This document shows positions 1 through 64,000 of a stretch of 64,000 nt of DNA, piece by piece. The notes beneath the pieces are model-generated. The model ran no database searches, had not been told where the DNA came from, and saw only the letters and a list, made by a program, of their open reading frames with translations. How positions within the stretch are numbered: position 1 is the first letter of the stretch; each line of letters starts with the position of its first letter. The DNA lies in the sequence record LC765218.1; one strand, given 5' to 3'. The position numbers were made by a program, and so were the translations under genes.

Positions 1-1365
1 AAGGAGGAATTCCAACGTTATCTGTTCTCCCATTATCAGGATGCAGATGCGATCGAGAACTCAGCTTCGTGTGACTGTGAGCATATCACAGAAGCATACA
101 AGCTTGGGGTAATCTGCGATAACTGCGGTACACCAGTAGTAAGCACGAGCAACCGACCCATCGTTCCATCGATGTGGATTCGGGCACCGGAAGGGGTGGA
201 TCGTCTGGTGAGTCCCGAGTTGTGGATTATGCTTTCAGGTTATATGTCGATGAAAGAATTCGACTTCCTGGAGTATCTGACCAACACCCAGTATCAGTAC
301 GATTACGATACGATCAGTTCGAAGGAAACAAAACGGAAACTTGACAAGTTGCTGGCTCGCCAGTTCCCGCGTGGACTGAACAACTTCGTTCAGAACTTCG
401 ATACGATCTTCCAGTTCTTGCTCGATAGCAGTATCATCAATACCAACAAAGGTGAGATGGCTGCATTCGTTAACCAGAATAAAGAACATCTGTTCCCGAA
501 GAACATTCCGATCCCAACTAAACTCTGCTTCGTTGTAGAGTCTACGACCTCGGGTGTTTACATCGATAAGCCGATCGGCGCAGCAATCGATGCGGTACTG
601 ACTATTAGTAGTATCGGTAGTTCGGCAATTCCGCTGAAACCAATCACTGTACAAAACCGTGTAGCTCGTGCATTGAAGCTTCTAGCTATCTTCCACGAGA
701 ACTACGACAAACAACGAATTGCACAGAAACCCGGTTTGGTTCGTCGACATGTACTAGGTGGTCGTCTTAACCTGACTGCACGTGCAGTAATTACTTCTAT
801 CAGTGATCCGCATGATTACGATGAACTTCACATTCCGTGGGGTGTTGGTTGTCAGCTGTTGAAGTATCATCTGATCAACAAGCTCAAACGCAAATTCCGT
901 ATGACGACTCGCCAAGCGAACTCGTTCATTTACGAGAACGTTCTGAAGTACAACGAAGTCATCGATCAACTGTTCAAAGAGATCATCGCGGAATCGAAGT
1001 ATAAGGGTCTTCCTTGTGTATTCCACCGCAACCCGACTCTGCAACGTGGTTCGACTCAACAGTTCTTCATCACCGTTATCAAGAATGACATTCGCGATAA
1101 CTCAATCAGCATGTCGGTCCTCTGTCTTAAAGCTCCTAATGCTGATTTCGACGGCGATCAGTTGAATTTGACGTTGATGCCCGATAACTATCTGGCTGAT
1201 GCAACTGAGCGAATCGCTCCGCATACTTGGGTACTAAGTCCTGATGATCCGCACGAGATCTCGGGTAACTTGGAACTACAAGGTCCGGTAGTAGAGACCA
1301 TCATCAACTATGCTCACGAGGACTATCTTCCGTCCTTGGAAGAATGGTTGGCGAAAGCAGCTTAA
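1..1365 (+). CDS. rpoC: Non-virion RNA polymerase beta' subunit, N-terminal part (phiKZ gp55-like); 5' end lies outside the window
   Basis: The frame is open from base 1 (KEEFQRY...). It carries a Zn-finger (CDC...CDNC), LGGRLNLTARAVI, RNPTLQRG and the catalytic NADFDGD motif. Confidence 0.93.
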   Translation, partial: KEEFQRYLFSHYQDADAIENSASCDCEHITEAYKLGVICDNCGTPVVSTSNRPIVPSMWIRAPEGVDRLVSPELWIMLSGYMSMKEFDFLEYLTNTQYQYDYDTISSKETKRKLDKLLARQFPRGLNNFVQNFDTIFQFLLDSSIINTNKGEMAAFVNQNKEHLFPKNIPIPTKLCFVVESTTSGVYIDKPIGAAIDAVLTISSIGSSAIPLKPITVQNRVARALKLLAIFHENYDKQRIAQKPGLVRRHVLGGRLNLTARAVITSISDPHDYDELHIPWGVGCQLLKYHLINKLKRKFRMTTRQANSFIYENVLKYNEVIDQLFKEIIAESKYKGLPCVFHRNPTLQRGSTQQFFITVIKNDIRDNSISMSVLCLKAPNADFDGDQLNLTLMPDNYLADATERIAPHTWVLSPDDPHEISGNLELQGPVVETIINYAHEDYLPSLEEWLAKAA

Positions 1366-1385
1366 CGATCCAAGAGGAGTAATCC

Positions 1386-2000
1386 ATGTTACAACAGGCA
1401 TACGGCGTCGATCTGATGGACATCGTCGCTGGTGGCCATCTGGATCAAAATACCACGAACTGGTTGGGTGAACGTTCTCAGACACTTCGTAGTAACCTGA
1501 GTTCGATGGCAACTTCGTTCTTCGATCAAGCACAAAATCTTTACCAGATGATCAGTACCAGCACAGCGGTACAGGCGATGCGGAACATTGTTGCTAAAAC
1601 GGATAACAGTTGGATGTCTAACAACATTCATGGACTGTATACGTTAGAGCAATTGCAAACCGCAAATCCGATCATGCAACGATACATCATGGCACAAGAA
1701 CGCCTGCGTGGTATGTATCTGAACAACATGGTTGAAGGTTATGCTGATTCGTATGTAAACCATCATGGTGATCGTGTTGGCGAACGCCATTACGATTATC
1801 GTCGTGTGATGGACGAAGTACTGGTTGTCAATGATGACCACACCGTAGTCAAGCAGTTCTACGAAGAAATCCCAGAAGGTGATAAAGAGCTTTCTCTCTA
1901 CGAGAAGGTTGATATTCTCCGTTCATGGAATCTTGTGAATGTTGCTCTAGATGAAAACGAAATGGATCCAACCAGTCCTGTAGGGAACTTGTTGGGTTAA
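1386..2000 (+). CDS. Conserved jumbo-phage hypothetical protein following the nvRNAP beta' N gene
   Basis: 204-aa ORF with GAGGAG SD, phage-like codon usage, followed by a terminator. Confidence 0.8.
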   Translation: MLQQAYGVDLMDIVAGGHLDQNTTNWLGERSQTLRSNLSSMATSFFDQAQNLYQMISTSTAVQAMRNIVAKTDNSWMSNNIHGLYTLEQLQTANPIMQRYIMAQERLRGMYLNNMVEGYADSYVNHHGDRVGERHYDYRRVMDEVLVVNDDHTVVKQFYEEIPEGDKELSLYEKVDILRSWNLVNVALDENEMDPTSPVGNLLG

Positions 2001-2010
2001 CAACATAAAC

Positions 2011-2035
2011 GGAGTCCCTTAGGGGACTCCTTTAT
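2011..2035 (+). terminator. Intrinsic terminator with TTAG loop
   Basis: GGAGTCCC-TTAG-GGGACTCC followed by TTTAT. Confidence 0.8.
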
Positions 2036-2058
2036 AACGAGGATATAAGGAATTTAGT

Positions 2059-2481
2059 ATGATCGAACCGGTGTCGTTTAAGGCCGATCCTAATAAAGCA
2101 CGTCGCCCTATTCTCGATAGTTACGCTCAAAAAATACAAGCTCAAAAAGGGCGTATGAATGTAGTAACTTACTGTGCCAATAACCCCGATAAGATGGTTA
2201 AGATACATCGCGACGGTAATAAATGGTATTGTTGTATTGAACGTGATGGCGTCGAAGTAATTGACAAAAATGAAATAATTGTCATGGGTCCCCCTGGATT
2301 CCCAGATACGATTCAATTACAGATTTCCAATGACCCTAATGATAAAGTACATTTCGTGGAAATTCATGATGGTCGTATTTGGGAAGCAATCAACGCTATC
2401 GGTGGCGGCTATACCCGAAAAAGGATTGAGTTGCCATTCGGACATCCTTTCTTAGACTTCCTTTTCGTGGAGTCCGATTGA
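2059..2481 (+). CDS. Hypothetical protein (accessory; flanked by terminators)
   Basis: 140-aa ORF with AAGGA SD; no recognisable motif. Confidence 0.7.
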   Translation: MIEPVSFKADPNKARRPILDSYAQKIQAQKGRMNVVTYCANNPDKMVKIHRDGNKWYCCIERDGVEVIDKNEIIVMGPPGFPDTIQLQISNDPNDKVHFVEIHDGRIWEAINAIGGGYTRKRIELPFGHPFLDFLFVESD

Positions 2482-2498
2482 GTCCAATGATGTAGTTA

Positions 2499-2540
2499 GC
2501 GGAGTCTTAGGACTCCGCATACTTTCCTATTATTTTTTTT
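2499..2540 (+). terminator. Intrinsic terminator with TTAG loop
   Basis: GCGGAGTC-TTAG-GACTCCGC, with a T-rich run downstream. Confidence 0.7.
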
Positions 2541-2550
2541 TGGAGTTGCC

Positions 2551-2955
2551 ATGACAGTCTCTCTCCCAACACTAGGTACTGATGGTTGGATTACCTCAAT
2601 GGAATCCAAAGCAGACTACATCATCTCTACTTTCCTTACAACAAATAGGTCCATGTCAACGTTACATAGGACACAAAATACTTCGCTTCAATATCTACTG
2701 AAGGAATATGCTAACGATATCCTTAATCTGGAAATTCAGCTTCGTGATGTACTAACAAATAAACTACGAACCGTGTTTGGTGAATCAGCTCAGGCTTTGG
2801 TTAGTATTGTTCCAGCGAGTCCAGATAATCCGGATGCATTCTCCATTCAGTTTACAGGTATAGTCACTGATGGTACTAAAGAGTATACAGTGGGTAAACT
2901 GGTTCAATTCCAAAATTCACACATTGTGAATATTGCTAATATCAACAACGGGTAA
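2551..2955 (+). CDS. Conserved Chimalliviridae core-block hypothetical protein
   Basis: 134-aa ORF with GGAG SD, in the conserved block upstream of sbcD. Confidence 0.7.
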   Translation: MTVSLPTLGTDGWITSMESKADYIISTFLTTNRSMSTLHRTQNTSLQYLLKEYANDILNLEIQLRDVLTNKLRTVFGESAQALVSIVPASPDNPDAFSIQFTGIVTDGTKEYTVGKLVQFQNSHIVNIANINNG

Positions 2956-2959
2956 ATAT

Positions 2960-3550
2960 ATGTCGAATCTTGATTCTCAAATGGAAGAAGCACAGGTACT
3001 GGTCGATGGGGAATCAGATGTTAAATCTGCTCCTGACCTTAATGAAACAGATGCACTCATTCAACGAGTGGAACATCTTAATCGCACGGTAGAACGGCTG
3101 AGCGAAAGGCTTCATGTTTCTGAAAAGGCTATTAAACAAATTTTGGAAGCACTGACCCAATCGGAAGATCTACATGAACTCCGTGTCATTAAGATTCTCT
3201 CTAGTTTCTTTGGTGGGTTGAATAATAGCCTTCGTGAAAGTCTTGAGCATATGACTCAAGAAGTATCCACACGTCGTTATGGTTTTACTATTGAAGTTGT
3301 TGATGGTGTTAACGTAACGGCACACGAGAATAGTGTAATTGCAACCAAACGAGAAGATGGTGGTATTGATTTCGCATCTATTAATACCCCCGATCAAATC
3401 CAAAACCATGGAACCGAACCATTCGTTCAATACCTGAAGCAACATGATGAACTGTTTGAAGGTCAGAATGCAATCGTCATTAATATCCTTGCTTCTAAAG
3501 ATGCACTTGAAAAAGTACAAGGAGAATTGAATGAGCCAGTATCAAACTGA
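2960..3550 (+). CDS. Hypothetical protein with N-terminal coiled coil
   Basis: Track ORF 2933..3550; ATG 2960 preferred (GGT SD-like). Heptad segment LIQRVEHLNRTVERLSERL. Confidence 0.7.
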   Translation: MSNLDSQMEEAQVLVDGESDVKSAPDLNETDALIQRVEHLNRTVERLSERLHVSEKAIKQILEALTQSEDLHELRVIKILSSFFGGLNNSLRESLEHMTQEVSTRRYGFTIEVVDGVNVTAHENSVIATKREDGGIDFASINTPDQIQNHGTEPFVQYLKQHDELFEGQNAIVINILASKDALEKVQGELNEPVSN

Positions 3551-4142
3551 TACAGCTGAAGAAATCCGCGCACGTCATGTAACGCGTGGAATCGATGATT
3601 GTCTGAATACAATCATCGCAAACGACGAGATGCAGTTGCCCATTATCCTGGAAGACAGGTTTGTGAAAGAGGTCTTACCCCTACTAGTAAGACCATGGGA
3701 TACTGATAACTTAACCCGTTATCGGAAATACGTACTAGAATTGACAAATCCTCTGCGTGTAGCTTCTAATGAAGCAGAGCCGAAGATTCTTTTTACGGTA
3801 CCAGCTTTGTATCCCAGGCCAGCTACCTCATGGGCAGCCGATGCTACAACTGCATCTATTTCACATGTAGTAGATTACATTGCTATTGAACGTGAACGGT
3901 CTCTGCAAGATCTTGAACCGTATATCACGGAATTCTTAAGTAGTGTATCTATTACTACAACCGTGGACAAAAGTGTTCTCATTCCTTTAGCTAACATCCT
4001 GGCGATGTACAACCGCACTTTCGAAGATGAAAGTGGGAATCCATTGTACACCCTCGCCGGGGGTGTTCCCGTTAAAGGGTCTAATGGTAGTGTACGTCAA
4101 CAGGCTGATACAAGCTCATTTGACGACGATTATGAAGACTGA
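3531..4142 (+). CDS. Conserved core-block hypothetical protein
   Basis: 203-aa ORF overlapping its neighbours, with AAGGAG SD and an acidic C-terminus. Confidence 0.75.
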   Translation: MSQYQTDTAEEIRARHVTRGIDDCLNTIIANDEMQLPIILEDRFVKEVLPLLVRPWDTDNLTRYRKYVLELTNPLRVASNEAEPKILFTVPALYPRPATSWAADATTASISHVVDYIAIERERSLQDLEPYITEFLSSVSITTTVDKSVLIPLANILAMYNRTFEDESGNPLYTLAGGVPVKGSNGSVRQQADTSSFDDDYED

Positions 4143-5277
4143 TAAAACAAAGTTCCCCGGTACATTTCGATATATAAGCCTAGGTGATATTCACCTAGGT
4201 CATCGGACAACTCCTACCTCTCATATTCTGTTAAACTTAGATAAAGTTATTACAGATAAGATGTTAAAGGAACTCGATATGGTCATTATTACTGGTGACC
4301 TATTCGACCGACAGCTTAACTACGGTGATGAATCTGTACATCAGATAAACCGTTGGGCAACAACGTTCATGATGCGCTGCGCTGCAAATAACGTGATGCT
4401 CAGAATAGTTGAAGGTACACCTAGCCATGATAGGGAACAAACCCAGTTCTTTGTAGAGCAAAAAGTAAACGTAAATATTCCAGTCGATCTCCATTACTCT
4501 AAGACACTGTCAATTGAGTATATTGAGAAGCTCGATGCACATTTTCTTTATGTCCCAGATAAATGGCATCCATCAACAGCTGTTACTTTATCGCAGGTAA
4601 AAGAACAGATGGCTTCACTGGGCATAGAGAAGGTTGACTTTGCTATTATGCATGGTGCATTTAGTTATCAGCTACCTTCCATTGTAGAAGAACCAACTCA
4701 CGATGAAGAAGAATACTTAGCTTTAGTAAAACATCAGATCTTAATTGGTCATGTCCACAACATGACTATTAATGATAGAATTTACGCAGCTGGTTCTTTC
4801 GATCGAATCTGTCATGGCGATGAGATCGATAAAGGGTTGTTTCATTTTATCGTTCGTGAGGATGGTAATTTCACGGCGACATTTATAAAGAACAAGAATG
4901 CTAAGAAGTATGTTACTTTAGAAGTTCACGGTTATGATACTAAACAACTTCTTAATAAAGTAAAAGAAACCTTAGCAGAACTACCCAAGTATTCTGCTAT
5001 ACGACTGCGTTGTGACCCAATGGACGTAGCTAACGGCGATATCGAAACATTTCGAGTTGAGTATCCTAACTACGAATGGTCTGTCTTGGTGGAAAAAGCT
5101 ACTAAGAAAAAGAATAGTGTAGCGACAAGTCTAAAAGAATTTGACATGTCTAAGTTTATCGCTATTACACCAGAGACAATTAGTGATCTTCTTAAAGAAG
5201 AGATTTCAAAAGTCACTGATGATCAGACCATACAAGTCCGTTGTCTTGAAAGGTTGGCACAGTTCGTTAGGAATTAA
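4132..5277 (+). CDS. sbcD: SbcD/Mre11-like metallophosphoesterase nuclease (phiKZ gp65-like)
   Basis: Motifs GDIHLG, ITGDLFD, GTPSHD, MHGAF, GHVH. ATG 4132 preferred over the track start at 4027. Confidence 0.9.
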   Translation: MKTDKTKFPGTFRYISLGDIHLGHRTTPTSHILLNLDKVITDKMLKELDMVIITGDLFDRQLNYGDESVHQINRWATTFMMRCAANNVMLRIVEGTPSHDREQTQFFVEQKVNVNIPVDLHYSKTLSIEYIEKLDAHFLYVPDKWHPSTAVTLSQVKEQMASLGIEKVDFAIMHGAFSYQLPSIVEEPTHDEEEYLALVKHQILIGHVHNMTINDRIYAAGSFDRICHGDEIDKGLFHFIVREDGNFTATFIKNKNAKKYVTLEVHGYDTKQLLNKVKETLAELPKYSAIRLRCDPMDVANGDIETFRVEYPNYEWSVLVEKATKKKNSVATSLKEFDMSKFIAITPETISDLLKEEISKVTDDQTIQVRCLERLAQFVRN

Positions 5278-5279
5278 AT

Positions 5280-6107
5280 ATGGAACTCATTGAAAGAGAT
5301 GTCGGACAGCTTCCAGTTAGTATCGGTACTTCTCTTGCCTTTGAGGGATTCTTAGGAATTCACCCGAATCAACCTAAGCATCCGATTGACGTTAAATCGG
5401 TAAAAGAGATATGGGTCAATCTTCGAACATTGGCCCGTAATCTTAATTCAGCTGTAGCTACGGATAAAGTCCATGGCATTAATCCAGCTGATGCTGTTAC
5501 AATCCTAATGCAGGAAATACAGACAATTCCGGTTGCACTGGGGCAACATGGATCGAAAGTCAAGGTGCGTTGGTATATCGCATCTAAAGACGCGGTCAAG
5601 TGGGAATACCCCAAGGCTATTTATAAAGAAGCCAAAACGCCAAAACAAATGGCATATGAAGTATACGAACGTTACGCGGCAATTGAACTTCTGCATCAAA
5701 TGAAAGATGCAGGAATAGAAGTGATGGAGATCGATAAAGCTCCAGTAAGGACCCAAGGTACGATCGCTTTGGTTACCCATTTTCCACATGAGCTATTGTG
5801 GAAACAATATTTCGATCGTCTTCTTTTGTTGGAATCCCACACTGGGAAAATAAAACCGTACAACTTGTGGTACACCAAGCTTAACGGCATAAAAGAGGAT
5901 ACGCCCATCCCATTCACTAAATTCACTCTACAAGTGTTTGGCGATAGCGTTGTTTTCGATGCACAACCAAAAGCTATTAAGGCCCAACTGAAACAGTTAG
6001 CTGCTTCGAGACGTTGGTCGCCTGTAACTACACAAGACAAAATCTATCATGACATTACAACTCATGGCAGTAAAGAACTTAAAGAATGTTACGCGCTATT
6101 ACGCTGA
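5280..6107 (+). CDS. Conserved core protein downstream of sbcD (phiKZ gp66-like by position)
   Basis: 275-aa ORF 2 nt after the sbcD stop; assignment by synteny only. Confidence 0.65.
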   Translation: MELIERDVGQLPVSIGTSLAFEGFLGIHPNQPKHPIDVKSVKEIWVNLRTLARNLNSAVATDKVHGINPADAVTILMQEIQTIPVALGQHGSKVKVRWYIASKDAVKWEYPKAIYKEAKTPKQMAYEVYERYAAIELLHQMKDAGIEVMEIDKAPVRTQGTIALVTHFPHELLWKQYFDRLLLLESHTGKIKPYNLWYTKLNGIKEDTPIPFTKFTLQVFGDSVVFDAQPKAIKAQLKQLAASRRWSPVTTQDKIYHDITTHGSKELKECYALLR

Positions 6108-6192
6108 TTAGAAAGAATACTCTTCATCGATATAGTACGTAGAAACACTTTCGCGAAGTGTAAAAAATTAATCCAATTGGAGCTAACACATC

Positions 6193-6939
6193 ATGTCTCA
6201 ACAATCCCAAGGCCCTGCCCTCTCTCCGTTCTCTGTAATGTCCACTTGGCTACATGCTGATCCGGTAGAAGGTTCTCAGAAACGTCCTAACCTGCGTTTC
6301 GGTGTCTTTGGTAACGTACCTCGCCTGACCGTACGTACTAACGTTCAAGGTGATCTGAATAACGGTAAGATTGAATTCAAAACTGACCTGGCTACTTTTG
6401 CAGCTGCAATGAAGTATGCACGGGATCTTGTCGATGGTAAAGATGTTCCTCAAGAACGTAAGTTTGTTCACCAAGATGACTTTGTTGGCGGTAAAAAGAT
6501 CGATAAGATCATTCCGATCACCACACTGGTAATCGGCCGCGAACAGAACTCTGGTCGTATTTACATTGCTCTTATCTCTTCTCAGCAACAGCGCCCGCGT
6601 ATTCGGTTCTTCTTCGGTCCGTCGAAATATCACACCATCCTGAATGGTGATGGTTCCCCCATCTCTCCGAAAGAGATGTCCGAAGCTTACGCTACCGGTT
6701 TCCTGGAACCGGCCACTGCAATCATTTACCAGATGATGGTAAGCAGTTTTGACCAGAACGCTAAGAACGTAGCCAACCCAGCTAACTTTGGTAACGGTGG
6801 CGGCGGTGGTCAACGTCAAGGTGGCTATAATGGCGGCAACCGTGGTGGTAATAGCGGTGGTGCTCCTCAAGGTTACAATCGTCCGTCCTCCGGTGGTTTC
6901 CAGGACAATGGCTTTGACGATTCCATTCCTGACTTCTAA
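6193..6939 (+). CDS. chmC: ChmC-like nucleus-associated nucleic-acid-binding protein (phiKZ gp67-like)
   Basis: Sits immediately before the sigma-like nvRNAP subunit and PicA. Beta-rich core, G/N/R-rich disordered tail and acidic tip FDDSIPDF. Confidence 0.7.
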   Translation: MSQQSQGPALSPFSVMSTWLHADPVEGSQKRPNLRFGVFGNVPRLTVRTNVQGDLNNGKIEFKTDLATFAAAMKYARDLVDGKDVPQERKFVHQDDFVGGKKIDKIIPITTLVIGREQNSGRIYIALISSQQQRPRIRFFFGPSKYHTILNGDGSPISPKEMSEAYATGFLEPATAIIYQMMVSSFDQNAKNVANPANFGNGGGGGQRQGGYNGGNRGGNSGGAPQGYNRPSSGGFQDNGFDDSIPDF

Positions 6940-6946
6940 ATAAATC

Positions 6947-6983
6947 TACAGCATCTCTTTGGTAAACACCGAGAGATGCTGTA
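6947..6983 (+). terminator. Long hairpin after chmC (probable terminator or processing site)
   Basis: 12-bp stem TACAGCATCTCT/AGAGATGCTGTA; weak U-tract. Confidence 0.55.
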
Positions 6984-7004
6984 TGCCCTCTATTTCCTGA
7001 CATT

Positions 7005-7036
7005 AAAAAATATCTCAGATCTATATTACAACTGTG
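7005..7036 (+). promoter_or_regulatory. Early (vRNAP-type) promoter for the sigma-like/PicA operon
   Basis: TATATTAC at 7022-7029 followed by AACTGTG; matches the phiKZ early promoter core and three other copies in the window. Confidence 0.7.
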
Positions 7037-7061
7037 CATCACCAGAACTAAAGAGGTATAA

Positions 7062-8639
7062 ATGCGCATCGACGTTACTGGGGTACAAGGCAACGGCTTT
7101 GTGGAAGTAACCACTAGCCATAAAGGAAACGAAATCAAGTGGAGTACAAGGGCTTATAGCAAAGTAAAACTCAATGATCCAACTCGTGTTTTCAAGGAAT
7201 TTAATGATTACCTAGAAAGCTGCGATGAGGCTGATCAAGATCGTATCTGGAACAGCTATGTCAAAATCAACGATCTGTTCAAGATGGACTTCGAACCGGC
7301 GCACATCTCCAGTACGCTGATCCATTACATCCATGAACTGTACTCAGCTCTGCCAATGAACAAACTCCGTCGTTGGCTGTTGACTATTGGTAATCTGCAT
7401 ATTCCACCAGAGATCCAGAAAACGATCACTGATGAATCGCGCTACACCAAGCGTGAGCAGACTTATCTTCAACATGACTACATCAACCTCGCTACTGTGG
7501 CACTTGGTCTTCGACCGATGGTTCCGATTTGGGGAGAATACATTGATTCGGGTACGGATCAAGAACTCCACAAAGAAAACGAAGTTGTTGGTTTGATTAG
7601 CCGTTGTGAAATTGCTAACTGGCCGCTACTTGAAAAAGATGAAGTGGGTGAAGATGTAGATACTGCATTTGACAAACTGGAAGGGTACGTCAAATTCTGC
7701 GTTGAAGATGAACCGACTACTTTGGGTAGCCTTTGGCGTGGTATGAGTTCAGTTGAAATTCCAGTACATCTTCGTTCGAAGGTTCTGGTTCGCCGACTGA
7801 CAATCGTTCCTCTGAACGATCCAATGTCCCACTCTATCGTAGCTAACACGTTCCGTTACGTACGTAGCAATCTCAATCCTGCCGAGCGTAGTCCAACTGA
7901 TCGCGTTAATGAAAAGCGTCCAGAAGGCGGCGGTGGTGACGACGAAGATAAAACTTCGTTTATTGAGGCACACAAGACGAAAGGTCGAGTTAGCCCAGGT
8001 GACATTGAGGCATACAACATCGATGCGATGGATTATGAGCTACTGGCACAAACGGTAGATCCTACTATCGACATGGAGAAACTGAGAAAATGTATTAGTT
8101 GCGTGAGTCAGGTCGCGAACTTTGAGATCCGTCCTCACCAAGTACTACTGGCACAATGGGTAATGGCAAAAGCTTTCCCGGCGCGTGCTTTCTATCATAT
8201 CTCCAAACTGCCAGTCAATACACTGTTGGCAACTACCCAGGCTCTACTGTGGCATTGGGGTTACCTTGATGTAGCTGTGTTCCTACAAGTCGAACCTGTT
8301 TATCACGGTGAACATGGATCGACTAATCAGCTTAGTAATACCCGAAGTGGTTCGAGAATTGCTCAGAAGTATAAGGCACAGCTCGATGAACTCTATCCGC
8401 ATATGAAACTCGCTAAGGTCCCCCAATCGGGAGAGATTCCTAAGCCAGATAACATGGCGGGTATTGCAGTGAATAACTGTAACCAGTCCATCCGCTCCTC
8501 TACTTGGATCTATCATGGTCCACCTGAGCTGTTCAAGCTTTCTGGACAGATTGCTCAGAACAACATTCTGATTCCACCTCCAAATATCAAGCACACGATC
8601 ACCGAAGTGGTTCTACACCTCGCTCAGATCAACCAGTAA
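7062..8639 (+). CDS. Non-virion RNA polymerase sigma-like/promoter-specificity subunit (phiKZ gp68-like)
   Basis: 525 aa, with size and position matching gp68 between ChmC and PicA; AGAGG SD. Confidence 0.72.
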   Translation: MRIDVTGVQGNGFVEVTTSHKGNEIKWSTRAYSKVKLNDPTRVFKEFNDYLESCDEADQDRIWNSYVKINDLFKMDFEPAHISSTLIHYIHELYSALPMNKLRRWLLTIGNLHIPPEIQKTITDESRYTKREQTYLQHDYINLATVALGLRPMVPIWGEYIDSGTDQELHKENEVVGLISRCEIANWPLLEKDEVGEDVDTAFDKLEGYVKFCVEDEPTTLGSLWRGMSSVEIPVHLRSKVLVRRLTIVPLNDPMSHSIVANTFRYVRSNLNPAERSPTDRVNEKRPEGGGGDDEDKTSFIEAHKTKGRVSPGDIEAYNIDAMDYELLAQTVDPTIDMEKLRKCISCVSQVANFEIRPHQVLLAQWVMAKAFPARAFYHISKLPVNTLLATTQALLWHWGYLDVAVFLQVEPVYHGEHGSTNQLSNTRSGSRIAQKYKAQLDELYPHMKLAKVPQSGEIPKPDNMAGIAVNNCNQSIRSSTWIYHGPPELFKLSGQIAQNNILIPPPNIKHTITEVVLHLAQINQ

Positions 8640-8658
8640 AATTCAAGAGGTAAATTAC

Positions 8659-10293
8659 ATGCACGGAATCAACATGGGCATTTCCGCTGGTGCAGCTGTC
8701 AACTCGAAGTTGTCCGTACAGAACTTTGTTCTGGTGGAAACCGGCACCTATCAAGAACAGCACATTCGACCTTTCTCGATTAATGCTAACCAAGAAGTAG
8801 CTCGTCAACTGGAACAAGCTACAAATGGTGGCATGAACCTTCGGGTAAGTGCTGTACAAGAAGTAGCTTCTTCGGTTATCACTCCCCAAGCATCGGTAGA
8901 AGGTAGTGTCGGTATTGCACATGGCTGGCGTTCTCGCCGGTTCCGCTTCTTGATGAAAGTGAATGAGCAACATCCATTCATTGCGGGAACGCTGACTCAA
9001 CGTATCTTCTTTGGCTATAGTGACCACGCTGATGCATCTCAGAATTATCTGCCGGATGACATGCGTATCTACTTCAACTCCGAAACTATCATTGCTCAAG
9101 CTATTCAACAAACCATTCATGGTCCCCAACACGTTGCATCGATCGTAGGTTCCAACCAGATCGTTTCTCCTGTTGACATGATGGGTGGAATGAATGGAAT
9201 GTTCTCTCGTGCAACTGCTCACCTGATCCGTCCTGAAGATATCTTTAGTATTGGTCAAACAGCGCATGTGGCACAGAAACTGCAAAGCTCTGGTTTGTTT
9301 GACGGAATGATCAATCGGTCCATCGACCATCGCACGATGGTTGGTGAAGGAGGAGCATACAAGTATAGCCAACGTCGAGATACCTCTCCAACTCGTTATC
9401 TGTCGAATACTCTTGGCGCATACCAACATGCTGTCAAAGAGAATGCAATGGAGAACCAAGGGGATGATCTGTTCGGGGCTCCTGATAAAGATGTAATGTT
9501 TGGTGAAGCTGCTGCCCAGTGCAGGAATCAGCAGATCCATACTAACACCTTCTTGGCTGTTCTTAAAGATCATGCCGGGTATATGGAGAATGGCTATATC
9601 ACTTTCCGTGATCTCAAGCGGCTCTTCCCTGAATGCGGCACCCAACAGGTTACTCAGTTCTCCATGAACGATGGCCGTTCAATCCGTCGTATTTCTCAGG
9701 CAGAAGACTCCGAAGTTTGGAGCGGTGCAGACTATACCTCCATTGGTGCAAGTCTGTTGGCACAGACCATTCCGTCGATCATGATGGATACCTTCCTCCG
9801 CACTTGCTCGTTTGCTGTAACTAATGGTACTGGTCCGAATAACTATTCGTTCGAGTTCCATCCGCAGAACTCTAAGGCTATCATTGATAACCTGGACATG
9901 CGTCAATACATTCTGGAATTCGAACGCCGCCTGGCTATCGATATCCTGAACAACATCACCCGTGGTAACCAGCTGCCGTTCCGTATCTCGATGCATTCGG
10001 ACTTGGCTGGTGACTCGATCATCGATATTGCCATCGGTGGTCAGTCGCTGACTCGTTTCATTGCACCGACCTTTACGGATAGTCTGTTCTCCCCGATGAT
10101 TACCCGTAACGAGCAACACCCGACTAACCTGTCTGGTGATATGCTGTGGCTGGTACAAGAAGTAATTCCCAATCCGACTCAACATCAGGCTCTTCAGTCT
10201 GTCGGTTACCAACATCCGGTAGCTGCACCCATCATGATGCCTAACGCTATTAACCAAGGAGCAAGCAATGTCGTTGATCTTGGACTCGTATAA
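8659..10293 (+). CDS. picA: Phage-nucleus protein import factor PicA/Imp1-like (phiKZ gp69-like)
   Basis: 544 aa, syntenic position after the gp68-like gene; inferred from synteny and size. Confidence 0.65.
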   Translation: MHGINMGISAGAAVNSKLSVQNFVLVETGTYQEQHIRPFSINANQEVARQLEQATNGGMNLRVSAVQEVASSVITPQASVEGSVGIAHGWRSRRFRFLMKVNEQHPFIAGTLTQRIFFGYSDHADASQNYLPDDMRIYFNSETIIAQAIQQTIHGPQHVASIVGSNQIVSPVDMMGGMNGMFSRATAHLIRPEDIFSIGQTAHVAQKLQSSGLFDGMINRSIDHRTMVGEGGAYKYSQRRDTSPTRYLSNTLGAYQHAVKENAMENQGDDLFGAPDKDVMFGEAAAQCRNQQIHTNTFLAVLKDHAGYMENGYITFRDLKRLFPECGTQQVTQFSMNDGRSIRRISQAEDSEVWSGADYTSIGASLLAQTIPSIMMDTFLRTCSFAVTNGTGPNNYSFEFHPQNSKAIIDNLDMRQYILEFERRLAIDILNNITRGNQLPFRISMHSDLAGDSIIDIAIGGQSLTRFIAPTFTDSLFSPMITRNEQHPTNLSGDMLWLVQEVIPNPTQHQALQSVGYQHPVAAPIMMPNAINQGASNVVDLGLV

Positions 10294-11587
10294 GTCTGTA
10301 CTCCCCTCGTTCGCCTGCGAGTTCGATGAAGAAGGTTATATCAGCCTCCGCAATCCGGTAGGTACTGCTTCTCCTTCGACCGTAGACGGTAAACGTCTTG
10401 TAATCCCAACCGATAAGTTCCTTCGCAAGGGATTCGGTGAAGACTTCCAGCCGTTCCACCCGCTGAGTGAAGCATTGAGTCGCCGGGGTACTTCCCCGGT
10501 GATTCAGTATCTGCAACGCGCAGCAAAAGCACACATTAGTTTCGTCGTCCACAAAATGGCCGAACAACTTCTGACCATCGCAGCGGACAAGTCGTCCCAC
10601 AAGGACCTGCCACCGGATGCAACTGACTTCCTGAAGAAACTGGCAGATGCGGATAAAGCAACTGTCGGTCTGTTCGAGAAACTGATGCCTGCTGCTACTA
10701 AGAAGAACCGACTGGTTGCAGTTTACTTGAAGAATGGCGGTACTTTCGATGGTAAGAAAGTAAACCGTATGGCGATCATTCGCTTCCCGATCCTGGAAGA
10801 TCTTCAGGCTGAAACTGATGATGTTCTTGGTATCAAGATGGCGAAGAAACAACGTAAGGTTCTCACTGCGCTGTTCAAACTGATCGTTCCGTTTGGTGAC
10901 AATCCGGAAGAGTATGCCTTTGGTACTACCAGCCGTGTTGCACCTTATTACACCAGTCTTCTGACAGCGTATCACAAAGTAATCGTGATGCTCAATCAGC
11001 TGATTAACCGGTACGCGATCCCACTGCAAATCCCCGTCAATCTTATTCCTGTGTTTGATCTGGATCTGATCGACGAGTTCCCGAAGATCTATAACCTTAT
11101 CCCTCCGCTGAATGGCAACCTCGGTGGTCGTGATGAGGATACTCCGGAAACTGCCGAAGCTGTACAAACCCAGCAACAAGCACCGAGCGTTACTGCTCCA
11201 CAAGCCAGTACTCCTCAGCTGACTCGTCCCGCCGCAGTTGTTAGCAAACCTGTAGAAAAAGATACTGTCTCCATGAGCGAATTCATGGCCGCACAGAATC
11301 CCCAACCGCAGATGATGCAGCAGCAAATGGGAATGATGATGCCGATGAATAACGGCATGATGATGCCAGGCAATGGCATGATGCAGATGAATGGCATGGG
11401 TGGGATGATGCAACCTATGCAAATGGGTAACATGCAGCCCCAGGGTATCCAAGCGAACGCACCCATTCCCGCGTGGATGGGTGGCCAACAACAGGGCACG
11501 ATGATGATGGGTAACGGTCAACCGGCTAACCCGTACATGCAGGCTGTGGCTGGCATGCGTCAAACCAATGGTCTTGGATTGGTGTAA
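10268..11587 (+). CDS. Conserved nucleus-block protein (phiKZ gp70-like) with Q/M-rich C-terminal tail
   Basis: 439 aa overlapping picA by 26 nt; low-complexity tail. Confidence 0.7.
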   Translation: MSLILDSYKSVLPSFACEFDEEGYISLRNPVGTASPSTVDGKRLVIPTDKFLRKGFGEDFQPFHPLSEALSRRGTSPVIQYLQRAAKAHISFVVHKMAEQLLTIAADKSSHKDLPPDATDFLKKLADADKATVGLFEKLMPAATKKNRLVAVYLKNGGTFDGKKVNRMAIIRFPILEDLQAETDDVLGIKMAKKQRKVLTALFKLIVPFGDNPEEYAFGTTSRVAPYYTSLLTAYHKVIVMLNQLINRYAIPLQIPVNLIPVFDLDLIDEFPKIYNLIPPLNGNLGGRDEDTPETAEAVQTQQQAPSVTAPQASTPQLTRPAAVVSKPVEKDTVSMSEFMAAQNPQPQMMQQQMGMMMPMNNGMMMPGNGMMQMNGMGGMMQPMQMGNMQPQGIQANAPIPAWMGGQQQGTMMMGNGQPANPYMQAVAGMRQTNGLGLV

Positions 11588-11592
11588 GACGG

Positions 11593-11633
11593 CATAAAGC
11601 AGGGGGCCTTAGGGTCCCCTGCTGTTGCTTTAA
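11593..11633. terminator. Bidirectional terminator between convergent genes
   Basis: CATAAAGC-AGGGGGCC-TTAG-GGTCCCCT-GCTGTTGCTTT. Confidence 0.75.
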
Positions 11634-11992
11634 AATTTTCGACTAGTGTAGAACTGTTGTAATGCACCGATCTCGTTGTTAGATGGCTTGATCAAGATAT
11701 TGTTGTACACTTTGTCTAAAGGGTTACGGACATCTGCTGCAAACTGGTTTGGATTTTCCATGCCATTAACACGCAAATAAATCCAATGGAGTTCAGGCTC
11801 AATACCGATCTCTGTTAAATACCCATAAAAGTTTCCTTCGTATTGCCAGTACAACTCATTCGGAATCTCTACTCTAACCGAGTTGATATTACGGAGAATG
11901 TTGATATGTGTTTCGACAATTAAACGGAAAGCTGGATCATAAAACATTGATGCTCCACCGTCACCGGTTTGTTCCATAATTGTAAATGCCAT
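11630..11992 (-). CDS. Small conserved protein, possibly a T4 gp53/LysM-like baseplate wedge component
   Basis: 120 aa with AGGA SD on the minus strand. The YEGNFYGYL...ELHWIYLRVNG pattern resembles gp53-like YxxDLxxxxxxYGxxxLxWIxxxxN; this is pattern recognition only. Confidence 0.45.
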   Translation of the reverse strand: MAFTIMEQTGDGGASMFYDPAFRLIVETHINILRNINSVRVEIPNELYWQYEGNFYGYLTEIGIEPELHWIYLRVNGMENPNQFAADVRNPLDKVYNNILIKPSNNEIGALQQFYTSRKF

Positions 11993-12005
11993 AGAGGAAT
12001 CCTAC

Positions 12006-12040
12006 AAAAAAATAATTTTCACATCTATATAATCATTCTG
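12006..12040 (+). promoter_or_regulatory. Putative promoter for the nvRNAP beta-C operon (variant of the early motif)
   Basis: AAAAAATA...ATCTATATAATC resembles 7005-7029 (AAAAAATA...ATCTATATTAC). Confidence 0.45.
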
Positions 12041-12065
12041 CACCAACGATCAACAGGAGTTATAG

Positions 12066-14177
12066 ATGCAAAGTCTACCAAATGCCATCCGTGAAATTAA
12101 CCTGCGTTTGCTCGGTCACGCGGCAATTGATCCATATTACGGAACAACCTCCGCGGCACGCGGTGCCATGTTGCTGTCACATATTGGACAATCGCCAGTA
12201 GTGGAAGGGAACGAGCCACGTCGGGTAATGGCGGGTATCGAAATGCGTTATGCTGAACATACCTTCGATATTCGTTTCCCAACGGATTGCGTTGTTCTGA
12301 ATATTATCCGTAAGTATCCCACTGGTGTGGGTCGTGGATCTATTCGACATAACCCCGTAACTACGATCGTGTATGAGGAGTATTACGACGAGTTTAAACG
12401 AATCGGTGTTATCCATGTACCAGAGTACCTAAGCTTTCACCAGGACTTTGGATTCAAACTTGAGAAGCAGAAAGATGTATGGAATAACCTTGCCGTTGGT
12501 GAGATGTTTGCCAAAGATACGGTTATTGCACAATCCACAACTGTAAAAGAAAATGGTCTTCTGGGCATGGGCGTTAACGCCACCGTGATGTTCGGTTCTA
12601 TGCCTGGTACTATTGAGGATGGTTTCGTATTCTGCGATGAGTTCCTTCGGGAGAAGATGGCTCCTCGTACTTATACAACCGCTACTGGCGGAGCTGGTAA
12701 GAAAGCATTCTTCCTCAATATGTACGGTGACGATAAAAACATCAAGCTCTTCCCTGATATCGGTGAACGTATTCGTGATGATGGTGTTATCTTCGCTGTT
12801 CGAGACCTTGATGACGATCTCTCGCCAGCTGAAATGACTCCACGTGCATTGCGCACCCTCGATCGTACGTTTGACCGTGCCGTAATTGGTGATCCGGGCG
12901 CAATCATTAAAGACATCAAAGTGTATTGGGATGATCGTCAAAATCCATCTTATACTCCGAGTGGTATGGATGGACAACTGCGGAAGTACTATGACGCACT
13001 GGCGTCGTATTACCGTGAGATCATCAAGGTATATAAAGGTCTGTCTGCCCGCCGTAAAGATCGCCTCCATATGACCGAGGAATTTCGTCAACTTGTAGTA
13101 GAAGCGATGATCTATCTGCCTCAAGCCGAAGGTCAACGTAAGCTGACCCGTATGTATCGACTGGATCAACTTGATGAATGGCGTGTTGAAATCACCTATG
13201 AATCGATTAAAGAACCGGGCGGTGCATATAAAGCCACTGATTTCCATGGCGGCAAAGGTGTCGTTTGTAAGATCATGAAGCGAGCAGATATGCCTCGTGA
13301 CGTGAATGGTAACGTTGCAGATGTTGTTATCTTTGGCGGCTCGACTATGCGTCGTTCTAACTATGGTCGTATCTATGAACATGGTTTCGGTGCAGCATCT
13401 CGCGATCTGGCTCAACGTCTCCGAGTTGAATGTGGGCTAGAGCGTCATGGTTCCTATGAACTTGACGACGTTGTAAACCATATCAGAAACAATCCTGACT
13501 TTATCAAGTATGCCTTTAATGAGCTGCTTGATTTCTATGCAATCGTTACTCCGACAATGCATGGAATGGTTAAGGATCACCCGAATCCGATTCAACATGT
13601 ATCGCATGTATTGAGAGATGGTTTTGCGTACTTGTATTCCCCGGTTGATGACCCCGTACATTTGCCGACAGCAAGTAACCAAATCCTTAATTCTCGCTTC
13701 TGTCCAACATATGCACCGGTGACATATCGAGATCAAACAGGTAAAGAAGTAACGACAAAAGACCCAATGTTGCTTGGCCCGCTATACATGATGCTGCTCG
13801 AAAAGATCGGTGAAGACTGGTCGGCCGTAGCATCGGTGAAGACTCAACAGTTTGGTCTACCATCGAAACTGAATAACTCCGATCGGTCCAGTACACCTGG
13901 TCGAGAAAGCGCTATTCGTTCGTTTGGTGAATCTGAGACTCGATCTTACAACTGTACGGTCGGTGCACTACCCACGGTAGAACTGTTGGATCAAACCAAT
14001 AACCCCGAAGCACACATTGCTGTGATCAACTCTATCCTCACTGCGGATAAACCGTCCAACATTGAGAAAGCAGTTGATCGTTCCAAAATCCCATTCGGTA
14101 ACTCCCGACCAGTTGGACTTCTGTCGCACTTGTTGGAATGCCGTGGATTGCAGTTCAAGTACGCGCCCGGTGTTTAA
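12066..14177 (+). CDS. rpoB: Non-virion RNA polymerase beta subunit, C-terminal part (phiKZ gp71-73-like)
   Basis: ARGAMLLSHIGQ, IEDGFV, KATDFHGGKGVV (bacterial RHGNKGV), LGPLYMMLLEK, SIRSFGESE-like motif; uninterrupted. Confidence 0.92.
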   Translation: MQSLPNAIREINLRLLGHAAIDPYYGTTSAARGAMLLSHIGQSPVVEGNEPRRVMAGIEMRYAEHTFDIRFPTDCVVLNIIRKYPTGVGRGSIRHNPVTTIVYEEYYDEFKRIGVIHVPEYLSFHQDFGFKLEKQKDVWNNLAVGEMFAKDTVIAQSTTVKENGLLGMGVNATVMFGSMPGTIEDGFVFCDEFLREKMAPRTYTTATGGAGKKAFFLNMYGDDKNIKLFPDIGERIRDDGVIFAVRDLDDDLSPAEMTPRALRTLDRTFDRAVIGDPGAIIKDIKVYWDDRQNPSYTPSGMDGQLRKYYDALASYYREIIKVYKGLSARRKDRLHMTEEFRQLVVEAMIYLPQAEGQRKLTRMYRLDQLDEWRVEITYESIKEPGGAYKATDFHGGKGVVCKIMKRADMPRDVNGNVADVVIFGGSTMRRSNYGRIYEHGFGAASRDLAQRLRVECGLERHGSYELDDVVNHIRNNPDFIKYAFNELLDFYAIVTPTMHGMVKDHPNPIQHVSHVLRDGFAYLYSPVDDPVHLPTASNQILNSRFCPTYAPVTYRDQTGKEVTTKDPMLLGPLYMMLLEKIGEDWSAVASVKTQQFGLPSKLNNSDRSSTPGRESAIRSFGESETRSYNCTVGALPTVELLDQTNNPEAHIAVINSILTADKPSNIEKAVDRSKIPFGNSRPVGLLSHLLECRGLQFKYAPGV

Positions 14178-14203
14178 CCGGGCTGCATGCCAAGAGGTAA
14201 ATA

Positions 14204-16177
14204 ATGAATCAGTATAAAGCACGTGATCTTCTCAATATGAGTTACGATGAACTCTGGGCGATTCCAAGTGAATGGCATGAGATCATCTTTGATGACGGGG
14301 AGAAACTCTATGCAAAAGATCGGATCACCAAGCTGTCGGTTCTGCTCTGGTATCCACTGAAAGCTTTCCCTGATGCCCCGGTTCTGAAAGATTACCATCT
14401 GGCATCTACTCGGGTTACCTCTAAATCTCTTGTGAAATACCTTAACAAAGTTATTTGGGGTATTCATGCATGGAGTGGTGAACAGATCGATCCAGAGGTT
14501 TTGGCTAAACTGGCTATTGAAGGAAAGAATTGGCTTTATAATGAAACCACGACTCGACTGAGTGCTTACATTGCAACCCTGTCGATCTTTGACATTATGG
14601 AAGTGTACAATCACCCGGCAGTTAGAAAGGCTAACCAAGATGTACAACCTACTACGTACGGGATTGAAAACATTTCTTACGGGATGATCAAAGAAGCATT
14701 CAACGACGAAACACAGTTCCGTGGTAACAGCATCATTGAGGGCCTGCGCTCGGGTACGCAGAAAATGGAGCAATTGCTTCAGGCATACGGACCACGTGGT
14801 TTCCCGACAGACATTAACTCTGATATTTTCAGTGAGCCGTGTACCACTGGTTACATTGATGGTATTTGGGGTTTGTATGAAAACATGATCGAATCCCGAT
14901 CGGGTACCAAAGCTCTGTTGTATAACAAAGAGCTACTGCGTGTAACCGAGTATTTCAACCGGAAGTCTCAGTTGATTGCTCAGTATGTACAGAACCTACA
15001 CACTGGTGATTGTAATGGTCACTTGATCGACTTCCCTGTAATGCAGGGTACGTTGAAAGCTCTTCGTGGCAAGTACTATCTGAACGAACAGACAGGTCAA
15101 CTGGACTGGCTGAAAGGGGATGAGAAACATCTTATCGGTAAAAAGATTAAGATGCGTTCTATTTTGGGATGTGTGCATCCGGATCCTCAGGGTGTATGTT
15201 CGCGGTGTTATGGGCGACTAAGTTTCTCTATTCCAAAAGGAACTGTCATTGGTCAGGTATCGGCTGTATCCATGGGTGACAAAATCACTTCTGCGGTATT
15301 GTCGACAAAACACACTGATGCAACCTCGGCTGTAGAACAGTATCAGATTGGTGGCGTCGAAGCTAAGTACCTGCGAACTGGATCTGCGGCTGAAACTCTT
15401 TATCTGAAGAAAGAACTCTCGGGTAAAGGTTTCCGCTTGATGATCGGTCGTAACGAAGCCCAGAACCTGGCTGATATTCTGATGATCGATGACCTTAGTG
15501 CATATCCAGCACCGAGTGCTTCTGAACTGACCCGTATTGGTTTGGTACGGACGGTTGATGGAGTAGACGAAGGCGATGTATTGACGGTGTCGCTGTATAA
15601 CCGTCGAGCTAGTCTATCGACTGAAATGCTGCAACATATCAAACGTGTACGTTGGGAACTTGACGCTCGTGATAATATCGTGATCGATATGGCCGGGTTT
15701 GACTTTGCCCTGCCGTTCCTGACGTTGCCTAATAAGCACGTAAACATGTACGAAGTGATGAAGCGTATTCAGTCATTCCTGCACTCTGGTAGTGATACTG
15801 AAGGGTCTAAACTGAGCTCAGATAAGGTAGGTTTTACTAGCAAGACTTATCTTAAGAACTACAAAGACCCAGTTGATGCTTTGGCAGCCACTGTGTCGCT
15901 GTTGAATGAGAAGTTCTCTTTGAATGCCGTTCACTGTGAGGTTCTGGTTTATGCTATGATGGTGCGCTCTATCGCTGAACGCGATTATCGTCTGCCTAAG
16001 CCGGGTATTACGGGTCAGTTTGAAAAATACAACAAACTGATGATGTCCCGTTCTCTTGCTGGTGCGATGTCGTTTGAGAAGCAACATGAGCCGTTGAACA
16101 ATCCTGGCAGTTTCCTCTACACACTGAGGAATGACCATCCCTACGATCTTGCGGTCATGGGAGGTAAGCTGCTCTAA
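14204..16177 (+). CDS. rpoC: Non-virion RNA polymerase beta' subunit, C-terminal part (phiKZ gp74-like)
   Basis: Bridge-helix-like TEYFNRKSQLIAQ...GDC, Zn site C...CSRCYG, trigger-loop-like GQVSAVSMGDKITSAVLSTKH. Confidence 0.9.
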   Translation: MNQYKARDLLNMSYDELWAIPSEWHEIIFDDGEKLYAKDRITKLSVLLWYPLKAFPDAPVLKDYHLASTRVTSKSLVKYLNKVIWGIHAWSGEQIDPEVLAKLAIEGKNWLYNETTTRLSAYIATLSIFDIMEVYNHPAVRKANQDVQPTTYGIENISYGMIKEAFNDETQFRGNSIIEGLRSGTQKMEQLLQAYGPRGFPTDINSDIFSEPCTTGYIDGIWGLYENMIESRSGTKALLYNKELLRVTEYFNRKSQLIAQYVQNLHTGDCNGHLIDFPVMQGTLKALRGKYYLNEQTGQLDWLKGDEKHLIGKKIKMRSILGCVHPDPQGVCSRCYGRLSFSIPKGTVIGQVSAVSMGDKITSAVLSTKHTDATSAVEQYQIGGVEAKYLRTGSAAETLYLKKELSGKGFRLMIGRNEAQNLADILMIDDLSAYPAPSASELTRIGLVRTVDGVDEGDVLTVSLYNRRASLSTEMLQHIKRVRWELDARDNIVIDMAGFDFALPFLTLPNKHVNMYEVMKRIQSFLHSGSDTEGSKLSSDKVGFTSKTYLKNYKDPVDALAATVSLLNEKFSLNAVHCEVLVYAMMVRSIAERDYRLPKPGITGQFEKYNKLMMSRSLAGAMSFEKQHEPLNNPGSFLYTLRNDHPYDLAVMGGKLL

Positions 16178-16186
16178 GATGGAGGT

Positions 16187-16233
16187 CGAGGTAGGGAGGG
16201 CTTTGGCTCTCCCTTTCCCCTCGTTAATTTTTT
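16187..16233 (+). terminator. Hairpin plus U-tract directly before the helicase start codon
   Basis: GAGG-AGGGAG...CTCCCT-CCTC followed by GTTAATTTTTT and then ATG. Confidence 0.55.
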
Positions 16234-17768
16234 ATGCTACCGATACTCAAGGCTGAGCGCTATACGCATGGTGTCCGACTATCTGGGTATACTCGGGAAA
16301 CGTTCGCTAAGATGCAGGGGTTTCTTGAAGGGCTTTCTTTGAAAGAACCTAAGAAAATCCCTGGTAATCGAATCATCATGGAACTCAAGAAAAAGTACTA
16401 TGGTTGTTTCGAAGATCTATCAGAGACTTATATCCACCGAAATTCACTAGAAGACCTGATCGGTTATCTGGAGAACAAAGGTATCCCAAGAGAACGAGTC
16501 GAGATTGAGGATATCCCTGTCCCTAAAGCAGCAACTGCTGTTTACGAAATGTACGAGAAATACGTACTCCGGGATTATCAGGAAATCATCCGTGAAGATA
16601 TTTTGCGTGATTGGTTACATTCTGCACGGGTAGACTTGCAAACGGGAAAGGGAAAACCCTCACGAGCCTAGCGTCCTTGGCTTCGATGGGGGTAAGATGT
16701 GTTGTGATGGTTCCTCCCAAGTATTTTGGTATTTGGATTGAGGCTCTTCAGAACACTTACAAGGACATTGCCCAGAGATACATTACCATCTCGGGTTCCG
16801 CAGAACTCCAAAAACTAATAGATCGCGGCGTCGAAAACGATCTTGAAGGGATTGACGTTATTGTAATCTCTTCTACTACCTACCGGGCATATCTAGATAA
16901 CTTTGAGAAGTATGGTAACCGACTCCATGAGCTCGGATACAATGTACCTCCACCCCGGTTCCACGAAGCAATACAAGCAGGACTGCAAATTAACGACGAG
17001 ATTCAAGAAGATCCAGGACTAACCTTCCGTATCGATATTTACTCTAACATTAATAAGCAGATCTATTTGTCGGCTACTCCCTACACAGGGAACGCCTACG
17101 TGACGAAGATGATTGACAAGATGTTGCCAGCAGAGACCATGTGTCGCCTGCCCAACTACGATGTCTACATCAACTGCATGGGGCTACTCTACACTGAACC
17201 AAAGATCAAACCGAAGGATTATCTTACACCGTTTAAGAATACGTATAACCATGCGCGTTACGAAACGGTAATGATGAAAGATCCTAAACGGATGGATGAC
17301 TATTTCAGGATGGTCGGTCGTATTGCTGAGGGCGTGTATGTGAAAGATCGGTTACCTGGTCAGAAACTACTCCTCCTTTGTGCAACGGTCGCCTTTATTG
17401 AAAAACTGGTTAAATATCTGAAGACTAAGTTCCCTGACCTTGTGGTTAACGGACATGTCTCAGGTTGCAGTTATGAACAGTTACTTAAGAACGACATTAC
17501 GGTGTCCACTATTAAGTCATCTGGTACAGGTGTAGACATCCCTAATCTTCGTGAGGTAGTATTGTTACAAGCTACCGATTCCAAGAAAGATAACATTCAA
17601 ATTCTGGGTCGTCTCCGTAAACTGAAAGACTTCCAAGATGTGGTACCTAGGTTGACCTACCTAGTGTGTGAAAACATACCGCACCACGTGAGATATGCTC
17701 GGAATAAAAGTGAGCATTTCGCCGGTAAAACTCTTTCAATGGTACTCAGACGGATAGCCATGCACTAA
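16234..17768 (+). CDS. SF2 (RAD3/UvsW/SNF2-like) helicase, phiKZ gp75-like, split into two frames at Walker A (16234..16671 and 16611..17768)
   Basis: Frame 0 gives ...VDLQTGKGK and frame -1 gives GKGKTLTS. Downstream motifs DEIQ, SATP, STIKSSGTGVDIPNL and QILGRLR. The joined product would be about 511 aa. Confidence 0.85.
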
Positions 17769-17772
17769 TAAC

Positions 17773-17796
17773 AGCCCACCTTCGGGTGGGCTTTAT
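17773..17796 (+). terminator. Intrinsic terminator
   Basis: AGCCCACC-TTCG-GGTGGGCT-TTAT. Confidence 0.85.
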
Positions 17797-17815
17797 ACCG
17801 TTAAGAGGAATAGAA

Positions 17816-18088
17816 ATGTCACCTGTGATCCTACTTATTGTTTCACCGATATTAACCGTCGTGATGTATGTATTGGAACTGAAGCTCCGTGAGGAGTACA
17901 GAACGGCGCACTATAAACACTTGTTACGTTTAGCCGGACAGAACATCAAACCGAAGTTAATAAAGCAGTCTATAGAGTATTCTGAGATTGCATTGACCCG
18001 ATTGATCCATACGTTCGTAAAGAAATGTTACTTGGTATTAGCTTACTTTACGCTGACCATGTTCGTAATCGCTGCATCCCACATCTAA
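17816..18088 (+). CDS. Small membrane protein
   Basis: ATG 17816 with GAGGA SD (track start 17786); two hydrophobic segments. Confidence 0.65.
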   Translation: MSPVILLIVSPILTVVMYVLELKLREEYRTAHYKHLLRLAGQNIKPKLIKQSIEYSEIALTRLIHTFVKKCYLVLAYFTLTMFVIAASHI

Positions 18089-18098
18089 GGAAATACAA

Positions 18099-18401
18099 AT
18101 GAAAACATCTCCCTCTGCTCTCCCTTTCCCCAACCTAATGTTCCTCCTTCTGGTAATTGTTATAGCAATTCCCGTTGTGGCATACATCTATCTACCTTAT
18201 GCTGCACTGGCTATTTCAACAGGTGTACTAGCTGCATGTACCTGTGTTTTAGGTATCGGTAATGCACTAGTTGATCCAAATGCCTACGATACACCTAAAC
18301 ACTGGAGAGAGTATCGTTATTATCTAATCACTGGATTTGGGTTCTTCACTGTTGCTATGTTCGCAGCAGCTAATCTCAAATATGCATTTAAGTTCATTTA
18401 A
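18099..18401 (+). CDS. Small membrane protein (about 3 TM)
   Basis: 100 aa, AAGGA SD, three hydrophobic stretches. Confidence 0.65.
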   Translation: MKTSPSALPFPNLMFLLLVIVIAIPVVAYIYLPYAALAISTGVLAACTCVLGIGNALVDPNAYDTPKHWREYRYYLITGFGFFTVAMFAAANLKYAFKFI

Positions 18402-18420
18402 AGCCTATATTACAACTGTG
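18397..18420 (+). promoter_or_regulatory. Early promoter
   Basis: TTTAAAGCC-TATATTAC-AACTGTG. Confidence 0.75.
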
Positions 18421-18448
18421 AATATACACCCACATAAAGGACAATGTA

Positions 18449-18658
18449 ATGGCTATTATCACCAATGTATTTGCTTTCGCTATCATCACTCTGTTCATCG
18501 TCTTTTTCCTGAAACAGGGACTTGCGGTCATGGGTGTCAAAACGAACCACCTGCCGATTAAACTGGCTAAAGCTTTCAATGCATCTGGTCCTTTGGCAGC
18601 AATCCTTCTTGCCGTATACTTGATCATGGCAACCTTTTATAACATCTTTCTGAGTTGA
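18449..18658 (+). CDS. Small 2-TM membrane protein
   Basis: 69 aa, AAGGA SD, two hydrophobic helices. Confidence 0.65.
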   Translation: MAIITNVFAFAIITLFIVFFLKQGLAVMGVKTNHLPIKLAKAFNASGPLAAILLAVYLIMATFYNIFLS

Positions 18659-18662
18659 TACC

Positions 18663-18851
18663 ATGGGATGGATTGTACTGATACTCACCTTCTTCGCTTC
18701 TCTTACGGTTGGAGGTGTAATGACTTTCTATGGCTTGGTAGCTAGCAGTAAAACCTTTTCAGATAGAATCTCTATGGTTCTATTTGGTGTAGTTATTATT
18801 GCTATCACCGGCTATAGTGGATATCATTTATTCGACATGCTTCCAAAATAG
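18663..18851 (+). CDS. Small 2-TM membrane protein
   Basis: 62 aa, two hydrophobic helices. Confidence 0.6.
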   Translation: MGWIVLILTFFASLTVGGVMTFYGLVASSKTFSDRISMVLFGVVIIAITGYSGYHLFDMLPK

Positions 18852-18859
18852 GAGTTAAC

Positions 18860-19120
18860 ATGGATTTGATGTTTACTAACCCAATAGCGTTTATTTACGG
18901 GACACTTAGCCTTCCTGGACTATTGATCATGACTGGCTATGCTGTATCGTGGTTGTTCGTAATGGGTGTATGCAAGTGGCTTCCTAATTGGAAGTACCTC
19001 TGCATGTTCCTCTGCGTCAGTTGGGCAATTAGCTTTGCGATTTATCTAGTAATGATCATTACGGCCCTGGTTAGCGTGTATACCCCTCTCCAGTTACCGC
19101 CGTGGACGCTCATGAACTAA
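18860..19120 (+). CDS. Small 2-TM membrane protein
   Basis: 86 aa, AGGAG SD. Confidence 0.65.
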   Translation: MDLMFTNPIAFIYGTLSLPGLLIMTGYAVSWLFVMGVCKWLPNWKYLCMFLCVSWAISFAIYLVMIITALVSVYTPLQLPPWTLMN

Positions 19121-19133
19121 CAAGGAGTTAATC

Positions 19134-19373
19134 ATGGAAACCATCATGCTGATCTGGTGGATCTCTATTTCGATTATCGCTGGGTCCCTGTTCGTAGCAA
19201 AACTGGTAAAAGATAACGATGATGTTCGTCGAACTCGTTTACCAAAGAAAGATATCATCATGCTCGACCGCATTAATATGATTTGCACTGCTCTCATATG
19301 GGGAGCTGCTATCGTAGCGCTGATCACTCTCTTCTTGGGTGGTCTTTTCATGATGATTGAAGCACAAGTGTAA
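19134..19373 (+). CDS. Small 2-TM membrane protein
   Basis: 79 aa, AAGGAG SD. Confidence 0.65.
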   Translation: METIMLIWWISISIIAGSLFVAKLVKDNDDVRRTRLPKKDIIMLDRINMICTALIWGAAIVALITLFLGGLFMMIEAQV

Positions 19374-19375
19374 GA

Positions 19376-19430
19376 CGGCATAAAGCTCCTACCTTCGGGT
19401 AGGAGCTATGCTTTATTTTTTTTTATTTTA
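19376..19430. terminator. Bidirectional terminator
   Basis: GCATAA-AGCTCCTACC-TTCG-GGTAGGAGCT-ATGC followed by a long T run. Confidence 0.85.
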
Positions 19431-19845
19431 ATCCAAGATCTTTCTCGATTTGTCTAGCTTGCGATGTACTTTGAATAGCCTTCGACTCTGCAAGTTCAAT
19501 CATGAACAAACAATCATTAAAGGGTAGTTCAAAGAACTCTAGTAAAGATAAACCATAAATGTCATTGATCTTGTAATTGACAAACTTCCGTATCCAAGTT
19601 CTTTCAGGTCCACCTTCTACGACGTTTTCCTTAGGATGCATTCTAACCAGATCTAAAGGATCAGCCTCTGGTGAATCATGATCGAAAATACCGTAGTCTT
19701 TATGGTAGGCCTTCCTGGTCAACATTTCGGCAATAGCTGGCCTTACGGCATCTAGCGTTCGCACGAGTTCATCGAATGCACTCTTACCATTAACAGTCTT
19801 GCGACCGAAAGAGTTCATTGTAACGTGCCCGTTGTCGTCCTCCAA
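19423..19845 (-). CDS. Tail-assembly chaperone T/gp51-like segment, probably the frameshift extension of the upstream gene
   Basis: TTG start without an obvious SD; the frame is open 49 codons further upstream. The C-terminal IYGLSLLEFFELP motif resembles gpT/gpE'/gp51-type segments. Confidence 0.55.
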   Translation of the reverse strand: MEDDNGHVTMNSFGRKTVNGKSAFDELVRTLDAVRPAIAEMLTRKAYHKDYGIFDHDSPEADPLDLVRMHPKENVVEGGPERTWIRKFVNYKINDIYGLSLLEFFELPFNDCLFMIELAESKAIQSTSQARQIEKDLGLK

Positions 19846-19883
19846 ATTAATTGTTAGACGACTATGCCGGGGGTCCTCGTTGA

Positions 19884-21485
19884 TTACTCCAGGTGCTTGG
19901 CTTTCTGGCCCGCCAACGTGAAAAATATTGCCATCATGTCTAGCGGTACAAGGTGCGGGAAACGTTCGTTGAATGCTTGGCCCTGAGGACCTTTACATTC
20001 TTTGCAGTTATGCGATGGAAGAGCTACCACAGCCAGTACACAAGAGTTAGTATACTCATGTACGGTATCAAAGAACTGCTCCGCGTACTGCGGATCACTC
20101 AGAGTGTTCGCCAGATAATCACTAATGATTTCCTGATCGTCGGAAAGCAGTTGATCTTCGAAGTCTTCTACATCGTCGTCCTTTTCATAGATACCATCTA
20201 CCCAATGAGCATACTGCATGGCGATAGTAGCTTTACTCAGTTTATCAATGTACGCTGAACGTTGAACACCATGTGGCGGTTCGTTAAATGTACCTTGAGA
20301 CATTTCGATCAATGTCTGAGACCACTGAGAAGCAGCCATCTTACGTTGAGCGATAGTCGGGATAGCAAGACGAACACCAATATCACCAAACCAGAATACT
20401 TTCTTACCGCCAATACCGAAACCTTCACGGTAAGCTTTGAAGTCTTCATCCGTAGCAGGTGCAAATTTCTTAGCGATAAATTTACGCTGATCATTACTGA
20501 ATACAGTGTTGTCAAACCAAACGATAGACGACATGTTAAGTTTTGCAGTGATACGAGCCGTACAGTTGTCCGGGTCTGCAATACATGGAACGTCGTAGTT
20601 GAATCCATCAATGTACATTGTAGAAGCTAGGGCATGATGCAGGATAGCTTCATCAAAGATCGATAGTTCATGTTCCAGGTCACTTGGAGTAATGAAGGAC
20701 TTGTTCGATGCAATAACACAAGACAGAGCCAGGTCAGTCATCGCGTTCATCATTACGGAACCAGCGTTAGAGAACGACATACCTTTGGTTTGCATTCCCA
20801 GCCGTAGCTTGATCTGCTGCATTTCTGTTTGCAATGCGACTACTTCAGTAAGTGTCGGAGCACGCAGGCGAAGCCAGATACCCGAACGAGGCATAAACGT
20901 TTCGTATGTCGCACCAAGACCAGATTTCTTGGAGAGGTATGCCAACAGTTCTTCTTTACTGTGTCGTTTATTACGATCGATCTTTTGAGAAGGGCGGCCT
21001 GGTCGAATAAGGTTACCGTTATCATGACCAGTAATACCTTGTTGCCATACAGAACCTTCACGTTCCGTCCCACCGATAGGAGTGGGGTCAAGGTTAGTAT
21101 GGTTCATACCAGCTACTAGAGAAATCAACCAATCTCGGTCACTGCTAGTAGTAGTGAGATCACCTTGGTGCATTCCATTCAATAGCGCCGAGTGACGTTC
21201 CAATACCTGGTTAAAGGTCTTGGGGTTTTCTAGAATGAAACTCATCAAAGAGGTCATACCAGGAATAGCTTCACTAGAACAAGAACGTGTCTCAGTGAAG
21301 TTAACTGGTTTCTGGTCAATTACCAGAGGAGGTAGTTCAGCAGCAGGCGAAGAAGATACTTCTTCCGCAGGTGCGTCCGGTAGAGTGGGACCCGTGGGCC
21401 CCTGTTCTACTTCTGCATCAGCTTGCTGTTCCCAATTACCCTCAGCAGGATAATTGTCTTCTTTATCCATATCAAGCTCTTGCAT
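19884..21485 (-). CDS. Putative tail/baseplate assembly chaperone (T4 gp26-like or lambda G-like; phiKZ gp77-region)
   Basis: 533 aa with two Cys pairs (CIADPDNC, CKEC) forming a Zn site; ends ...AIFFTL... as gp26-like chaperones do. Confidence 0.55.
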   Translation of the reverse strand: MQELDMDKEDNYPAEGNWEQQADAEVEQGPTGPTLPDAPAEEVSSSPAAELPPLVIDQKPVNFTETRSCSSEAIPGMTSLMSFILENPKTFNQVLERHSALLNGMHQGDLTTTSSDRDWLISLVAGMNHTNLDPTPIGGTEREGSVWQQGITGHDNGNLIRPGRPSQKIDRNKRHSKEELLAYLSKKSGLGATYETFMPRSGIWLRLRAPTLTEVVALQTEMQQIKLRLGMQTKGMSFSNAGSVMMNAMTDLALSCVIASNKSFITPSDLEHELSIFDEAILHHALASTMYIDGFNYDVPCIADPDNCTARITAKLNMSSIVWFDNTVFSNDQRKFIAKKFAPATDEDFKAYREGFGIGGKKVFWFGDIGVRLAIPTIAQRKMAASQWSQTLIEMSQGTFNEPPHGVQRSAYIDKLSKATIAMQYAHWVDGIYEKDDDVEDFEDQLLSDDQEIISDYLANTLSDPQYAEQFFDTVHEYTNSCVLAVVALPSHNCKECKGPQGQAFNERFPHLVPLDMMAIFFTLAGQKAKHLE

Positions 21486-21496
21486 TTTGTATTACC

Positions 21497-22093
21497 TTAT
21501 TTCACGAAGGAAACAGTATCAACACCAGCTTCTTGCATCTTAGCAATGAGACCCATCAGCAGTGGTTGAACAGCTGTTTCTACTTTATGTTGGAGATTTG
21601 CGTAACCCAAAGTCAGCTTACCGATTTGATCGAGATCAGCCAGATCAGGTGTACCAGTTTTGTTTACGTGAAGAATACTAAGAGCTTCCAGAGCACTGAT
21701 CATCTGTTCAATATCAGACATGCAGTTTTGCAGATCTTTAGAGAAACCTTCAGGATCACTGAGTTTACTCAGAATTTCTTCACGACGCTCCAGCGCCGGA
21801 ATGATAACAATGGAAGTAGCATTAAGAGCAGCAGCTGTAGTGCGATACAATTCGCGAAGAATGGCCCAGCCATCTTCTTTAATGAGTTGTTGTGCTGCTA
21901 CAGCAGAAACTTCTACAGCTTGGTCCAGTTGTTCTTTCGGGGACAGTGCGGTCATTTGATTGTGCTCCAATTTTGGATTATGGGGGAATATTTTATCAAG
22001 GGCTTCAGAGAGCCGTTTTTCATCTTCAGGAGTTGGTTTTGGATGGTGTATTGTATCCATCAAATTAAACGGCAGCTCACTAAACTTACTCAT
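21497..22093 (-). CDS. Conserved helical hypothetical protein
   Basis: 198 aa with AGGAG SD. Confidence 0.7.
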   Translation of the reverse strand: MSKFSELPFNLMDTIHHPKPTPEDEKRLSEALDKIFPHNPKLEHNQMTALSPKEQLDQAVEVSAVAAQQLIKEDGWAILRELYRTTAAALNATSIVIIPALERREEILSKLSDPEGFSKDLQNCMSDIEQMISALEALSILHVNKTGTPDLADLDQIGKLTLGYANLQHKVETAVQPLLMGLIAKMQEAGVDTVSFVK

Positions 22094-22217
22094 TGAAGCT
22101 CCTAATGGAATAGTGTAGTAACATAGATGTTACAGGAAACGTAACTTTTCACATATTACGAAGACATACCTGCAACATAACCGTATGTTAGATATTCATT
22201 TATACAGGATAATTCCA

Positions 22218-23069
22218 ATGAAAGAAATGCTAGATAGTATCCTCACTCCCCTAGTGATGGAAGAACGAAAAGAAATCATGCTTGAATGCGTAGCTTCCCT
22301 AGAGGAAATGGATTACTCGGCAGCTCTTGATGAACTGCATACCGTTTGCTCTATTGCTGATGACAATGCAGACACTATGATGTTGCTTGGCCGTATCGAC
22401 GATATTATCCGTGTGGCCCATGATCAGGTTCTAGCTGCACACGAAGTTAAAGTATCGGATGAGGCGACACAAGAGCAACGGCTTGCAATTGTCCATACTA
22501 TTTTAGGTTTGCCAAATTATATTCTTCCTGACCAGATTGAGTTGATTCTACAAGGCGATTTCGATAATGAGGAAATTCTTGCTCATCTGGTACCTATGTT
22601 TGAACGCCTTTCTTTCGACGAAGTGTGGCCTTTAATTAATGAAGTATCTGTTTCTTTCATCGATGCTTTAAAAGCGATGGTGCAAGACACTATGATGACG
22701 CGTGGTCACATCGACGAATACATCGCTCCTGTATCCCGTATCCGTGTTCTTAATCGATTGATGAATACCATAGGTCGAGATAAGTTTAGTATGGTTCTCG
22801 AACTGTCTAATTCTGGTATGCGAGTCGGACATGACTGGTTAGAACTCCTTTCTAATAGTCTTGAAAGCCTGGACAATAAGAACGCTCAAGATGCGGCTTA
22901 TGAAATGGTAGGTCTTGCATTCTTCTCTAATCTTCACCTCGATAGTATCTATAGCACTGTTAAAGTTTCTATCGATGAATACACAGAGAACGAGATGGAA
23001 CGTAATATCATGGAACGGGTGATCGACGAGATCAAGCGTAAAATGGGAAAGCTCTATGAAACTGCGTGA
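22218..23069 (+). CDS. Conserved virion-associated protein preceding the vRNAP subunit (phiKZ gp79-like by position)
   Basis: Track ORF 22185..23069; ATG 22218 has an AGGA SD; overlaps the next gene. Confidence 0.65.
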   Translation: MKEMLDSILTPLVMEERKEIMLECVASLEEMDYSAALDELHTVCSIADDNADTMMLLGRIDDIIRVAHDQVLAAHEVKVSDEATQEQRLAIVHTILGLPNYILPDQIELILQGDFDNEEILAHLVPMFERLSFDEVWPLINEVSVSFIDALKAMVQDTMMTRGHIDEYIAPVSRIRVLNRLMNTIGRDKFSMVLELSNSGMRVGHDWLELLSNSLESLDNKNAQDAAYEMVGLAFFSNLHLDSIYSTVKVSIDEYTENEMERNIMERVIDEIKRKMGKLYETA

Positions 23070-24399
23070 TTATTTCCTTTTAGGAATTAAAGCTGGTCTA
23101 TGTAAAAAACGTGCATGGATGAACAGTCTGTTCAACATCGTTTATAATAACGATGATATTCCTAACATGCCTTATAAGCCACATTTTGGTGAAGGCCGAA
23201 TGTGGTTCTACATGCCGAATGGCGATGAGAAAATTTTCATCGATGATTACATCGAAGGTCGAGCTCCTTTACACTTCCGTGATGAATTCATTTTACAACC
23301 GGGTGAAATAGAAAACTACAAAGGTACTGAACCGTTACGTACTACGTATGGTAATGTATTCGTTAACTACCTCTGTCTGGTCCTTCCGTTCGGGGATATC
23401 TTCCCATTTCAGACAGGATATTTCTCACCTGCTAAAATTGAGAATGAGCTGCTAGATAGACTGATTGACGACCGTGAAGATGGTAACGTCACTGAACGAG
23501 CACCGGATGGTAAGATCTACGTTTGGCAATATCTAATGTTTGCGGATCATTGTCTAGCTATTCCCGCTTACGCAGATAGCCTTGTTACTTCTGTTACACG
23601 TAAATCGATGACTGCTCACCCAGACAGAGATAAAGTACGTACAGCTCTTTTGGAACAATATAAAGATCAATTAACTGACCCAGCTATTGTTGCAAAAATA
23701 GGTAACGAACTTATTAAGATGGATGAAGAGTATCTATCTGACGATGAGTCGTATGAGTTCTATGATGCAAAACATGCTAAGCTATTCGGCGGTGTTCGTA
23801 AGAAAGTTCACTATCTATTTGGTGGTGAATCTCCGTTCTCGGATGGTACGTCGGTTGAACTTATCTCTAAGTCACTTGAAGAAGGCATTGATACAGATCA
23901 CATGCCTGTGATGAACAACTCTCTTCGTTATGGTTCTTATAACCGTGGTGCTCAGACTGCATTGGGTGGCGAGTCCACCAAGACTATTTATCGAATGGTC
24001 GGTACAGTCCGAATTATAGAACCTGACTGTAAAACACATATTGGTGTTCCAACGCGAGTAGATAAGTTTAATGCTAAAGAACTCGTTGGTTACACTATGG
24101 TTAAGGATGGAGAATCCATTCTTATTACCTCTGAAAACATTGATGGACTCATGGGTCAAATTATCGATGTACGCGGTCCAATGACGTGTAAGTCTGGACG
24201 TGACATTGAAAAGGGTATCCTTGGACGAGATAAGAATATCTGTGCTACTTGTGCGGGTAAAGCTCTTGCTGAGAACCCCAACGGTATTCCTGCTGCGGCA
24301 GCTGGTGTGGGTGGACGCTTCTTGAGTATCTTCATGTCGAAGATGCACAGTGCTACTCTGAAGACTGTTAAATGGGACCCGGTCCGTCGTCTTTCTTAA
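23056..24399 (+). CDS. rpoC: Virion RNA polymerase beta' middle fragment (phiKZ gp80-like)
   Basis: Bridge-helix-like RYGSYNRGAQTALGGESTKTIYRM...EPDC, Zn site C...CATCAG, trigger-like GGRFLSIFMSKMH. Confidence 0.85.
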   Translation: MKLRDYFLLGIKAGLCKKRAWMNSLFNIVYNNDDIPNMPYKPHFGEGRMWFYMPNGDEKIFIDDYIEGRAPLHFRDEFILQPGEIENYKGTEPLRTTYGNVFVNYLCLVLPFGDIFPFQTGYFSPAKIENELLDRLIDDREDGNVTERAPDGKIYVWQYLMFADHCLAIPAYADSLVTSVTRKSMTAHPDRDKVRTALLEQYKDQLTDPAIVAKIGNELIKMDEEYLSDDESYEFYDAKHAKLFGGVRKKVHYLFGGESPFSDGTSVELISKSLEEGIDTDHMPVMNNSLRYGSYNRGAQTALGGESTKTIYRMVGTVRIIEPDCKTHIGVPTRVDKFNAKELVGYTMVKDGESILITSENIDGLMGQIIDVRGPMTCKSGRDIEKGILGRDKNICATCAGKALAENPNGIPAAAAGVGGRFLSIFMSKMHSATLKTVKWDPVRRLS

Positions 24400-24404
24400 G
24401 ACAA

Positions 24405-24436
24405 AGGGGAATCTTACCAATTCCCCTAATTCTTTG
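24405..24436 (+). terminator. Hairpin after the vRNAP gene
   Basis: AGGGGAAT-7 nt-ATTCCCCT. Confidence 0.55.
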
Positions 24437-24461
24437 ACTATTCACAAACTAGGAAATCCCC

Positions 24462-25892
24462 ATGGCTAAAAATCGAAATCGTGGTTTCTCTATTCCTACC
24501 GTAGCTAAACTGGTAGAACCTGTTACTCCCGTTATTCCGGAAACTCCCCAAGAGACACCGGTTGAATACGGTCCCCTTTCTATTGAAGAACTACAAGCTG
24601 CTTTCGAAGGTCATGATGACAACGAAGTAGCAGCACTCGTAGCTCCTGTTCTAGCTGCACTTCATCGTGATGCGTTCTATGATGACGATGGTCGGATGCT
24701 GACTTGCGGTGAAGTTGTTGATAAGTTCGATACCGATGTTGAATCTGAAGCCGAAGCTGAAGACAGTGGTGACCCTAAAGGAGAAGAAGAAAGTGATCTC
24801 GAAGAGACTACTGATCTTCCTCCGGAAGGTGAAACCGAAGAAGAGCTGGCTGATCCAGAACCTACCCCCGCTCTGGTCGATCTGCTTCGAGAAGAAGCTA
24901 CCGCAGCTATTTCTGAACCTGAAGTAGTTGAGGAAGTCAAGCCTCTCGTTGATACTCCTGTATCGGGTTGGACTAAAGAAGAACTCGAACTGTATATCAA
25001 AGGCGAGCTTGTTGAAGATGTTCGTTACAATGTTCTGAAGGAAGCTATTGTTGAACATCAACGCCGTGAAGCTACTCTTGATCTAGCCTGGAATCCACAG
25101 CAATGTAAAGAGTTCCTTGTCAGTGGTATTGTTCCTGACAAAACTTCTAAAGGTGCTTGGAAATCCGACATCACTCGTTTTGCACGTAAAGCAACTCAAT
25201 GGACCACACAAGAACTTGAAAGCTGGGCTCTTGGTGAGATTCGCCCAGAGGGTTCTACCAGTGAACCCGCACTGGCCGTTGAACTGAAAGAACGTTTGAT
25301 GTTGGTTAGTAAGAGCAATGCTCCTGAAGATGTCATCCTGGCTTATAAAGCTCAAACCGGACAGACAACTCAGACTACCCATTTGACCGGAACTATTCCG
25401 ACTGCGGCTGCTCCGAAAGTAGATGTCGAAGCTGTTCGTATCCAACTCTCCTACGAAGGACTTACCGAAGTGAACCAAACTTACATTGAAGAAACTCTCA
25501 AGAAATACAAAGAAATTTGTGCTCCGGGTAAACCACTGACTCCGCAAACTGGTGTCATGGCGCAGAAACAACTGGATAACGTTATTCGTTATGTTATCAA
25601 TCTCGAAGATCCAGTTGGCTTTAAGAACGGTATGGAAATTATTCGGAAATTCATCACCGAAAACCGTAAGTCTCCTGGCCTGTTCGATGATAGCCATGCA
25701 TTCCGTTTCACTGATGGTTTGAGTGTTCAAGGTGGTGTACAAGAATCGCACATTCAGATCCTGACTCTGTTCTTCATCTTCGCCGATGAGAACAAAGAAG
25801 CGCGGACCCAGTACGATGTTCCTAGTCTGGTATCCCTCTTCCCGACTAAGCGTCAACCTCTCCTGCTTCAGTACTTCCAACAAGTACAGTAA
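24462..25892 (+). CDS. Conserved hypothetical protein with acidic N-terminus and internal W-x3-EL repeats
   Basis: 476 aa with AGGA SD. Confidence 0.75.
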   Translation: MAKNRNRGFSIPTVAKLVEPVTPVIPETPQETPVEYGPLSIEELQAAFEGHDDNEVAALVAPVLAALHRDAFYDDDGRMLTCGEVVDKFDTDVESEAEAEDSGDPKGEEESDLEETTDLPPEGETEEELADPEPTPALVDLLREEATAAISEPEVVEEVKPLVDTPVSGWTKEELELYIKGELVEDVRYNVLKEAIVEHQRREATLDLAWNPQQCKEFLVSGIVPDKTSKGAWKSDITRFARKATQWTTQELESWALGEIRPEGSTSEPALAVELKERLMLVSKSNAPEDVILAYKAQTGQTTQTTHLTGTIPTAAAPKVDVEAVRIQLSYEGLTEVNQTYIEETLKKYKEICAPGKPLTPQTGVMAQKQLDNVIRYVINLEDPVGFKNGMEIIRKFITENRKSPGLFDDSHAFRFTDGLSVQGGVQESHIQILTLFFIFADENKEARTQYDVPSLVSLFPTKRQPLLLQYFQQVQ

Positions 25893-25893
25893 A

Positions 25894-25925
25894 CATAACG
25901 CCCTCCCTTCAGGGAGGGCTTTATG
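25894..25925 (+). terminator. Terminator ending in TTTATG
   Basis: CATAAC-GCCCTCCC-TTCA-GGGAGGGC-TTTATG. Confidence 0.85.
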
Positions 25926-25965
25926 CCGGCAATGGTATAGGTTTTAAGAAAGAACAGGATTACAT

Positions 25966-27234
25966 ATGTTCGAATCATTATTAGCAGTTCTTAATAAGTA
26001 CGATGATACATTTCCACCAGGATCACAAATTCCAATTGCTGGTAGTGATTACTTTAGTTATTTCGGTGGGTTTAAAGCAGGCCTACCACAACCTGAAGCA
26101 TTCTCTAATCTAGTTGGTTTCACAGAGGGTACATTACACACTAGTGAAACAACTTGGTTTAAATACAAAGAGAATAACAGACTTATTTATTTACCGAAAA
26201 CACCTTTTAGACGAGGCGCTGCTAGATCGATTATAGAGAACCATGGACTCATCGATGGTAAGGAAATACAGATCGGTAGACATAAGTTCCTATGTCGTGT
26301 TATGACGGGTATTGATAACCCTGGTGCCAGTGCAACTGGTGGCGGCGAATATAACCGTTTGGTTTATTCGATGGTAATACCCAGACAATCTGGTGCAGCG
26401 GCATTTGAGTCATTCTCAACAAGTGACTTTGGTTTAGCTAGTACCGGTGGGGCTAATTGGGTACGTGAAGTCCAAACTACTGGTACTGACGTAGGTAAAG
26501 GCTTCTATCGTGGTTTTAATTCAATCAGCTATGTGGGTAGAGAAGTAGCTGGTTCAAATATGAATAACTACGGATGGCGTCCAATTCTAATTTGGATTGA
26601 CCCGGACATTATTCCATCGAAAGGACCTGGTACTGAATCACTTATAGCCGGTAATGACGATATAGGTTACTTTGGTCGTGTCCCATCTAGTGAATTAATT
26701 ACAGCATCTGCGTTAGCTACCTTAGTTGGTTTGAGCGAGGGGACTGTTCTTAATGAGGCACCGGACTGGTTTAAGTTCTCTCACAGAAGTACCATTCTTT
26801 ATATCCCACAAAAACCACTCAAAAACAACATGACATGGAATTCTCTGGCAAGTGCTGGATTGAATGGTAGGGGTAAACGAATCACTATCGGTGACAACGT
26901 ATACCAGTGTCGATTGATGTATATTGGCGCTACCGATACAGGTATAACCAATAACGCTGCTCCAGGAAGAGAATGGCGTGATCTAATGTATAACGTCCAT
27001 GGAACTGTAACCGGTACAAAGGCATGGGAAAACTTAACCAACGCTGATCTCGGGGTAGGTGGACAAGGAGCCGGTAGTTATAGCTGGGGTCAGGAAACTG
27101 GCTTAGTCGATGGTAAAACAGCATATGCCGGTATCGGTTATAGTAACATGTCCCAGTTGAATATTAACGTACCCACCAATACGGGTGCACATATGGGTTG
27201 GCGTCCTGTTCTAGAGTTGATTGGTAAAGCTTAA
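25966..27234 (+). CDS. Putative virion (tail/baseplate-associated) protein with two tandem homologous domains ending in GWRP
   Basis: Internal duplication: WFKYKE..IYLPKTP..CRVMTG..GGEYNRL..GWRPIL versus WFKFSH..LYIPQKP..CRLMYIG..GREWRDL..GWRPVL. Confidence 0.6.
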   Translation: MFESLLAVLNKYDDTFPPGSQIPIAGSDYFSYFGGFKAGLPQPEAFSNLVGFTEGTLHTSETTWFKYKENNRLIYLPKTPFRRGAARSIIENHGLIDGKEIQIGRHKFLCRVMTGIDNPGASATGGGEYNRLVYSMVIPRQSGAAAFESFSTSDFGLASTGGANWVREVQTTGTDVGKGFYRGFNSISYVGREVAGSNMNNYGWRPILIWIDPDIIPSKGPGTESLIAGNDDIGYFGRVPSSELITASALATLVGLSEGTVLNEAPDWFKFSHRSTILYIPQKPLKNNMTWNSLASAGLNGRGKRITIGDNVYQCRLMYIGATDTGITNNAAPGREWRDLMYNVHGTVTGTKAWENLTNADLGVGGQGAGSYSWGQETGLVDGKTAYAGIGYSNMSQLNINVPTNTGAHMGWRPVLELIGKA

Positions 27235-27272
27235 CGGCATAAAGCCACACCTAATGGTGGGGCAATATGTTG

Positions 27273-27641
27273 TCAATACCCTTTATTCAAGAGTTCTGCT
27301 AAAGCGCGTGCTTGTGAGATATTAGTCGATGCAAAGACATCAGAAAGATATCCTTCGTTTGCTTCAGCTCCTTTACGAAGTTCTTTCATCAGGTCAGGAT
27401 TCGCCTTTGCCCATGTTTCCCATAGAGCTAAATATGCATCCCATGAGTTTATAGGACTCAACGGAGGCTTGCCTTTACCGAGCTTCCAATTAGTACCACC
27501 AACATCATAACCTTTAACATCGCATTGGTAGTGCATCTCAATAGTTCGGCCATCGGGCATTACAGCATTTAAGGCGGAGAACCTTTTATCGCCAACGGAG
27601 GAACATTCGTATCCTCCGCGACGTTTCCATCGATATATCAC
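27273..27641 (-). CDS. NADAR-superfamily-like protein (candidate ADP-ribosyl-guanine hydrolase)
   Basis: ECSS..DKRFSALNA...TIEMHYQ..K pattern matches the NADAR E-x-S / FS-x-F / T-x-EHYYQ-x-K signature. Overlaps the DNA polymerase stop codon (ATGA). Confidence 0.5.
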   Translation of the reverse strand: MIYRWKRRGGYECSSVGDKRFSALNAVMPDGRTIEMHYQCDVKGYDVGGTNWKLGKGKPPLSPINSWDAYLALWETWAKANPDLMKELRKGAEANEGYLSDVFASTNISQARALAELLNKGY

Positions 27642-29581
27642 TTTGGGGAGTTAGCCTTCTTATCCAAATAAAGCTTCAGCATCTCATCCAGCTTCGGAGC
27701 CTTCATGATTTTCTGACAGATCTCAATGGCATTAACACGTCCACCTGTCAAGTTCACACCTACTTCTCGACGATGATGTTCGGAGATATCTTTCATCATG
27801 GAGAATTCCATGACAGTTGTTTCCCGAGCGATATTGAGAATCTGACTAACGTTCGGATAAGTCGAAACGATGTCAAGGTCAGCTACGTGACTAAAGATCA
27901 AAGTCTTGTAATCAGGTAAGTCCTTAACACACTTCAACCCATTTGGACCAGCCATATAGGACGGCAGTGTAACAATCCAGCTATCATGACCTACAACGTA
28001 TTGATCTAGCTCGTGAACCATCTGGTCGGAGCTAGTGCCAATTACGCATGGCTCAGGACGGTTCAGATACCAGAAGTGCATGTCATCACAGAGACGCTTC
28101 GGGTTAGAGCTGAAGTTCTTATAGTCAGAAGACTTAGAGAACAGAGTAATCGAACTAGCAAGGTCGTTGATCTTTTCATCCAGTTGTTCCAGACGAATGG
28201 AGTCAATGATGTTGTAAAGACCATAACGAACCTTGTGGTTCTTCTGCATCTCAATGTGCCATTCGATACCACCAAGGTGATCAGTTTCAGCAAACTTAAG
28301 TTTACCAAAGTTCATTGTGTAACGAACATGGTTACCTAGGTGCACAGTTTCACCCCAAGTGAAATGCTCTACCGGTGTCCAATCATCCTCTTTACCGCTA
28401 TAGTTAACAAACAGATACGGATAACTACCAGGACGTTCTACCAGAAGTTTATCAAGACTCTTCTTGAATTTAATCAGATCTTCTTCACCAAGAATCTCTG
28501 TCTCTTCATCAACGTTTAGCTCCTTCTTAAGAATATAGTCGAGAGCATACGAAGGCTCTTTACCTTTAGCAAGACGAGTTACCCGATACGTAGACATCGC
28601 ATCAATGGGTTGGAAAGAGGCAGGACATGTAATCCAATGCCACTGATCTTCAGGTCCCTTAGATTTAGTAACACCAGAAGCGGTAGTTGTCATCGCCTGG
28701 TCTTGGCGGAAATGGAAATACTTGTAATTATTAGGAACAGACGGATCGCTAAATACAAGTGCCGGATCAACTCCTGCATCTTCCAGGGTCTTCAAGATTC
28801 GACTCATGTCGAAGCTGATGTTCCAGAAAGAGAAGAAGTCTGGTTTCCATTCGTGTAGCCGCTTAATACAGTTAATGACAATGTGAACTGGTTGATCAAC
28901 CACTTCGATTTCTATTTTAAGATTACGGCCATTACGAAGTGCAACCAATTCAGGAATACGTTCTAGTTCCTCGAACGTTTCTTTCACGGGGTCTTTAAGA
29001 TCACTAACCCAATGTTTAAGATAGGCAAGATAAACGTTTTCTTTATGGCTTACGGACATACAGATAATCTGTCCGTCTTTTCCATCTTCGTAAACGTTGG
29101 TCTCAATATCACCACCTGCTACCGTGTTACGAGAAATGAGATCAGGTGCAGCAGTTCGATAATCGTTCTTCAAGCAGCATACAGAACTAACGTCCGCACC
29201 ATACAGGTAAGGACTTCGACTCAGTTGACGAAGCCTAGGGTTAGGTCCCATGCTGTAATCACCCAGAGCTTTAGCAATCGCATGCGGCATGTTAATCTGG
29301 GTAGACTTACGTTTAATAAGCTTACTAGCGTACTCATAGTCTTTCTTCTCATGATAAGTACGCTGGCTTTCTTTTTTATTTGCTTCAGGATCCAGCCACC
29401 ATGGCCGTTCATAATCCTCAATAAACCTCAGTCGTGGAATCCTGCGTTTATCTTTAAGATGCACGACTTCTTTAACAACATGTAAGTCATGCTTACGGTG
29501 ATTCCTATCGGTGACGTATGTAATATGTTTAGCCTCGACACCGATTACATCTTCTTTACTGAAAGAAATATTATCACTCAT
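27638..29581 (-). CDS. Family-B DNA polymerase, exonuclease plus motif-A part of a split enzyme (phiKZ gp82-like)
   Basis: ExoI GDIET, ExoII WNISFD, KEPSYALDYIL, ExoIII YNIIDS, motif A DLDIVSTYPN; motifs B and C are absent. Confidence 0.88.
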   Translation of the reverse strand: MSDNISFSKEDVIGVEAKHITYVTDRNHRKHDLHVVKEVVHLKDKRRIPRLRFIEDYERPWWLDPEANKKESQRTYHEKKDYEYASKLIKRKSTQINMPHAIAKALGDYSMGPNPRLRQLSRSPYLYGADVSSVCCLKNDYRTAAPDLISRNTVAGGDIETNVYEDGKDGQIICMSVSHKENVYLAYLKHWVSDLKDPVKETFEELERIPELVALRNGRNLKIEIEVVDQPVHIVINCIKRLHEWKPDFFSFWNISFDMSRILKTLEDAGVDPALVFSDPSVPNNYKYFHFRQDQAMTTTASGVTKSKGPEDQWHWITCPASFQPIDAMSTYRVTRLAKGKEPSYALDYILKKELNVDEETEILGEEDLIKFKKSLDKLLVERPGSYPYLFVNYSGKEDDWTPVEHFTWGETVHLGNHVRYTMNFGKLKFAETDHLGGIEWHIEMQKNHKVRYGLYNIIDSIRLEQLDEKINDLASSITLFSKSSDYKNFSSNPKRLCDDMHFWYLNRPEPCVIGTSSDQMVHELDQYVVGHDSWIVTLPSYMAGPNGLKCVKDLPDYKTLIFSHVADLDIVSTYPNVSQILNIARETTVMEFSMMKDISEHHRREVGVNLTGGRVNAIEICQKIMKAPKLDEMLKLYLDKKANSPK

Positions 29582-29689
29582 TTTTGAGCTTCCTTTTTAA
29601 AACTTAAATCACGTAGTATTAATCACCAGAGTAATCTCTCATTCGAGCTTTACTTTATGATTAATAAAACTGACGAGTAGGCCACTCTC

Positions 29690-30937
29690 ATGTATAACCG
29701 ATACACTATCTCTCAAGAGATGTTAGTAGTTGGAGCTAAATCCAACATTGGACCGATCACTGAAAAATACGTTACTCTTATCAGAGAAGCGTATAAAAAG
29801 GACAAGATCATTCCCGTTAGTTTGTTTACTGATTTTGCAAAAGAATTAAAAGTTGAAACCGGTATTAATTACGAGTTTACTGTCAGTGGTGACTCCGGAT
29901 TAGACGCCGGCGTTAGCCTAGAAATGATGGCGTTGGGTCATAGCGGTACTTGGTATAATGCACATAAGTGGCTTCGAGCAGAGAACAGCTATAACGATCC
30001 GCGGAAACTTGAAACCATTATCGATGTTAAGAACGTTCGTGTTAAAGGTGGTCTCGCCGATGAACTGAAGTTTAAGATGTATATCTCTCTTGGGTTCATT
30101 AGTGAGAAACTAGGTTTCACCATTCGTGAAGTAACTGCTGCTCTTGTTCACGAAATAGGACACACCTTTAACGTCTTTATGTACATGGGCGACTACGTAT
30201 GGCTTAACTATTATCTTACAGATGGAATTGAAATTCTACAAGGTAAGAAAAACAACGTATTCAAGCTTGAGGTTCTCACCGATAAATGGTTGAAGGAAAA
30301 CCTTAAAGAAGAAGAATACCAGGCCTACATTAATGACCGCTCTGATATCGGTAACGTTCGCCGTGCTATTCTATCTGCTTATAAAAAGGCACCACGACAC
30401 CATTTGATGAATAACCCCGTTACAGCAATGCGACGTGAAGAGCAGATGGCAGATATGTTTGCCTCTCGTTTGGGTTATGGTCGTGATCTAGCGACATGCC
30501 TCCATAAGTTCGATAAATACTACGGAATGGAGTACCAAGAGTCTGGGTACATCATGTTGATTATCCATGCCTTGGCCATGCTTTGGTTCTCACCATTAGT
30601 CATGTTGGTTATTCTTACAAATAGCGAAGTAGATGAATTCAATTTCTCTGCACGTTACGATGACCCACGTGAACGAATCATGAAAGTCCGTCGAGATCTT
30701 ATTGCTCAACTACGTAGAACTGATACAGTTAAAGATAAAGCTTCGATGAGTGATGATGTTAAAGCTATCGATGACATTATTCGAGACTTTTCTAATAACC
30801 GTAATTTGTTCGATACCGTCCTAGAATTCTTCCGTCCAGCTCGTCGTAAAGAAACTCAGTATAAACGAACTGAAGAGAATCTTGAGACATTGCTGAACAA
30901 TGATTTGTTCTTACAAGCTTTCCGCTTAACTCAATAA
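29690..30937 (+). CDS. Virion-associated zincin-like metallopeptidase-domain protein
   Basis: ALVHEIGHTF (HExxH) plus EEQMADMFA; hydrophobic segment near the C-terminus. Confidence 0.6.
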   Translation: MYNRYTISQEMLVVGAKSNIGPITEKYVTLIREAYKKDKIIPVSLFTDFAKELKVETGINYEFTVSGDSGLDAGVSLEMMALGHSGTWYNAHKWLRAENSYNDPRKLETIIDVKNVRVKGGLADELKFKMYISLGFISEKLGFTIREVTAALVHEIGHTFNVFMYMGDYVWLNYYLTDGIEILQGKKNNVFKLEVLTDKWLKENLKEEEYQAYINDRSDIGNVRRAILSAYKKAPRHHLMNNPVTAMRREEQMADMFASRLGYGRDLATCLHKFDKYYGMEYQESGYIMLIIHALAMLWFSPLVMLVILTNSEVDEFNFSARYDDPRERIMKVRRDLIAQLRRTDTVKDKASMSDDVKAIDDIIRDFSNNRNLFDTVLEFFRPARRKETQYKRTEENLETLLNNDLFLQAFRLTQ

Positions 30938-30952
30938 ACAAGGTAGACCGAA

Positions 30953-31393
30953 ATGCGTACTGGTTTTGAAATTGCCCGTATCCTGAAAGAAATTAAATCC
31001 CCGACCAACAATGATCGTCAAGCTCGCGCCATGTTTGTAGCTAACGCTGTTGGTTTCTTTGTCCAGCTTGATCCATCTCTTTCTTGTGAAGAGTTGATTG
31101 ATGCACACATGCCTATGTTGAAGAAGGTAGCTGGCCAGGTTAACGAGAATATTGCTCTCGACCTGAATCTGACTCGTGAACTCTTTAAACAAGTCATCCG
31201 TATCCGATTGGAACTGATTAACTGTGTTAGCGATCCAGCTATCATTGAAGCTGCAATGAAATCCGTTACAGCAGAAGATTATCAGACAATCGATGAAACC
31301 GCTACCGCTAACATGCTTGCCAGTCGTTTTGATTTCGCTAAGAGTCAAAATGCTATAGCCAGTGTTCTGCGTCAGCTTGAAGTAGAAGGCTAA
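30953..31393 (+). CDS. Conserved hypothetical protein
   Basis: 146 aa with AAGG SD. Confidence 0.7.
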   Translation: MRTGFEIARILKEIKSPTNNDRQARAMFVANAVGFFVQLDPSLSCEELIDAHMPMLKKVAGQVNENIALDLNLTRELFKQVIRIRLELINCVSDPAIIEAAMKSVTAEDYQTIDETATANMLASRFDFAKSQNAIASVLRQLEVEG

Positions 31394-31410
31394 TTCAGGG
31401 AGGGGTCGTC

Positions 31411-31713
31411 ATGATCGACCATACCCATGATGACTTAGTTCACCCGCGTATTACAAAAGCATACGCAAAGTCATTAATCGTAAAAGAGAAGATCATCTCT
31501 GACCCTGAAATGTTGGTGACAGTCTGCATTACTAAATTACGTAATGGCCATCGGATTGTCACCGATGCAATTGTAGCGAATAAAGCAGCATTTGATTCTA
31601 AGCGTGGAGTTGTAGTAGCCAGGCGAAAAGCAATTGAAGAAATTATTCGTTTAGAATTGTACCTCTTACGTGACAAGCTTTACGAGCATTCTAAAGGTAA
31701 TGAAAATGCATGA
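31411..31713 (+). CDS. N4 Gp49/Sf6 gp66-family phage protein
   Basis: TVCITKLRNGHRIV..A....AFD...G...A...A.EEI..LE.YLL matches the family pattern. Confidence 0.65.
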   Translation: MIDHTHDDLVHPRITKAYAKSLIVKEKIISDPEMLVTVCITKLRNGHRIVTDAIVANKAAFDSKRGVVVARRKAIEEIIRLELYLLRDKLYEHSKGNENA

Positions 31714-32944
31714 ACACGATAACGTTCTTATTGAAGGACAACGACAGTTAGGTGAAGAGCTTGAAGCAGCTCCCGTCCGTGGAGTTCAGCTCGATCCAAA
31801 TCTGCAAGAAAAGCTACATGCTGCATTGGAGCATATTAGCACGCTAGACGATCTACGTTCTACTATCCGTGCCGAAGGTGTTAGTTCGCATGATATCACA
31901 GCTCTTCGTGGTATCCATAGTTCCATGGAAGCTATTGGTTTGAATGTGCCAGTACTACCATCTCTGGAAAACTATAACGCTCTATTCACGCCCACACGTA
32001 CTAGCTTGAATCTAAAGGTTTCTAATGAAGCTATTGGTTCGGCTATTATGGCTACCATTAAAGAATGGTTCCATGTACTGGTTGACTTTATTGTAAAGAC
32101 AATCCGTTGGGTTAAGTCAGTTGAGATGAATGACGAAGTGATCCAAGGTAGGATCGTTTCTATTAACGAAAAAATCGTTAAATTAGAATCCAACTGGAAA
32201 GAGATGCAAGCTTTGAACCGTTTGGGTAATCGTAATCTTGATCGTAAGTATTACGAAGCTGCCGAAGTGGTTCTACTTGATCCTAAGCTACCCCGCTCCG
32301 ATATCGGCCTGTTGGCTTTTGGTGTAGATGATGATCTTCGTCGAATCCGAAATATCCAACAAGAAGCACAAAAATTTGGTGCACAACTGCTGGAGCAAAT
32401 TCGACAGCTTCGTCAAGTAATGGACCGCTCTCGTTTAGAACTTGGCTTTGAATCTCATATTGGACCACGACTACAGTCTCTGGCAGAAACGCTGAAGAAC
32501 ATGGATAGTCAGTCTGACGATCCTAACTTCTATATCAAACACAAACGAGTTGGTATTCGTTTCTTTGAAGATACTAAACGCATGTTAAAGCGTGAGCCAA
32601 TTACATATAAGTTCATCTATGAGCTCTATGGTAAATGTGCAGACGAACTGCGTAAAGTGAATCGATTTGATCTAGAAGAATCTGTTGTACCACTTCCTAA
32701 ACTTCAGGCTGTTATTGCCAACGTTAACGCTGGTATTGAAGCACTGAATGACATGGTTAAGGTATTCAGCCGTATTCCTCTTTATCAGTACAAAGCTGGT
32801 GCAACATATGCCAACTTCTTCATCAAGGCGCACGACATCGTTCGTGAGGATTTCTATGCTCATGTCGCAAGTGACGTAGCTAATGCCGCCTGGGATAAAC
32901 TGATTAAGCGTTTTGAAGATATCAAACGTGAGCTTGGTATTTGA
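31706..32944 (+). CDS. Inner-head protein paralogue with cleavable propeptide
   Basis: PSLENY, SNEAIG and WFHVLVDFIVK segments shared with the 41-51 kb paralogues. Start refined from 31670. Confidence 0.65.
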   Translation: MHEHDNVLIEGQRQLGEELEAAPVRGVQLDPNLQEKLHAALEHISTLDDLRSTIRAEGVSSHDITALRGIHSSMEAIGLNVPVLPSLENYNALFTPTRTSLNLKVSNEAIGSAIMATIKEWFHVLVDFIVKTIRWVKSVEMNDEVIQGRIVSINEKIVKLESNWKEMQALNRLGNRNLDRKYYEAAEVVLLDPKLPRSDIGLLAFGVDDDLRRIRNIQQEAQKFGAQLLEQIRQLRQVMDRSRLELGFESHIGPRLQSLAETLKNMDSQSDDPNFYIKHKRVGIRFFEDTKRMLKREPITYKFIYELYGKCADELRKVNRFDLEESVVPLPKLQAVIANVNAGIEALNDMVKVFSRIPLYQYKAGATYANFFIKAHDIVREDFYAHVASDVANAAWDKLIKRFEDIKRELGI

Positions 32945-32946
32945 CA

Positions 32947-32979
32947 ACATAAAGCCCGGCATTGAGCCGGGCTTTATGT
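32947..32979. terminator. Bidirectional terminator
   Basis: ACATAAAGCCCGGC-ATTGA-GCCGGGCTTTATGT, a perfect 14-bp inverted repeat. Confidence 0.9.
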
Positions 32980-32982
32980 CGT

Positions 32983-35898
32983 TTAGTTATTCAGTACTTC
33001 GTGTTTAAGGAAGTTGAATTGAACGTCGTCTTCTACAGTTAACTCTTGGTTAGCAAGAACAACAAGCTTCTTACGAATCGCGAGGCGAACAGCATCATCT
33101 TCAACTGTAAGAATGGCGTAGTTATTAGTGCCACCCAAACCGAATACCTCAAGTGCCTGTACCCCGTCACCAGACGTCGCTTCAAGTTGAGCAACTGTAT
33201 CAGACATCGATACAGTCTTACGACTGATGTATTCATTAAGTACAGACTTACCGTTAGCCATAAGGCTAGGTCGAATTGTAGTATTGGTATATTCAGCTGG
33301 TTTCAGATAGAAACTAAGAGTGAATGCTTGATCGACGGAGATGGTAGCTTTCTGACCTTCACGTACGGTAACAGTAGTATCACCATAAGTGGTAGTCGGA
33401 TAGAGATACATCTCACACATTTCAAGTAACTGTGCATCGAGGATACTGATGTCATTCTCAAGCCATGTAACGAATTCCATCGGAATTTCGACTTTGTAGT
33501 CAAGTGCCGATTTTTCATTGGCAAAGTAGAATAGTCCATCAACCATCATTAAAGTAATTTCACGTAGACGCTTACGCGGTGCAACCAAAATAGGTTTACC
33601 GTTTGAGTCTAACATTACATCGCCTTTCTGGTGCTTGCGAACCTGATTACCTTGTGCATCCAATACCGGATCACCTTTACGATGAAGTATCTCATAATCG
33701 AGAGTACCATCAGGTTTAATCGTTACAATGATGTTACCTGCTTCATCGCGTTTATATTCGTTTTCCTCATAGAACCACATTACATCATGTTCCCAGTGCT
33801 GATAAGACTCATCACCAAGTACAGTACGACTACGTCGCCACATTTTGGTCATGTCATAACCAAGTGTTGTAACTAGACGTTCACGGTTGACAACCATGAA
33901 TTGTTGTGGCAATAGGTGGGCTTGAACCATTTCATCGATCTGGTTAGGTTGATAACCAGGTGTACTCGTATTAACAACAAGGATAGTGATATCAAACATG
34001 TTATTTAGAGTACTCGCGAAATTGTTTTGCACCTCGGAGAACATCGACATGTTAGTCGTGTAGAGCTCGTTCTTGGAATTGATGTCATGATTAGTTTTGA
34101 TATCAAAAGTAAATACGCGCTCACCGTCTTCGATACCAATGAACTTACCATTAACAGAAGCCCAGCGTACTTCACCAGCTGGCTGATAGCCAATTTGAAG
34201 TACAACTTGTTCATCAGCTAGTTTCTTGAACTGCTCACCAGATTCTAAACGAACTGTAATTCGATAACCTTCATCCGTTTTAACTATATCAAAGACATCG
34301 ATAGCAGCTTGTAAATTAGCTGTGTCGTTCTCACCAACAAAAATCTTTTCGGTGATTGTTGGATTGTCTAAATAGTAGGGACGAACCTCAAAATTCTCAC
34401 GCGATGCATCTAGTACGTTATGGAAAGGAGAATACACGTAACGGCCATTGTTCATCTCACGTGCAATCTGTTCGGCAGTGCTGCCTTTTAGACGAGCAAT
34501 CTCAGCATCAGCAACGGTGTTAACACGACCATTATTGAACGTGTAGAGCATACTAGGTTTGATCGTTAATCGATCACCATTGTCCGCTACATGTATAGAG
34601 CCCGCCAAAGACTCCATATCGACTTTAAGTTGCGACATGGCTACACCAGCACCAGAAATAACATCAAGCGACCTCGGAGCTCCTAGACGCCTTGAAGCGA
34701 GGAACTGTCTATTCGTAATGTTATCGATATTGGATACGAGTGTATAACCACGCCGATTAACAGCGTCAGTAATTTGAACGTTAGTAATAGGTACTTGGTT
34801 TGCACCGAGTGTATTATTAATAACCTGATTACGGAGTACGTTAAAATCAACCGAATTCGCACCTCCTTCTACTCGACCACGTGCCAGAGATTGAATGAGG
34901 TTAAACGTTGTCAATGGAGACACATACGAGCTATCGTCATCAATAGAGTTCAGATAGAACTTAAACTGGTTTGCTTTATAAGCACCTAGATCGCGATCCA
35001 TCTTTCCTTGGGTAGTATAGATATCGATACGGATATCACCCTGTGCCATTCGTGTGTTTGTATAGATAGTTGGAATACTCACTTGGAGTTTATTACCAAT
35101 AACTTTAAACACAACGGTCAGTTCCATTGGGTCATAGACTAAAGCCGAGTGAGTCGTTTTAAGTTCCACCCAATTATCATCTTCAGTACGGCTGATGTAC
35201 GCCCGCGCATAGAAGAACTGATCGGTGAATGTATACGATTCTTGGAAAAGACTAGATGGGTTAAGAGATTCGGTATGTGTCTTTACTGCGAACTGATAGA
35301 CCGGGATGCTAAGAGAAATAACCTTACGTCGATCAATGACGAGCATAGACCATGGTACAATGTTCGTCGATAGGGTTTCCACAGGTGACTTTTTATCGAG
35401 GACATATTCGATAGTAATACCACCGTGACGCATAACCCGAATTTCAATTGGGTACTGCATCGTGAATTTAATACCAGCTGCATCAAATTCCGTTAAGCGC
35501 GGTATAACTAGTTTCTTGATACCTGTATCTCCGACGGCCACTGCTTTAGCAATAACTTCATCGTAGGCAATCAAGAAATTGAAGGTTGTTCTAGCAGGAG
35601 AAGCAAAGCGTCCAATATAGTCATCATCTGACATGTGTTTATAGAGCTCTTCACTACCCAGCGAAAGACGTGGATACAGCTGACGTCCCAATGCCTCCAT
35701 TTCACCAATTGCCATCGCGGTTTCCATGGAACCGATCTCAAGCGAGAATACAAAAGGGATAGATGCATCTGGAATATCAGCAATGACGGCTCCATTACTA
35801 GAGCCGTTCATTTGTGTATCCAGTTCATTAAGAGCGATGGTTTGCATCAACGCTGGATTACGTCGAGCACTATACATCCGTTCTTTAAACTGACTCAT
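32983..35898 (-). CDS. Large baseplate structural protein (T4 gp6/wedge-like; phiKZ gp87-like)
   Basis: 971 aa, beta-rich, syntenic position, GAGG SD. Confidence 0.6.
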   Translation of the reverse strand: MSQFKERMYSARRNPALMQTIALNELDTQMNGSSNGAVIADIPDASIPFVFSLEIGSMETAMAIGEMEALGRQLYPRLSLGSEELYKHMSDDDYIGRFASPARTTFNFLIAYDEVIAKAVAVGDTGIKKLVIPRLTEFDAAGIKFTMQYPIEIRVMRHGGITIEYVLDKKSPVETLSTNIVPWSMLVIDRRKVISLSIPVYQFAVKTHTESLNPSSLFQESYTFTDQFFYARAYISRTEDDNWVELKTTHSALVYDPMELTVVFKVIGNKLQVSIPTIYTNTRMAQGDIRIDIYTTQGKMDRDLGAYKANQFKFYLNSIDDDSSYVSPLTTFNLIQSLARGRVEGGANSVDFNVLRNQVINNTLGANQVPITNVQITDAVNRRGYTLVSNIDNITNRQFLASRRLGAPRSLDVISGAGVAMSQLKVDMESLAGSIHVADNGDRLTIKPSMLYTFNNGRVNTVADAEIARLKGSTAEQIAREMNNGRYVYSPFHNVLDASRENFEVRPYYLDNPTITEKIFVGENDTANLQAAIDVFDIVKTDEGYRITVRLESGEQFKKLADEQVVLQIGYQPAGEVRWASVNGKFIGIEDGERVFTFDIKTNHDINSKNELYTTNMSMFSEVQNNFASTLNNMFDITILVVNTSTPGYQPNQIDEMVQAHLLPQQFMVVNRERLVTTLGYDMTKMWRRSRTVLGDESYQHWEHDVMWFYEENEYKRDEAGNIIVTIKPDGTLDYEILHRKGDPVLDAQGNQVRKHQKGDVMLDSNGKPILVAPRKRLREITLMMVDGLFYFANEKSALDYKVEIPMEFVTWLENDISILDAQLLEMCEMYLYPTTTYGDTTVTVREGQKATISVDQAFTLSFYLKPAEYTNTTIRPSLMANGKSVLNEYISRKTVSMSDTVAQLEATSGDGVQALEVFGLGGTNNYAILTVEDDAVRLAIRKKLVVLANQELTVEDDVQFNFLKHEVLNN

Positions 35899-35908
35899 TA
35901 AAATTTCC

Positions 35909-36952
35909 TCAACTTGGATTGTATCCGCGTGTTAGGTTACCGCCGGCCATTTGGTCGTAGATAGACTTAGGTACGTGCCATTCTAATTCCATATTCGCAC
36001 TATTAATGTACGGGTAGGCCTGGAAGTTAAACCATTTCTTTTCATGCTGTCGTAACTTTTGTGTCAAACGCCCACGGTTGTTATCTCGCATCAGCGGGTT
36101 AAATGTTTCAACAAGATCATTAAACTCATAGATCAAGATATGATCGTAAATTGTCATTCCCATGCAACGGAAACTAAAGTTGAGTTGATCACTTGCAGTT
36201 TGGAACGGTGTCTCTGCTCCATCACCAGTAAAGTTAATAATTTGACCAGTTGGAGCATTCATTGGTAAAGCAGCACCACATGCAGCAATACGGGTTACAA
36301 ATGTTTTAGTGGAGTCCATTACCAGGCGATAGATACGCGTGTTGGCATCGTATTCATTAAGCATCAATAAATCGGGATAGGGTAGGATACGACCTTCTCT
36401 ATTAAGTCCCATATAGACTAGCCAGATCTTGAACATCCATGTTATAGGATCTCCAGCAATATTGCGGAATGTCGCCTGTAAATCGTAGGTGTTGTACTGA
36501 TATGGCACGTCGTCCACATAGGACATTACGTCACGGTAAACACCGGGTGTTGTGGTACCGAGATTAATAGTAAAATCTTCCCAACCAGTAAGACTAATCA
36601 AGTTGTTACTAAGAAGGGGGATAAACGGGTTAAGAGGATCTACTCCACCGCACCATGCTGTGCCACCTTCACTATGTGCTCTCGGATCCAAATATGCCCT
36701 AACCATACGCTCGATACTCTGTGGGTTAGGATTCAGGATCATGGACAGTCGCCTGTCCACCATGCAGTTATCTTCAGCCAGGTTCAGTAATGGACGGGTA
36801 AAGAAAGTATAACCATGGTTTTCTGTATTTAACGAAATCGCATTGTTACGACCTGTGATGTTCAGGCCTTTGAATGAATCTTCAATGGAACGATCACGCG
36901 GCGACATCCCAATGTTTTGTGTAATTTGCGTTAGATAATCACTTAATGCCAT
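35909..36952 (-). CDS. Tail-tube-initiator/baseplate protein (phiKZ gp88-like)
   Basis: 347 aa with a tube-fold-like pattern (YTFFTRP.LNL; FRNIAGD; A.P.NAPTG; F.F). Confidence 0.55.
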   Translation of the reverse strand: MALSDYLTQITQNIGMSPRDRSIEDSFKGLNITGRNNAISLNTENHGYTFFTRPLLNLAEDNCMVDRRLSMILNPNPQSIERMVRAYLDPRAHSEGGTAWCGGVDPLNPFIPLLSNNLISLTGWEDFTINLGTTTPGVYRDVMSYVDDVPYQYNTYDLQATFRNIAGDPITWMFKIWLVYMGLNREGRILPYPDLLMLNEYDANTRIYRLVMDSTKTFVTRIAACGAALPMNAPTGQIINFTGDGAETPFQTASDQLNFSFRCMGMTIYDHILIYEFNDLVETFNPLMRDNNRGRLTQKLRQHEKKWFNFQAYPYINSANMELEWHVPKSIYDQMAGGNLTRGYNPS

Positions 36953-36989
36953 TTTTCAAATCTCTGTGAACAAATGAAGGAAGAGAACG

Positions 36990-38174
36990 ATGCCACTACC
37001 AATCGTAGCTAGTGCTATGGCTGGCGCAGCAGGCGCTGCTGCCGGTAGCCAAGCTTTTAAAGGTCTTATGACCACAGTCCTTAATGCGACCAAAAATAGC
37101 ATGGAGATTAACTCCCTTGCAGATTTGACTCGCCCATGTCGAGTTGAACCACTTGCTATTATTGATAGCGTTCTGGTCGACCAACCTTACATGCAAGATA
37201 TCCTTAAAATGGCACTTAGCCAATTCGCCGGATATTATCTGCAAGCTGTTAATATGGTTCTTGGTGTAGGCAAAATCGATACTCTCAAAGTATTCGATAG
37301 CCTGAACCCGTACCGTTCTATTGGTGCTGATGTTAGTGGCGCTGTCTTCTCGAAAGAAAATTACATGAACGGTTTCCCGTCCCTCGAAGCGTTCAACCAA
37401 AAGATCCGTCCTGAACTGATTGCTGAATACTCTCAAGAAGCGTATGAGCAATCAAAAGACGATGATCGTAAGAAGGGTGATAGGGAAAAGAAAGAAGCTG
37501 CACCACGGATGTCTTCGGGTGATACTCAGAAAGTATACGAAACCGAAAACCTCGCTGTGGGTAAACTACTGAACGTTGAAATTACCGATGGTGATGCTAA
37601 GGCTAAACTGCCTGTACTCATCCGTCTCATTCCGGCAGCAGTTCCGTCGCAGACTCTTACTCATATCTTTAGTGCCGGCGGACGTGATACTTGGAGCCAT
37701 CGTCTGTTCCTGGTTAAAACTGGACAGATTCGTTTCTGGCGCGACTTCGTTCTTGGACAGGATATGATTGATGCACACTTTGCAGCTCTGATTTCCGATA
37801 AGTCCGGCGTTTACAAAGAGATCACTGATCGTCGTCGTAATAACCTGAGCAAGTCTGTTCAGACTGGTCGTGTTTCTATGGCAGATGCTTCTAACATTGC
37901 TGTCGTTTCGTCTACCACGATGAAAACAACTGCCAATGCTCTTTACGGTAAACTAGAAGATCCGAATACCCGTCGTAAGATCTTCGATAATAGCTATCTA
38001 CTCATGTTGATCGTTGTTGATGAACGTTGGCAGCGTGTTACTATTTATCACCGTGGTGTGGATATTGCATCTAGCTTCCGCATCGATGAAGTGAAGATGG
38101 CTGAGAAATCTAAAGGTCAAGACATCACTGAAATCTTTAAGATGTTCAGCAAACAGATGCAAACCAACATTTAA
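36990..38174 (+). CDS. Inner-head protein (phiKZ gp89-like)
   Basis: 394 aa with PSLEAF and SQEAY protease-type sites; synteny. Confidence 0.65.
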   Translation: MPLPIVASAMAGAAGAAAGSQAFKGLMTTVLNATKNSMEINSLADLTRPCRVEPLAIIDSVLVDQPYMQDILKMALSQFAGYYLQAVNMVLGVGKIDTLKVFDSLNPYRSIGADVSGAVFSKENYMNGFPSLEAFNQKIRPELIAEYSQEAYEQSKDDDRKKGDREKKEAAPRMSSGDTQKVYETENLAVGKLLNVEITDGDAKAKLPVLIRLIPAAVPSQTLTHIFSAGGRDTWSHRLFLVKTGQIRFWRDFVLGQDMIDAHFAALISDKSGVYKEITDRRRNNLSKSVQTGRVSMADASNIAVVSSTTMKTTANALYGKLEDPNTRRKIFDNSYLLMLIVVDERWQRVTIYHRGVDIASSFRIDEVKMAEKSKGQDITEIFKMFSKQMQTNI

Positions 38175-38189
38175 CCAAGGACATGACCA

Positions 38190-39083
38190 ATGAGTATTCT
38201 TAACTATGTCCAGCAGCTTGCACCTGTAATGGAGCGCCGTCAACTGCTGAACGTTCTGGATCAACTCCAGACCGAATATGACGATACCCTTGCCCCGATT
38301 GTTTCTGATGTTCGGGAAGCTTTCCAAGGTATCCCGCTGAAGTCTAACCTCGCCAAACGAATGGAAAACGTTCTTCGTCGTGGTATTACTTTTAACCAGC
38401 CGGCTATCGATCTGATGCTGGGTTCTCTCGATAACATCCGTGGTAACTTCGAAGTTATTCGTAAAGAAATCCGTAGTCTATTCTCGATCCAATTCACTAA
38501 TACAAACCTGACATTCGATCGAGCTAACATGCTCAAGTTCATCGAAGGTCTGGCTTTCTATATTCGATTTGGCCGTAAATATCTACTGTTCCTTGTTGCC
38601 CAAGAAGCTGCCCTACATGGGAAGGCTACCCGCGCTGCATGGACGTCGGCTGAGTCCGATTGGATCGATACCAACATGGAACAGTTCGCTGCACTGTATC
38701 CGGCGATGACTCTTCAACCTCAAGCACTGAAGCAAAAGCTTAATGCTGCTTCTAATGCTACAGTTGACGAATCGACTTTCCAAGTTGCACAGCAGAATCT
38801 TGGACTTACCAAAACTGATCCTCTGGGTATGGCTGGTTTCTCTCCTCGTCAGAATCCCTTCTTGATCATCGGTAAGCTGATTGCAGAGATGCAGGCTGAG
38901 CGATATAACGTGGCACAAGAAGAGTACTATGGTCTTCAACTTCGGTTGGAAGAACTACGTGCACTTCTAGCTAAAGAACCGACCAGCCCTGTTCTGCAAA
39001 AACAGATCGAAGCTTACGAGCGTCGTATCTCCGCGTATGAATACGAGATCAATAAGATCGAAGAACGCGCTGGCGTACAATAA
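38190..39083 (+). CDS. Inner-head protein (phiKZ gp90-like)
   Basis: 297 aa with C-terminal coiled coil, AAGGA SD; synteny. Confidence 0.65.
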   Translation: MSILNYVQQLAPVMERRQLLNVLDQLQTEYDDTLAPIVSDVREAFQGIPLKSNLAKRMENVLRRGITFNQPAIDLMLGSLDNIRGNFEVIRKEIRSLFSIQFTNTNLTFDRANMLKFIEGLAFYIRFGRKYLLFLVAQEAALHGKATRAAWTSAESDWIDTNMEQFAALYPAMTLQPQALKQKLNAASNATVDESTFQVAQQNLGLTKTDPLGMAGFSPRQNPFLIIGKLIAEMQAERYNVAQEEYYGLQLRLEELRALLAKEPTSPVLQKQIEAYERRISAYEYEINKIEERAGVQ

Positions 39084-39093
39084 GGAGTTGACA

Positions 39094-39627
39094 ATGCCTA
39101 CTAATGCAGTCAAACCTTTCGATGCTAATCGTGAGTATTCTGGCGGTCAAGCTAAAGCTCAACAACGTTTCACTATGCGCCAAGGTGATCCGCGTGTTGT
39201 TGAACTTATGGTTGAATATACCAACTTTCCTCGCCGCGCTGTGTATTGGGAATTCCGTAAACGTGTAATTGATCTCGCTCTTATTAAATTCTCGGGTAAC
39301 TATAACTGGTTTATCCGTCAAGATAATAATGCCATGATTGCTGATCACAATTACGCATTCCTGCAAGATACTGTACGGTTTATTGCCACAGGTAAACGTC
39401 GAGTGAATATCCATGCATGGCCAATGCTACTTACAGCAGAACCGCCAGCGGGTGTTCAACTAATCGAAGATCGTCGGGATATCGCTGAACTTTTCTTAAG
39501 CTACAATCTTTCTCCGAACGAGAACGACATGCTTCAGGAATGGCTCAAGAAGAAAGGTGGCTTCGATGATCTCATGTACACAATGAACATGTTGTTTGGT
39601 AGTGTACCTGAAAAAATCAATAAGTAA
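39094..39627 (+). CDS. Conserved virion-region protein
   Basis: ATG 39094 with AAGGAG SD (track start 39037). Confidence 0.7.
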   Translation: MPTNAVKPFDANREYSGGQAKAQQRFTMRQGDPRVVELMVEYTNFPRRAVYWEFRKRVIDLALIKFSGNYNWFIRQDNNAMIADHNYAFLQDTVRFIATGKRRVNIHAWPMLLTAEPPAGVQLIEDRRDIAELFLSYNLSPNENDMLQEWLKKKGGFDDLMYTMNMLFGSVPEKINK

Positions 39628-39637
39628 GGAGGGGTCC

Positions 39638-40936
39638 ATGGTTGACTCAGTTAACCATTCCCAACCTAACGCAGTCGACGGGGTAACACCCGTCGATCTG
39701 TCCGTCTCGATTGAAGATGAATTCAACGAGTTCGATGCTTGTGCTGAAAAACTTGATAAGTTAATGATGGGGATGGAAACCATAGAGCGACTCGATACAT
39801 TTATCCAGTCTAACTATGACACAGCCAGTCCTGAGATGTTAGCTTATGCTGTTGAGAAATTCGGTCTCACTGACGTTGTCTCTACAGAAGACATTAGTGA
39901 TTCGAGCATGCAGGTTTGGGAACGTACTAAGTTAGAAATAAAGAGAGCGAATAGTGACCTATATGGCTACGCTAAAGTACTGATGGCTGGTATAGATCGT
40001 ACTGTAGAACGAATCACTATGCTTTATGAGATGGCTTCGAACTTAAATGGAACTAAACCATTTAAATCGGAGATTGAACTGAGAAAGGCAAAAAAGTTTA
40101 ATATCAATGGCGAGTTTAAACCATTGGATATTCGACCTGTTCTGGAACAAACACAAAACACCATTGATTTCTATGATAAGGTGTTCATGCCTTATCTCAC
40201 TGCGATCGACAAAACATTCAATAATCTTACCCTTGATCAAGAGTGGACAGATGACTCCACTATTCGGTTTGAAATATTCAATGCGAAACGTTGGATGAAG
40301 GGGGCTATTGAAGTCGACCAAGACGACAGGTTTAGAGTCAATGCTACTTTGTTCCGTTCTGAGTTAACTCAGGGTAATAAGGCTCTTTATTTCTCTGGTC
40401 CGAGTGAAACTAAGACTGAGCAACTTAAAGATTGGCAGTTTATGGTAAACTCCATTCGGGACTTCCGTTTTAAGTATTACACTGTACCAGAACAGAAACC
40501 ATTAAATGAGCAAGATAACAAAGTTGAAGTGTCGAATATAAACGCTGTTCGTCAGCGTTTAGGAGTACTACTTGGGTTAGCTAAACGCTTACAATCGCGC
40601 AAAGGCTATGACCAAAAGATCTCTGCTCAACTTCGTAAACTTGAACAATCCGCTGAAAAGATTAGAGTAAAAGCTGGACAACTTCGCCAAAGTCAAGGTC
40701 GTAAAAAACCTGGCGCTGAGGAAAGAGATGAAGCCCGGCCATCCGTATCTAATGTCGTTAACGATCTAACAATGATCCTTAATAATGTCATGCGGATGAT
40801 CATTGACTATAACAACACTCTCGCTGGTATGATTCGCTTAATTGCAGGTTTGGCTATGGTAGCCGACCTTGAACTTAAGGCGTATCAGGCTCCTCTTCGC
40901 AAACCTACGGAAGAAGAACAGAAGCGTTTGGGTTGA
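39638..40936 (+). CDS. Head protein (phiKZ gp92-like)
   Basis: ATG 39638 with AAGGAGG SD (track start 39596); SIEDEF, GMETIE and STEDI sites. Confidence 0.65.
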   Translation: MVDSVNHSQPNAVDGVTPVDLSVSIEDEFNEFDACAEKLDKLMMGMETIERLDTFIQSNYDTASPEMLAYAVEKFGLTDVVSTEDISDSSMQVWERTKLEIKRANSDLYGYAKVLMAGIDRTVERITMLYEMASNLNGTKPFKSEIELRKAKKFNINGEFKPLDIRPVLEQTQNTIDFYDKVFMPYLTAIDKTFNNLTLDQEWTDDSTIRFEIFNAKRWMKGAIEVDQDDRFRVNATLFRSELTQGNKALYFSGPSETKTEQLKDWQFMVNSIRDFRFKYYTVPEQKPLNEQDNKVEVSNINAVRQRLGVLLGLAKRLQSRKGYDQKISAQLRKLEQSAEKIRVKAGQLRQSQGRKKPGAEERDEARPSVSNVVNDLTMILNNVMRMIIDYNNTLAGMIRLIAGLAMVADLELKAYQAPLRKPTEEEQKRLG

Positions 40937-40945
40937 TGACATATT

Positions 40946-40976
40946 GGGGAACCACACGGTTCCCCTTTATGCTATG
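40946..40976 (+). terminator. Terminator followed by TTTATG-CTATG
   Basis: GGGGAACC-ACAC-GGTTCCCC-TTTATG. Confidence 0.8.
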
Positions 40977-41004
40977 TTATCTATTCACATGTCAGAGAAT
41001 CGAA

Positions 41005-43659
41005 ATGACTATTCACAATCTGAACAAACATCTTGGTGGTGGTAAAGCCACCTCCTCAAACGAAGCTATTGCTGATGGCGTAGCTCGCGAAGTACCAGTT
41101 GATACAGTTGATACTTCTGTAAAAGCCTTGGCCACTACCAAAGATCTACCAGAAAATCCAGAAGAAGGTGCTGTTTATCACGTTAACGGTGTTGACTGGG
41201 TATTCGTTAAAGGTGAATGGGTCACGCGTCAAGGTATTTATGGCCACGAAGATTTTGGCGATGCGCATGAACCTCTGTGGGATGGTACTGGTGAGAAACC
41301 TAATATCGAAACACAGAGAGCAGAATCTGAAGTTGTCCGAGAAAATAGTGATGAACCTGCAATCACTCCTGAGGGTACCAATGAGTCCACGGAACAGGTT
41401 GTAAGTGAAACTGAACAAGTTGAAGAAGTAGTTGAAGAAAACGTTACTCCTGAACCTATCGTTAATCCAGCCTCTCCTAGTGAGACTATGGAAGAAGCTA
41501 CTTCTGAAACGGAAGCCGAGAGTGAGTCAGTGGTTGAACCCACCGTACATGAACAGGTAGAAGCCCATGAAGCAGCAGCTAACCCCATCGAAGAGATTGA
41601 GGAAAGCGAGACCCAGGAAGAAGAGAAACCCTCGACAGAAAACGTTGACGGGGAACCTCTAGCTCATCCCGTTGAAGAAGATAAGCCTGTTGAAGTAATG
41701 GAACCTTCTGATGTGGGTATGTGTGAAGAAACTATGTTGGCACATGATCGCATCGGTCAAGTGGCGAATAGTATCGATCAGTTGCATACAGCACAGACTG
41801 CTCTAGAAGCTTATCACGATGTCGTTAAGACTGGTCGTGTATCTAAGCAATCTGCCGCAGTACTTCATAAAGGTCTTGTTCATATTGATCGGACTTTTAA
41901 TCTCAAGGTCAAAGCAACAGGACTTGAGGCATTCGATACTACTCCTCGTTCGGCAATGGAATCTGTCGATATTGATGGTGAGACTATCACTGGACGAATG
42001 AAGCAGATCGGTGGGGCAGTCTACAAAAAGATTCAAGAACTTCTCGCCAAGCTGATCGAATACATTAAGAACTTTGATCTAAAGCGTAAACAATCTGAAG
42101 CTAAAGTAGACAAGCTGCTTTCTCAGATCAGTGATGTACCGCGCAACGCGATTCCTGAAAACGAAAAGATTAAAGTATCGAAAGCTAAGTTCTTCTATGC
42201 TGGCGGTAAATTCGTTGGCACTGATACAAGTGCAGAAGTAGCTGTTATTGATCTAGCTGTATCTGCTGCCATGGCAATGCAGTCTAACGTTGTATTCCTT
42301 GGTCAACAACTTGCTAAGATGGAAGCGACTAGTGATGGTGTGAACGAGTTCAGAAATGTTATTGAAACACGGCTGAGTCAGAACCGTGATCACGTTGAGA
42401 AAGATCTTCCAGGTGGTGGTAAAATCATTCGAGAAGGCCATGCCCTTATTCTTGAGCGTGGTGAAGATGAACATGCAGGTGAAGAACTAGATGCTCTTTC
42501 TCGTACTGATATCGAGAAAGCTTTGAAGTCACTTCAGAAGTTCTATCAGAATGCAGGTAAGTCTGACCGTATTTCTCGAATTGTAGATTCTGCTCGTACT
42601 AAGTCACAAGAAGCAATTAAAGCTGCACGTACTGGTGGTGATGAACGTTATGTTCAAGAGCTACAACAACTTTACGTTACAGCTGTAGCAGATATGATCA
42701 AAGAGATGAATCTCCAGATGGTAACTGCTCTTGTTACTTATACGTCTTCTGGTAAAGCCATGTATCTTGAAGCATGCCTTGAGAACCTTAAAGTGCAAGG
42801 TGCTGGCATGGAGTCTCACGATCCGTTCGTATTCTCTAATGAAGGCCTCTTTACCGAAATCGGTCACTTCTTCAACGCTATGATTCATGGGCGTAAAGAA
42901 GATCTTAAGCCAGAGCAGTACAATGCGGTTAAGAGCAAGATCTCTAAAACGTTTGGTGATCCGAATTGGCTGAAGAATCGTCGTTTCATTGAAGGCGATA
43001 TTAAGTTCAAAGGAGATCCTTCTCTTGGGGATAACTTCAAACAAGTAATCGCTAAGGCAGTTGGTCAACTTAACCAGGCTGCCCGTGGTAACGCAGCTGT
43101 GTTTACCCGAGCTGCTAACTCCGTTAAGCCATATACTGACTTCCTAATCAAGATGGAATATCGTAACCATCCTGAGAAGACTCAGAAAATGTACGACGGC
43201 ATGCCAAGCTTTGATAAGAATAAGTTCAAACCCGTTAAATATAACAGTGGTATGGCACATTCTTACGTAGACGTTACTCTTCCTGCAATGACTCCAGAAC
43301 AGGTAGCCTCAGCCGCAGATGAGATCATTAAAGCTATTGATTATATCACTGGCTATTGGAAAACATCTATGGGCAAAGAGTGGTGGGATACTTTCAACGT
43401 TGAGAATGAGTACGGTCTATTTGGTCGATTTATTCCAGCGCACATGGAAGGTTCCGGTAAGTACACGGATGTTATCCGTAACATTGCTACGTACACTAAA
43501 GGTGAAGACCAGAAATGGTGTGTTAAGCTTGCCAGTAAGATTGCTGAATTCGCTGATGATGGCGAAGCCACATTCTTCAAAGAAGGCGGTGGTCAGTGGG
43601 AATTCTATTTCACTTACATCCGCGGTCTAATCAACTGGATGGATGCTTCCACCCGTTAA
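41005..43659 (+). CDS. Inner-head protein paralogue (gp93-family) with long acidic propeptide and an additional C-terminal domain
   Basis: Start refined to ATG 41005 because the track start at 40933 runs through a terminator. TALEAY...SKQSAAVL...GLEAF...SAMESV family motif. Confidence 0.7.
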   Translation: MTIHNLNKHLGGGKATSSNEAIADGVAREVPVDTVDTSVKALATTKDLPENPEEGAVYHVNGVDWVFVKGEWVTRQGIYGHEDFGDAHEPLWDGTGEKPNIETQRAESEVVRENSDEPAITPEGTNESTEQVVSETEQVEEVVEENVTPEPIVNPASPSETMEEATSETEAESESVVEPTVHEQVEAHEAAANPIEEIEESETQEEEKPSTENVDGEPLAHPVEEDKPVEVMEPSDVGMCEETMLAHDRIGQVANSIDQLHTAQTALEAYHDVVKTGRVSKQSAAVLHKGLVHIDRTFNLKVKATGLEAFDTTPRSAMESVDIDGETITGRMKQIGGAVYKKIQELLAKLIEYIKNFDLKRKQSEAKVDKLLSQISDVPRNAIPENEKIKVSKAKFFYAGGKFVGTDTSAEVAVIDLAVSAAMAMQSNVVFLGQQLAKMEATSDGVNEFRNVIETRLSQNRDHVEKDLPGGGKIIREGHALILERGEDEHAGEELDALSRTDIEKALKSLQKFYQNAGKSDRISRIVDSARTKSQEAIKAARTGGDERYVQELQQLYVTAVADMIKEMNLQMVTALVTYTSSGKAMYLEACLENLKVQGAGMESHDPFVFSNEGLFTEIGHFFNAMIHGRKEDLKPEQYNAVKSKISKTFGDPNWLKNRRFIEGDIKFKGDPSLGDNFKQVIAKAVGQLNQAARGNAAVFTRAANSVKPYTDFLIKMEYRNHPEKTQKMYDGMPSFDKNKFKPVKYNSGMAHSYVDVTLPAMTPEQVASAADEIIKAIDYITGYWKTSMGKEWWDTFNVENEYGLFGRFIPAHMEGSGKYTDVIRNIATYTKGEDQKWCVKLASKIAEFADDGEATFFKEGGGQWEFYFTYIRGLINWMDASTR

Positions 43660-43664
43660 AGCAT

Positions 43665-43692
43665 GGGGAGCTTCGGCTCCCTTTATGCTATG
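43665..43692 (+). terminator. Terminator followed by TTTATG-CTATG
   Basis: GGGAGC-TTCG-GCTCCC-TTTATG. Confidence 0.8.
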
Positions 43693-43718
43693 TAAACTAA
43701 TTCTATTTCGAGGCTAAC

Positions 43719-44981
43719 ATGCTTGACACTGAAATGCCCTGTACTGTAAATACAGAACCTGCTGAAACAATCATCGAACCAGCGGAAGATATCCAGGTAG
43801 AGATTGAAGACGTATCTGATTTCCAAAACGATGTAGCTGAACAAGAAGTTGTAGAATCCGAAGACCTCGAAGGTGTCGCTGAATCTCTAGAAGCTTATTC
43901 TCAACTCCTTAAACAAGCTGGTGACAAAGGTATCACTAAACAATCTGCTGCAATGATGCGAATTGGCATGAAACAGATTGATGCGCGGCTCAATATCAAA
44001 CGAGAAGCACTTAGCCTGGAAGGCTTTAAAACGTGCACTATGCGCGATGGACTACAAACCACTACTGTTTCCATGGAAGATGTCAAAGAGCGCGTTAAAG
44101 AGCTTGGTAAGCGCATTGTAGAGTTCATTGCTAGGCTGATTGAACGAGCGAAGGCGATTTACCAAAAACTGGCTGGTCCTAAAGTTAAAACACAAAAGGC
44201 AGCACAACAACTAATTGCTGCTTCTCGTGCCTTCCCTGCTTATCCTGGCGGTAAGATGCGTGGCTCTGTTCCAGAAAATGTTTCGGAAGATCTTAAGAAG
44301 AAAGCTGCTGAGATTAAAGAGCGTAAAGGTGATATCGACGAAGAATCTAAGAAGATTCGTATTGAAGATACCACTAACATTGTTGCCGATGGAGAGAACA
44401 CTTACGACACCATCGCAACTGAAAAGGCTTACGCTGTATTCCTCTACGATCGTCTTCCCAAAGCACTAATGTCCGTGATGAAATTTGCCAAAGATAATGT
44501 TGGTAAAGGCGATGCTTCTGAATATATTGAAAGTGTTCTAGATCACACCCACAGTGAAATGACAAAAGTTGTTCAAGCCTCTATCGGTCAAGATTTCCTA
44601 CCCGGTAGTATCCGTCTTTCGTGGGATATGGAAAACCTAGGCTTTAAGATTATTCATGGTACTGACTCGAATGGACCTATTGAGGTTGATCTCCGTCCAG
44701 CAAGTGCTATCACTAAATTTGCTCAGGAATGTGAAACTGTTCTAGCTGTCATGACCGATGATGCATCTGTAAATCGGCACAATGGTGAACTTCAACAGCT
44801 ATCGGACTCCCTCGGTGCAAAACTAGTGACTGAGCTGGACGACCCAGCTGTATTTGGTGCCATCACAAGTCTAATCACTAAGATCCGTTCTCTCGATGTT
44901 CTTGCTCAAGTTGAACGTCAGATTGTTACCTCTGTTTTTGCGAAACTAGCTATCGCTAAACACGAGCTAACTAAGTACTAA
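43719..44981 (+). CDS. Inner-head protein paralogue (gp93/94/95 family)
   Basis: ESLEAY..GITKQSAA..SLEGF..SMEDVK..IVEFIARL. Confidence 0.72.
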   Translation: MLDTEMPCTVNTEPAETIIEPAEDIQVEIEDVSDFQNDVAEQEVVESEDLEGVAESLEAYSQLLKQAGDKGITKQSAAMMRIGMKQIDARLNIKREALSLEGFKTCTMRDGLQTTTVSMEDVKERVKELGKRIVEFIARLIERAKAIYQKLAGPKVKTQKAAQQLIAASRAFPAYPGGKMRGSVPENVSEDLKKKAAEIKERKGDIDEESKKIRIEDTTNIVADGENTYDTIATEKAYAVFLYDRLPKALMSVMKFAKDNVGKGDASEYIESVLDHTHSEMTKVVQASIGQDFLPGSIRLSWDMENLGFKIIHGTDSNGPIEVDLRPASAITKFAQECETVLAVMTDDASVNRHNGELQQLSDSLGAKLVTELDDPAVFGAITSLITKIRSLDVLAQVERQIVTSVFAKLAIAKHELTKY

Positions 44982-45012
44982 CATAAATGCCCTCCCTATG
45001 GAGGGCTTTATG
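44982..45012 (+). terminator. Terminator ending in TTTATG
   Basis: CATAAAT-GCCCTCC-CTAT-GGAGGGC-TTTATG. Confidence 0.8.
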
Positions 45013-45055
45013 ACTGCTATGCCAAATTCTATGTTTAACATAACGAGAAATCAAA

Positions 45056-46216
45056 ATGGACACTCGTCAGAATCCAGCAAATCGCCCGCAATTAAAAGAT
45101 AGTCCTCAGGAAGAACTTCCGGATATGATCGTCAATGATCATGAACAAGAATTCAAAGATTTGTTTGAAGCCCATATCGCTATTGAAGCTTATCTTGATC
45201 AATTAACTGATGCAGGTCGAGATGGCCTAAGTTTACAAACTCGTAAGTTCATGGCTATTGGTCTTGAGCATATAGACCGTATTCTTGGTAAACAAGAACG
45301 TGTATCGATTGAAGCACTTCTTACTGATCCAACTATTTCACAAGAGTCACTAGTTGATCGTTTAAAAGAGGTGGGTAGAAAAATCCTTGAGCTCATCGAA
45401 AAGATAATCGATGAAGCTAAACTACTCGCGCAACGTGTTATCTCTGGTATCAGCTCAACTGAAAAGAAAACAGAAGAGCTTCTTAAGTTAGCTCAACAGA
45501 GCAGCAATAAGAAAGCCAGTATGGAATTCCATGACAACGGTACAACTATCACTGTTAATGGAGCTTCCAAGCTTTTTGCAGGCTCTGAGTTCTGCCTGGA
45601 TGATTTCAAAGCTGAAACCACTGTAATGAAGTTCTTCATTAATACTTACCCGAAGTACCTTGTCGATAATATTAATCGGCTATGTAAGTCCATTAAGAGT
45701 TACGATGTAGAAACTGGTGATATCACGACATTTGAAGCGAACTCGGAATTCATTGGTAAGCATACCAGTATTATTCATCCGCTCAAAGATGTTGTTCTAC
45801 CGGGTAACTATGTTATCCATTTCCGCGACGTATCTCTTCTACCAATGGTCATCCATGATGAGGATATGACCAGCGGGCCAGAAACATATGAACATCCAGT
45901 GCGCAGTCGATTGGAAATCCAAAAGACTCTTAAACAGAATCTGGTCGTTACAAATAGCCTTGGTGAACTCTTTAAAGAGGAAGCTAAGGTACTTGAGCAA
46001 ATGAAATGTCTAACCAAAGATCTTATTGCATTGGAAGATCGTCGTGGTGAGACAGTATGGAAAAGATCTCGGGATGCTCTAGATCGAGTGTCTAGTATTG
46101 TAATGGATCTTATTCCGAAATTACGGCCGAACTATGGTCCAATTGTTGCACGTATTAATGCTATCACTAACATTCGAAATAAAGTGTGTGAATTAGAGCT
46201 CAGTGCGACCTCTTAA
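45056..46216 (+). CDS. Inner-head protein paralogue
   Basis: AIEAY..GLSLQT..SIEAL..SQESL..ILELIEKII. Confidence 0.72.
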   Translation: MDTRQNPANRPQLKDSPQEELPDMIVNDHEQEFKDLFEAHIAIEAYLDQLTDAGRDGLSLQTRKFMAIGLEHIDRILGKQERVSIEALLTDPTISQESLVDRLKEVGRKILELIEKIIDEAKLLAQRVISGISSTEKKTEELLKLAQQSSNKKASMEFHDNGTTITVNGASKLFAGSEFCLDDFKAETTVMKFFINTYPKYLVDNINRLCKSIKSYDVETGDITTFEANSEFIGKHTSIIHPLKDVVLPGNYVIHFRDVSLLPMVIHDEDMTSGPETYEHPVRSRLEIQKTLKQNLVVTNSLGELFKEEAKVLEQMKCLTKDLIALEDRRGETVWKRSRDALDRVSSIVMDLIPKLRPNYGPIVARINAITNIRNKVCELELSATS

Positions 46217-46276
46217 CCAATTCTATGGTTATTAACAATCATCATCGCGCGATGATTCTCCTCCGAGGAAAATGTA

Positions 46277-47710
46277 ATGCTACGATCCATTCATAAATAC
46301 GTCGGTTCTCTAGAAGAATTCAAAGAAGAACCGATTACTCCAGAAGTTGCTGCTGTTGCAGAAGCTCCTTTGGAAACACAAGAAGTAGAAGTCATCGAAG
46401 CACCGACCAATGTGGTCGATGAGGCTCCTGTTGAATTACCCGTTCCGACACCTGTACCCGAAATTGGTGCAGTTGGTACCGATACTGTTGTAGAAACCGA
46501 GCCGGTTGAAGTACCTGCTGAGATTGCTCCTATCGAAGGTCCAGTTGACGTTACTGAAGCTGTTGGTGAAATCGATGCTGTATCGCATGCTCACGTTGAA
46601 AAAGAAATCCTTGAACAACGTGCAGATGAACTGATTGAAACGCAACATGCCCTTGAAGCGTATTCTGGTCTACTGCGTCAAGCTCGTGGGGAGATTTCTC
46701 AACAGACGGCAGCATTCCTTCGTGTTGGTATTAAACAAGCTGAACGTGTTCTTGGTACTAATCAAGTATCCACAGGACTTGAAAACTATAATGCCGGCGA
46801 ACGTTCTGATATTCTTCGTGCAGAAATTTCTGTAGAAGATATTAAAGAATACGCCAACAAGGCATTTGAGAAACTGAAAGAAATCATCGAGAAGATCATT
46901 GACGCCATTATTGGTGGTATCGATAATCTGATGAACGGTATCTCCAAAGCAGATAAAGTTGTCACTCAACTCGAAGAGATTCTTGCTTCTGGTGGTAATC
47001 TCTGGACCGGTACAGGTAAGACCTTTGTTCTTAACAATCCGGCACCTGTCTTTGCGAATGGTAAATCCAAACTTGGTGATACCAAAGTTCTCAGTGGTCT
47101 AGCTCATTTCTCGGCTTACGTATACCCGGCCGCTGTTAAGAAATACTACGAGAACCTTGCTAAACTTATTAGCGGTTATAACGTAGTTAAAGGTGATGGC
47201 GAAGAGATGTCGGAGAAGTTGTACAAAGCTACCGCTCCTCTTGATGACATCTACGGTGCAAACTACGATATCTTCCCTGGTAACATGCGTGTTGAACTTC
47301 AAGCAGACGGTATCGTTTACGGTATTGGTCCAGCCACTTCTGCCAAAGAAGCACCGGCGGAATTTGAAGTTAAAGTATCCAGTCCAAGTACTCTGCGTAC
47401 CAATACGAAACGCCTTCGCGATATCATCGAGATTCTGAAAGCAGCTCGCGATGAACACGTTAAGATCAAAGAAGGTGCTGAAGCCCTTAAGAAAGCAGTT
47501 AGTAAAATCGAAGATCAGCTTAACAATGAAGATCTCGACGATGCATCTAAAGCTGCTGCTCGAAAAGTAACTCAGACTGCACTGGAACTGATTCGTGAAT
47601 CCAACCCGCGTTCTCGTGAAATCATCCGGTATGTAACCCGTACTGTTGTTGCATACGCTTCTGTTTATATTCAAGAAGCTAAGCTGCATAAAGAGCCGGC
47701 TAAAGACTAA
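46277..47710 (+). CDS. Inner-head protein paralogue
   Basis: ALEAY..EISQQTAA..GLENY..SVEDIK..IIEKII. Confidence 0.72.
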   Translation: MLRSIHKYVGSLEEFKEEPITPEVAAVAEAPLETQEVEVIEAPTNVVDEAPVELPVPTPVPEIGAVGTDTVVETEPVEVPAEIAPIEGPVDVTEAVGEIDAVSHAHVEKEILEQRADELIETQHALEAYSGLLRQARGEISQQTAAFLRVGIKQAERVLGTNQVSTGLENYNAGERSDILRAEISVEDIKEYANKAFEKLKEIIEKIIDAIIGGIDNLMNGISKADKVVTQLEEILASGGNLWTGTGKTFVLNNPAPVFANGKSKLGDTKVLSGLAHFSAYVYPAAVKKYYENLAKLISGYNVVKGDGEEMSEKLYKATAPLDDIYGANYDIFPGNMRVELQADGIVYGIGPATSAKEAPAEFEVKVSSPSTLRTNTKRLRDIIEILKAARDEHVKIKEGAEALKKAVSKIEDQLNNEDLDDASKAAARKVTQTALELIRESNPRSREIIRYVTRTVVAYASVYIQEAKLHKEPAKD

Positions 47711-47711
47711 G

Positions 47712-47745
47712 ACATAGACGGGGCTCTTCGGAGTCCCGTCTTATG
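47712..47745 (+). terminator. Terminator ending in TTATG
   Basis: ACATAGACGGGCTC-TTCG-GAGTCCCGTCTTATGT. Confidence 0.8.
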
Positions 47746-47759
47746 TTCAGGAGTTAACA

Positions 47760-48881
47760 ATGGAAACAGAAAATATTCCCCTAGATGTGGAATCTAATCC
47801 ACCCGAGGAAATCGTCGTATTCGATGACTCCCCTGCGGCATTGAGTGCGCTACTTGAGAAAGATGAAGTTACTGCTAATCGTATTCTTGATCTAATTGGT
47901 GGTTTTGAAAATTATCCAATGTTTGAAAGAGAATCACATCTACTAGATCTCGGTTGTGAAGATTTCAAAGGAACCGTTGTAGGTATTCTTGATAAAGTCA
48001 TTGCATTTCTAAATCGAATTATGGAAGATATGTTCGATGGTAGTCTAGCTTTATCTCTAGCATTTGACAATATCCTTCTTCGAGTAGAAGAACTTAATAC
48101 GTTAACACGTACTACTGCACGCCGTTCAAAGGAACCGACCTTTGATGTGACTACTCGAATTCAAAATCTTTGTGTTCGTTATAAAGCCATCAATGAAGTA
48201 CAGGGATTGATTGCAAACCTAAAGAACCTTGAGCAAATTGGGAAACAGTTCTTTGATTACAATAATGAAGAACTTATTCGTGCAGCATTCCATATCCCAC
48301 AGCGCATTACAACCGCTGAGGAATTAAATAAACTCGTTGAAACAATCATGTTATCCAACCCGGTTAAAATGGTTTCTTCTAATCCACTTTATAGTCATCG
48401 TGGATATCGGCATGAGTCTCTTCACCTGATGGGTAATTATCAGGTCGTAGTTCTTGACAAATCGCCAGAAGCAACTGGTATAGATCGAATGTTGGGTATC
48501 AGTGTTAAACTAGATAACTCTGAACGTGATCCTTTGCCCCTTCCAGATTTAATTAAATTTCAACATTTCTCTGGACCTGTACAGATTACTGTATTGCGCC
48601 AAGTAGAGAAGATGGCCGAGATGTTTAACCGTGCAAGTGGTATGAGTATCCGTCATCGTCGGAAAGAACGTATTCGATCAATGTTGAATATTGTCAAAGG
48701 TATTCGTAATCAGATTGTCAATGATCAAGTTGAGGGCGCAGATGAAGCAATTCTACGTCAGTTTGTTGAAGTACTTGAGCGCTACATTGATTGGCTTGCT
48801 AATCCTTACTTGGGTATCTTGGCTCTTGCCGGGCGTAATCTTAACGCTGTTCTTAATGTATGTCGTTCCAATATTAAGTAG
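47760..48881 (+). CDS. Head protein paralogue
   Basis: GFENY..GCEDFK..ILDKVIAFL resembles the family junction; AGGAG SD. Confidence 0.6.
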   Translation: METENIPLDVESNPPEEIVVFDDSPAALSALLEKDEVTANRILDLIGGFENYPMFERESHLLDLGCEDFKGTVVGILDKVIAFLNRIMEDMFDGSLALSLAFDNILLRVEELNTLTRTTARRSKEPTFDVTTRIQNLCVRYKAINEVQGLIANLKNLEQIGKQFFDYNNEELIRAAFHIPQRITTAEELNKLVETIMLSNPVKMVSSNPLYSHRGYRHESLHLMGNYQVVVLDKSPEATGIDRMLGISVKLDNSERDPLPLPDLIKFQHFSGPVQITVLRQVEKMAEMFNRASGMSIRHRRKERIRSMLNIVKGIRNQIVNDQVEGADEAILRQFVEVLERYIDWLANPYLGILALAGRNLNAVLNVCRSNIK

Positions 48882-48901
48882 GCCTTGGCGTTCAATAATC
48901 T

Positions 48902-48965
48902 GAAACAGTGTTTCGTCCATGAGTAGCGTTTAGGACGAATAACGCTACTCGTATTCTGTACAGAA
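48902..48965 (+). promoter_or_regulatory. Structured 5' leader (hairpin with loop complementary to the upstream segment)
   Basis: 10-bp stem 48921-30/48941-50; loop GGACGAA is complementary to TTCGTCC at 48912-18. Confidence 0.5.
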
Positions 48966-48975
48966 GGTAAACAAC

Positions 48976-51510
48976 ATGTTGAAGAACATTCACAAATATA
49001 TCACCAGTCTTGAAGACTTCGCTGAGAGCTCCACCGAAGTTGAAGATAAGCCTGTTGAAACTGTAGATGCTACTAATGTAGAAGCATCCGCAGAACCGGA
49101 AAGCGATGTAGTTGAAGCAGGCGATGAACTTGCGCAAGCTACCCCCACTGAAGAAGTAAAACCCGATGGTGATCTGGAAACGGTAGAAGAACCTCTTGCT
49201 GGTGAAACCAGTGAAGAGCCGTCTGGTATTCCAGAACCTATGGCTACTACCAATGAATCTGCGGCTGAGGCCGCTGCTGCTCAAGCTGAAGAAGCACAAG
49301 CTGCCGAAGTGAAAGAACTCACTGAACAGGCCGAACAGATTCAAGCAACCCAACAGGAAACTGTTGAAGCAGCCGCGGCAGATGCTGAGGCCATCGAAGC
49401 CAACGAGACAGATGTAAATGGTAACACTGTACCTGCTGAAGATACTACTGGTGAACAAAACGTAGATATCACTAATAGCGGCGGTGCTGGTGAAACCGAA
49501 CTGACTAACGATGTTGAATCTCTTGATACCGAAACTACTGTCGATGACGGTGGTGAAACTGCTACCGCTGATACCATCGGTGAAGAACCGGAAACCCCGG
49601 TTGAAGAAGTAGAAGAGACTTCGGAAGCAGAGATTGAAGAAGTAGCTGATGTCAGTGATGCTGCCCCTGAACTCGACAACACTGAGCCGGCCACTGTAGA
49701 AGGTGGTGAAACTCAGGGTGGTGATGAAGAACTACCTGAGTTAGAACCGGAAGCTCAAACCGAAGCAAATGATCAGGTGGATGGTGTTTCTACCCCTGAA
49801 GTTGAAGAAGGCGCTGACGAAGTCACCGTACCCGAAGTCGAAGAGTCTATCGCGGAAACTACCGAAGAAGAAGTTTCTGAAGATGTAGCTGAAACGGAAG
49901 AAGTCAACGAAGAAATCGCTGAAGATTCCACTGATGATATTCCAGCTGAAGAAACTCCAGTTGAAGAACAAGTGACTGAAACTGAAGAATCTACTGTGGA
50001 AGAAATTCCAGCAGAGGAAGAACCAGTAGTCGAGGAAACTGAAGTCGAAGAAGAAACACCGGCGGAAGTGGAAGAAACTCCTGAAGAAGACATCGTCAAC
50101 GAAGAGGAAACTCCTGTTGAGACAGAAGCGGAGGTTGTAGATGAACAAGTCGAAGATCAATCCGAGTCTACCGATGAGACTACAGATGTCGCTGAAGACG
50201 AACCAGTCCTCGAAGAGATCGAAGAAGACGAACCCGATGGAGAAATCGATGATGACGGTGAAGCTAACTTCGATGAAGGTGAACTGGATATCGAGGACGT
50301 TGACACTGATGTCACTGAAGACGATGTAGCCGAAGCCGTAAAAGAAGCCGATGAGGCCGAAGAAGAAGCCGATGCTGATGAAGAGGAAGCGATTGATGCC
50401 AGTCGTACAATCGAAGATCTTCAGAAAGAGAAGGAGTCTGTAGAAGGCTTCATGGAGATTCTGAAATATGGTCTCTCTCAAGAAAGCTATAGTGTTCAAA
50501 CTCTTATCCTGAGTCAAGTTAAACTTGATGAACTCAAGAAAGCATTTGGTGACTATGCTCCTTCCGTTCCTTCGATGGAGCAATATGGTAAAGAAGATCT
50601 CGATAAGTACTATGCTGCTAGTCTTGAGTCTTTCCGCGGTTTCCTTAGTCGTATTACCGGTCTGAAGCGTGCACTGAACGAGAAGTTGATTAAATGGTGG
50701 GAAGGTCCCCTCGTTACTAAAGTTAAGAAGCGTTCTCAAGCACTTAACAAAGATGTCGACCTTGCTCTGACTAAACTTGGTAAGTCCAATATCGGGCGTG
50801 AAACCGTTAAAGGTATTTCTAGCGATATGGCCACCAAAGAAACTAACCTCGTGCAAGCTGTTGCAAAAGATCTTCGTGTCACTTCCGAGATCGCTGTTAA
50901 GGGCGTTAAAGACTCTGAACGTGCACTGCAAGAAGTAGTAGGTGTCATCAACAAGGCTGTTACTGAAGGTGGTTACGATAAGACTGGTCCGCTAGTTAAG
51001 ACTGCTCTGAATATCAAACCTGCCAAGTATCCGGAAAACATGGCTAACGCTCTCATGGGTGGTTGGGCTATTGAATACGAGAAAGGCCCACGCGGTGGCG
51101 ATAGTAAGATCGAGGCTTTGGCATATACTCTGGTACCTGTCTTCAAGAAGATCAAAGTAGAGGATCGCCAAGTTAGTTTCGATGTGACCAAAGCTGATCT
51201 AGCGAACATGCTTAAGATGGCTAAGGCATACGTCGCCCTGGCTGATAAGCTTGCTGATTCCGTTGGTTCTAAAGCTATCGATGACATTATCAATCTCGAC
51301 GTTACACGCAACCGTGCATTGAGCACTGGCTCCAGTGAGTTCGATACTACTTCCCGTGCATCGGGTTGGGATGAACAAGCTGAGCTGGATGATCTGGCTA
51401 GTGCAATGCTGAAAGTGTCTTACGCGCATGTGGATGCGTATAAGTTCGTAACACAGCATGCTCTTGACGTGGCAGATGGTATTGTTAGTGTTGTTCGTAA
51501 AGCTCTGTAA
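48976..51510 (+). CDS. Inner-head protein with very long Glu-rich propeptide (phiKZ gp97-like)
   Basis: 844 aa, about 480 aa E/D/T-rich N-terminal region, then SVEGF, SQESY, SMEQY and SLESF cleavage-type sites. Confidence 0.72.
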   Translation: MLKNIHKYITSLEDFAESSTEVEDKPVETVDATNVEASAEPESDVVEAGDELAQATPTEEVKPDGDLETVEEPLAGETSEEPSGIPEPMATTNESAAEAAAAQAEEAQAAEVKELTEQAEQIQATQQETVEAAAADAEAIEANETDVNGNTVPAEDTTGEQNVDITNSGGAGETELTNDVESLDTETTVDDGGETATADTIGEEPETPVEEVEETSEAEIEEVADVSDAAPELDNTEPATVEGGETQGGDEELPELEPEAQTEANDQVDGVSTPEVEEGADEVTVPEVEESIAETTEEEVSEDVAETEEVNEEIAEDSTDDIPAEETPVEEQVTETEESTVEEIPAEEEPVVEETEVEEETPAEVEETPEEDIVNEEETPVETEAEVVDEQVEDQSESTDETTDVAEDEPVLEEIEEDEPDGEIDDDGEANFDEGELDIEDVDTDVTEDDVAEAVKEADEAEEEADADEEEAIDASRTIEDLQKEKESVEGFMEILKYGLSQESYSVQTLILSQVKLDELKKAFGDYAPSVPSMEQYGKEDLDKYYAASLESFRGFLSRITGLKRALNEKLIKWWEGPLVTKVKKRSQALNKDVDLALTKLGKSNIGRETVKGISSDMATKETNLVQAVAKDLRVTSEIAVKGVKDSERALQEVVGVINKAVTEGGYDKTGPLVKTALNIKPAKYPENMANALMGGWAIEYEKGPRGGDSKIEALAYTLVPVFKKIKVEDRQVSFDVTKADLANMLKMAKAYVALADKLADSVGSKAIDDIINLDVTRNRALSTGSSEFDTTSRASGWDEQAELDDLASAMLKVSYAHVDAYKFVTQHALDVADGIVSVVRKAL

Positions 51511-51517
51511 GTAACAA

Positions 51518-51552
51518 CATATTGCCCTGCCCTAAAAAGGCAGGGCTTTATG
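51518..51552 (+). terminator. Terminator ending in TTTATG
   Basis: GCCCTGCC-7 nt-GGCAGGGC-TTTATG. Confidence 0.8.
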
Positions 51553-51588
51553 CCGGATCTTATGATCTTAAACCATGAGGTGGTTACC

Positions 51589-53235
51589 ATGCCCCATGCA
51601 ATTATCCCCTTGCCAGACGTATACGAAACCGTAATGCGGAAGGTATCAGTCGATGCTATTCGACAAATTGCTACAATGATGCAGTTACCCGGTGCTACCC
51701 GAGTTTACCTACCTGGACGTGTCGATACCGTTCCTATGAACGACGGTATGTTTGGTAACTGTTGCGATGCAGCCGATGCTGTTCACTTTGACCCAGAAGA
51801 ACGTATTACAGTTGCATATGAAGAAATAGCCGAAGAGAACTTTACTCTTTCAACTGCGGTTTATAACAACGAGAACTTTCCTCTATTCGTTGATGATGTT
51901 CATGATATTACTATTCGACCGATTCGACGTTTTGTTGACTTCAGGATAGACATTGAATATCAGGCACCTAACGTGGTACTGGCTCAACGCTGGTTAGACG
52001 ATCAACGGATACGTTGTTCAGCCGGCGGTGCTGAGATGACAATGTCTCTAACGTATCACTATAATGTCCCTCCATCTCTTTTAGGTTTGATGAAAGGACT
52101 GTATGATACAATGCAGAAGTCAAACTGGCCAACCGATCTAACCTTCCGTGAGTGGATGGAGAAACATTGGTGCCAACCTCAAACCGAAATGGCTACCCTA
52201 GCAAGTACACATCCTACACTTTCTATATACGAACGTCAAGTTGATGTGGTCGGTTGGTTTGACTTTAGTACATCTCCAGATACGCCACAAAAGTCGTCTG
52301 ATAATGCTGGTGGATACACTGTTAATTTTAGCTATCTGTGTCGTTATGAACGACCTACGCATATGCGTGTTAACTATCCAATCCTAATGAACCAGTGTAC
52401 TATTCCTAAAGTATTCCGACCGGAGTATCGATATCAGAATTATCAAGCGGTTGATCGGAAGACTACATCTTTACGTGGAACATTAGATCATCAATTTCTC
52501 TTAATGCGAGATATGGGTCTACCTTATATCCAGCATCCAGATATCGATGATTGGCATACTGACCAAATTCCACCGCACCGCTTCACATTCTTTAATGGGT
52601 TGTTGTGCCTGAGTAAAGATGACCTGACATCACTGATGGACTTCAAGAACCTAGGTCGATTTACATTCAATCCATATTGGCTTGAGTTTATCCAGACTCT
52701 AGGAACAGCTGCAATCGCAGATGGCTCTTTCTTTGAAATCCGGTTGTACCAAAATAACGAGCGGTTACGTGTACCGATGACAATTGATCCTGGGACTACT
52801 CTTCTGAGAACAACCATCCCACTGGATCCTTTGAAGTACTACCACATTCAAATTAGTCTCTCTAAGAACTTCTATGGTATCCATGATAAGTACTGGGAGA
52901 TGATTCGTCGTTATCCAACTACCTGCTGGAGTCTGTTCCGGTTGTTCCGTGTTAGTATTGGTCGTAACCCGATCGAGAAAATGGAACTACTGGGTCTAAG
53001 TGGTCCTCGTCCAGAAGATCCCGATGCTCCAGGTGAAGGTACTACACCAATCACGTCTGACCTGCCTAATACGTTTAAGCGTGGTATCGTGAAATGGGGT
53101 GATATTGCTAAAGCTCGTGAAGAGCAAGACAAGATCATCGCAGAAGTTGGAGCCAGTGGTGGTTATATAGATCAACACAAAGTCGGTCCATTGAACGTAT
53201 TATTTTCGCACATTATTTCTGACATTAGGAGTTAA
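51589..53235 (+). CDS. Virion structural protein (phiKZ gp98/99 region)
   Basis: ATG 51589 with GAGGT SD (track start 51550); synteny only. Confidence 0.6.
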
Positions 53236-53237
53236 CG

Positions 53238-54644
53238 ATGTCTCTTTTTGTAGATGAGGAAGAAATTGCTCCTCAGAGTCCAGAAGTTAATCCTGTTACT
53301 GTCAAAGCACGCCCCGAGGTTTATCGGGGCATTGCCATTGATACAAAGTTCGTACCAAAAAGTTCGATGCTTGCATGGATAAATGGTTCTAACTGGAACG
53401 TAACGTATTTCTCACAAATTCTTGACGAAACTCAAGAACCAACTCCCCTGGTTCTCCATCGTCAACCACCATATCAACAATACCGTTGCATTAAAGGAAT
53501 GGATCTTAAGGTTAACCAGTCTTTAGATATTTCCCAAGATGAACGTATTCGTACATTCTCTGTTACTGGTGCCGGACACACATATCCGTTCCTCGTTCCT
53601 AACGTTGGAGATATGTTCATTGGTAACATTGGTGATGGTGTACTAGGTCTATTCACTATTACGGCGGCTCGTCGTGAAACATTCTTGCGTGATTCCACAT
53701 ACGCTATCGAATGGAAGATGGTGAGTAAACTTAATGAACAACAAGTAGAAGACCTTGAACGTAAGACTATAATCACTTACTATTATTCTGCAAGTTCTCT
53801 TACTAGTGGTTGTGGTCCGTTTGTTACTGAACAAGAACAACAAGATCAAAAAGATTTTGCTGCTCTTCGTAAAGAGATCATTCGGAGATACATTAGTGAT
53901 TTCTTCTCTGTTGAACATAGTACATTCCTGGTACCAGATCAGTTAATGAAAACCTATGACCATTTTGTAACTAAAGCGATGGTTATGATGGTTGACATGA
54001 AAACTGATCGACGGATGATGAATGTTAAGTTACTGAATGTAATGTCCGAACCTGTAATGAAGCAACCAACTATTTGGGATGCTATCTTACGTCAAGATGC
54101 TACCCGTCTTTGCGGTTCTACTGAACGTGCACATCTCGTAGCTACTAGAATCTCCCGCTGGCGGCCAGAACTACAGGCAATTGGTTATACCGGTATCCCT
54201 AGGTTCGTGTTCCCTATCGAGGGACCAACTGACGTGGATTCACAATACGATGGTGAAGACCGTGCTCGACCAGAAGGAATTCCGTTCCATGAAGGTCAAC
54301 CCCGTCGTCCTCAAATACCGTATAAGACGCAAGAAGAACGAAACAGCGAATGGTTTAAACGTGCTGATCCAGATGTCATAAAACAAGATGAAGCGTGGGA
54401 TCGCCCGGCTGACATCGCGCCCGTAGTTCGTGATAACTTCTATGTATTTACCGAAGCCTTTTATACGGAAGATGCCAAGCTCCAGACTAAACTGGAAATG
54501 TTAACTTGGCAAATGATCAATCGTCAACCTATGGACATGAACCAATTAAGAAAAGTGACGAAATGTTGCCTTTCGTGGGACAATTTGGAACGATTTTATT
54601 ATCACCCTGTCCTGATAGCACTACTTAAATACGCAACGAGGTAA
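53238..54644 (+). CDS. Virion structural protein (possible neck/head-completion protein)
   Basis: 468 aa with AGGAG SD; [13 protein letters not shown] resembles the PxxGD motif of neck proteins. Confidence 0.55.
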
Positions 54645-54650
54645 TCTCCA

Positions 54651-55223
54651 ATGCAACTCTGTGAACGATATACTGCGGCATGGCGTTTGTTCCATCTTCG
54701 TTATGAAGTTGTTACACCAGATCTTGCAGCTTATAGCACTAACTATCTACGTAATAACCATATCAACGTAACGGGAGATCGACTAGTCGACCGTGAACGT
54801 GTATCGCAAATGTCCCGTGGTCAACAAACAGCCGCTGGTATTGCAATGATGATGGGTGAGGGGTATAGCGTAGGTCTCGTTAACTATAAAGACTGCGTGC
54901 AGATCTATGCTGACATCCAGAAACATCTGGGTGACTGGCGAGAACAAACTCTATTCCATGCACATCCAGCTGGTTTCCCACCTATTGAAGATCTTCGTCT
55001 TTTCGAAGCACTTGCTATTGAGGTTTATGAACTAGCGAAAAAGCTGGAACCGCGTGAAGACGTACGTAGTCAAATATTTGACTCGCTTGTGGCAATGAAC
55101 CGTCGTCGTAACTTGGCATCCACTAATAAGTGGTTGCAGGCACGTAGTGAAGTCGAAGGTAAATTAAAGCCATACGTTTCTATCGTAGATCAGATTGAAC
55201 GTTACATCGTGGAGGCTGAATAA
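54651..55223 (+). CDS. Conserved hypothetical protein in the virion block
   Basis: 190 aa with GAGG SD. Confidence 0.65.
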   Translation: MQLCERYTAAWRLFHLRYEVVTPDLAAYSTNYLRNNHINVTGDRLVDRERVSQMSRGQQTAAGIAMMMGEGYSVGLVNYKDCVQIYADIQKHLGDWREQTLFHAHPAGFPPIEDLRLFEALAIEVYELAKKLEPREDVRSQIFDSLVAMNRRRNLASTNKWLQARSEVEGKLKPYVSIVDQIERYIVEAE

Positions 55224-56608
55224 TGTCTGTCGATAGTACGCTTTTAATGCGTGAAGTCGAACAGGTTACCGAAATTGGTGAAAGCTATTCTAACTTCCGC
55301 AATGAGATTAAAATCCTTGCTAATAAAAAGTGGATTACTCCTGTACGTCTTGATTTTCTTTATTTGAATAGAGACTACGGGAGTGGTCAACTTGGTGATA
55401 TCAGAGAGGTTCAGTTCTTAATTGGTTATGGTGACTATGTCCATGATATCGTCCCTTATCGCGATAACCTACAAGTCGATGTATCTGAGATACCTCTACT
55501 GGAAGCAGTAGCTACACGTAACGTCGAACGGAAAGCAGTTACCAAACGTTACCGAGGGATTATTTCCGTTAGTGGTGACGATAACCCGGCCTTGTCAGGA
55601 AAGAACTCTAATCTTAAATCCAGAGAAGCGATGAACCAGATCGGATTGATAAGCGTACAGATGCAACTTGTGGATGAACTGACGTATAAACTGATGATGG
55701 TAACTTGTGGCACTACATATCGAGTTACGACCACAATGAATGCTCTTAAATCACTGTGGACGCAATTTGGGCAATTAGTGGGAGGCTCGGATAGCCAAAG
55801 ATTACTTGCCATCGATATCGCAGATGGATATAGTCAAGAAGAACGTAATCAGATTATCATCCCAGATGGAATGCCTTTGAAAGACGTTCATCGATTCTTC
55901 CAAGATAAAGAAGGAGGAATCTATTCTACGGGTATTGGACGTTATATACAAAATCAGGTTTTATTCTTGTATCCTCTTTACGATACAACTCGTTATGGAA
56001 AGAATACAAAAGTGCTAAACTTGATCAACGTTCCTAATGATCGGTACCAGGGTGCCGAGAAGACGTTTAGAAACACGATGCGCCATATCACAGTGTTAGC
56101 CACTGGCGATGCGACTTCACTTGACCAAGGACTCGCCGAGCAACTTCAGAATGGTAACTCTTTCCGATTTGGGGATGCTCGTAAAGTATTCCAAGACTTT
56201 GCAATTGACAAAGACAACAAAATGTTAGTTGATAGGGCTACTAACTTGTTCGAAGTCAAGATGAAGGATTTGGAAACAGGATTCAATAACGTTCGCTGGG
56301 CAAAAGATAGATTGACATCTAACCCTTTCAAGCAATATACGGATATGGCTAGAAAGCAAGGACAAGAGATCAAATTGGAATGGACACATGGTAATCCTGA
56401 TTTACTCTATCCGGGGATGCCTGTTAAATTTCAGACAATATCTGATAACCGAGTGAAAACATACCACGGCGTGTTATTAGGTGTAAACGAACAACGTAGA
56501 TCAGCTGACGCTGGGGCCACAGTCAATCGCCACGTCGGTAAAGTCACATTGGGCGTTTTCATTAATCGCTTCGAAGTAACAGAAGACGGTATAGAGCCCA
56601 CCCCGTAA
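55223..56608 (+). CDS. Putative baseplate hub protein (T4 gp27/VgrG-N-like; phiKZ gp101 region)
   Basis: 461 aa, beta-rich, with C-terminal LYPGMPVKF...YHGVLLGV typical of hub barrels; inference. Confidence 0.5.
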   Translation: MSVDSTLLMREVEQVTEIGESYSNFRNEIKILANKKWITPVRLDFLYLNRDYGSGQLGDIREVQFLIGYGDYVHDIVPYRDNLQVDVSEIPLLEAVATRNVERKAVTKRYRGIISVSGDDNPALSGKNSNLKSREAMNQIGLISVQMQLVDELTYKLMMVTCGTTYRVTTTMNALKSLWTQFGQLVGGSDSQRLLAIDIADGYSQEERNQIIIPDGMPLKDVHRFFQDKEGGIYSTGIGRYIQNQVLFLYPLYDTTRYGKNTKVLNLINVPNDRYQGAEKTFRNTMRHITVLATGDATSLDQGLAEQLQNGNSFRFGDARKVFQDFAIDKDNKMLVDRATNLFEVKMKDLETGFNNVRWAKDRLTSNPFKQYTDMARKQGQEIKLEWTHGNPDLLYPGMPVKFQTISDNRVKTYHGVLLGVNEQRRSADAGATVNRHVGKVTLGVFINRFEVTEDGIEPTP

Positions 56609-56627
56609 TTGGGGTGGGTTTTTATTT
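56595..56627 (+). terminator. Terminator ending the late block
   Basis: GCCCACCCC-GTAATT-GGGGTGGGT-TTTTATTT. Confidence 0.8.
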
Positions 56628-56639
56628 AGGTAGGACCAT

Positions 56640-57071
56640 ATGCAGAACGTGTTCTTTCGTATTGACCACGTTTGGTCATACAACTTTATTGGATCTATAA
56701 AAGGATTCATCGATCTTTCAATAGATGTAGTAAACCACTTATACTCTTTAGCCACTGAGTATGTGAAACTACAGCACAACTTTATTTATAACCACAACGC
56801 TAAAGAGTTCAATAAAGGGTATCAATACATCCTTATGGAACTACAACGCTATCCAATCGATACAAGTTTCTTTGAAGGTAATTTCAAAGAACTATATAAC
56901 TTTCATCGATTAGCATTTAATAGCTTAAAAGGTGAAATCGAGACTATAAAGACATATTGCAACGACGAAGGGAATATAGAGGCGTTCATTATAGAACTTC
57001 GTGAGTGTCCACCTTGCATTCAAAGCATTTTAAACCCTATATCACAATTGGGAATAAACCAGTTATATTAG
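56640..57071 (+). CDS. Hypothetical protein (AT-rich)
   Basis: 143 aa with AGGA SD. Confidence 0.6.
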   Translation: MQNVFFRIDHVWSYNFIGSIKGFIDLSIDVVNHLYSLATEYVKLQHNFIYNHNAKEFNKGYQYILMELQRYPIDTSFFEGNFKELYNFHRLAFNSLKGEIETIKTYCNDEGNIEAFIIELRECPPCIQSILNPISQLGINQLY

Positions 57072-57078
57072 GTGCTTT

Positions 57079-57222
57079 ATGCAAGAACAAGCTAAGGAAG
57101 AAATGTTCCCGCGTTCCAATAAGAGTGATCCCAATGTCCCACCGAGCTGGGTTAAACTAGAGTATGTTGTAATCGTGTTCGTTATCTCTCTTGTTGCAAC
57201 AATCATTTTCAACGGCTTCTAA
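57079..57222 (+). CDS. Small protein with C-terminal TM segment (47 aa, not in track)
   Basis: MQEQAKEEMFP...YVVIVFVISLVATIIFNGF*; AGGT SD. Confidence 0.5.
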   Translation: MQEQAKEEMFPRSNKSDPNVPPSWVKLEYVVIVFVISLVATIIFNGF

Positions 57223-57231
57223 GGATAAACC

Positions 57232-57396
57232 ATGTTCTATGATCATAATAAACCTCACGAAGAAAACGAAAAGAGTCGTCGTGAGTACGCCCACAATCGT
57301 GAACTTATGCAATATGCAACCGCTGGTATTGCTTTAATAACCGCTGCAATTACCCTTACTATAGCGGTAAAAAAGGCAGTGAATGAGTTCACCTAA
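57232..57396 (+). CDS. Small single-TM protein (54 aa, not in track)
   Basis: MFYDHNKP...ATAGIALITAAITLTIAVKK...*; AAGGA SD. Confidence 0.5.
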   Translation: MFYDHNKPHEENEKSRREYAHNRELMQYATAGIALITAAITLTIAVKKAVNEFT

Positions 57397-57464
57397 TCTT
57401 GCACAATCTGATGAGTTGTGGTTTCGCGACCATTAGATTTTGTAGGACAAAGGAGCCATAGTCA

Positions 57465-57938
57465 ATGGCTGAATTCGTGATAGGTAAAGACATTTTTAAA
57501 GAGCCTGGGGATCTTTACCTAATAACTGTTAATACCCGTGGCGTAATGGGTACAGGTTTAGCGGAAAGCTTCCGTGAGAAGTTCCCTGAACTGTATCAAA
57601 GATATAAACATGATTGCAAGTATCGAATCATCACCATCGGTAACCCAACCATCTATCTTGCCGATGATGGTAAACGTTACATGATGTTCCCAACGAAAGA
57701 TCGTTGGCAAGATGATTCACAGTTAAGCTATATCAATGACGGCCTCCAATGGATAGTCGACAATATTGATGTAGAAGATGGGATCGACCCTAAGTGGAAG
57801 ATCGTAGTACCACCGCTCGGTTGCGGAAACGGCATGCTGAAATGGCCTGATGTTAAACAAACATTAGAAAAGTTCAGTAGTCATATCCCTAACGAGATGG
57901 TGGTCGTAGTACCGCCCTGGATGGCGGCCCTTGCTTAA
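57465..57938 (+). CDS. Macrodomain protein (DarG/Appr-1-p-processing type ADP-ribosylhydrolase)
   Basis: TVNTRGVMGTGLA..F..KFP, MFPTK..W..DS.LSYI..GL, PPLGCGNG..W. Confidence 0.85.
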   Translation: MAEFVIGKDIFKEPGDLYLITVNTRGVMGTGLAESFREKFPELYQRYKHDCKYRIITIGNPTIYLADDGKRYMMFPTKDRWQDDSQLSYINDGLQWIVDNIDVEDGIDPKWKIVVPPLGCGNGMLKWPDVKQTLEKFSSHIPNEMVVVVPPWMAALA

Positions 57939-57947
57939 TCAAACCTA

Positions 57948-57978
57948 AAAAGCCCTGGTCTTCGATCAGGGCTTTATG
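57948..57978 (+). terminator. Terminator ending in TTTATG
   Basis: AAAGCCCTGGT-CTTCG-ATCAGGGCTTTATG. Confidence 0.8.
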
Positions 57979-58012
57979 TCGTGTCAAACCAAACCCAAAA
58001 GGAAATTGAAAA

Positions 58013-58441
58013 ATGAATATCGCAATCAACGCAATTGTAGCTGTAAGTGTAATCGCTTTCCTGGCCTACATGGCTTATGCAATTTACATGCACCGTCAAC
58101 ATGAGCTAGCTAAAGGGATCAAATCGGATATCTGGCGCTGGCACATGAAAACTATGGATAACATGATCGGTAAGATGGAGAACATTCTCAGGTACTCTAG
58201 TTTGAAGAGTAGTTTCGTAGCCGGTGAACGTCAGTTTGTTGAAGTTATTCGCGAATATCGTATTAAGTCGATCGCTAATACCGAAAGTAAACTTCGTCAA
58301 GCTGGACTCGTGAGTGGTCTGTGTAATGAAGTAAGTAATCACAACGAACATGTGGCCGACGATGTAATTGATCGTGTTCTCGGTCATTTCATCACCGATC
58401 AGAATCTGCTTCAGCGCATCGCTCGTAAGTCCGTAGTCTAA
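58013..58441 (+). CDS. N-terminally membrane-anchored early protein
   Basis: 142 aa; residues 3-25 are hydrophobic; AAGGA SD. Confidence 0.7.
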   Translation: MNIAINAIVAVSVIAFLAYMAYAIYMHRQHELAKGIKSDIWRWHMKTMDNMIGKMENILRYSSLKSSFVAGERQFVEVIREYRIKSIANTESKLRQAGLVSGLCNEVSNHNEHVADDVIDRVLGHFITDQNLLQRIARKSVV

Positions 58442-58459
58442 AGACTACATTCAAACCAA

Positions 58460-58483
58460 TTTAAAGGCTATATTACAAGTGTG
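58460..58483 (+). promoter_or_regulatory. Early promoter
   Basis: TTTAAAGGC-TATATTAC-AAGTGTG. Confidence 0.75.
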
Positions 58484-58512
58484 ATATTAGTCAACAGATC
58501 AAGGAGATCAAC

Positions 58513-58617
58513 ATGGGACTCGCACGCTTCTGTGTAAAACTCGCTGCATGCATCATCGTTGTTAATGCTGCCTGTTGGGCAGTTGATGAAGTATTCAATG
58601 CTGCTCAAGGAGAATAA
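58513..58617 (+). CDS. Single-TM micro-protein (34 aa, not in track)
   Basis: MGLARFCVKLAACIIVVNAACWAVDEVFNAAQGE*; AAGGAG SD, first gene after the promoter. Confidence 0.55.
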   Translation: MGLARFCVKLAACIIVVNAACWAVDEVFNAAQGE

Positions 58618-58619
58618 AC

Positions 58620-58715
58620 ATGAACACTCTCGTAAAAACTGTATTTGTCGTAACTGTCGGTATCCTGGCAATGAATATTGCTGGTACTCTTTACGATGAA
58701 GTAGTGGGTGCATGA
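58620..58715 (+). CDS. Single-TM micro-protein (31 aa, not in track)
   Basis: MNTLVKTVFVVTVGILAMNIAGTLYDEVVGA*; AAGGAG SD; ATGA overlap with the next gene. Confidence 0.55.
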   Translation: MNTLVKTVFVVTVGILAMNIAGTLYDEVVGA

Positions 58716-59041
58716 AAACCCGCTATGTTGTTGGTGCCGTTGCATTAGGTATAATTATATCCGGTTTTGCTGGTGCAGCTTATCTAATGCAAAGGCATAT
58801 CGACATGGTTAATAAAGTCGTAGCTAAGGCCGGTAAGGTCGTTGAAAGCTATCACCATGTCTTGCTCCGTAGGAGTCAGTACCTCTTTGGTGATCCAGAG
58901 AGACGCTACGCGATGCTACGTAAAGCATGTTGGGAAGAGGTTCGTGAGATCCTAGATCAGGAATACGAGCCAATCCGAAAGACTGCTGAACCGCGTGTCG
59001 ATCATTATATCAAACAGGTCATCTATCGAGACCTACCTTAA
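58712..59041 (+). CDS. N-terminally membrane-anchored early protein
   Basis: 109 aa with N-terminal TM. Confidence 0.65.
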   Translation: MKTRYVVGAVALGIIISGFAGAAYLMQRHIDMVNKVVAKAGKVVESYHHVLLRRSQYLFGDPERRYAMLRKACWEEVREILDQEYEPIRKTAEPRVDHYIKQVIYRDLP

Positions 59042-59056
59042 AAAGGGAACTCCATC

Positions 59057-59254
59057 ATGAAAAAGATTCTGGTTGTTACTGGTGCTCTGGCTGCCGTTAT
59101 CGCTCTCGGTACAGCTGCATGTAAGCTGTATGAAACTCTGAACGACAACGTTGTCGAACCAACTGGCGATGATGCATCCACGGATACCGCAGCTGAATCT
59201 CCTGTTCAAGAACAGGATACCTCTGCTCCGGCTGAAGAAACAACTGCTCAATAA
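59057..59254 (+). CDS. Small membrane-anchored or putative lipoprotein
   Basis: MKKILVVTGALAAVIALGTAAC, then an acidic tail. Confidence 0.6.
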   Translation: MKKILVVTGALAAVIALGTAACKLYETLNDNVVEPTGDDASTDTAAESPVQEQDTSAPAEETTAQ

Positions 59255-59280
59255 CCCCATCTGCAAATAAGGAAAGTAAC

Positions 59281-59562
59281 ATGTTCGGTAATTTTGTAAA
59301 AGGTCTGGGTTGTGTTGTAGTCGGCGGTGTAATCTCGATGATCGCCATTACATGGACCGACGAGAACACAGCAGAAGAAGTCATGCAGAAACTGCGTGAC
59401 GCCAATGATCGAATCCCGCCGGATTACGATCTCGATAAACGTAAAGAAGAACTGTCCGATCTGGCAGAACGCCTGATCCATGAAGCAGAAGAACGTATTC
59501 TGCTGACGGCAACTCTGCGCGAACTGCGTGAGGAGGTTGTCAAGTTCCTGCGTAAACTGTAA
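59281..59562 (+). CDS. N-terminally membrane-anchored early protein
   Basis: 93 aa; TM followed by a coiled coil; AAGGA SD. Confidence 0.65.
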   Translation: MFGNFVKGLGCVVVGGVISMIAITWTDENTAEEVMQKLRDANDRIPPDYDLDKRKEELSDLAERLIHEAEERILLTATLRELREEVVKFLRKL

Positions 59563-59563
59563 T

Positions 59564-59594
59564 AAGAAGGGCTCTTCGGAGCCCTTTCTTTTTA
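59564..59594 (+). terminator. Intrinsic terminator
   Basis: AAGAAGGGCTC-TTCG-GAGCCCTTTCTT-TTTAT. Confidence 0.85.
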
Positions 59595-59621
59595 TCATAT
59601 TCGAATGTACATTTAAGTCTT

Positions 59622-59645
59622 TTTAAAACGTATATTACAAATGTG
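59622..59645 (+). promoter_or_regulatory. Early promoter
   Basis: TTTAAAACG-TATATTAC-AAATGTG. Confidence 0.75.
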
Positions 59646-59677
59646 ATAATACCCCTATCTAGAGAAGGAAACTCAAC

Positions 59678-59833
59678 ATGAAAGCTATCGTAATGGTTCT
59701 GGTTGGTATGGTTCTCGGTGCAGCTGTTGTTTACGGCGGTTCCTATGAAGCTCCGAAAGTTGAAAAAGAATCCGAGGTTATTCTCGGTCATCGTATCGGT
59801 CCCAATGGCCAAGAAATGCTCGTAACTAAATAA
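59678..59833 (+). CDS. Small N-terminal TM protein (51 aa, not in track)
   Basis: MKAIVMVLVGMVLGAAVVYGG...LVTK*; AAGGA SD. Confidence 0.6.
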   Translation: MKAIVMVLVGMVLGAAVVYGGSYEAPKVEKESEVILGHRIGPNGQEMLVTK

Positions 59834-59843
59834 GGAGATAAAA

Positions 59844-60185
59844 ATGGAAAAGTCCGTAGCAGTTAAAGTAATCGACAACATGTGCCGTCCGAATATCGTT
59901 GCTCGCATGAATGGTAAACTGGTCTACCATGCGCGTAACGTAGAAATAGTGGAAGGTAAGGATCTATGGCCAAATCGCACTGACGTAGATGATGTTCGTG
60001 TACTGGTCGGTGAAACCTTCCGTAACGGTGAATGGGTATCCCTGCGCAGTTCTAGCCTGGTTAAAGTAGACACTGTTGCTGGTGTATACGAAACCCTCAA
60101 CTCTGTTTACCTTGCTCCGGATCTTCTGGGAAGTCTCTCGGTTGGTCCCGACGTCTTCAATTCGGATGCCACTCTGAAAGGGTAA
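59844..60185 (+). CDS. Hypothetical early protein (beta-rich, soluble)
   Basis: 113 aa with AAGGAG SD. Confidence 0.7.
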   Translation: MEKSVAVKVIDNMCRPNIVARMNGKLVYHARNVEIVEGKDLWPNRTDVDDVRVLVGETFRNGEWVSLRSSSLVKVDTVAGVYETLNSVYLAPDLLGSLSVGPDVFNSDATLKG

Positions 60186-60190
60186 TAGTC

Positions 60191-60343
60191 ATGGACTTCA
60201 TTAAAGAAAATGCACTCAGCTTGGGTCTCATCGCCGTAGCCGTTGTCGGCTTCGTCGGCGTTGCTGCTTACCATAACAACTGGATGGAAGAGCGTCGTAA
60301 GACCAAGGACGAAACTGCAAAACCAAAAGCTGAACTGCGTTAA
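60191..60343 (+). CDS. Small N-terminal TM protein (50 aa, not in track)
   Basis: MDFIKENALSLGLIAVAVVGFVGVAAY...AELR*. Confidence 0.55.
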   Translation: MDFIKENALSLGLIAVAVVGFVGVAAYHNNWMEERRKTKDETAKPKAELR

Positions 60344-60381
60344 TCCATTCTCACTTCAAATTCGAAAATAGGAATATACAA

Positions 60382-60705
60382 ATGAATCAAGTCCTCAAAG
60401 AAATGGCAATTGGTCTTGGCGTTGCCCTGACTGTCGCTGGTGTCATGATCGGTACTGATATCGTGGCTAAGAGTCTGAACGATAAGATTCTTTTCGCTGA
60501 TTTCAGTAAGCGGTTGGACGTACTGATCCAAGAAGCACGTAAAGCTGCGATCGAGAATGATACCGCTGCTCGTCTGCGTTTCTCTCAGGGCCTGTTGAGT
60601 CTCCGCATTAAAATGGCTATTGAAATGCGTGATCGTGACGGTGAGTACAAAGCTGCATTCGATGTACGCATCGATGAATTCAAATCCGAAATGGGTTGGG
60701 GGTAA
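60382..60705 (+). CDS. N-terminally membrane-anchored early protein
   Basis: 107 aa with TM at residues 8-25. Confidence 0.65.
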   Translation: MNQVLKEMAIGLGVALTVAGVMIGTDIVAKSLNDKILFADFSKRLDVLIQEARKAAIENDTAARLRFSQGLLSLRIKMAIEMRDRDGEYKAAFDVRIDEFKSEMGWG

Positions 60706-60709
60706 TAGG

Positions 60710-61096
60710 ATGGAAACCTACGTTAAATACGGTCTCATTGCATTGGCGGTTAGTGCAACCGCCGTTGCTGCTATCCTCGCCGTAAAAGCAACCACCAAGG
60801 AAGAAGGGCGAACTGTAGCGGAACAGATCGAAAGCAGTATCTCTGATATTCTTATCGATAAGATCTCGGCCTACCGTAATAGTGATCAACATCGCAAGTT
60901 GGTGAATCGGCTCAGGCGTGATCGTGAACTGGATGTCGCAGAGTTCATTTCGCGTATCCAGCTGGACATCGCTCTGAACGTTCTTCCGGAGGTAGAAGTA
61001 CTTCTGGAATCTCATCGTGATCAGCTGACCGAGGAAGAGTTTGGTCGGCTGGTTGCAAATCTCCAACATTTCGTACAACGGATCATCGCTAAGTGA
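60710..61096 (+). CDS. N-terminally membrane-anchored early protein
   Basis: ATG 60710 with AGGA SD (track start 60620); TM YGLIALAVSATAVAAILAV. Confidence 0.65.
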   Translation: METYVKYGLIALAVSATAVAAILAVKATTKEEGRTVAEQIESSISDILIDKISAYRNSDQHRKLVNRLRRDRELDVAEFISRIQLDIALNVLPEVEVLLESHRDQLTEEEFGRLVANLQHFVQRIIAK

Positions 61097-61269
61097 AAAC
61101 CAAAATAGGTGTAGGTTTTCTTGCAGTTCTGATGGGACTCGCTGCTGCTTGCGGTGAGTTCTATTATGAACTGACCAAACCCGAAGGTAAGGTTTCGAAG
61201 GAATGGTGTCAAGATCCGGCTAAACCGAAATGTACTATGTTTGCATTCACTGTAAATGAGGATAAATAA
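61093..61269 (+). CDS. Putative small lipoprotein (58 aa, not in track)
   Basis: GTG start overlapping the upstream stop; MKTKIGVGFLAVLMGLAAA|CG; additional Cys pair CQDPAKPKC. Confidence 0.5.
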   Translation: MKTKIGVGFLAVLMGLAAACGEFYYELTKPEGKVSKEWCQDPAKPKCTMFAFTVNEDK

Positions 61270-61872
61270 ATGGATAGTCGTCTGTCGAAAGTCTTCCAAA
61301 ACGTGGACCATGTGTTCACCCAAGAGCAGACCAATGAACTGGTCAATCGTCGTAATGAAGACATGATGTTGACCGTAAAGGTTGACGCTATGCTGGCGTT
61401 GATCAAAAACGATGCAGTTAAGTTCAAAGATCTGGAAACGTTGATCATTAATGATGCAATCGATTTCATTACAGCTGAACGTGCATCTGATATCGCACTG
61501 GGCCTTTTCAACAAAATGGTTTACCAGGATGTTGGACCAGATGCAGTCGGCTTGTTGGAATATGCCAAAGCCGCCGAGTACATGTGCACGCACGTGGATG
61601 AATCCTGTGCATGGGTCAATACGTACCGTGATAAGCTGAAGTCTTTCATGGTCACTTTCACCTCTCAGTGCATTGGCAATGCTTTGGTTCGTTCTGAGCT
61701 GAGAACTCTTCAGGCTCAAAACTACAACATCGCCAAGCAAAACTTTCGCAACATGAGTAAACCTGCCCCTGAAGGCACCGTAAAGGAACTGGCTGCAAAA
61801 TACGGTAAGTCCATTTCGGAGATCCGCCGTATGAAAGCTGAAGGTCGTCTTGGGGAACTGACCCAGGAATAA
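61270..61872 (+). CDS. Hypothetical protein with C-terminal HTH-like motif
   Basis: 200 aa ending in TVKELAAKYGKSISEIRRMKAEG. Confidence 0.65.
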   Translation: MDSRLSKVFQNVDHVFTQEQTNELVNRRNEDMMLTVKVDAMLALIKNDAVKFKDLETLIINDAIDFITAERASDIALGLFNKMVYQDVGPDAVGLLEYAKAAEYMCTHVDESCAWVNTYRDKLKSFMVTFTSQCIGNALVRSELRTLQAQNYNIAKQNFRNMSKPAPEGTVKELAAKYGKSISEIRRMKAEGRLGELTQE

Positions 61873-61873
61873 T

Positions 61874-61900
61874 AGATGGGTCTCTTCGGAGACCCCATCT
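61874..61900 (+). terminator. Hairpin terminator
   Basis: AGATGGGTCTC-TTCG-GAGACCCCATCT. Confidence 0.7.
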
Positions 61901-61967
61901 CAATGTGTCTTGGAAAGGATGCATTGAGATGTACTCAACTAAACCCAAATGTAAAAAGGAAATTACC

Positions 61968-63095
61968 ATGAAACAATATCGCGAACCCACCACCCGGCTG
62001 ACCAAAGAAAAACTGGAATGGGTTATCGAACGTCGCAAGGAACGTAAAGCCGAGAGCCCCTTCGGCCGCGCTCATTTCCCTGCTGGTACCCGTGCAATCT
62101 TCGAGTCCTGTTCTCTCCGTTTCCTGGACGAAAATGAACGCGTGTATCCCGGTCAGCGTTATGAAACCTTCGAAGCTACCGTTCTTGGTATCGTGGCCAA
62201 TGGTCATGACAGCTATGTCGCTGTTCTGGATAAACCCTGCAACTTGATCGAAGGACGCAAGTACAGCATCAACATTAGCTGGTGTAAAAAGATCCTCGAA
62301 CGTGGCGAAGGTAACTTCACCTGGTTCAAAGAAGAACCGACTGAGTACGATCGTGCGCATGGTTGGAACATCCGTGAGAAACATCCGACTGTTCGTTGGG
62401 TAGAAGGTCCTCGCCCTACTAAGGTTCGCAACCTGACCTGGGCTGAGGAGTTCGACTACCATCGTCATACCGATCCGGTCTACGTCGAGATTAACAAACA
62501 CCACAACCAGTACTTCATCACTGACATGCGTACGTTCGTGATGTTCGCTCTCCAAGAGCATCCTGCATATACCAACCCTTCGAAGGATCATCTGTACGAT
62601 CTGGAGAAACTGGTAGCAGCGATGTATGCTGATCCGACTATCAAGGCAGCTGAAGTAAAACTGTCTCGTTATTTCGGTAGCTGGTTGATCAGCAAGAAGA
62701 AGTTCCATAAAGTCCTGCAACGCCTGCTGCCGTTCTACAAGACTTCTCGTCGTAAGGCGCAGGAAGAAGATAACAAAGCAATGTCCGAAATGTACGAAAA
62801 AGAAATGGAACGTGACTTCGATGAAATGTATGGAGAGTCTTCGGATTCTTCTGATGAATCGTGCTACTCCATGGAAGACTCGTACTACGACTCTGGTTTG
62901 GATGACGACATCGATATGATTAACATGAATGACATGTTCGAAGACTCGGCATGTTCTCGTGAAATCAGTGATGACGTTCAACCCAAAACCATCGGTGAAC
63001 TCCTGCGTGAAGCAATGGAAGAACCCGACGAAGATAAATCCAAACTGGTTATCAGCAGCATGGAAACTCTCTCGGAAGCGGTTGTTATCAAATAA
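61968..63095 (+). CDS. Hypothetical early protein with acidic C-terminal region
   Basis: ATG 61968 with AAGGA SD (track start 61905 overlaps the terminator region); host-like codon usage. Confidence 0.75.
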   Translation: MKQYREPTTRLTKEKLEWVIERRKERKAESPFGRAHFPAGTRAIFESCSLRFLDENERVYPGQRYETFEATVLGIVANGHDSYVAVLDKPCNLIEGRKYSINISWCKKILERGEGNFTWFKEEPTEYDRAHGWNIREKHPTVRWVEGPRPTKVRNLTWAEEFDYHRHTDPVYVEINKHHNQYFITDMRTFVMFALQEHPAYTNPSKDHLYDLEKLVAAMYADPTIKAAEVKLSRYFGSWLISKKKFHKVLQRLLPFYKTSRRKAQEEDNKAMSEMYEKEMERDFDEMYGESSDSSDESCYSMEDSYYDSGLDDDIDMINMNDMFEDSACSREISDDVQPKTIGELLREAMEEPDEDKSKLVISSMETLSEAVVIK

Positions 63096-63128
63096 TTCGT
63101 TCCTAAGAACTTTCAATAAGGAATAGGC

Positions 63129-63269
63129 ATGCTCTGGAAAATCACGTGTTACAATGGTACTGTCTGGGAGGCTCCCTCTCAAATGGGAATCGAAGAGGCA
63201 CTTCAAAAGTTCTATCGTGACACTGAATTGTCGCAGTGGGATATTGTCAAAATAGAAAACATGCATTAA
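63129..63269 (+). CDS. Small hypothetical protein (46 aa, not in track)
   Basis: MLWKITCYNG...IENMH*; AGG SD; fills the gap between genes. Confidence 0.45.
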   Translation: MLWKITCYNGTVWEAPSQMGIEEALQKFYRDTELSQWDIVKIENMH

Positions 63270-63278
63270 GGAGTAATT

Positions 63279-63911
63279 ATGGACGTCGTTCAAGCAGTTC
63301 TGGTAATGGTTGCCCTTAAAGAACAGGCCGTCAAAGGCGTTGTTCGCGTTGCATTGACTCACCCCCGTGCAGCTAACTGGGTAAAGGTCGAAGATCGACT
63401 GATTCCTGACTATACTTCCAAGATCACTCACATCGAAGTTCCGCTTCACGATGTGCTGATCATGGGTAATGTCAATGCCGGTGGCAAATACGAACGCTGC
63501 GTCATGCGTAACAATGCAAACTGGTATGATATCATCATCCTGAAAAACGGTGTACCGACTGTGGAAGGTTGGATGCATCAGCGCAATACGGCGGACATGA
63601 CTGTCCAGTCCATGGGTACTGTAGCAGAGTGGTCCAAACCCGCTACTGCTGCCATGCCTAATCCGACCAAGATCTTCTTCCATCTGGTAACTGTAATGGA
63701 TACCAATGGTCGTGTCTGGGCGGTGGTGATCGAAGCTCGTGGCATTCCGGTAACTCAGGAAAACGTGAAAGATAAACTGGCCATGGGTATGTTCTTCGAG
63801 AGTGAAGAACATGCCCGTGAGTACATCAGCGATCGAGTAATGTTCTTCAGTGAGGTCTCTCCGACCAAACCGAAATGCAATGCATTGACCTATGCTCATG
63901 TAGCTGCGTGA
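63279..63911 (+). CDS. Hypothetical early protein
   Basis: 210 aa with AAGGAG SD. Confidence 0.75.
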   Translation: MDVVQAVLVMVALKEQAVKGVVRVALTHPRAANWVKVEDRLIPDYTSKITHIEVPLHDVLIMGNVNAGGKYERCVMRNNANWYDIIILKNGVPTVEGWMHQRNTADMTVQSMGTVAEWSKPATAAMPNPTKIFFHLVTVMDTNGRVWAVVIEARGIPVTQENVKDKLAMGMFFESEEHAREYISDRVMFFSEVSPTKPKCNALTYAHVAA

Positions 63912-63915
63912 TAAC

Positions 63916-63950
63916 AGGGGACCTTCGGGTCCCCTTTTTTATTTTTTATG
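63916..63950 (+). terminator. Intrinsic terminator
   Basis: AGGGGACC-TTCG-GGTCCCCT-TTTTTATTTTTT. Confidence 0.9.
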
Positions 63951-64000
63951 TCGTAATTTTTTATTTAGTAATAAACCCATAAACCGCAAAAAGGAAATTA

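Follow-up and report, generated by a model that had tools for sequence, protein, structure and literature searches.

A putative programmed −1 ribosomal frameshift inside the Walker A motif of an XPB-like helicase gene in nucleus-forming jumbo phages

The DNA analyzed here (the window) is a 64,000-nucleotide stretch of record LC765218.1 from Pseudomonas phage BRkr, which belongs to Pawinskivirus PS119XW, a phiKZ-like nucleus-forming jumbo phage. In this window, the gene for an XPB-like SF2 helicase, the homolog of phiKZ gp075, is split into two open reading frames (Table 1). The frame-0 ORF carries the N part of the helicase, and the −1-frame region encodes the rest of RecA1, RecA2, and Helicase_C. 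In a profile search, the N part matched positions 66–215 and the C part positions 329–609 of phrog_16 ("DNA helicase"), i.e., consecutive parts of the profile, and the two ORFs aligned end to end with uninterrupted homologs. The 137-aa N part and the 374-aa C part add up to 511 aa, which is the length of the uninterrupted homolog in phage HPP-Temi. The Pfam scores of the BRkr lineage were just below the cutoffs (ResIII, 22.2 versus 22.5; Helicase_C, 16.9–17.8 versus 23.5), and the ResIII score was above the cutoff in several homologs. The GC-rich hairpin that follows the helicase stop likely marks the end of the transcription unit.

Table 1. Features of the split helicase gene and its junction (positions in the window)
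Feature	Position	Strand	Description
Frame-0 ORF	16234..16671	+	145 aa: 137-aa helicase N part (Met to Thr of LQT) plus GKGKPSRA, then stop; from ORF list and translation
TTG	16611..16613	+	Sole possible −1-frame start upstream of Walker A in the BRkr lineage
Slippery heptamer G_GGA_AAG	16644..16650	+	X_XXY_YYZ phased in frame 0; GGA and AAG are 0-frame codons
−1-frame coding region	16644..17768	+	GKGKT (Walker A) to C-terminus, 374 aa plus stop
Second heptamer G_GGA_AAA	16650..16656	+	Phased correctly in frame 0; 0-nt spacer to hairpin; lineage-specific
Spacer	16651..16655	+	5 nt (6 without counting the A-U closing pair) from heptamer to hairpin; from MFE structures
Stem-loop, putatively stimulatory	16656..16693	+	16656–16668 paired with 16679–16693; 13 bp, small apical stem
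Frame-0 stop TAG	16669..16671	+	In hairpin loop; 7 codons past heptamer
GC-rich hairpin	17773..17792		Directly 3′ of helicase stop; sequence and terminator-like scan match

The profile of the helicase matched XPB (E = 2e-6). XPB/Ssl2 and archaeal XPB were its best PDB profile matches around the YQ motif and Walker A and, when the full-length model of the PhiPA3 homolog was used as the query, also the best fold matches (E = 1e-14, TMq ~0.6). As modeled, the phage helicase would share with XPB/Ssl2 (TFIIH) and archaeal XPB an N-terminal accessory domain and two RecA domains, whereas sequence identity to them is only 10–15%. The AF2 model of the 145-aa ORF (pLDDT 87) contained a compact α/β domain at residues 5–93, and the split point fell within RecA1 in the model, between the strand at 130–134 and the P-loop helix. 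No convincing fold match was obtained for the N-terminal domain (best E = 0.006, TM low; XPB N-terminal halves, E ~0.1), and its sequence profile, compared with the PDB, returned only spurious matches to myosin light chains.

At the junction, the codons are ACG GGA AAG GGA AAA CCC. Frame 0 reads ...VDLQT-GKGK-PSRA and then stops. The −1 frame is open from 16611 to 17768 and reads ...GKGK TLTSLASLASMGV..., continuing to the normal helicase C-terminus. The Walker A motif of the BRkr helicase, QTGKGKT, is formed only across the shift junction. The split at Walker A and both reading frames are as the first-pass annotation had described them. This annotation had also proposed a signal made of two overlapping X_XXY_YYZ heptamers. 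Both are present and phased in frame 0, but only the first of them was kept in all eight split lineages (BRkr and the seven described below), where G_GGA_AAG is identical despite diverged flanks. The Thr codon ends with G in 8/8 split alleles versus 4/19 uninterrupted ones (Fisher p = 2.2e-4), and PMC5009743 describes G_GGA_AAG as very prone to shifting in E. coli. The second heptamer is replaced by GGGAAGA, GGAAAAA, GGAAAGA, GGAAAGT, or GGCAAGA in the other split lineages. Because it is lineage-specific and adjoins the hairpin, it is probably not the functional site, and we infer from the sequence that the −1 shift occurs at G_GGA_AAG (16644–16650). The distance from this heptamer to the frame-0 stop is 4 or 7 codons in every split lineage. 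No Rfam family matched the site. A base missing from the A4 run, which had been suggested as an alternative to recoding, does not agree with the alignment to PhiPA3 and HPP-Temi, where the gap is placed at the first Gly codon/first A run.

The previously noted 12-bp, two-bulge hairpin (16657–16668 with 16679–16692) was recovered as the 13-bp stem given in Table 1, and its bulges are two single bases, A16686 and U16682. This hairpin is the minimum-free-energy (MFE) fold and was retained in the MFE structure of the 141-nt context. Its ΔG was −16.5 to −19.2 kcal/mol, with a z-score of −2.0 to −2.75 against dinucleotide shuffles, varying with the stretch folded, and of −2.3 against synonymous recodings of the same peptide. 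The uninterrupted sister HPP-Temi lacks this hairpin (MFE −7.6 to −8.7; anchored −4.5). In all eight split lineages, the 5′ arm of a hairpin begins 5–6 nt past the heptamer, and the stem sequences and the positions of the 3′ partners differ. The anchored ΔG was −11.9 to −22.6 in seven split lineages, compared to a median of approximately −10 in 19 uninterrupted homologs (Mann-Whitney p = 0.006). The synonymous-recoding z-scores of the seven split lineages were −2.3, −1.5, −0.3, −3.2, −3.5, −2.1, and −3.6, and the mean for uninterrupted homologs was −0.2. In four split lineages, each compared with its nearest uninterrupted relative, the hairpin was stronger than in that relative. The hairpin of the split lineage L028 is weak (−11.9 kcal/mol, z = −0.3). 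Strong folds were also found at the same place in a few uninterrupted homologs (PhiPA3, L022, and L040), so the hairpin alone does not discriminate between split and uninterrupted genes. RNAalifold detected no common-column structure in the seven aligned cassettes; the 5′ arms share the start column, and the 3′ partners lie at columns 47, 48, 49, or 57. Because of this shared 5′ start with differing 3′ partners, the hairpins were read as convergent. They were tested by per-sequence folds and synonymous-recoding controls in place of a consensus structure.

Upstream of the heptamer, at ~12–14 nt, an SD-like AGGAGG or AGGAGA is present in L033, L034, and L042 (−8.5 to −11.4 kcal/mol). In these lineages it is built from AGG/AGA Arg codons, whereas the uninterrupted relatives have CGN. 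Anti-SD pairing was stronger in the split lineages (Mann-Whitney p = 0.002). The corresponding element of BRkr (GCACGGGUA, −3.8 kcal/mol) is weak, the same as in uninterrupted relatives. In six of the eight split lineages, a −1-frame stop lies 4–12 codons ahead of GKGK, and no ATG, GTG, or TTG occurs between this stop and GKGK. In these six lineages, the Walker A motif can therefore be joined to the rest of the protein only by shifting. The TTG found in the BRkr lineage (Table 1) lies outside this conserved design.

The identical junction was present in seven records, i.e., BRkr, phiHQ, phiLBG22, HHBS36_1, PS119XW, PA1C, and the RefSeq copy of PS119XW. The isolates of the split species originate from Japan, Pakistan, France, Germany, Poland, and Russia. 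An uninterrupted version of the gene is found in HPP-Temi, the sister phage (89% nt), as well as in PhiPA3 and ~290 other phage records. A search of relatives for a conserved split and heptamer, as proposed in the first-pass annotation, revealed seven further split lineages with the same heptamer and the same codons, all of them uncultured (L027, L028/29, L030, L033, L034/35, L036, and L042). Each reads CAR ACG-GGGAAAG-G, with GKGK(T/S)L in the −1 frame, or GKGK followed by an intein (L042). All splits in this gene with a readable junction are at this one site, and two of the uncultured lineages turned up in two separate sequencing runs each. The C parts of the other split lineages are 59–78% identical to that of BRkr, and the N and C parts of the split lineages add up to 504–513 aa, the length of uninterrupted homologs. 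The split trait is patchy and polyphyletic, occurring in ~7% of sequence clusters. L037 (P0105) was discarded as another split, as a scaffold gap of Ns lies at its Walker A motif. Scans with exact DNA patterns returned only contigs that had already been found and chance matches; the first scan pattern demanded a Thr codon (ACN) behind GKGK, so that alleles with Ser or an intein there escaped it. The same P-loop bears an intein in related phages. A general link between P-loop inteins and frameshifts was rejected, as five other intein-bearing P-loop genes in IMG/VR were uninterrupted.

Both ORFs are under purifying selection. Relative to HPP-Temi, omega was 0.057 for the N part and 0.037 for the C part, and the C-part protein is 96.7% identical to that of this uninterrupted sister. 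Between L036 and L042, the site was retained at pS 0.81 and pN 0.12. Each split lineage has one break, always at the same heptamer, with ORFs that are otherwise intact. Compared with uninterrupted homologs, the split site lacks one base. The suggestion that the split might be a mutation is thus right in that one base was historically lost, but the deletion has been compensated and maintained and is no fresh lesion. On the helicase tree, obtained by a quick IQ-TREE search, the split rows were scattered; seven changes of state were needed, and a single clade was rejected (AU p = 1e-49). At the same seven bases, the cassette appears to have had at least seven independent origins, spread over several chimallivirus lineages.

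We estimate at roughly 0.83 the probability that the helicase gene is live and is read by means of programmed −1 ribosomal frameshifting, which would yield the 511-aa helicase and a truncated N-terminal product. The sequences show the signals, their spacing, their recurrence, and purifying selection on both ORFs; we infer the shift itself and its efficiency. In the proposed mechanism, a ribosome in frame 0 would reach 16644–16650, where its P-site tRNA-Gly pairs with GGA and its A-site tRNA-Lys with AAG, while the stem-loop at 16656–16693, which starts 5–6 nt downstream, would resist unwinding. In a fraction of ribosomes, tRNA-Gly would move from GGA to GGG and tRNA-Lys from AAG to AAA, one base back. 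The shifted ribosomes would then read GKGKTLTS... in the −1 frame and produce a 511-aa XPB-like SF2 translocase with a seamless Walker A motif. Because Gly-Lys is encoded in both frames at the shift site, the shifted protein would equal its uninterrupted homologs. The tryptic peptide TLTSLASLASMGVR is predicted from the C part of this shifted product. Unshifted ribosomes would terminate seven codons on, at the TAG in the hairpin loop. The predicted non-shifted product, the 145-aa protein, would comprise the N-terminal α/β domain and the first RecA1 elements. The earlier proposal that the full-length helicase would be made only through a −1 shift, alongside this 145-aa product, is supported by the comparison of lineages, since the heptamer recurs, a distinct hairpin sits at equal spacing in each lineage, and 6/8 lineages have no −1-frame start between the upstream stop and GKGK.

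The cassette may have originated when an uninterrupted gene lost one base in ACG GGN AAA G. This loss would leave an intrinsically shifty heptamer, so some helicase would still be made, and stimulators would have been selected afterwards, namely the hairpin and, in some lineages, the upstream SD-like AGGAGG. Close uninterrupted relatives represent the "before" states, which makes this gene a place where the emergence of programmed frameshifting can be reconstructed and tested. It is also conceivable, though we regard it as doubtful, that the GKGK Walker A motif is a hotspot where full cassettes are born repeatedly because the split is adaptive and not merely tolerated. One possible benefit would be a set ratio of the free N-terminal XPB-type accessory domain to the full translocase. 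Another possibility is that the 1-nt change shields the P-loop DNA from invasion by inteins/homing endonucleases.

Several other explanations of the split were weighed. If the 1-nt deletion had killed the helicase and this loss were tolerated, the heptamer and hairpin would be coincidental to GKGK/TLTS coding. Plaque counts did not fall upon ASO knockdown of phiKZ075 (PMC12571901), so a large loss of the helicase may be tolerated in laboratory conditions. In addition, the frameshift in PS119XW could be recent, as the isolates differ by ~0.3%, and the only six SNPs in the gene within this species (three synonymous and three non-synonymous) show no constraint, a number too small to have the power to show selection after the split. 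Inactivation is nevertheless unlikely, because all eight lineages carry the break at exactly the same seven bases and have no other in 1.5 kb, and both ORFs are otherwise intact in all eight (omega ~0.04–0.06). Moreover, L036 and L042 retain the arrangement at saturated synonymous divergence, it is in the split lineages, and not in the uninterrupted homologs (mean z = −0.2), that the hairpins are stronger than synonymous recodings (with that of L028 being weak), and rare AGG AGG codons in split lineages create the SD-like element. The helicase is also a core gene of the family, as phiKZ075 belongs to the Chimalliviridae core genes (PMC12571901). Further lesions, relaxed constraint, and varied break positions, which would be expected of a pseudogene, were not found. 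Two separate polypeptides that assemble, i.e., an N fragment from 16234 and a C fragment from TTG 16611 or ATG 16686/16707, would be compatible with the two CDSs called in GenBank, where ATG 16686/16707 are the annotated starts; in BRkr, a start at TTG 16611 would include GKGKT. We find this somewhat less probable still, given that no SD lies ahead of 16611, the break is inside RecA1, and the annotated ATG starts remove the whole P-loop. In the six lineages without a start after the −1-frame stop, a separate C fragment would lack Walker A.

The frame could also be restored in some mRNAs if the phage or host RNA polymerase added a base in the G3/A3/A4 runs. The site is indeed made of short homopolymer runs, and the RNA polymerases of chimalliviruses are multisubunit and unusual. 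Such transcriptional slippage is, however, quite improbable here, as known productive cases need ~6–9 or more identical bases (reviewed in PMC5009743) and the runs at the junction have 3–4, and as a phased X_XXY_YYZ heptamer with a hairpin 5–6 nt downstream is the signature of ribosomal recoding. A sequencing or assembly error, with one base missing in a homopolymer run, had been raised in the first-pass annotation. The G and A runs are short, and in PA1C the intergenic DNA nearby has further 1-nt differences in length. This explanation can practically be set aside, because the same junction occurs in all seven deposited records, which represent six countries, and in several metagenome assemblies, of which two were reproduced by separate runs, and because an error would show no correlation with hairpins and SD-like codon choices that are specific to lineages.

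Literature searches turned up no account of a frameshift in a jumbo-phage helicase, nor of the one proposed here, and the helicase goes unmentioned in the HPP-Temi paper; convergent evolution of genuine −1 programmed frameshifting is the best reading. In deposited PS119XW-type genomes, this core gene is entered as a pair of CDSs, several of which are labeled "hypothetical" and have starts that exclude the P-loop; the annotation should be corrected to one recoded gene. If confirmed, the frameshift would extend those known in phages beyond the usual tail-chaperone and capsid cases, into the catalytic P-loop of a conserved XPB-like translocase of nucleus-forming jumbo phages. PS119XW-type phages are under consideration for therapy, and expression of their helicase would hinge on the tRNA and ribosome properties of the host that affect frameshifting.

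Among known frameshift systems, the helicase resembles OrfA/OrfAB of the IS3 family (IS911, IS150), where the full-length enzyme is made only via a −1 shift at an X_XXA_AAG-type heptamer, a downstream structure and sometimes an upstream SD stimulate the shift, and the non-shifted product is the N-terminal domain alone. It differs from it in the heptamer (A_AAA_AAG in the IS3 family, G_GGA_AAG in the helicase), in the protein (a transposase there, a phage core helicase with the proposed shift inside a catalytic motif here), and in distribution, which is family-wide in IS3 elements and patchy and polyphyletic in the helicase. E. coli dnaX (tau/gamma) combines an upstream SD-like element, a heptamer ending in A_AAG, and a stem-loop ~6 nt downstream, and L033, L034, and L042 have all three parts. 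As predicted for the helicase gene, dnaX encodes a DNA-metabolism ATPase with long and short products that have a common N-terminus. In dnaX, however, frame 0 gives the long product and the shift the short one, which would be reversed in the helicase, and the dnaX shift is past the ATPase domains and not inside the P-loop. Lambda G/GT shares the identical G_GGA_AAG heptamer in a phage gene and shows a −1 shift like the one proposed here. The lambda signal is located where gene G ends, leads to an extended protein in a few percent of cases, and is conserved in position across tailed phages, whereas the helicase heptamer lies in Walker A and is accompanied by a hairpin, and the shifted product would be the only functional form. 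Slippage at the indel site also corrects 1-nt indels, relative to the ancestral gene, during translation in compensatory frameshifting on "problem"/"savior" indels, such as in the G-string of HSV thymidine kinase (PMC5009743). In contrast to these cases, the correction in the helicase would have selected stimulators and is kept across deep divergence, and to judge from these sequence features the arrangement looks like an evolved cassette and not low-level leakiness.

The helicase gene in the window, a homolog of phiKZ gp075 and PhiPA3 gp068 annotated as 'RAD2/SF2 helicase', is divided between two overlapping reading frames, which matched successive segments of a single PHROG helicase profile. 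The frames meet at the codons ACG GGA AAG GGA AAA CCC. The first-pass annotation had proposed a -1 frameshift here, inside the Walker A motif, and the split, frames and junction codons were confirmed by the sequence and its translation. The same holds for the product lengths it gave, because the parts before (N part, 137 aa) and from (C part, 374 aa) the shift site add up to 511 aa, alongside the 145-aa N-terminal ORF. Two heptamers had been claimed and each is phased as X_XXY_YYZ, but only the first, G_GGA_AAG, is common to all eight split lineages described below; the second, G_GGA_AAA, is not conserved in the others. In E. coli, G_GGA_AAG has been described as highly shift-prone (PMC5009743). 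The proposed hairpin proved to be the minimum-energy structure in RNAfold (-16.5 to -19.2 kcal/mol; z -2.0 to -2.75 against dinucleotide shuffles, varying with the stretch folded) and was retained when a 141-nt context was folded.

Coordinates of the split helicase gene, its predicted frameshift elements and other features
Feature	Record	Coordinates	Description
Region compared between isolates	window	16200-17800	
Two RNA polymerase beta-subunit genes, immediately followed by XPB-like translocase gene	window	12066-17768	
Frame-0 ORF	window	16234-16671	145 aa, ending ...VDLQTGKGKPSRA
Open -1 frame	window	16611-17768	from 16644 on, GKGKTLTSLASLASMGV...
TTG, possible start	window	16611	no SD
First heptamer	window	16644-16650	G_GGA_AAG
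Second heptamer	window	16650-16656	G_GGA_AAA
Hairpin	window	16656-16668/16679-16693	13 bp, two bulges
Frame-0 stop TAG	window	16669-16671	in hairpin loop
High-identity stretch	window	16230-16499	first ~270 nt of helicase gene
Six consecutive small ORFs	window	17786-19373	62-100 aa, strongly hydrophobic
Structured RNA past Walker A	PhiPA3 gp068 (L002)	1952-2005	
Two 1-nt length changes	PA1C (L003)	1480-1535 and after 3069	
Intein, ~200 aa	L042 (Logan ERR6170086 contig)	1468-2103	
Ns over Walker A region	L037 (ENA ERZ23500372 scaffold_2)	~2390-2500	

The compared region matched Pseudomonas phage BRkr without a difference (100% identity), and phiHQ, phiLBG22, HHBS36_1, PS119XW and PA1C at 99.8-99.9%. 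These phages form a single species of phiKZ-like nucleus-forming jumbo phage, Pawinskivirus PS119XW, with isolates from Japan, Pakistan, France, Germany, Poland and Russia. The junction is base-for-base the same in six further deposited records of the species, and the sequencing error that had been offered as an alternative is rejected. The sister species HPP-Temi (89% nucleotide identity) has an uninterrupted 511-aa gene with ACA GGT AAA GGA AAG ACC at the junction, and the uninterrupted PhiPA3 gene has ACA GGA AAA GGG AAA ACG. Alignment with both therefore shows one base missing from the first Gly-Lys codons of the window lineage.

With the HPP-Temi protein as tblastn query, the helicase gene was found in 300 phage records; among the best 60 of these, only the PS119XW group aligned in two pieces. 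The 145-aa fragment as query retrieved three diverged fragments (142-145 aa, 73-75% identity) ending just past LQTGK, and the C-terminal part retrieved more C fragments (~350 aa) amid roughly 100 full-length clusters. The contigs of these fragments yielded seven additional split lineages (L027, L028/L029, L030, L033, L034/L035, L036 and L042), all from metagenomes or run assemblies, with best cultured relatives only 62-74% identical; L028/L029 and L034/L035 are each the same sequence from two separate sequencing runs. All seven carry CAR ACG, then GGGAAAG and G, with a 0-frame stop 4 or 7 codons past the heptamer and a -1 frame reading GKGK(T/S)L... on through a full-length C part. In the suggested search for a conserved split, close relatives were uninterrupted, and the decisive result was that seven diverged lineages share both split and heptamer. 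No split elsewhere in the gene was found among the fragments and contigs retrieved.

In all eight split lineages, the 5' arm of the minimum-energy stem starts 5-6 nt past the heptamer (55 nt after the heptamer folded; 87 nt for L042). The stem sequences vary by lineage (e.g., CCCUUUCG/CGAAAGGG, CCCUCAGCGCG/CGCGACUGAGGG, CGCUCUGCA/UGCAGAGCG), and RNAalifold found no structure common to the cassettes because the 3' arms occupy different alignment columns. For the best hairpin anchored at this position, energies ranged from -11.9 to -22.6 kcal/mol across seven split lineages, compared to a median of ~-10 kcal/mol in 19 uninterrupted homologs (Mann-Whitney p=0.006). It was stronger in all four split lineages having a close uninterrupted relative (-18.2/-4.5, -17.0/-8.7, -22.6/-6.8 and -19.8/-17.7). 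Against recodings that kept the peptide and followed the codon usage of the respective gene, z was -2.3, -1.5, -0.3, -3.2, -3.5, -2.1 and -3.6 in seven split lineages, and -0.2 on average in uninterrupted homologs. This difference indicates selection on structure at synonymous sites, and only where the frame is broken, with L028 as the weak case among split lineages and uninterrupted PhiPA3 as a strong outlier. The PhiPA3 RNA past Walker A is unusually structured despite the uninterrupted gene (-22.8 kcal/mol, z -3.2 against synonymous recodings), and could represent a pre-adapted allele, a reverted allele or chance.

Three lineages (L033, L034 and L042) share the arrangement of dnaX/IS-type signals, with AGGAGG or AGGAGA ~12-14 nt upstream of the heptamer. 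There, the Arg-Arg of SRRL is encoded by AGG AGG or AGG AGA, compared to CGN in uninterrupted relatives. Split alleles pair more strongly with the anti-SD than uninterrupted ones do (p=0.002); the window lineage is without this element. The preceding Thr codon ends in G in 8/8 split versus 4/19 uninterrupted alleles (p=2.2e-4), because the heptamer needs G as X. In three uninterrupted alleles (ACG GGT AAA G), a single deletion would create the heptamer, which offers a route to it in one step.

A maximum-likelihood tree of C parts (100 rows, quick IQ-TREE search; L042 and the proteins P0080, P0082, P0088, P0105, P0107 and P0111 left out) placed each of seven split rows among uninterrupted relatives. 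The tree requires seven state changes, which well-supported branches enforce, and a single clade of split rows was rejected by the AU test (delta lnL 713, p=1e-49). L042 is nearest to L036, and the two may share an origin. The parsimonious reading of these sequences is that the cassette was gained independently several times, which agrees with the non-homologous hairpins.

We consider it probable (roughly 0.83) that the split is a real, maintained programmed -1 frameshift cassette of standard bacterial design, as predicted from sequence. Decay into a pseudogene is very unlikely, as all eight breaks fall at one site, the ORFs are otherwise intact (504-513 aa), omega against HPP-Temi was 0.057 and 0.037, and L036 and L042 both retain the cassette at 83% protein identity (pS 0.81, pN 0.12). 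Even less probable is initiation of the C fragment separately from the N fragment. The TTG in the window is a possible start, but in six of the eight lineages a -1-frame stop lies 4-12 codons before GKGK with no ATG, GTG or TTG after it, so a separately initiated C fragment would lack Walker A. Apart from the window TTG, this supports the first-pass proposal that full-length helicase would be made only by shifting. Transcriptional slippage is also unlikely, since the homopolymer runs are just 3-4 bases. For a programmed -1 cassette the gene context is new, and no earlier description in a jumbo-phage helicase was found in the searchable literature; the location inside Walker A and the apparent repeated independent origin are unusual. 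Because both frames encode Gly-Lys at the site, the predicted shifted product would be seamless.

The AlphaFold model of the PhiPA3 homolog (pLDDT 92.4) best matched XPB/Ssl2 of TFIIH (E 1e-14, TMq 0.6), with FANCM, T4 UvsW and Chd1 as the next matches; XPB was also matched by sequence profile. In this model, the break is located inside RecA1, past strand 130-134 and before the P-loop helix. Modelled alone, the N part folds at residues 5-93 into a compact alpha/beta domain (pLDDT above 88) and continues as a less confident tail; the fold search gave no convincing structural relative for it. The model suggests that the non-shifted product would consist of a folded accessory domain plus a short piece of RecA1. 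Its absence from most family members argues that this short product is not generally required. In TFIIH, XPB acts as the motor that opens promoters. The translocase gene is immediately preceded by two phage RNA polymerase beta-subunit genes. phiKZ075 is a listed Chimalliviridae core gene, and its antisense knockdown decreased ChmA levels and did not lower plaque counts (PMC12571901). The gene adjacency and the ChmA decrease hint at a role in transcription, not replication.

In the Noxifer-like lineage (P0080, P0082 and L042), an intein lies exactly in the helicase Walker A: it follows GKGK, starts with ALKFDTPV (Ala1) and ends with ...VTHN before the Walker A Thr. L042 combines this intein with the G_GGA_AAG frameshift, the heptamer lying 12 nt upstream, and its intein-coding RNA folds 6 nt past the heptamer into a long structure (-29.9 kcal/mol, z -3.5). 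Related inteins starting with Ala or Glu occur just past the P-loop GK (GSGK/A.., GLGK/E.., GVGK/A..) in other phage ATPase/helicase genes on five IMG/VR contigs (L064-L068). All five genes are uninterrupted with no frameshift; P-loop inteins of this type are therefore widespread, with no general link to frameshifting.

L037, a chimallivirus metagenome scaffold, was rejected as a further split because its apparent break is a scaffold gap; the assembly breaks where the split lineages do. Short NCBI contigs labelled Klebsiella pneumoniae (P0005-P0007) carry pieces of a chimallivirus helicase gene that is uninterrupted (...LQTGKGKTLTSLASVAVM...) and presumably represent jumbo-phage sequence that ended up in bacterial assemblies.

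When BRkr is compared with HPP-Temi, the 90 nt surrounding the cassette rank with the most divergent stretches of the gene, at 80% identity compared to ~88%. The high-identity stretch at the start of the gene is 98-100% identical to HPP-Temi, with flanks at ~88%, and stops ~100 nt short of the frameshift site; dS was 0.22 for the N part and 0.80 for the C part. Recent recombination or constraint at the nucleotide level may account for this stretch. The small ORFs downstream gave no PHROG matches (two ORFs searched) and show 61-76% nucleotide identity to HPP-Temi plus indels, the neighboring core genes being far less diverged. Judged from annotated CDS coordinates, the PA1C length changes relative to other isolates are intergenic and next to the helicase; through one of them, the annotated N-terminal ORF begins 55 nt earlier, and the PA1C frameshift junction is identical to that of the other isolates.

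What the first reader, a model, noticed from the sequence alone, without database searches (positions are those of the whole stretch)
19423..19992. Probable lambda G/GT-type -1 frameshift generating a tail-assembly-chaperone fusion in a jumbo phage
Seen (minus strand): the downstream ORF (19845..19423) has only a TTG start with no SD. Its frame is -1 relative to the upstream 533-aa gene and stays open for 49 more codons (to 19992) with no ATG, GTG or TTG, overlapping the last ~36 codons of that gene. The overlap holds two phased slippery candidates: A_TTT_TTC (19926-19920, encoding the near-terminal FF) and T_TTC_CCG (19962-19956). A weak possible pseudoknot (TTGGC/GCCAA with CCAG/CTGG) follows the first. 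The upstream protein has Zn-binding Cys pairs and ends ...IFF.. like gp26-type chaperones. The extension ends in YGLSLLEFFELP, like gpT/gpE'/gp51 segments. Established: long-tailed phages make G and GT by a conserved frameshift, and P2 uses a T-run. Inference: a ~533-aa G and a ~687-aa GT-like product; I know of no description of this for phiKZ-like phages.
Basis: partly seen in the sequence, partly recalled or inferred. Interest (0 to 1): 0.8.

Follow-up and report, generated by a model that had tools for sequence, protein, structure and literature searches.

The report
Conserved -1 frameshift in jumbo-phage core gene
A core gene shared by all nucleus-forming jumbo phages (the phiKZ gp77 family) very probably makes two proteins from one message, because ribosomes slip back one base on a run of T's near its end, and public genome annotations have missed this everywhere.

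Summary
The window is Pseudomonas phage BRkr, a PhiPA3 relative. The 533-aa gene (21485..19884, minus strand) is the orthologue of phiKZ gp77, Chimalliviridae core gene cg18. The downstream ORF lies in its -1 frame and stays open back to 19992.

In 27 of 27 lineages examined (Pseudomonas, Xanthomonas, Ralstonia, Erwinia, Serratia, Klebsiella, Salmonella, Vibrio and Bacillus phages, plus metagenomic contigs), three things hold:
- The downstream ORF is in the -1 frame.
- It stays open back into the upstream gene.
- An in-phase T-run sits in the overlap: T_TTT_TTN in 16 of the 20 GenBank phages, A/G_TTT_TTY in the rest, and A_TTT_TTC in the window.

Most lineages have no start codon for the extension. 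In phiKZ most of it is unannotated. The so-called intergenic stretch evolves as coding sequence in the -1 frame. A -1 programmed frameshift giving a 533-aa and a roughly 687-aa product is therefore strongly supported.

Not supported: the second heptamer T_TTC_CCG, the pseudoknot, and any likeness of either part to lambda G/T-type chaperones. The only functional lead is a fold-level resemblance to the T4 gp26/gp51 hub-assembly family, and it is inconclusive. I found no prior description.

The parts
19884..21485 (-). Zero-frame gene, 533 aa (the short product). It is the orthologue of PhiPA3 gp074, phiKZ gp77, 201phi2-1 gp136 and Chimalliviridae core gene cg18. It has four invariant Cys (C301, C308, C494, C497).
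   Evidence: (phrog_4585, E 1e-156); AF2 model pLDDT 85, pTM 0.83
19920..19926 (-). Proposed slippery heptamer A_TTT_TTC, in phase with the upstream frame (codons ATA TTT TTC = I520 F521 F522).
   Evidence: The homologous position is T_TTT_TTN in 16/20 GenBank phages. It is G_TTT_TTT or A_TTT_TTY in the rest.
19423..19923 (-). -1 frame coding region read after the slip. It is 166 codons from the re-read TTT, plus the stop at 19425-19423. It consists of a disordered linker of about 42 residues and then a helical domain of about 120 residues (phrog_12109; PhiPA3 gp073, 201phi2-1 gp135, PHIKZ076.4 family).
19884..19992 (-). Overlap in which both the zero frame and the -1 frame are open (109 nt). 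Only the part 3' of the heptamer (19884-19919) would be translated in both frames.
19819..19883 (-). Stretch annotated as intergenic in public records. In the -1 frame it encodes a conserved peptide (SRL..[IV][ND]....NGH[VI]).
   Evidence: Window versus HPP-Temi shows 7 nt differences. Six of them are at third codon positions of the -1 frame, and 19/21 residues are identical.
19423..19818 (-). Downstream CDS as annotated in GenBank for BRkr (131 aa, ATG at 19818). This is a possible but unproven independent start in this clade.
   Evidence: The ATG is not conserved: F in Phabio, H in phiKZ.
19956..19962 (-). Second heptamer T_TTC_CCG. It is rejected as the conserved slip site.
   Evidence: It is canonical only in the window and PhiPA3. 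In phiKZ, Phabio, L031 and others the -1 frame is still closed at this position.
19384..19407 (.). 10-bp GC-rich hairpin between convergent genes. It is the likely terminator of the transcript that carries both ORFs.
21497..22093 (-). Upstream neighbour, 198 aa, orthologue of phiKZ gp78 (phrog_14050). It lies directly upstream of the gp77-like gene in every Chimalliviridae locus examined.

Best explanation
Near the 3' end of the phiKZ-gp77-family gene, a fraction of ribosomes slip back one base on the run A_UUU_UUC (19926-19920, minus strand).

Mechanism (inferred): tRNA-Phe in the A site re-pairs from UUC to UUU. The P-site tRNA-Phe re-pairs from UUU to AUU with two of three pairs. In most relatives the site is the fully canonical U_UUU_UUY.

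Outcome: ribosomes that do not slip terminate 11 codons later and give the 533-aa protein. Ribosomes that slip read on in the -1 frame through what is annotated as intergenic DNA and the downstream 'gene' to the stop at 19425-19423. That gives a product of about 687 aa, made of the same first 522 residues, a flexible linker and a helical domain of about 120 residues. No stimulatory RNA structure appears to be needed, as in lambda G/GT.

What is shown: the conserved frame relation, the conserved T-run with synonymous-site constraint, the lack of start codons, and coding-type evolution of the linker.

What is inferred: that the shift is ribosomal rather than transcriptional, its efficiency, and the function.

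My best guess at function (about 0.35-0.4) is a non-virion morphogenetic factor of the T4 gp26/gp51 hub-assembly type. On that reading the rarer long form would carry an extra binding domain, which is the same logic as G and GT without being their homologue.
For: Frame relation:
- 27 of 27 lineages have the downstream ORF in the -1 frame. These are 20 GenBank phages from 9 host genera, 5 further IMG/VR contigs and 2 Logan contigs.
- In every case the -1 frame is open across the T-run and back into the upstream gene. In 8 or more lineages it opens only 6-12 nt before the T-run, so the T-run is the only shared slippery element inside the permissive window.

Slip site:
- It is T_TTT_TTN in 16/20 GenBank phages.
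- The first Phe codon is TTT in 20/20, against a 37% background. The preceding wobble base is T in 16/20, against 32%.

No independent start:
- 14/20 lineages have no ATG/GTG/TTG between the upstream -1-frame stop and the annotated start.
- In phiKZ the first 91 codons of the 171-codon -1 ORF are unannotated. PHIKZ076.4 covers only the last 80.

The linker is coding:
- Its peptide is conserved across clades.
- Between the window and HPP-Temi, 6 of 7 substitutions are at third positions of the -1 frame. The other two frames carry stops.

The extension is one domain family-wide:
- An HMM built from the 7 Pseudomonas-type extension sequences finds 9 of the 13 distant ones at E<1e-4.

The arrangement is never resolved:
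- No in-frame fusion occurs among 80 homologues.
- None occurs among the top 150 of 1650 representative clusters, which all end within about 27 residues of the profile end.

Function lead:
- Foldseek against BFVD.
- hhalign at 39% probability.
- T4 gp26 and gp51 are listed as hub assembly chaperones (PMC3004832).
- The 201phi2-1 and phiKZ records flag neighbouring genes, but not this gene, as virion proteins.
Against: - There is no direct evidence of the trans-frame protein. No proteomic or ribosome-profiling data were available to me.
- The window's own heptamer is non-canonical at its first base (A_TTT_TTC). It also has only five T's, so efficiency here could be low.
- The window's clade has an in-frame ATG at 19818. 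That start could give an independent 131-aa product alongside the fusion, or instead of it.
- FF is conserved as protein sequence, so part of the T-run conservation is due to coding.
- No stimulatory structure was found.
- The functional assignment is weak. There is no Pfam match and no PDB fold match. hhalign stays below 40%. T4 genes 26 and 51 have no comparable frameshift.
Confidence: 0.85

Rival explanations
1. There are two separate genes. The downstream ORF is translated on its own from ATG 19818 (or TTG 19845) as a 131-140-aa protein, and no frameshift occurs.
For: - An in-frame ATG exists in the window, HPP-Temi, PhiPA3, 201phi2-1 and Viktualia at the same alignment position.
- All public records annotate it this way.
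Against: - The ATG is replaced in Phabio (F) and phiKZ (H). Fourteen of 20 lineages have no start codon in the extension.
- There is no Shine-Dalgarno at a usable distance.
- Coding-type conservation extends upstream of both candidate starts.
- A separate gene would have no reason to keep the -1 frame in 27/27 lineages while spacing varies from -4 to +218 nt.
Confidence: 0.06
2. The shift is made by transcriptional slippage. The phage or host RNA polymerase adds one U on the T-run, so a share of mRNAs encode the long form in a single frame.
For: - Most lineages have six or seven consecutive T's.
- Homopolymer slippage that yields -1-frame products is known in bacteria and IS elements (established knowledge).
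- The phage uses unusual multisubunit RNA polymerases, and their slippage behaviour is not known to me.
Against: - The window and its clade have only five T's (ATTTTTC) and still keep the arrangement.
- Known slippage sites usually need about 8-9 or more identical bases (established knowledge).
- The preferred T at the preceding wobble position completes a classical X_XXY_YYZ heptamer.
Confidence: 0.07
3. It is a sequencing or assembly artefact, or a pseudogene. On this view the true gene is a single ORF of about 690 aa, broken by a homopolymer-length error.
For: The break coincides with a homopolymer, which is a classical site of sequencing error.
Against: - The same configuration is seen in 27 genomes and contigs produced over two decades by different laboratories, including the original phiKZ and 201phi2-1 records.
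- The zero-frame tail after the run is itself conserved (TLAGQK..HL).
- No in-frame version exists among 1650 representative clusters, judged from the top 150.
Confidence: 0.01

Closest known systems
Lambda G/GT and P2 E/E+E' tail assembly chaperone frameshift (Xu, Hendrix & Duda 2004; cited from my own knowledge and from the reference list seen)
   Same: - Both have a -1 slip on a simple heptamer near the 3' end of a non-virion phage gene.
- Both give a short major form and a C-terminally extended minor form.
- Neither requires an RNA structure.
- Both are conserved across very divergent phages although the sequences themselves diverge.
- P2 also uses a T-run (from my own knowledge).
   Different: - The upstream part here is 533 aa, against about 100-150 aa.
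- The gene is not placed between the tube and tape-measure genes. It sits beside genes for a virion RNA polymerase subunit and a helicase.
- Neither part shows detectable sequence or fold similarity to these chaperones.
T4 gp26 / gp51 baseplate hub assembly proteins (Pfam PF12322)
   Same: - Foldseek places the AF2 model next to predicted structures named 'Baseplate hub assembly protein, T4-like' (E 3.6e-5 to 6.5e-4, target-normalised TM 0.53-0.58).
- A weak profile-profile match falls around a CxxC motif.
- Both families have four invariant Cys in two pairs.
- Both appear to be non-virion assembly factors (and the notes).
   Different: - No Pfam match was found at any threshold tried.
- The protein is twice the size.
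- T4 genes 26 and 51 have no 3'-terminal -1 extension.
- The extension domain has no counterpart in gp51.
T7 gene 10A/10B and E. coli dnaX frameshifts
   Same: These are -1 ribosomal frameshifts in bacterial systems that give two C-terminal variants of one protein at a fixed ratio. T7 also slips on a U-rich Phe site (from my own knowledge).
   Different: - The gene families and roles differ: capsid protein and clamp-loader subunit.
- dnaX uses an upstream SD-like element and a downstream hairpin. No such elements were found here.

Membership tests
-1 programmed ribosomal frameshift site (X_XXY_YYZ type) | A slippery heptamer in phase with the upstream frame | tested here: met
   The site is T_TTT_TTN in 16/20 GenBank relatives. 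In the window it is A_TTT_TTC, where the A-site half is perfect and the P-site half has 2 of 3 pairs. All are in phase.
-1 programmed ribosomal frameshift site (X_XXY_YYZ type) | The -1 ORF is open across the site and lacks its own conserved start | tested here: met
   It is open in 27/27 lineages. Fourteen of 20 have no ATG/GTG/TTG in the extension. The ATG present in the window's clade is not conserved.
-1 programmed ribosomal frameshift site (X_XXY_YYZ type) | The frame relation and the site are conserved among distant relatives, with constraint at synonymous positions | tested here: met
-1 programmed ribosomal frameshift site (X_XXY_YYZ type) | A downstream stimulatory hairpin or pseudoknot, or an upstream SD-like element (frequent, but not obligatory) | tested here: not met
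   MFE z-scores range from -1.4 to +1.6 in 20 lineages. RNAalifold finds 0 consensus pairs. No SD-like motif lies upstream. Pseudoknots as such were not modelled.
-1 programmed ribosomal frameshift site (X_XXY_YYZ type) | The trans-frame protein is detected | not testable with these tools
   No proteomic or ribosome-profiling data were at hand. Ten literature searches found no report.
Lambda G/GT-type tail assembly chaperone | The gene lies between the tail tube and tape-measure genes | tested here: not met
   The neighbours are the gp78-like gene, the gp79-like gene, a virion RNA polymerase beta subunit, small ORFs and a helicase.
Lambda G/GT-type tail assembly chaperone | Sequence or fold similarity to known chaperone families | tested here: not met
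   Pfam, PHROGs and NCBIfam give nothing. Foldseek 'tail assembly chaperone' hits come at E 0.66 and 3.4. The extension matches only its own orthologues.
Lambda G/GT-type tail assembly chaperone | A -1 frameshift near the 3' end that gives a C-terminally extended second form | tested here: met
   This rests on comparative inference only.
T4 gp26/gp51 hub assembly family (PF12322) | A match to the Pfam model above the gathering score | tested here: not met
   No hit was found for the window protein or for 10 diverse orthologues, even at E up to 10. T4 gp26 and gp51 both hit at E 1e-52 to 1e-64.
T4 gp26/gp51 hub assembly family (PF12322) | Profile-profile or fold similarity | tested here: inconclusive
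   hhalign gives 9% probability. A broader alignment gives 38.9%, E 3.2e-4, over 44 columns. Foldseek against predicted viral structures gives E 3.6e-5 to 6.5e-4 and TMt 0.53-0.58. There is no match to any solved structure.
Chimalliviridae core gene cg18 (phiKZ gp77 family, phrog_4585) | Orthology to phiKZ gp77, PhiPA3 gp074 and 201phi2-1 gp136, with conserved synteny | tested here: met
   phiKZ gp077 is listed as cg18 in the supplement of Prichard et al. 2023.

The most novel reading that the evidence does not exclude
The gp77-family frameshift would be the jumbo-phage counterpart of the universal G/GT recoding. On this reading, a large T4-gp51/gp26-like hub or tape-measure chaperone is made in two forms at a fixed ratio by a slip site conserved since before the split of Chimalliviridae and the Bacillus AR9/PBS1-like phages. 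That would extend the rule that tail-assembly chaperones need a frameshift to a lineage where none was known. It would also link the T4 hub-assembly proteins to that rule.
Probability: 0.3. Interest if true: 0.8.

Novelty: new member of a known kind. Interest (0 to 1): 0.64.

Why it matters
- **Annotation.** The gene is one of the roughly 70 core genes of nucleus-forming jumbo phages and has no known function. If it makes two products, every public annotation of this locus is wrong or incomplete. In phiKZ more than half of the extension is unannotated. Elsewhere it is a 'hypothetical protein' with an arbitrary start.
- **Existing datasets.** Proteomic, Tn-seq and structural studies of these phages have been searched against the wrong protein set.
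- **Function.** A fixed ratio of a short and a long form is typical of assembly factors, so the finding gives a concrete handle on what this core gene does.
- **Recoding.** It adds a deeply conserved recoding site, present in at least 1650 sequence clusters of the family. It also shows that A/G_UUU_UUY variants are tolerated in nature.

Tried and rejected
- **T_TTC_CCG as the slip site.** Rejected: it is not conserved, and it lies outside the open -1 window in many lineages.
No thermodynamic or covariation support.
- **An upstream SD-like stimulator.** None seen.
- **Function from sequence libraries.** Pfam, PHROGs and NCBIfam gave nothing named.
- **Solved structures.** No hit by sequence profile or by fold.
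- **The extension as the missing C-terminal half of a gp51-like protein.** hhalign probability 0.1%, so rejected.
- **A matching frameshift in T4 genes 26 or 51.** Absent.
- **Natural in-frame fusions as Rosetta-stone evidence.** None found.
- **Literature.** Ten searches found no description of this frameshift and no functional study of phiKZ gp77. The 'gp77' hits referred to other phages' numbering. Goslar gp081 is not mentioned in the Goslar virion structure preprint. The PCH45 orthologue is not discussed in the main text of the Tn-seq preprint.
- **One search term was badly chosen.** 'orf77' returned plant mitochondrial papers.
Full report
**What the window is.** The 2.3-kb region is 100% identical to Pseudomonas phage BRkr and 99.7-99.8% identical to phiHQ, PS119XW, PA1C and others. 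It is 82% identical to HPP-Temi (genus Pawinskivirus) and about 66% identical to PhiPA3. The 533-aa gene (21485..19884, minus strand) corresponds to PhiPA3 gp074, 201phi2-1 gp136, phiKZ gp77 and EL gp47. The downstream ORF corresponds to PhiPA3 gp073 and 201phi2-1 gp135. phiKZ gp077 is listed as core gene cg18 of the nucleus-forming phages, annotated 'hypothetical protein' (supplement of Prichard et al. 2023).

**Check of the observation.**
- The upstream gene ends ...IFFTLAGQKAKHLE* with its stop at 19886-19884.
- The downstream frame is -1 relative to it. It is open from 19992 and has no ATG/GTG/TTG until the TTG at 19845. It overlaps 109 nt of the upstream gene.
- A_TTT_TTC (19926-19920) and T_TTC_CCG (19962-19956) are both in phase.
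- An ATG at 19818 is the start used in GenBank. The only SD-like GGAGGA ends 19 nt upstream of it.

**Comparative test.** I fetched the locus from 19 further GenBank phages.
- Pseudomonas: HPP-Temi, PhiPA3, 201phi2-1, Phabio, Viktualia and phiKZ.
- Other hosts: Serratia PCH45 and Moabite, Klebsiella FBKp24, Xanthomonas LucasX, Ralstonia FLC1-1B and RSF1, Erwinia Mortimer and Machina, Salmonella SPFM2, Vibrio pir03 and sm033, Halocynthia phage JM-2012, and Bacillus phage AgentSmith.

In 20 of 20 phages, counting the window's, the downstream ORF is in the -1 frame. This holds even though the distance between the upstream stop and the annotated downstream start varies from -4 to +218 nt. In all 20 the -1 frame is open back into the upstream gene by 55-238 nt.

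An in-phase T-run encoding the invariant FF (VF-L in AgentSmith) sits in every overlap. It is T_TTT_TTN in 16 phages, G_TTT_TTT in PhiPA3 and Phabio, and A_TTT_TTC in the window and HPP-Temi. Five further IMG/VR contigs and two Logan contigs show the same arrangement, with G_TTT_TTT, T_TTT_TTT, A_TTT_TTC and A_TTT_TTT. That makes 27 of 27.

**The extension is translated from upstream.**
- Fourteen of 20 lineages have no ATG, GTG or TTG between the upstream -1-frame stop and the start chosen by the annotators.
- In phiKZ the -1 ORF has 171 codons, but only the last 80 are annotated (PHIKZ076.4). In the phiKZ-type phage PhiPizzaParty nothing is annotated on that strand.
- The stretch annotated as intergenic encodes a conserved peptide in the -1 frame. 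The ATG of the window's clade is replaced by Phe in Phabio and by His in phiKZ.
- Between the window and HPP-Temi, the 63-nt linker has 7 substitutions. Six are at third positions of the -1 frame, 19 of 21 residues are identical, and the other two frames contain stops.
- An HMM of the extension built from the seven Pseudomonas-type phages alone finds nine of the thirteen distant lineages at E<1e-4, including the Bacillus phage. The extension is therefore one ancient domain (phrog_12109).

**The site is selected at the nucleotide level.**
- The first Phe codon is TTT in 20/20, although TTT is only 37% of Phe codons in these same genes (P about 2e-9).
- The wobble base of the preceding codon is T in 16/20, across six different amino acids, against a background of 32% (P about 1.5e-5). 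These P values ignore phylogeny, but the lineages span many genera.
- In at least eight lineages the -1 frame opens only 6-12 nt before the T-run.

**The arrangement is never resolved.** No homologue among the 80 from the word-indexed search carries the extension in frame. A profile search of 1.84 billion representative proteins found 1650 clusters (E<=0.001). All of the best 150 end within about 27 residues of the profile's end. A family this large keeps two frames rather than fusing or separating them. That is what one expects if both products are needed at a set ratio.

**Stimulatory elements.** The 75 nt after the heptamer fold no better than shuffled controls. The z-scores range from -1.4 to +1.6, and the window's is +0.8. 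RNAalifold on 14 Pseudomonas-type sequences predicts no consensus pair. No SD-like motif precedes the site. About 20 nt after the heptamer are nearly invariant in the Pseudomonas-type clade, but that stretch codes in two frames.

**What the proteins are.**
- *Short form.* The 533-aa protein has no Pfam, NCBIfam or named PHROG match. With a 54-sequence alignment, AlphaFold2 gives a confident model (pLDDT 85, pTM 0.83; residues 1-47 disordered). It has no match among solved structures, by fold or by sequence profile.
- *Fold-level lead.* Against predicted viral structures it finds its jumbo-phage orthologues first. It then finds proteins of 225-285 aa named 'Baseplate hub assembly protein, bacteriophage T4-like', 'Baseplate hub subunit' and 'Baseplate protein', at E 3.6e-5 to 2.4e-3 and target-normalised TM 0.47-0.58. 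'Tail assembly chaperone' entries appear only at E 0.66 and 3.4. The Bacillus phage orthologue is annotated 'putative baseplate hub assembly protein'.
- *Test against T4.* I fetched T4 (accession as printed in papers). Its gp26 and gp51 both belong to Pfam PF12322, and both are listed as hub assembly chaperones in Leiman et al. 2010.
- *Profile-profile comparison.* Comparing the gp77 family with a gp51-family alignment gives 9% probability. With a broader gp77 alignment it gives 38.9%, E 3.2e-4, over 44 columns around a CxxC motif. Both families have four invariant cysteines in two pairs.
- *Verdict on function.* This is a lead, not a membership.
- *Extension.* It models as a disordered linker of about 42 residues followed by helices (pLDDT 66). 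It matches only its own orthologues and has no likeness to gp51.
- *T4 itself.* T4 genes 26 and 51 have no comparable -1 extension.
- *Virion status.* The 201phi2-1 and phiKZ records mark the neighbouring gp138/139 and gp79/80 as virion proteins, but not this gene. That fits a non-structural role.

**Verdict.** The -1 frameshift is strongly supported by comparative evidence (about 0.85). The slip site is the FF T-run. The products would be 533 aa and about 687 aa (522 shared residues plus 165).

In the window's own clade the heptamer is weaker at its first base and an ATG is available, so an independently started 131-aa product may coexist with the fusion. Transcriptional slippage is the main mechanistic rival and cannot be excluded from sequence alone.

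The G/GT homology claim fails the tests that could be run. The G/GT analogy (two forms of an assembly factor) remains plausible through the gp26/gp51 lead.

Ten literature searches found no description. The library lacks most subscription journals, so prior mention elsewhere cannot be excluded.

Noticed in passing
L018 (phiKZ AF399011) 3865-4365; L007 (PhiPizzaParty) 4041-4500: In phiKZ the -1 ORF of 171 codons is annotated only as the 80-aa PHIKZ076.4. In PhiPizzaParty it is not annotated at all, and two tiny opposite-strand ORFs (locus 4229-4339 and 4394-4486) are called over it. Those two are probably spurious.
   Followed up: partly
L005 (Phabio), L021 (Mortimer), L029 (sm033), L017 (AgentSmith), L032: The annotated downstream genes start 131-215 nt after the upstream stop, at the first available ATG. 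This cuts off 40-70 conserved codons of the extension.
   Followed up: yes
window 19384-19407: A 10-bp GC-rich hairpin lies between the convergent minus-strand -1 ORF (stop at 19423) and the plus-strand small genes that end at about 19373. It looks like a bidirectional terminator.
   Followed up: partly
L030 (T4 NC_000866) 5803-7229: T4 gp26 and gp51, encoded divergently side by side, both match the same Pfam family PF12322 at E 1e-52 to 1e-64, so they are paralogues. The T4 record also lists an internal product 26' of gene 26.
   Followed up: partly
L016 (PCH45), L022 (Moabite), L027 (FBKp24): In the Serratia/Klebsiella clade the zero frame runs on for 112-133 nt after the T-run, giving a tail of about 40 residues. 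The dual-coding overlap is therefore much longer than in the Pseudomonas phages.
   Followed up: no
window 19899-19919 and the homologous positions (alignment A6): The roughly 20 nt after the heptamer (ACGTTGGCGGGCCAGAAAG) are nearly invariant across Pseudomonas-type phages that share only about 50% protein identity. Dual coding explains much of this. An additional signal, for example one acting on the ribosome, is not excluded.
   Followed up: partly
window 21497-22093 and all related loci: A gene of 150-260 aa (gp78-like in the Chimalliviridae loci; phrog_14050 in the window) lies directly upstream in every locus examined. It abuts or overlaps the gp77-like start, which suggests translational coupling and a shared function.
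   Followed up: no
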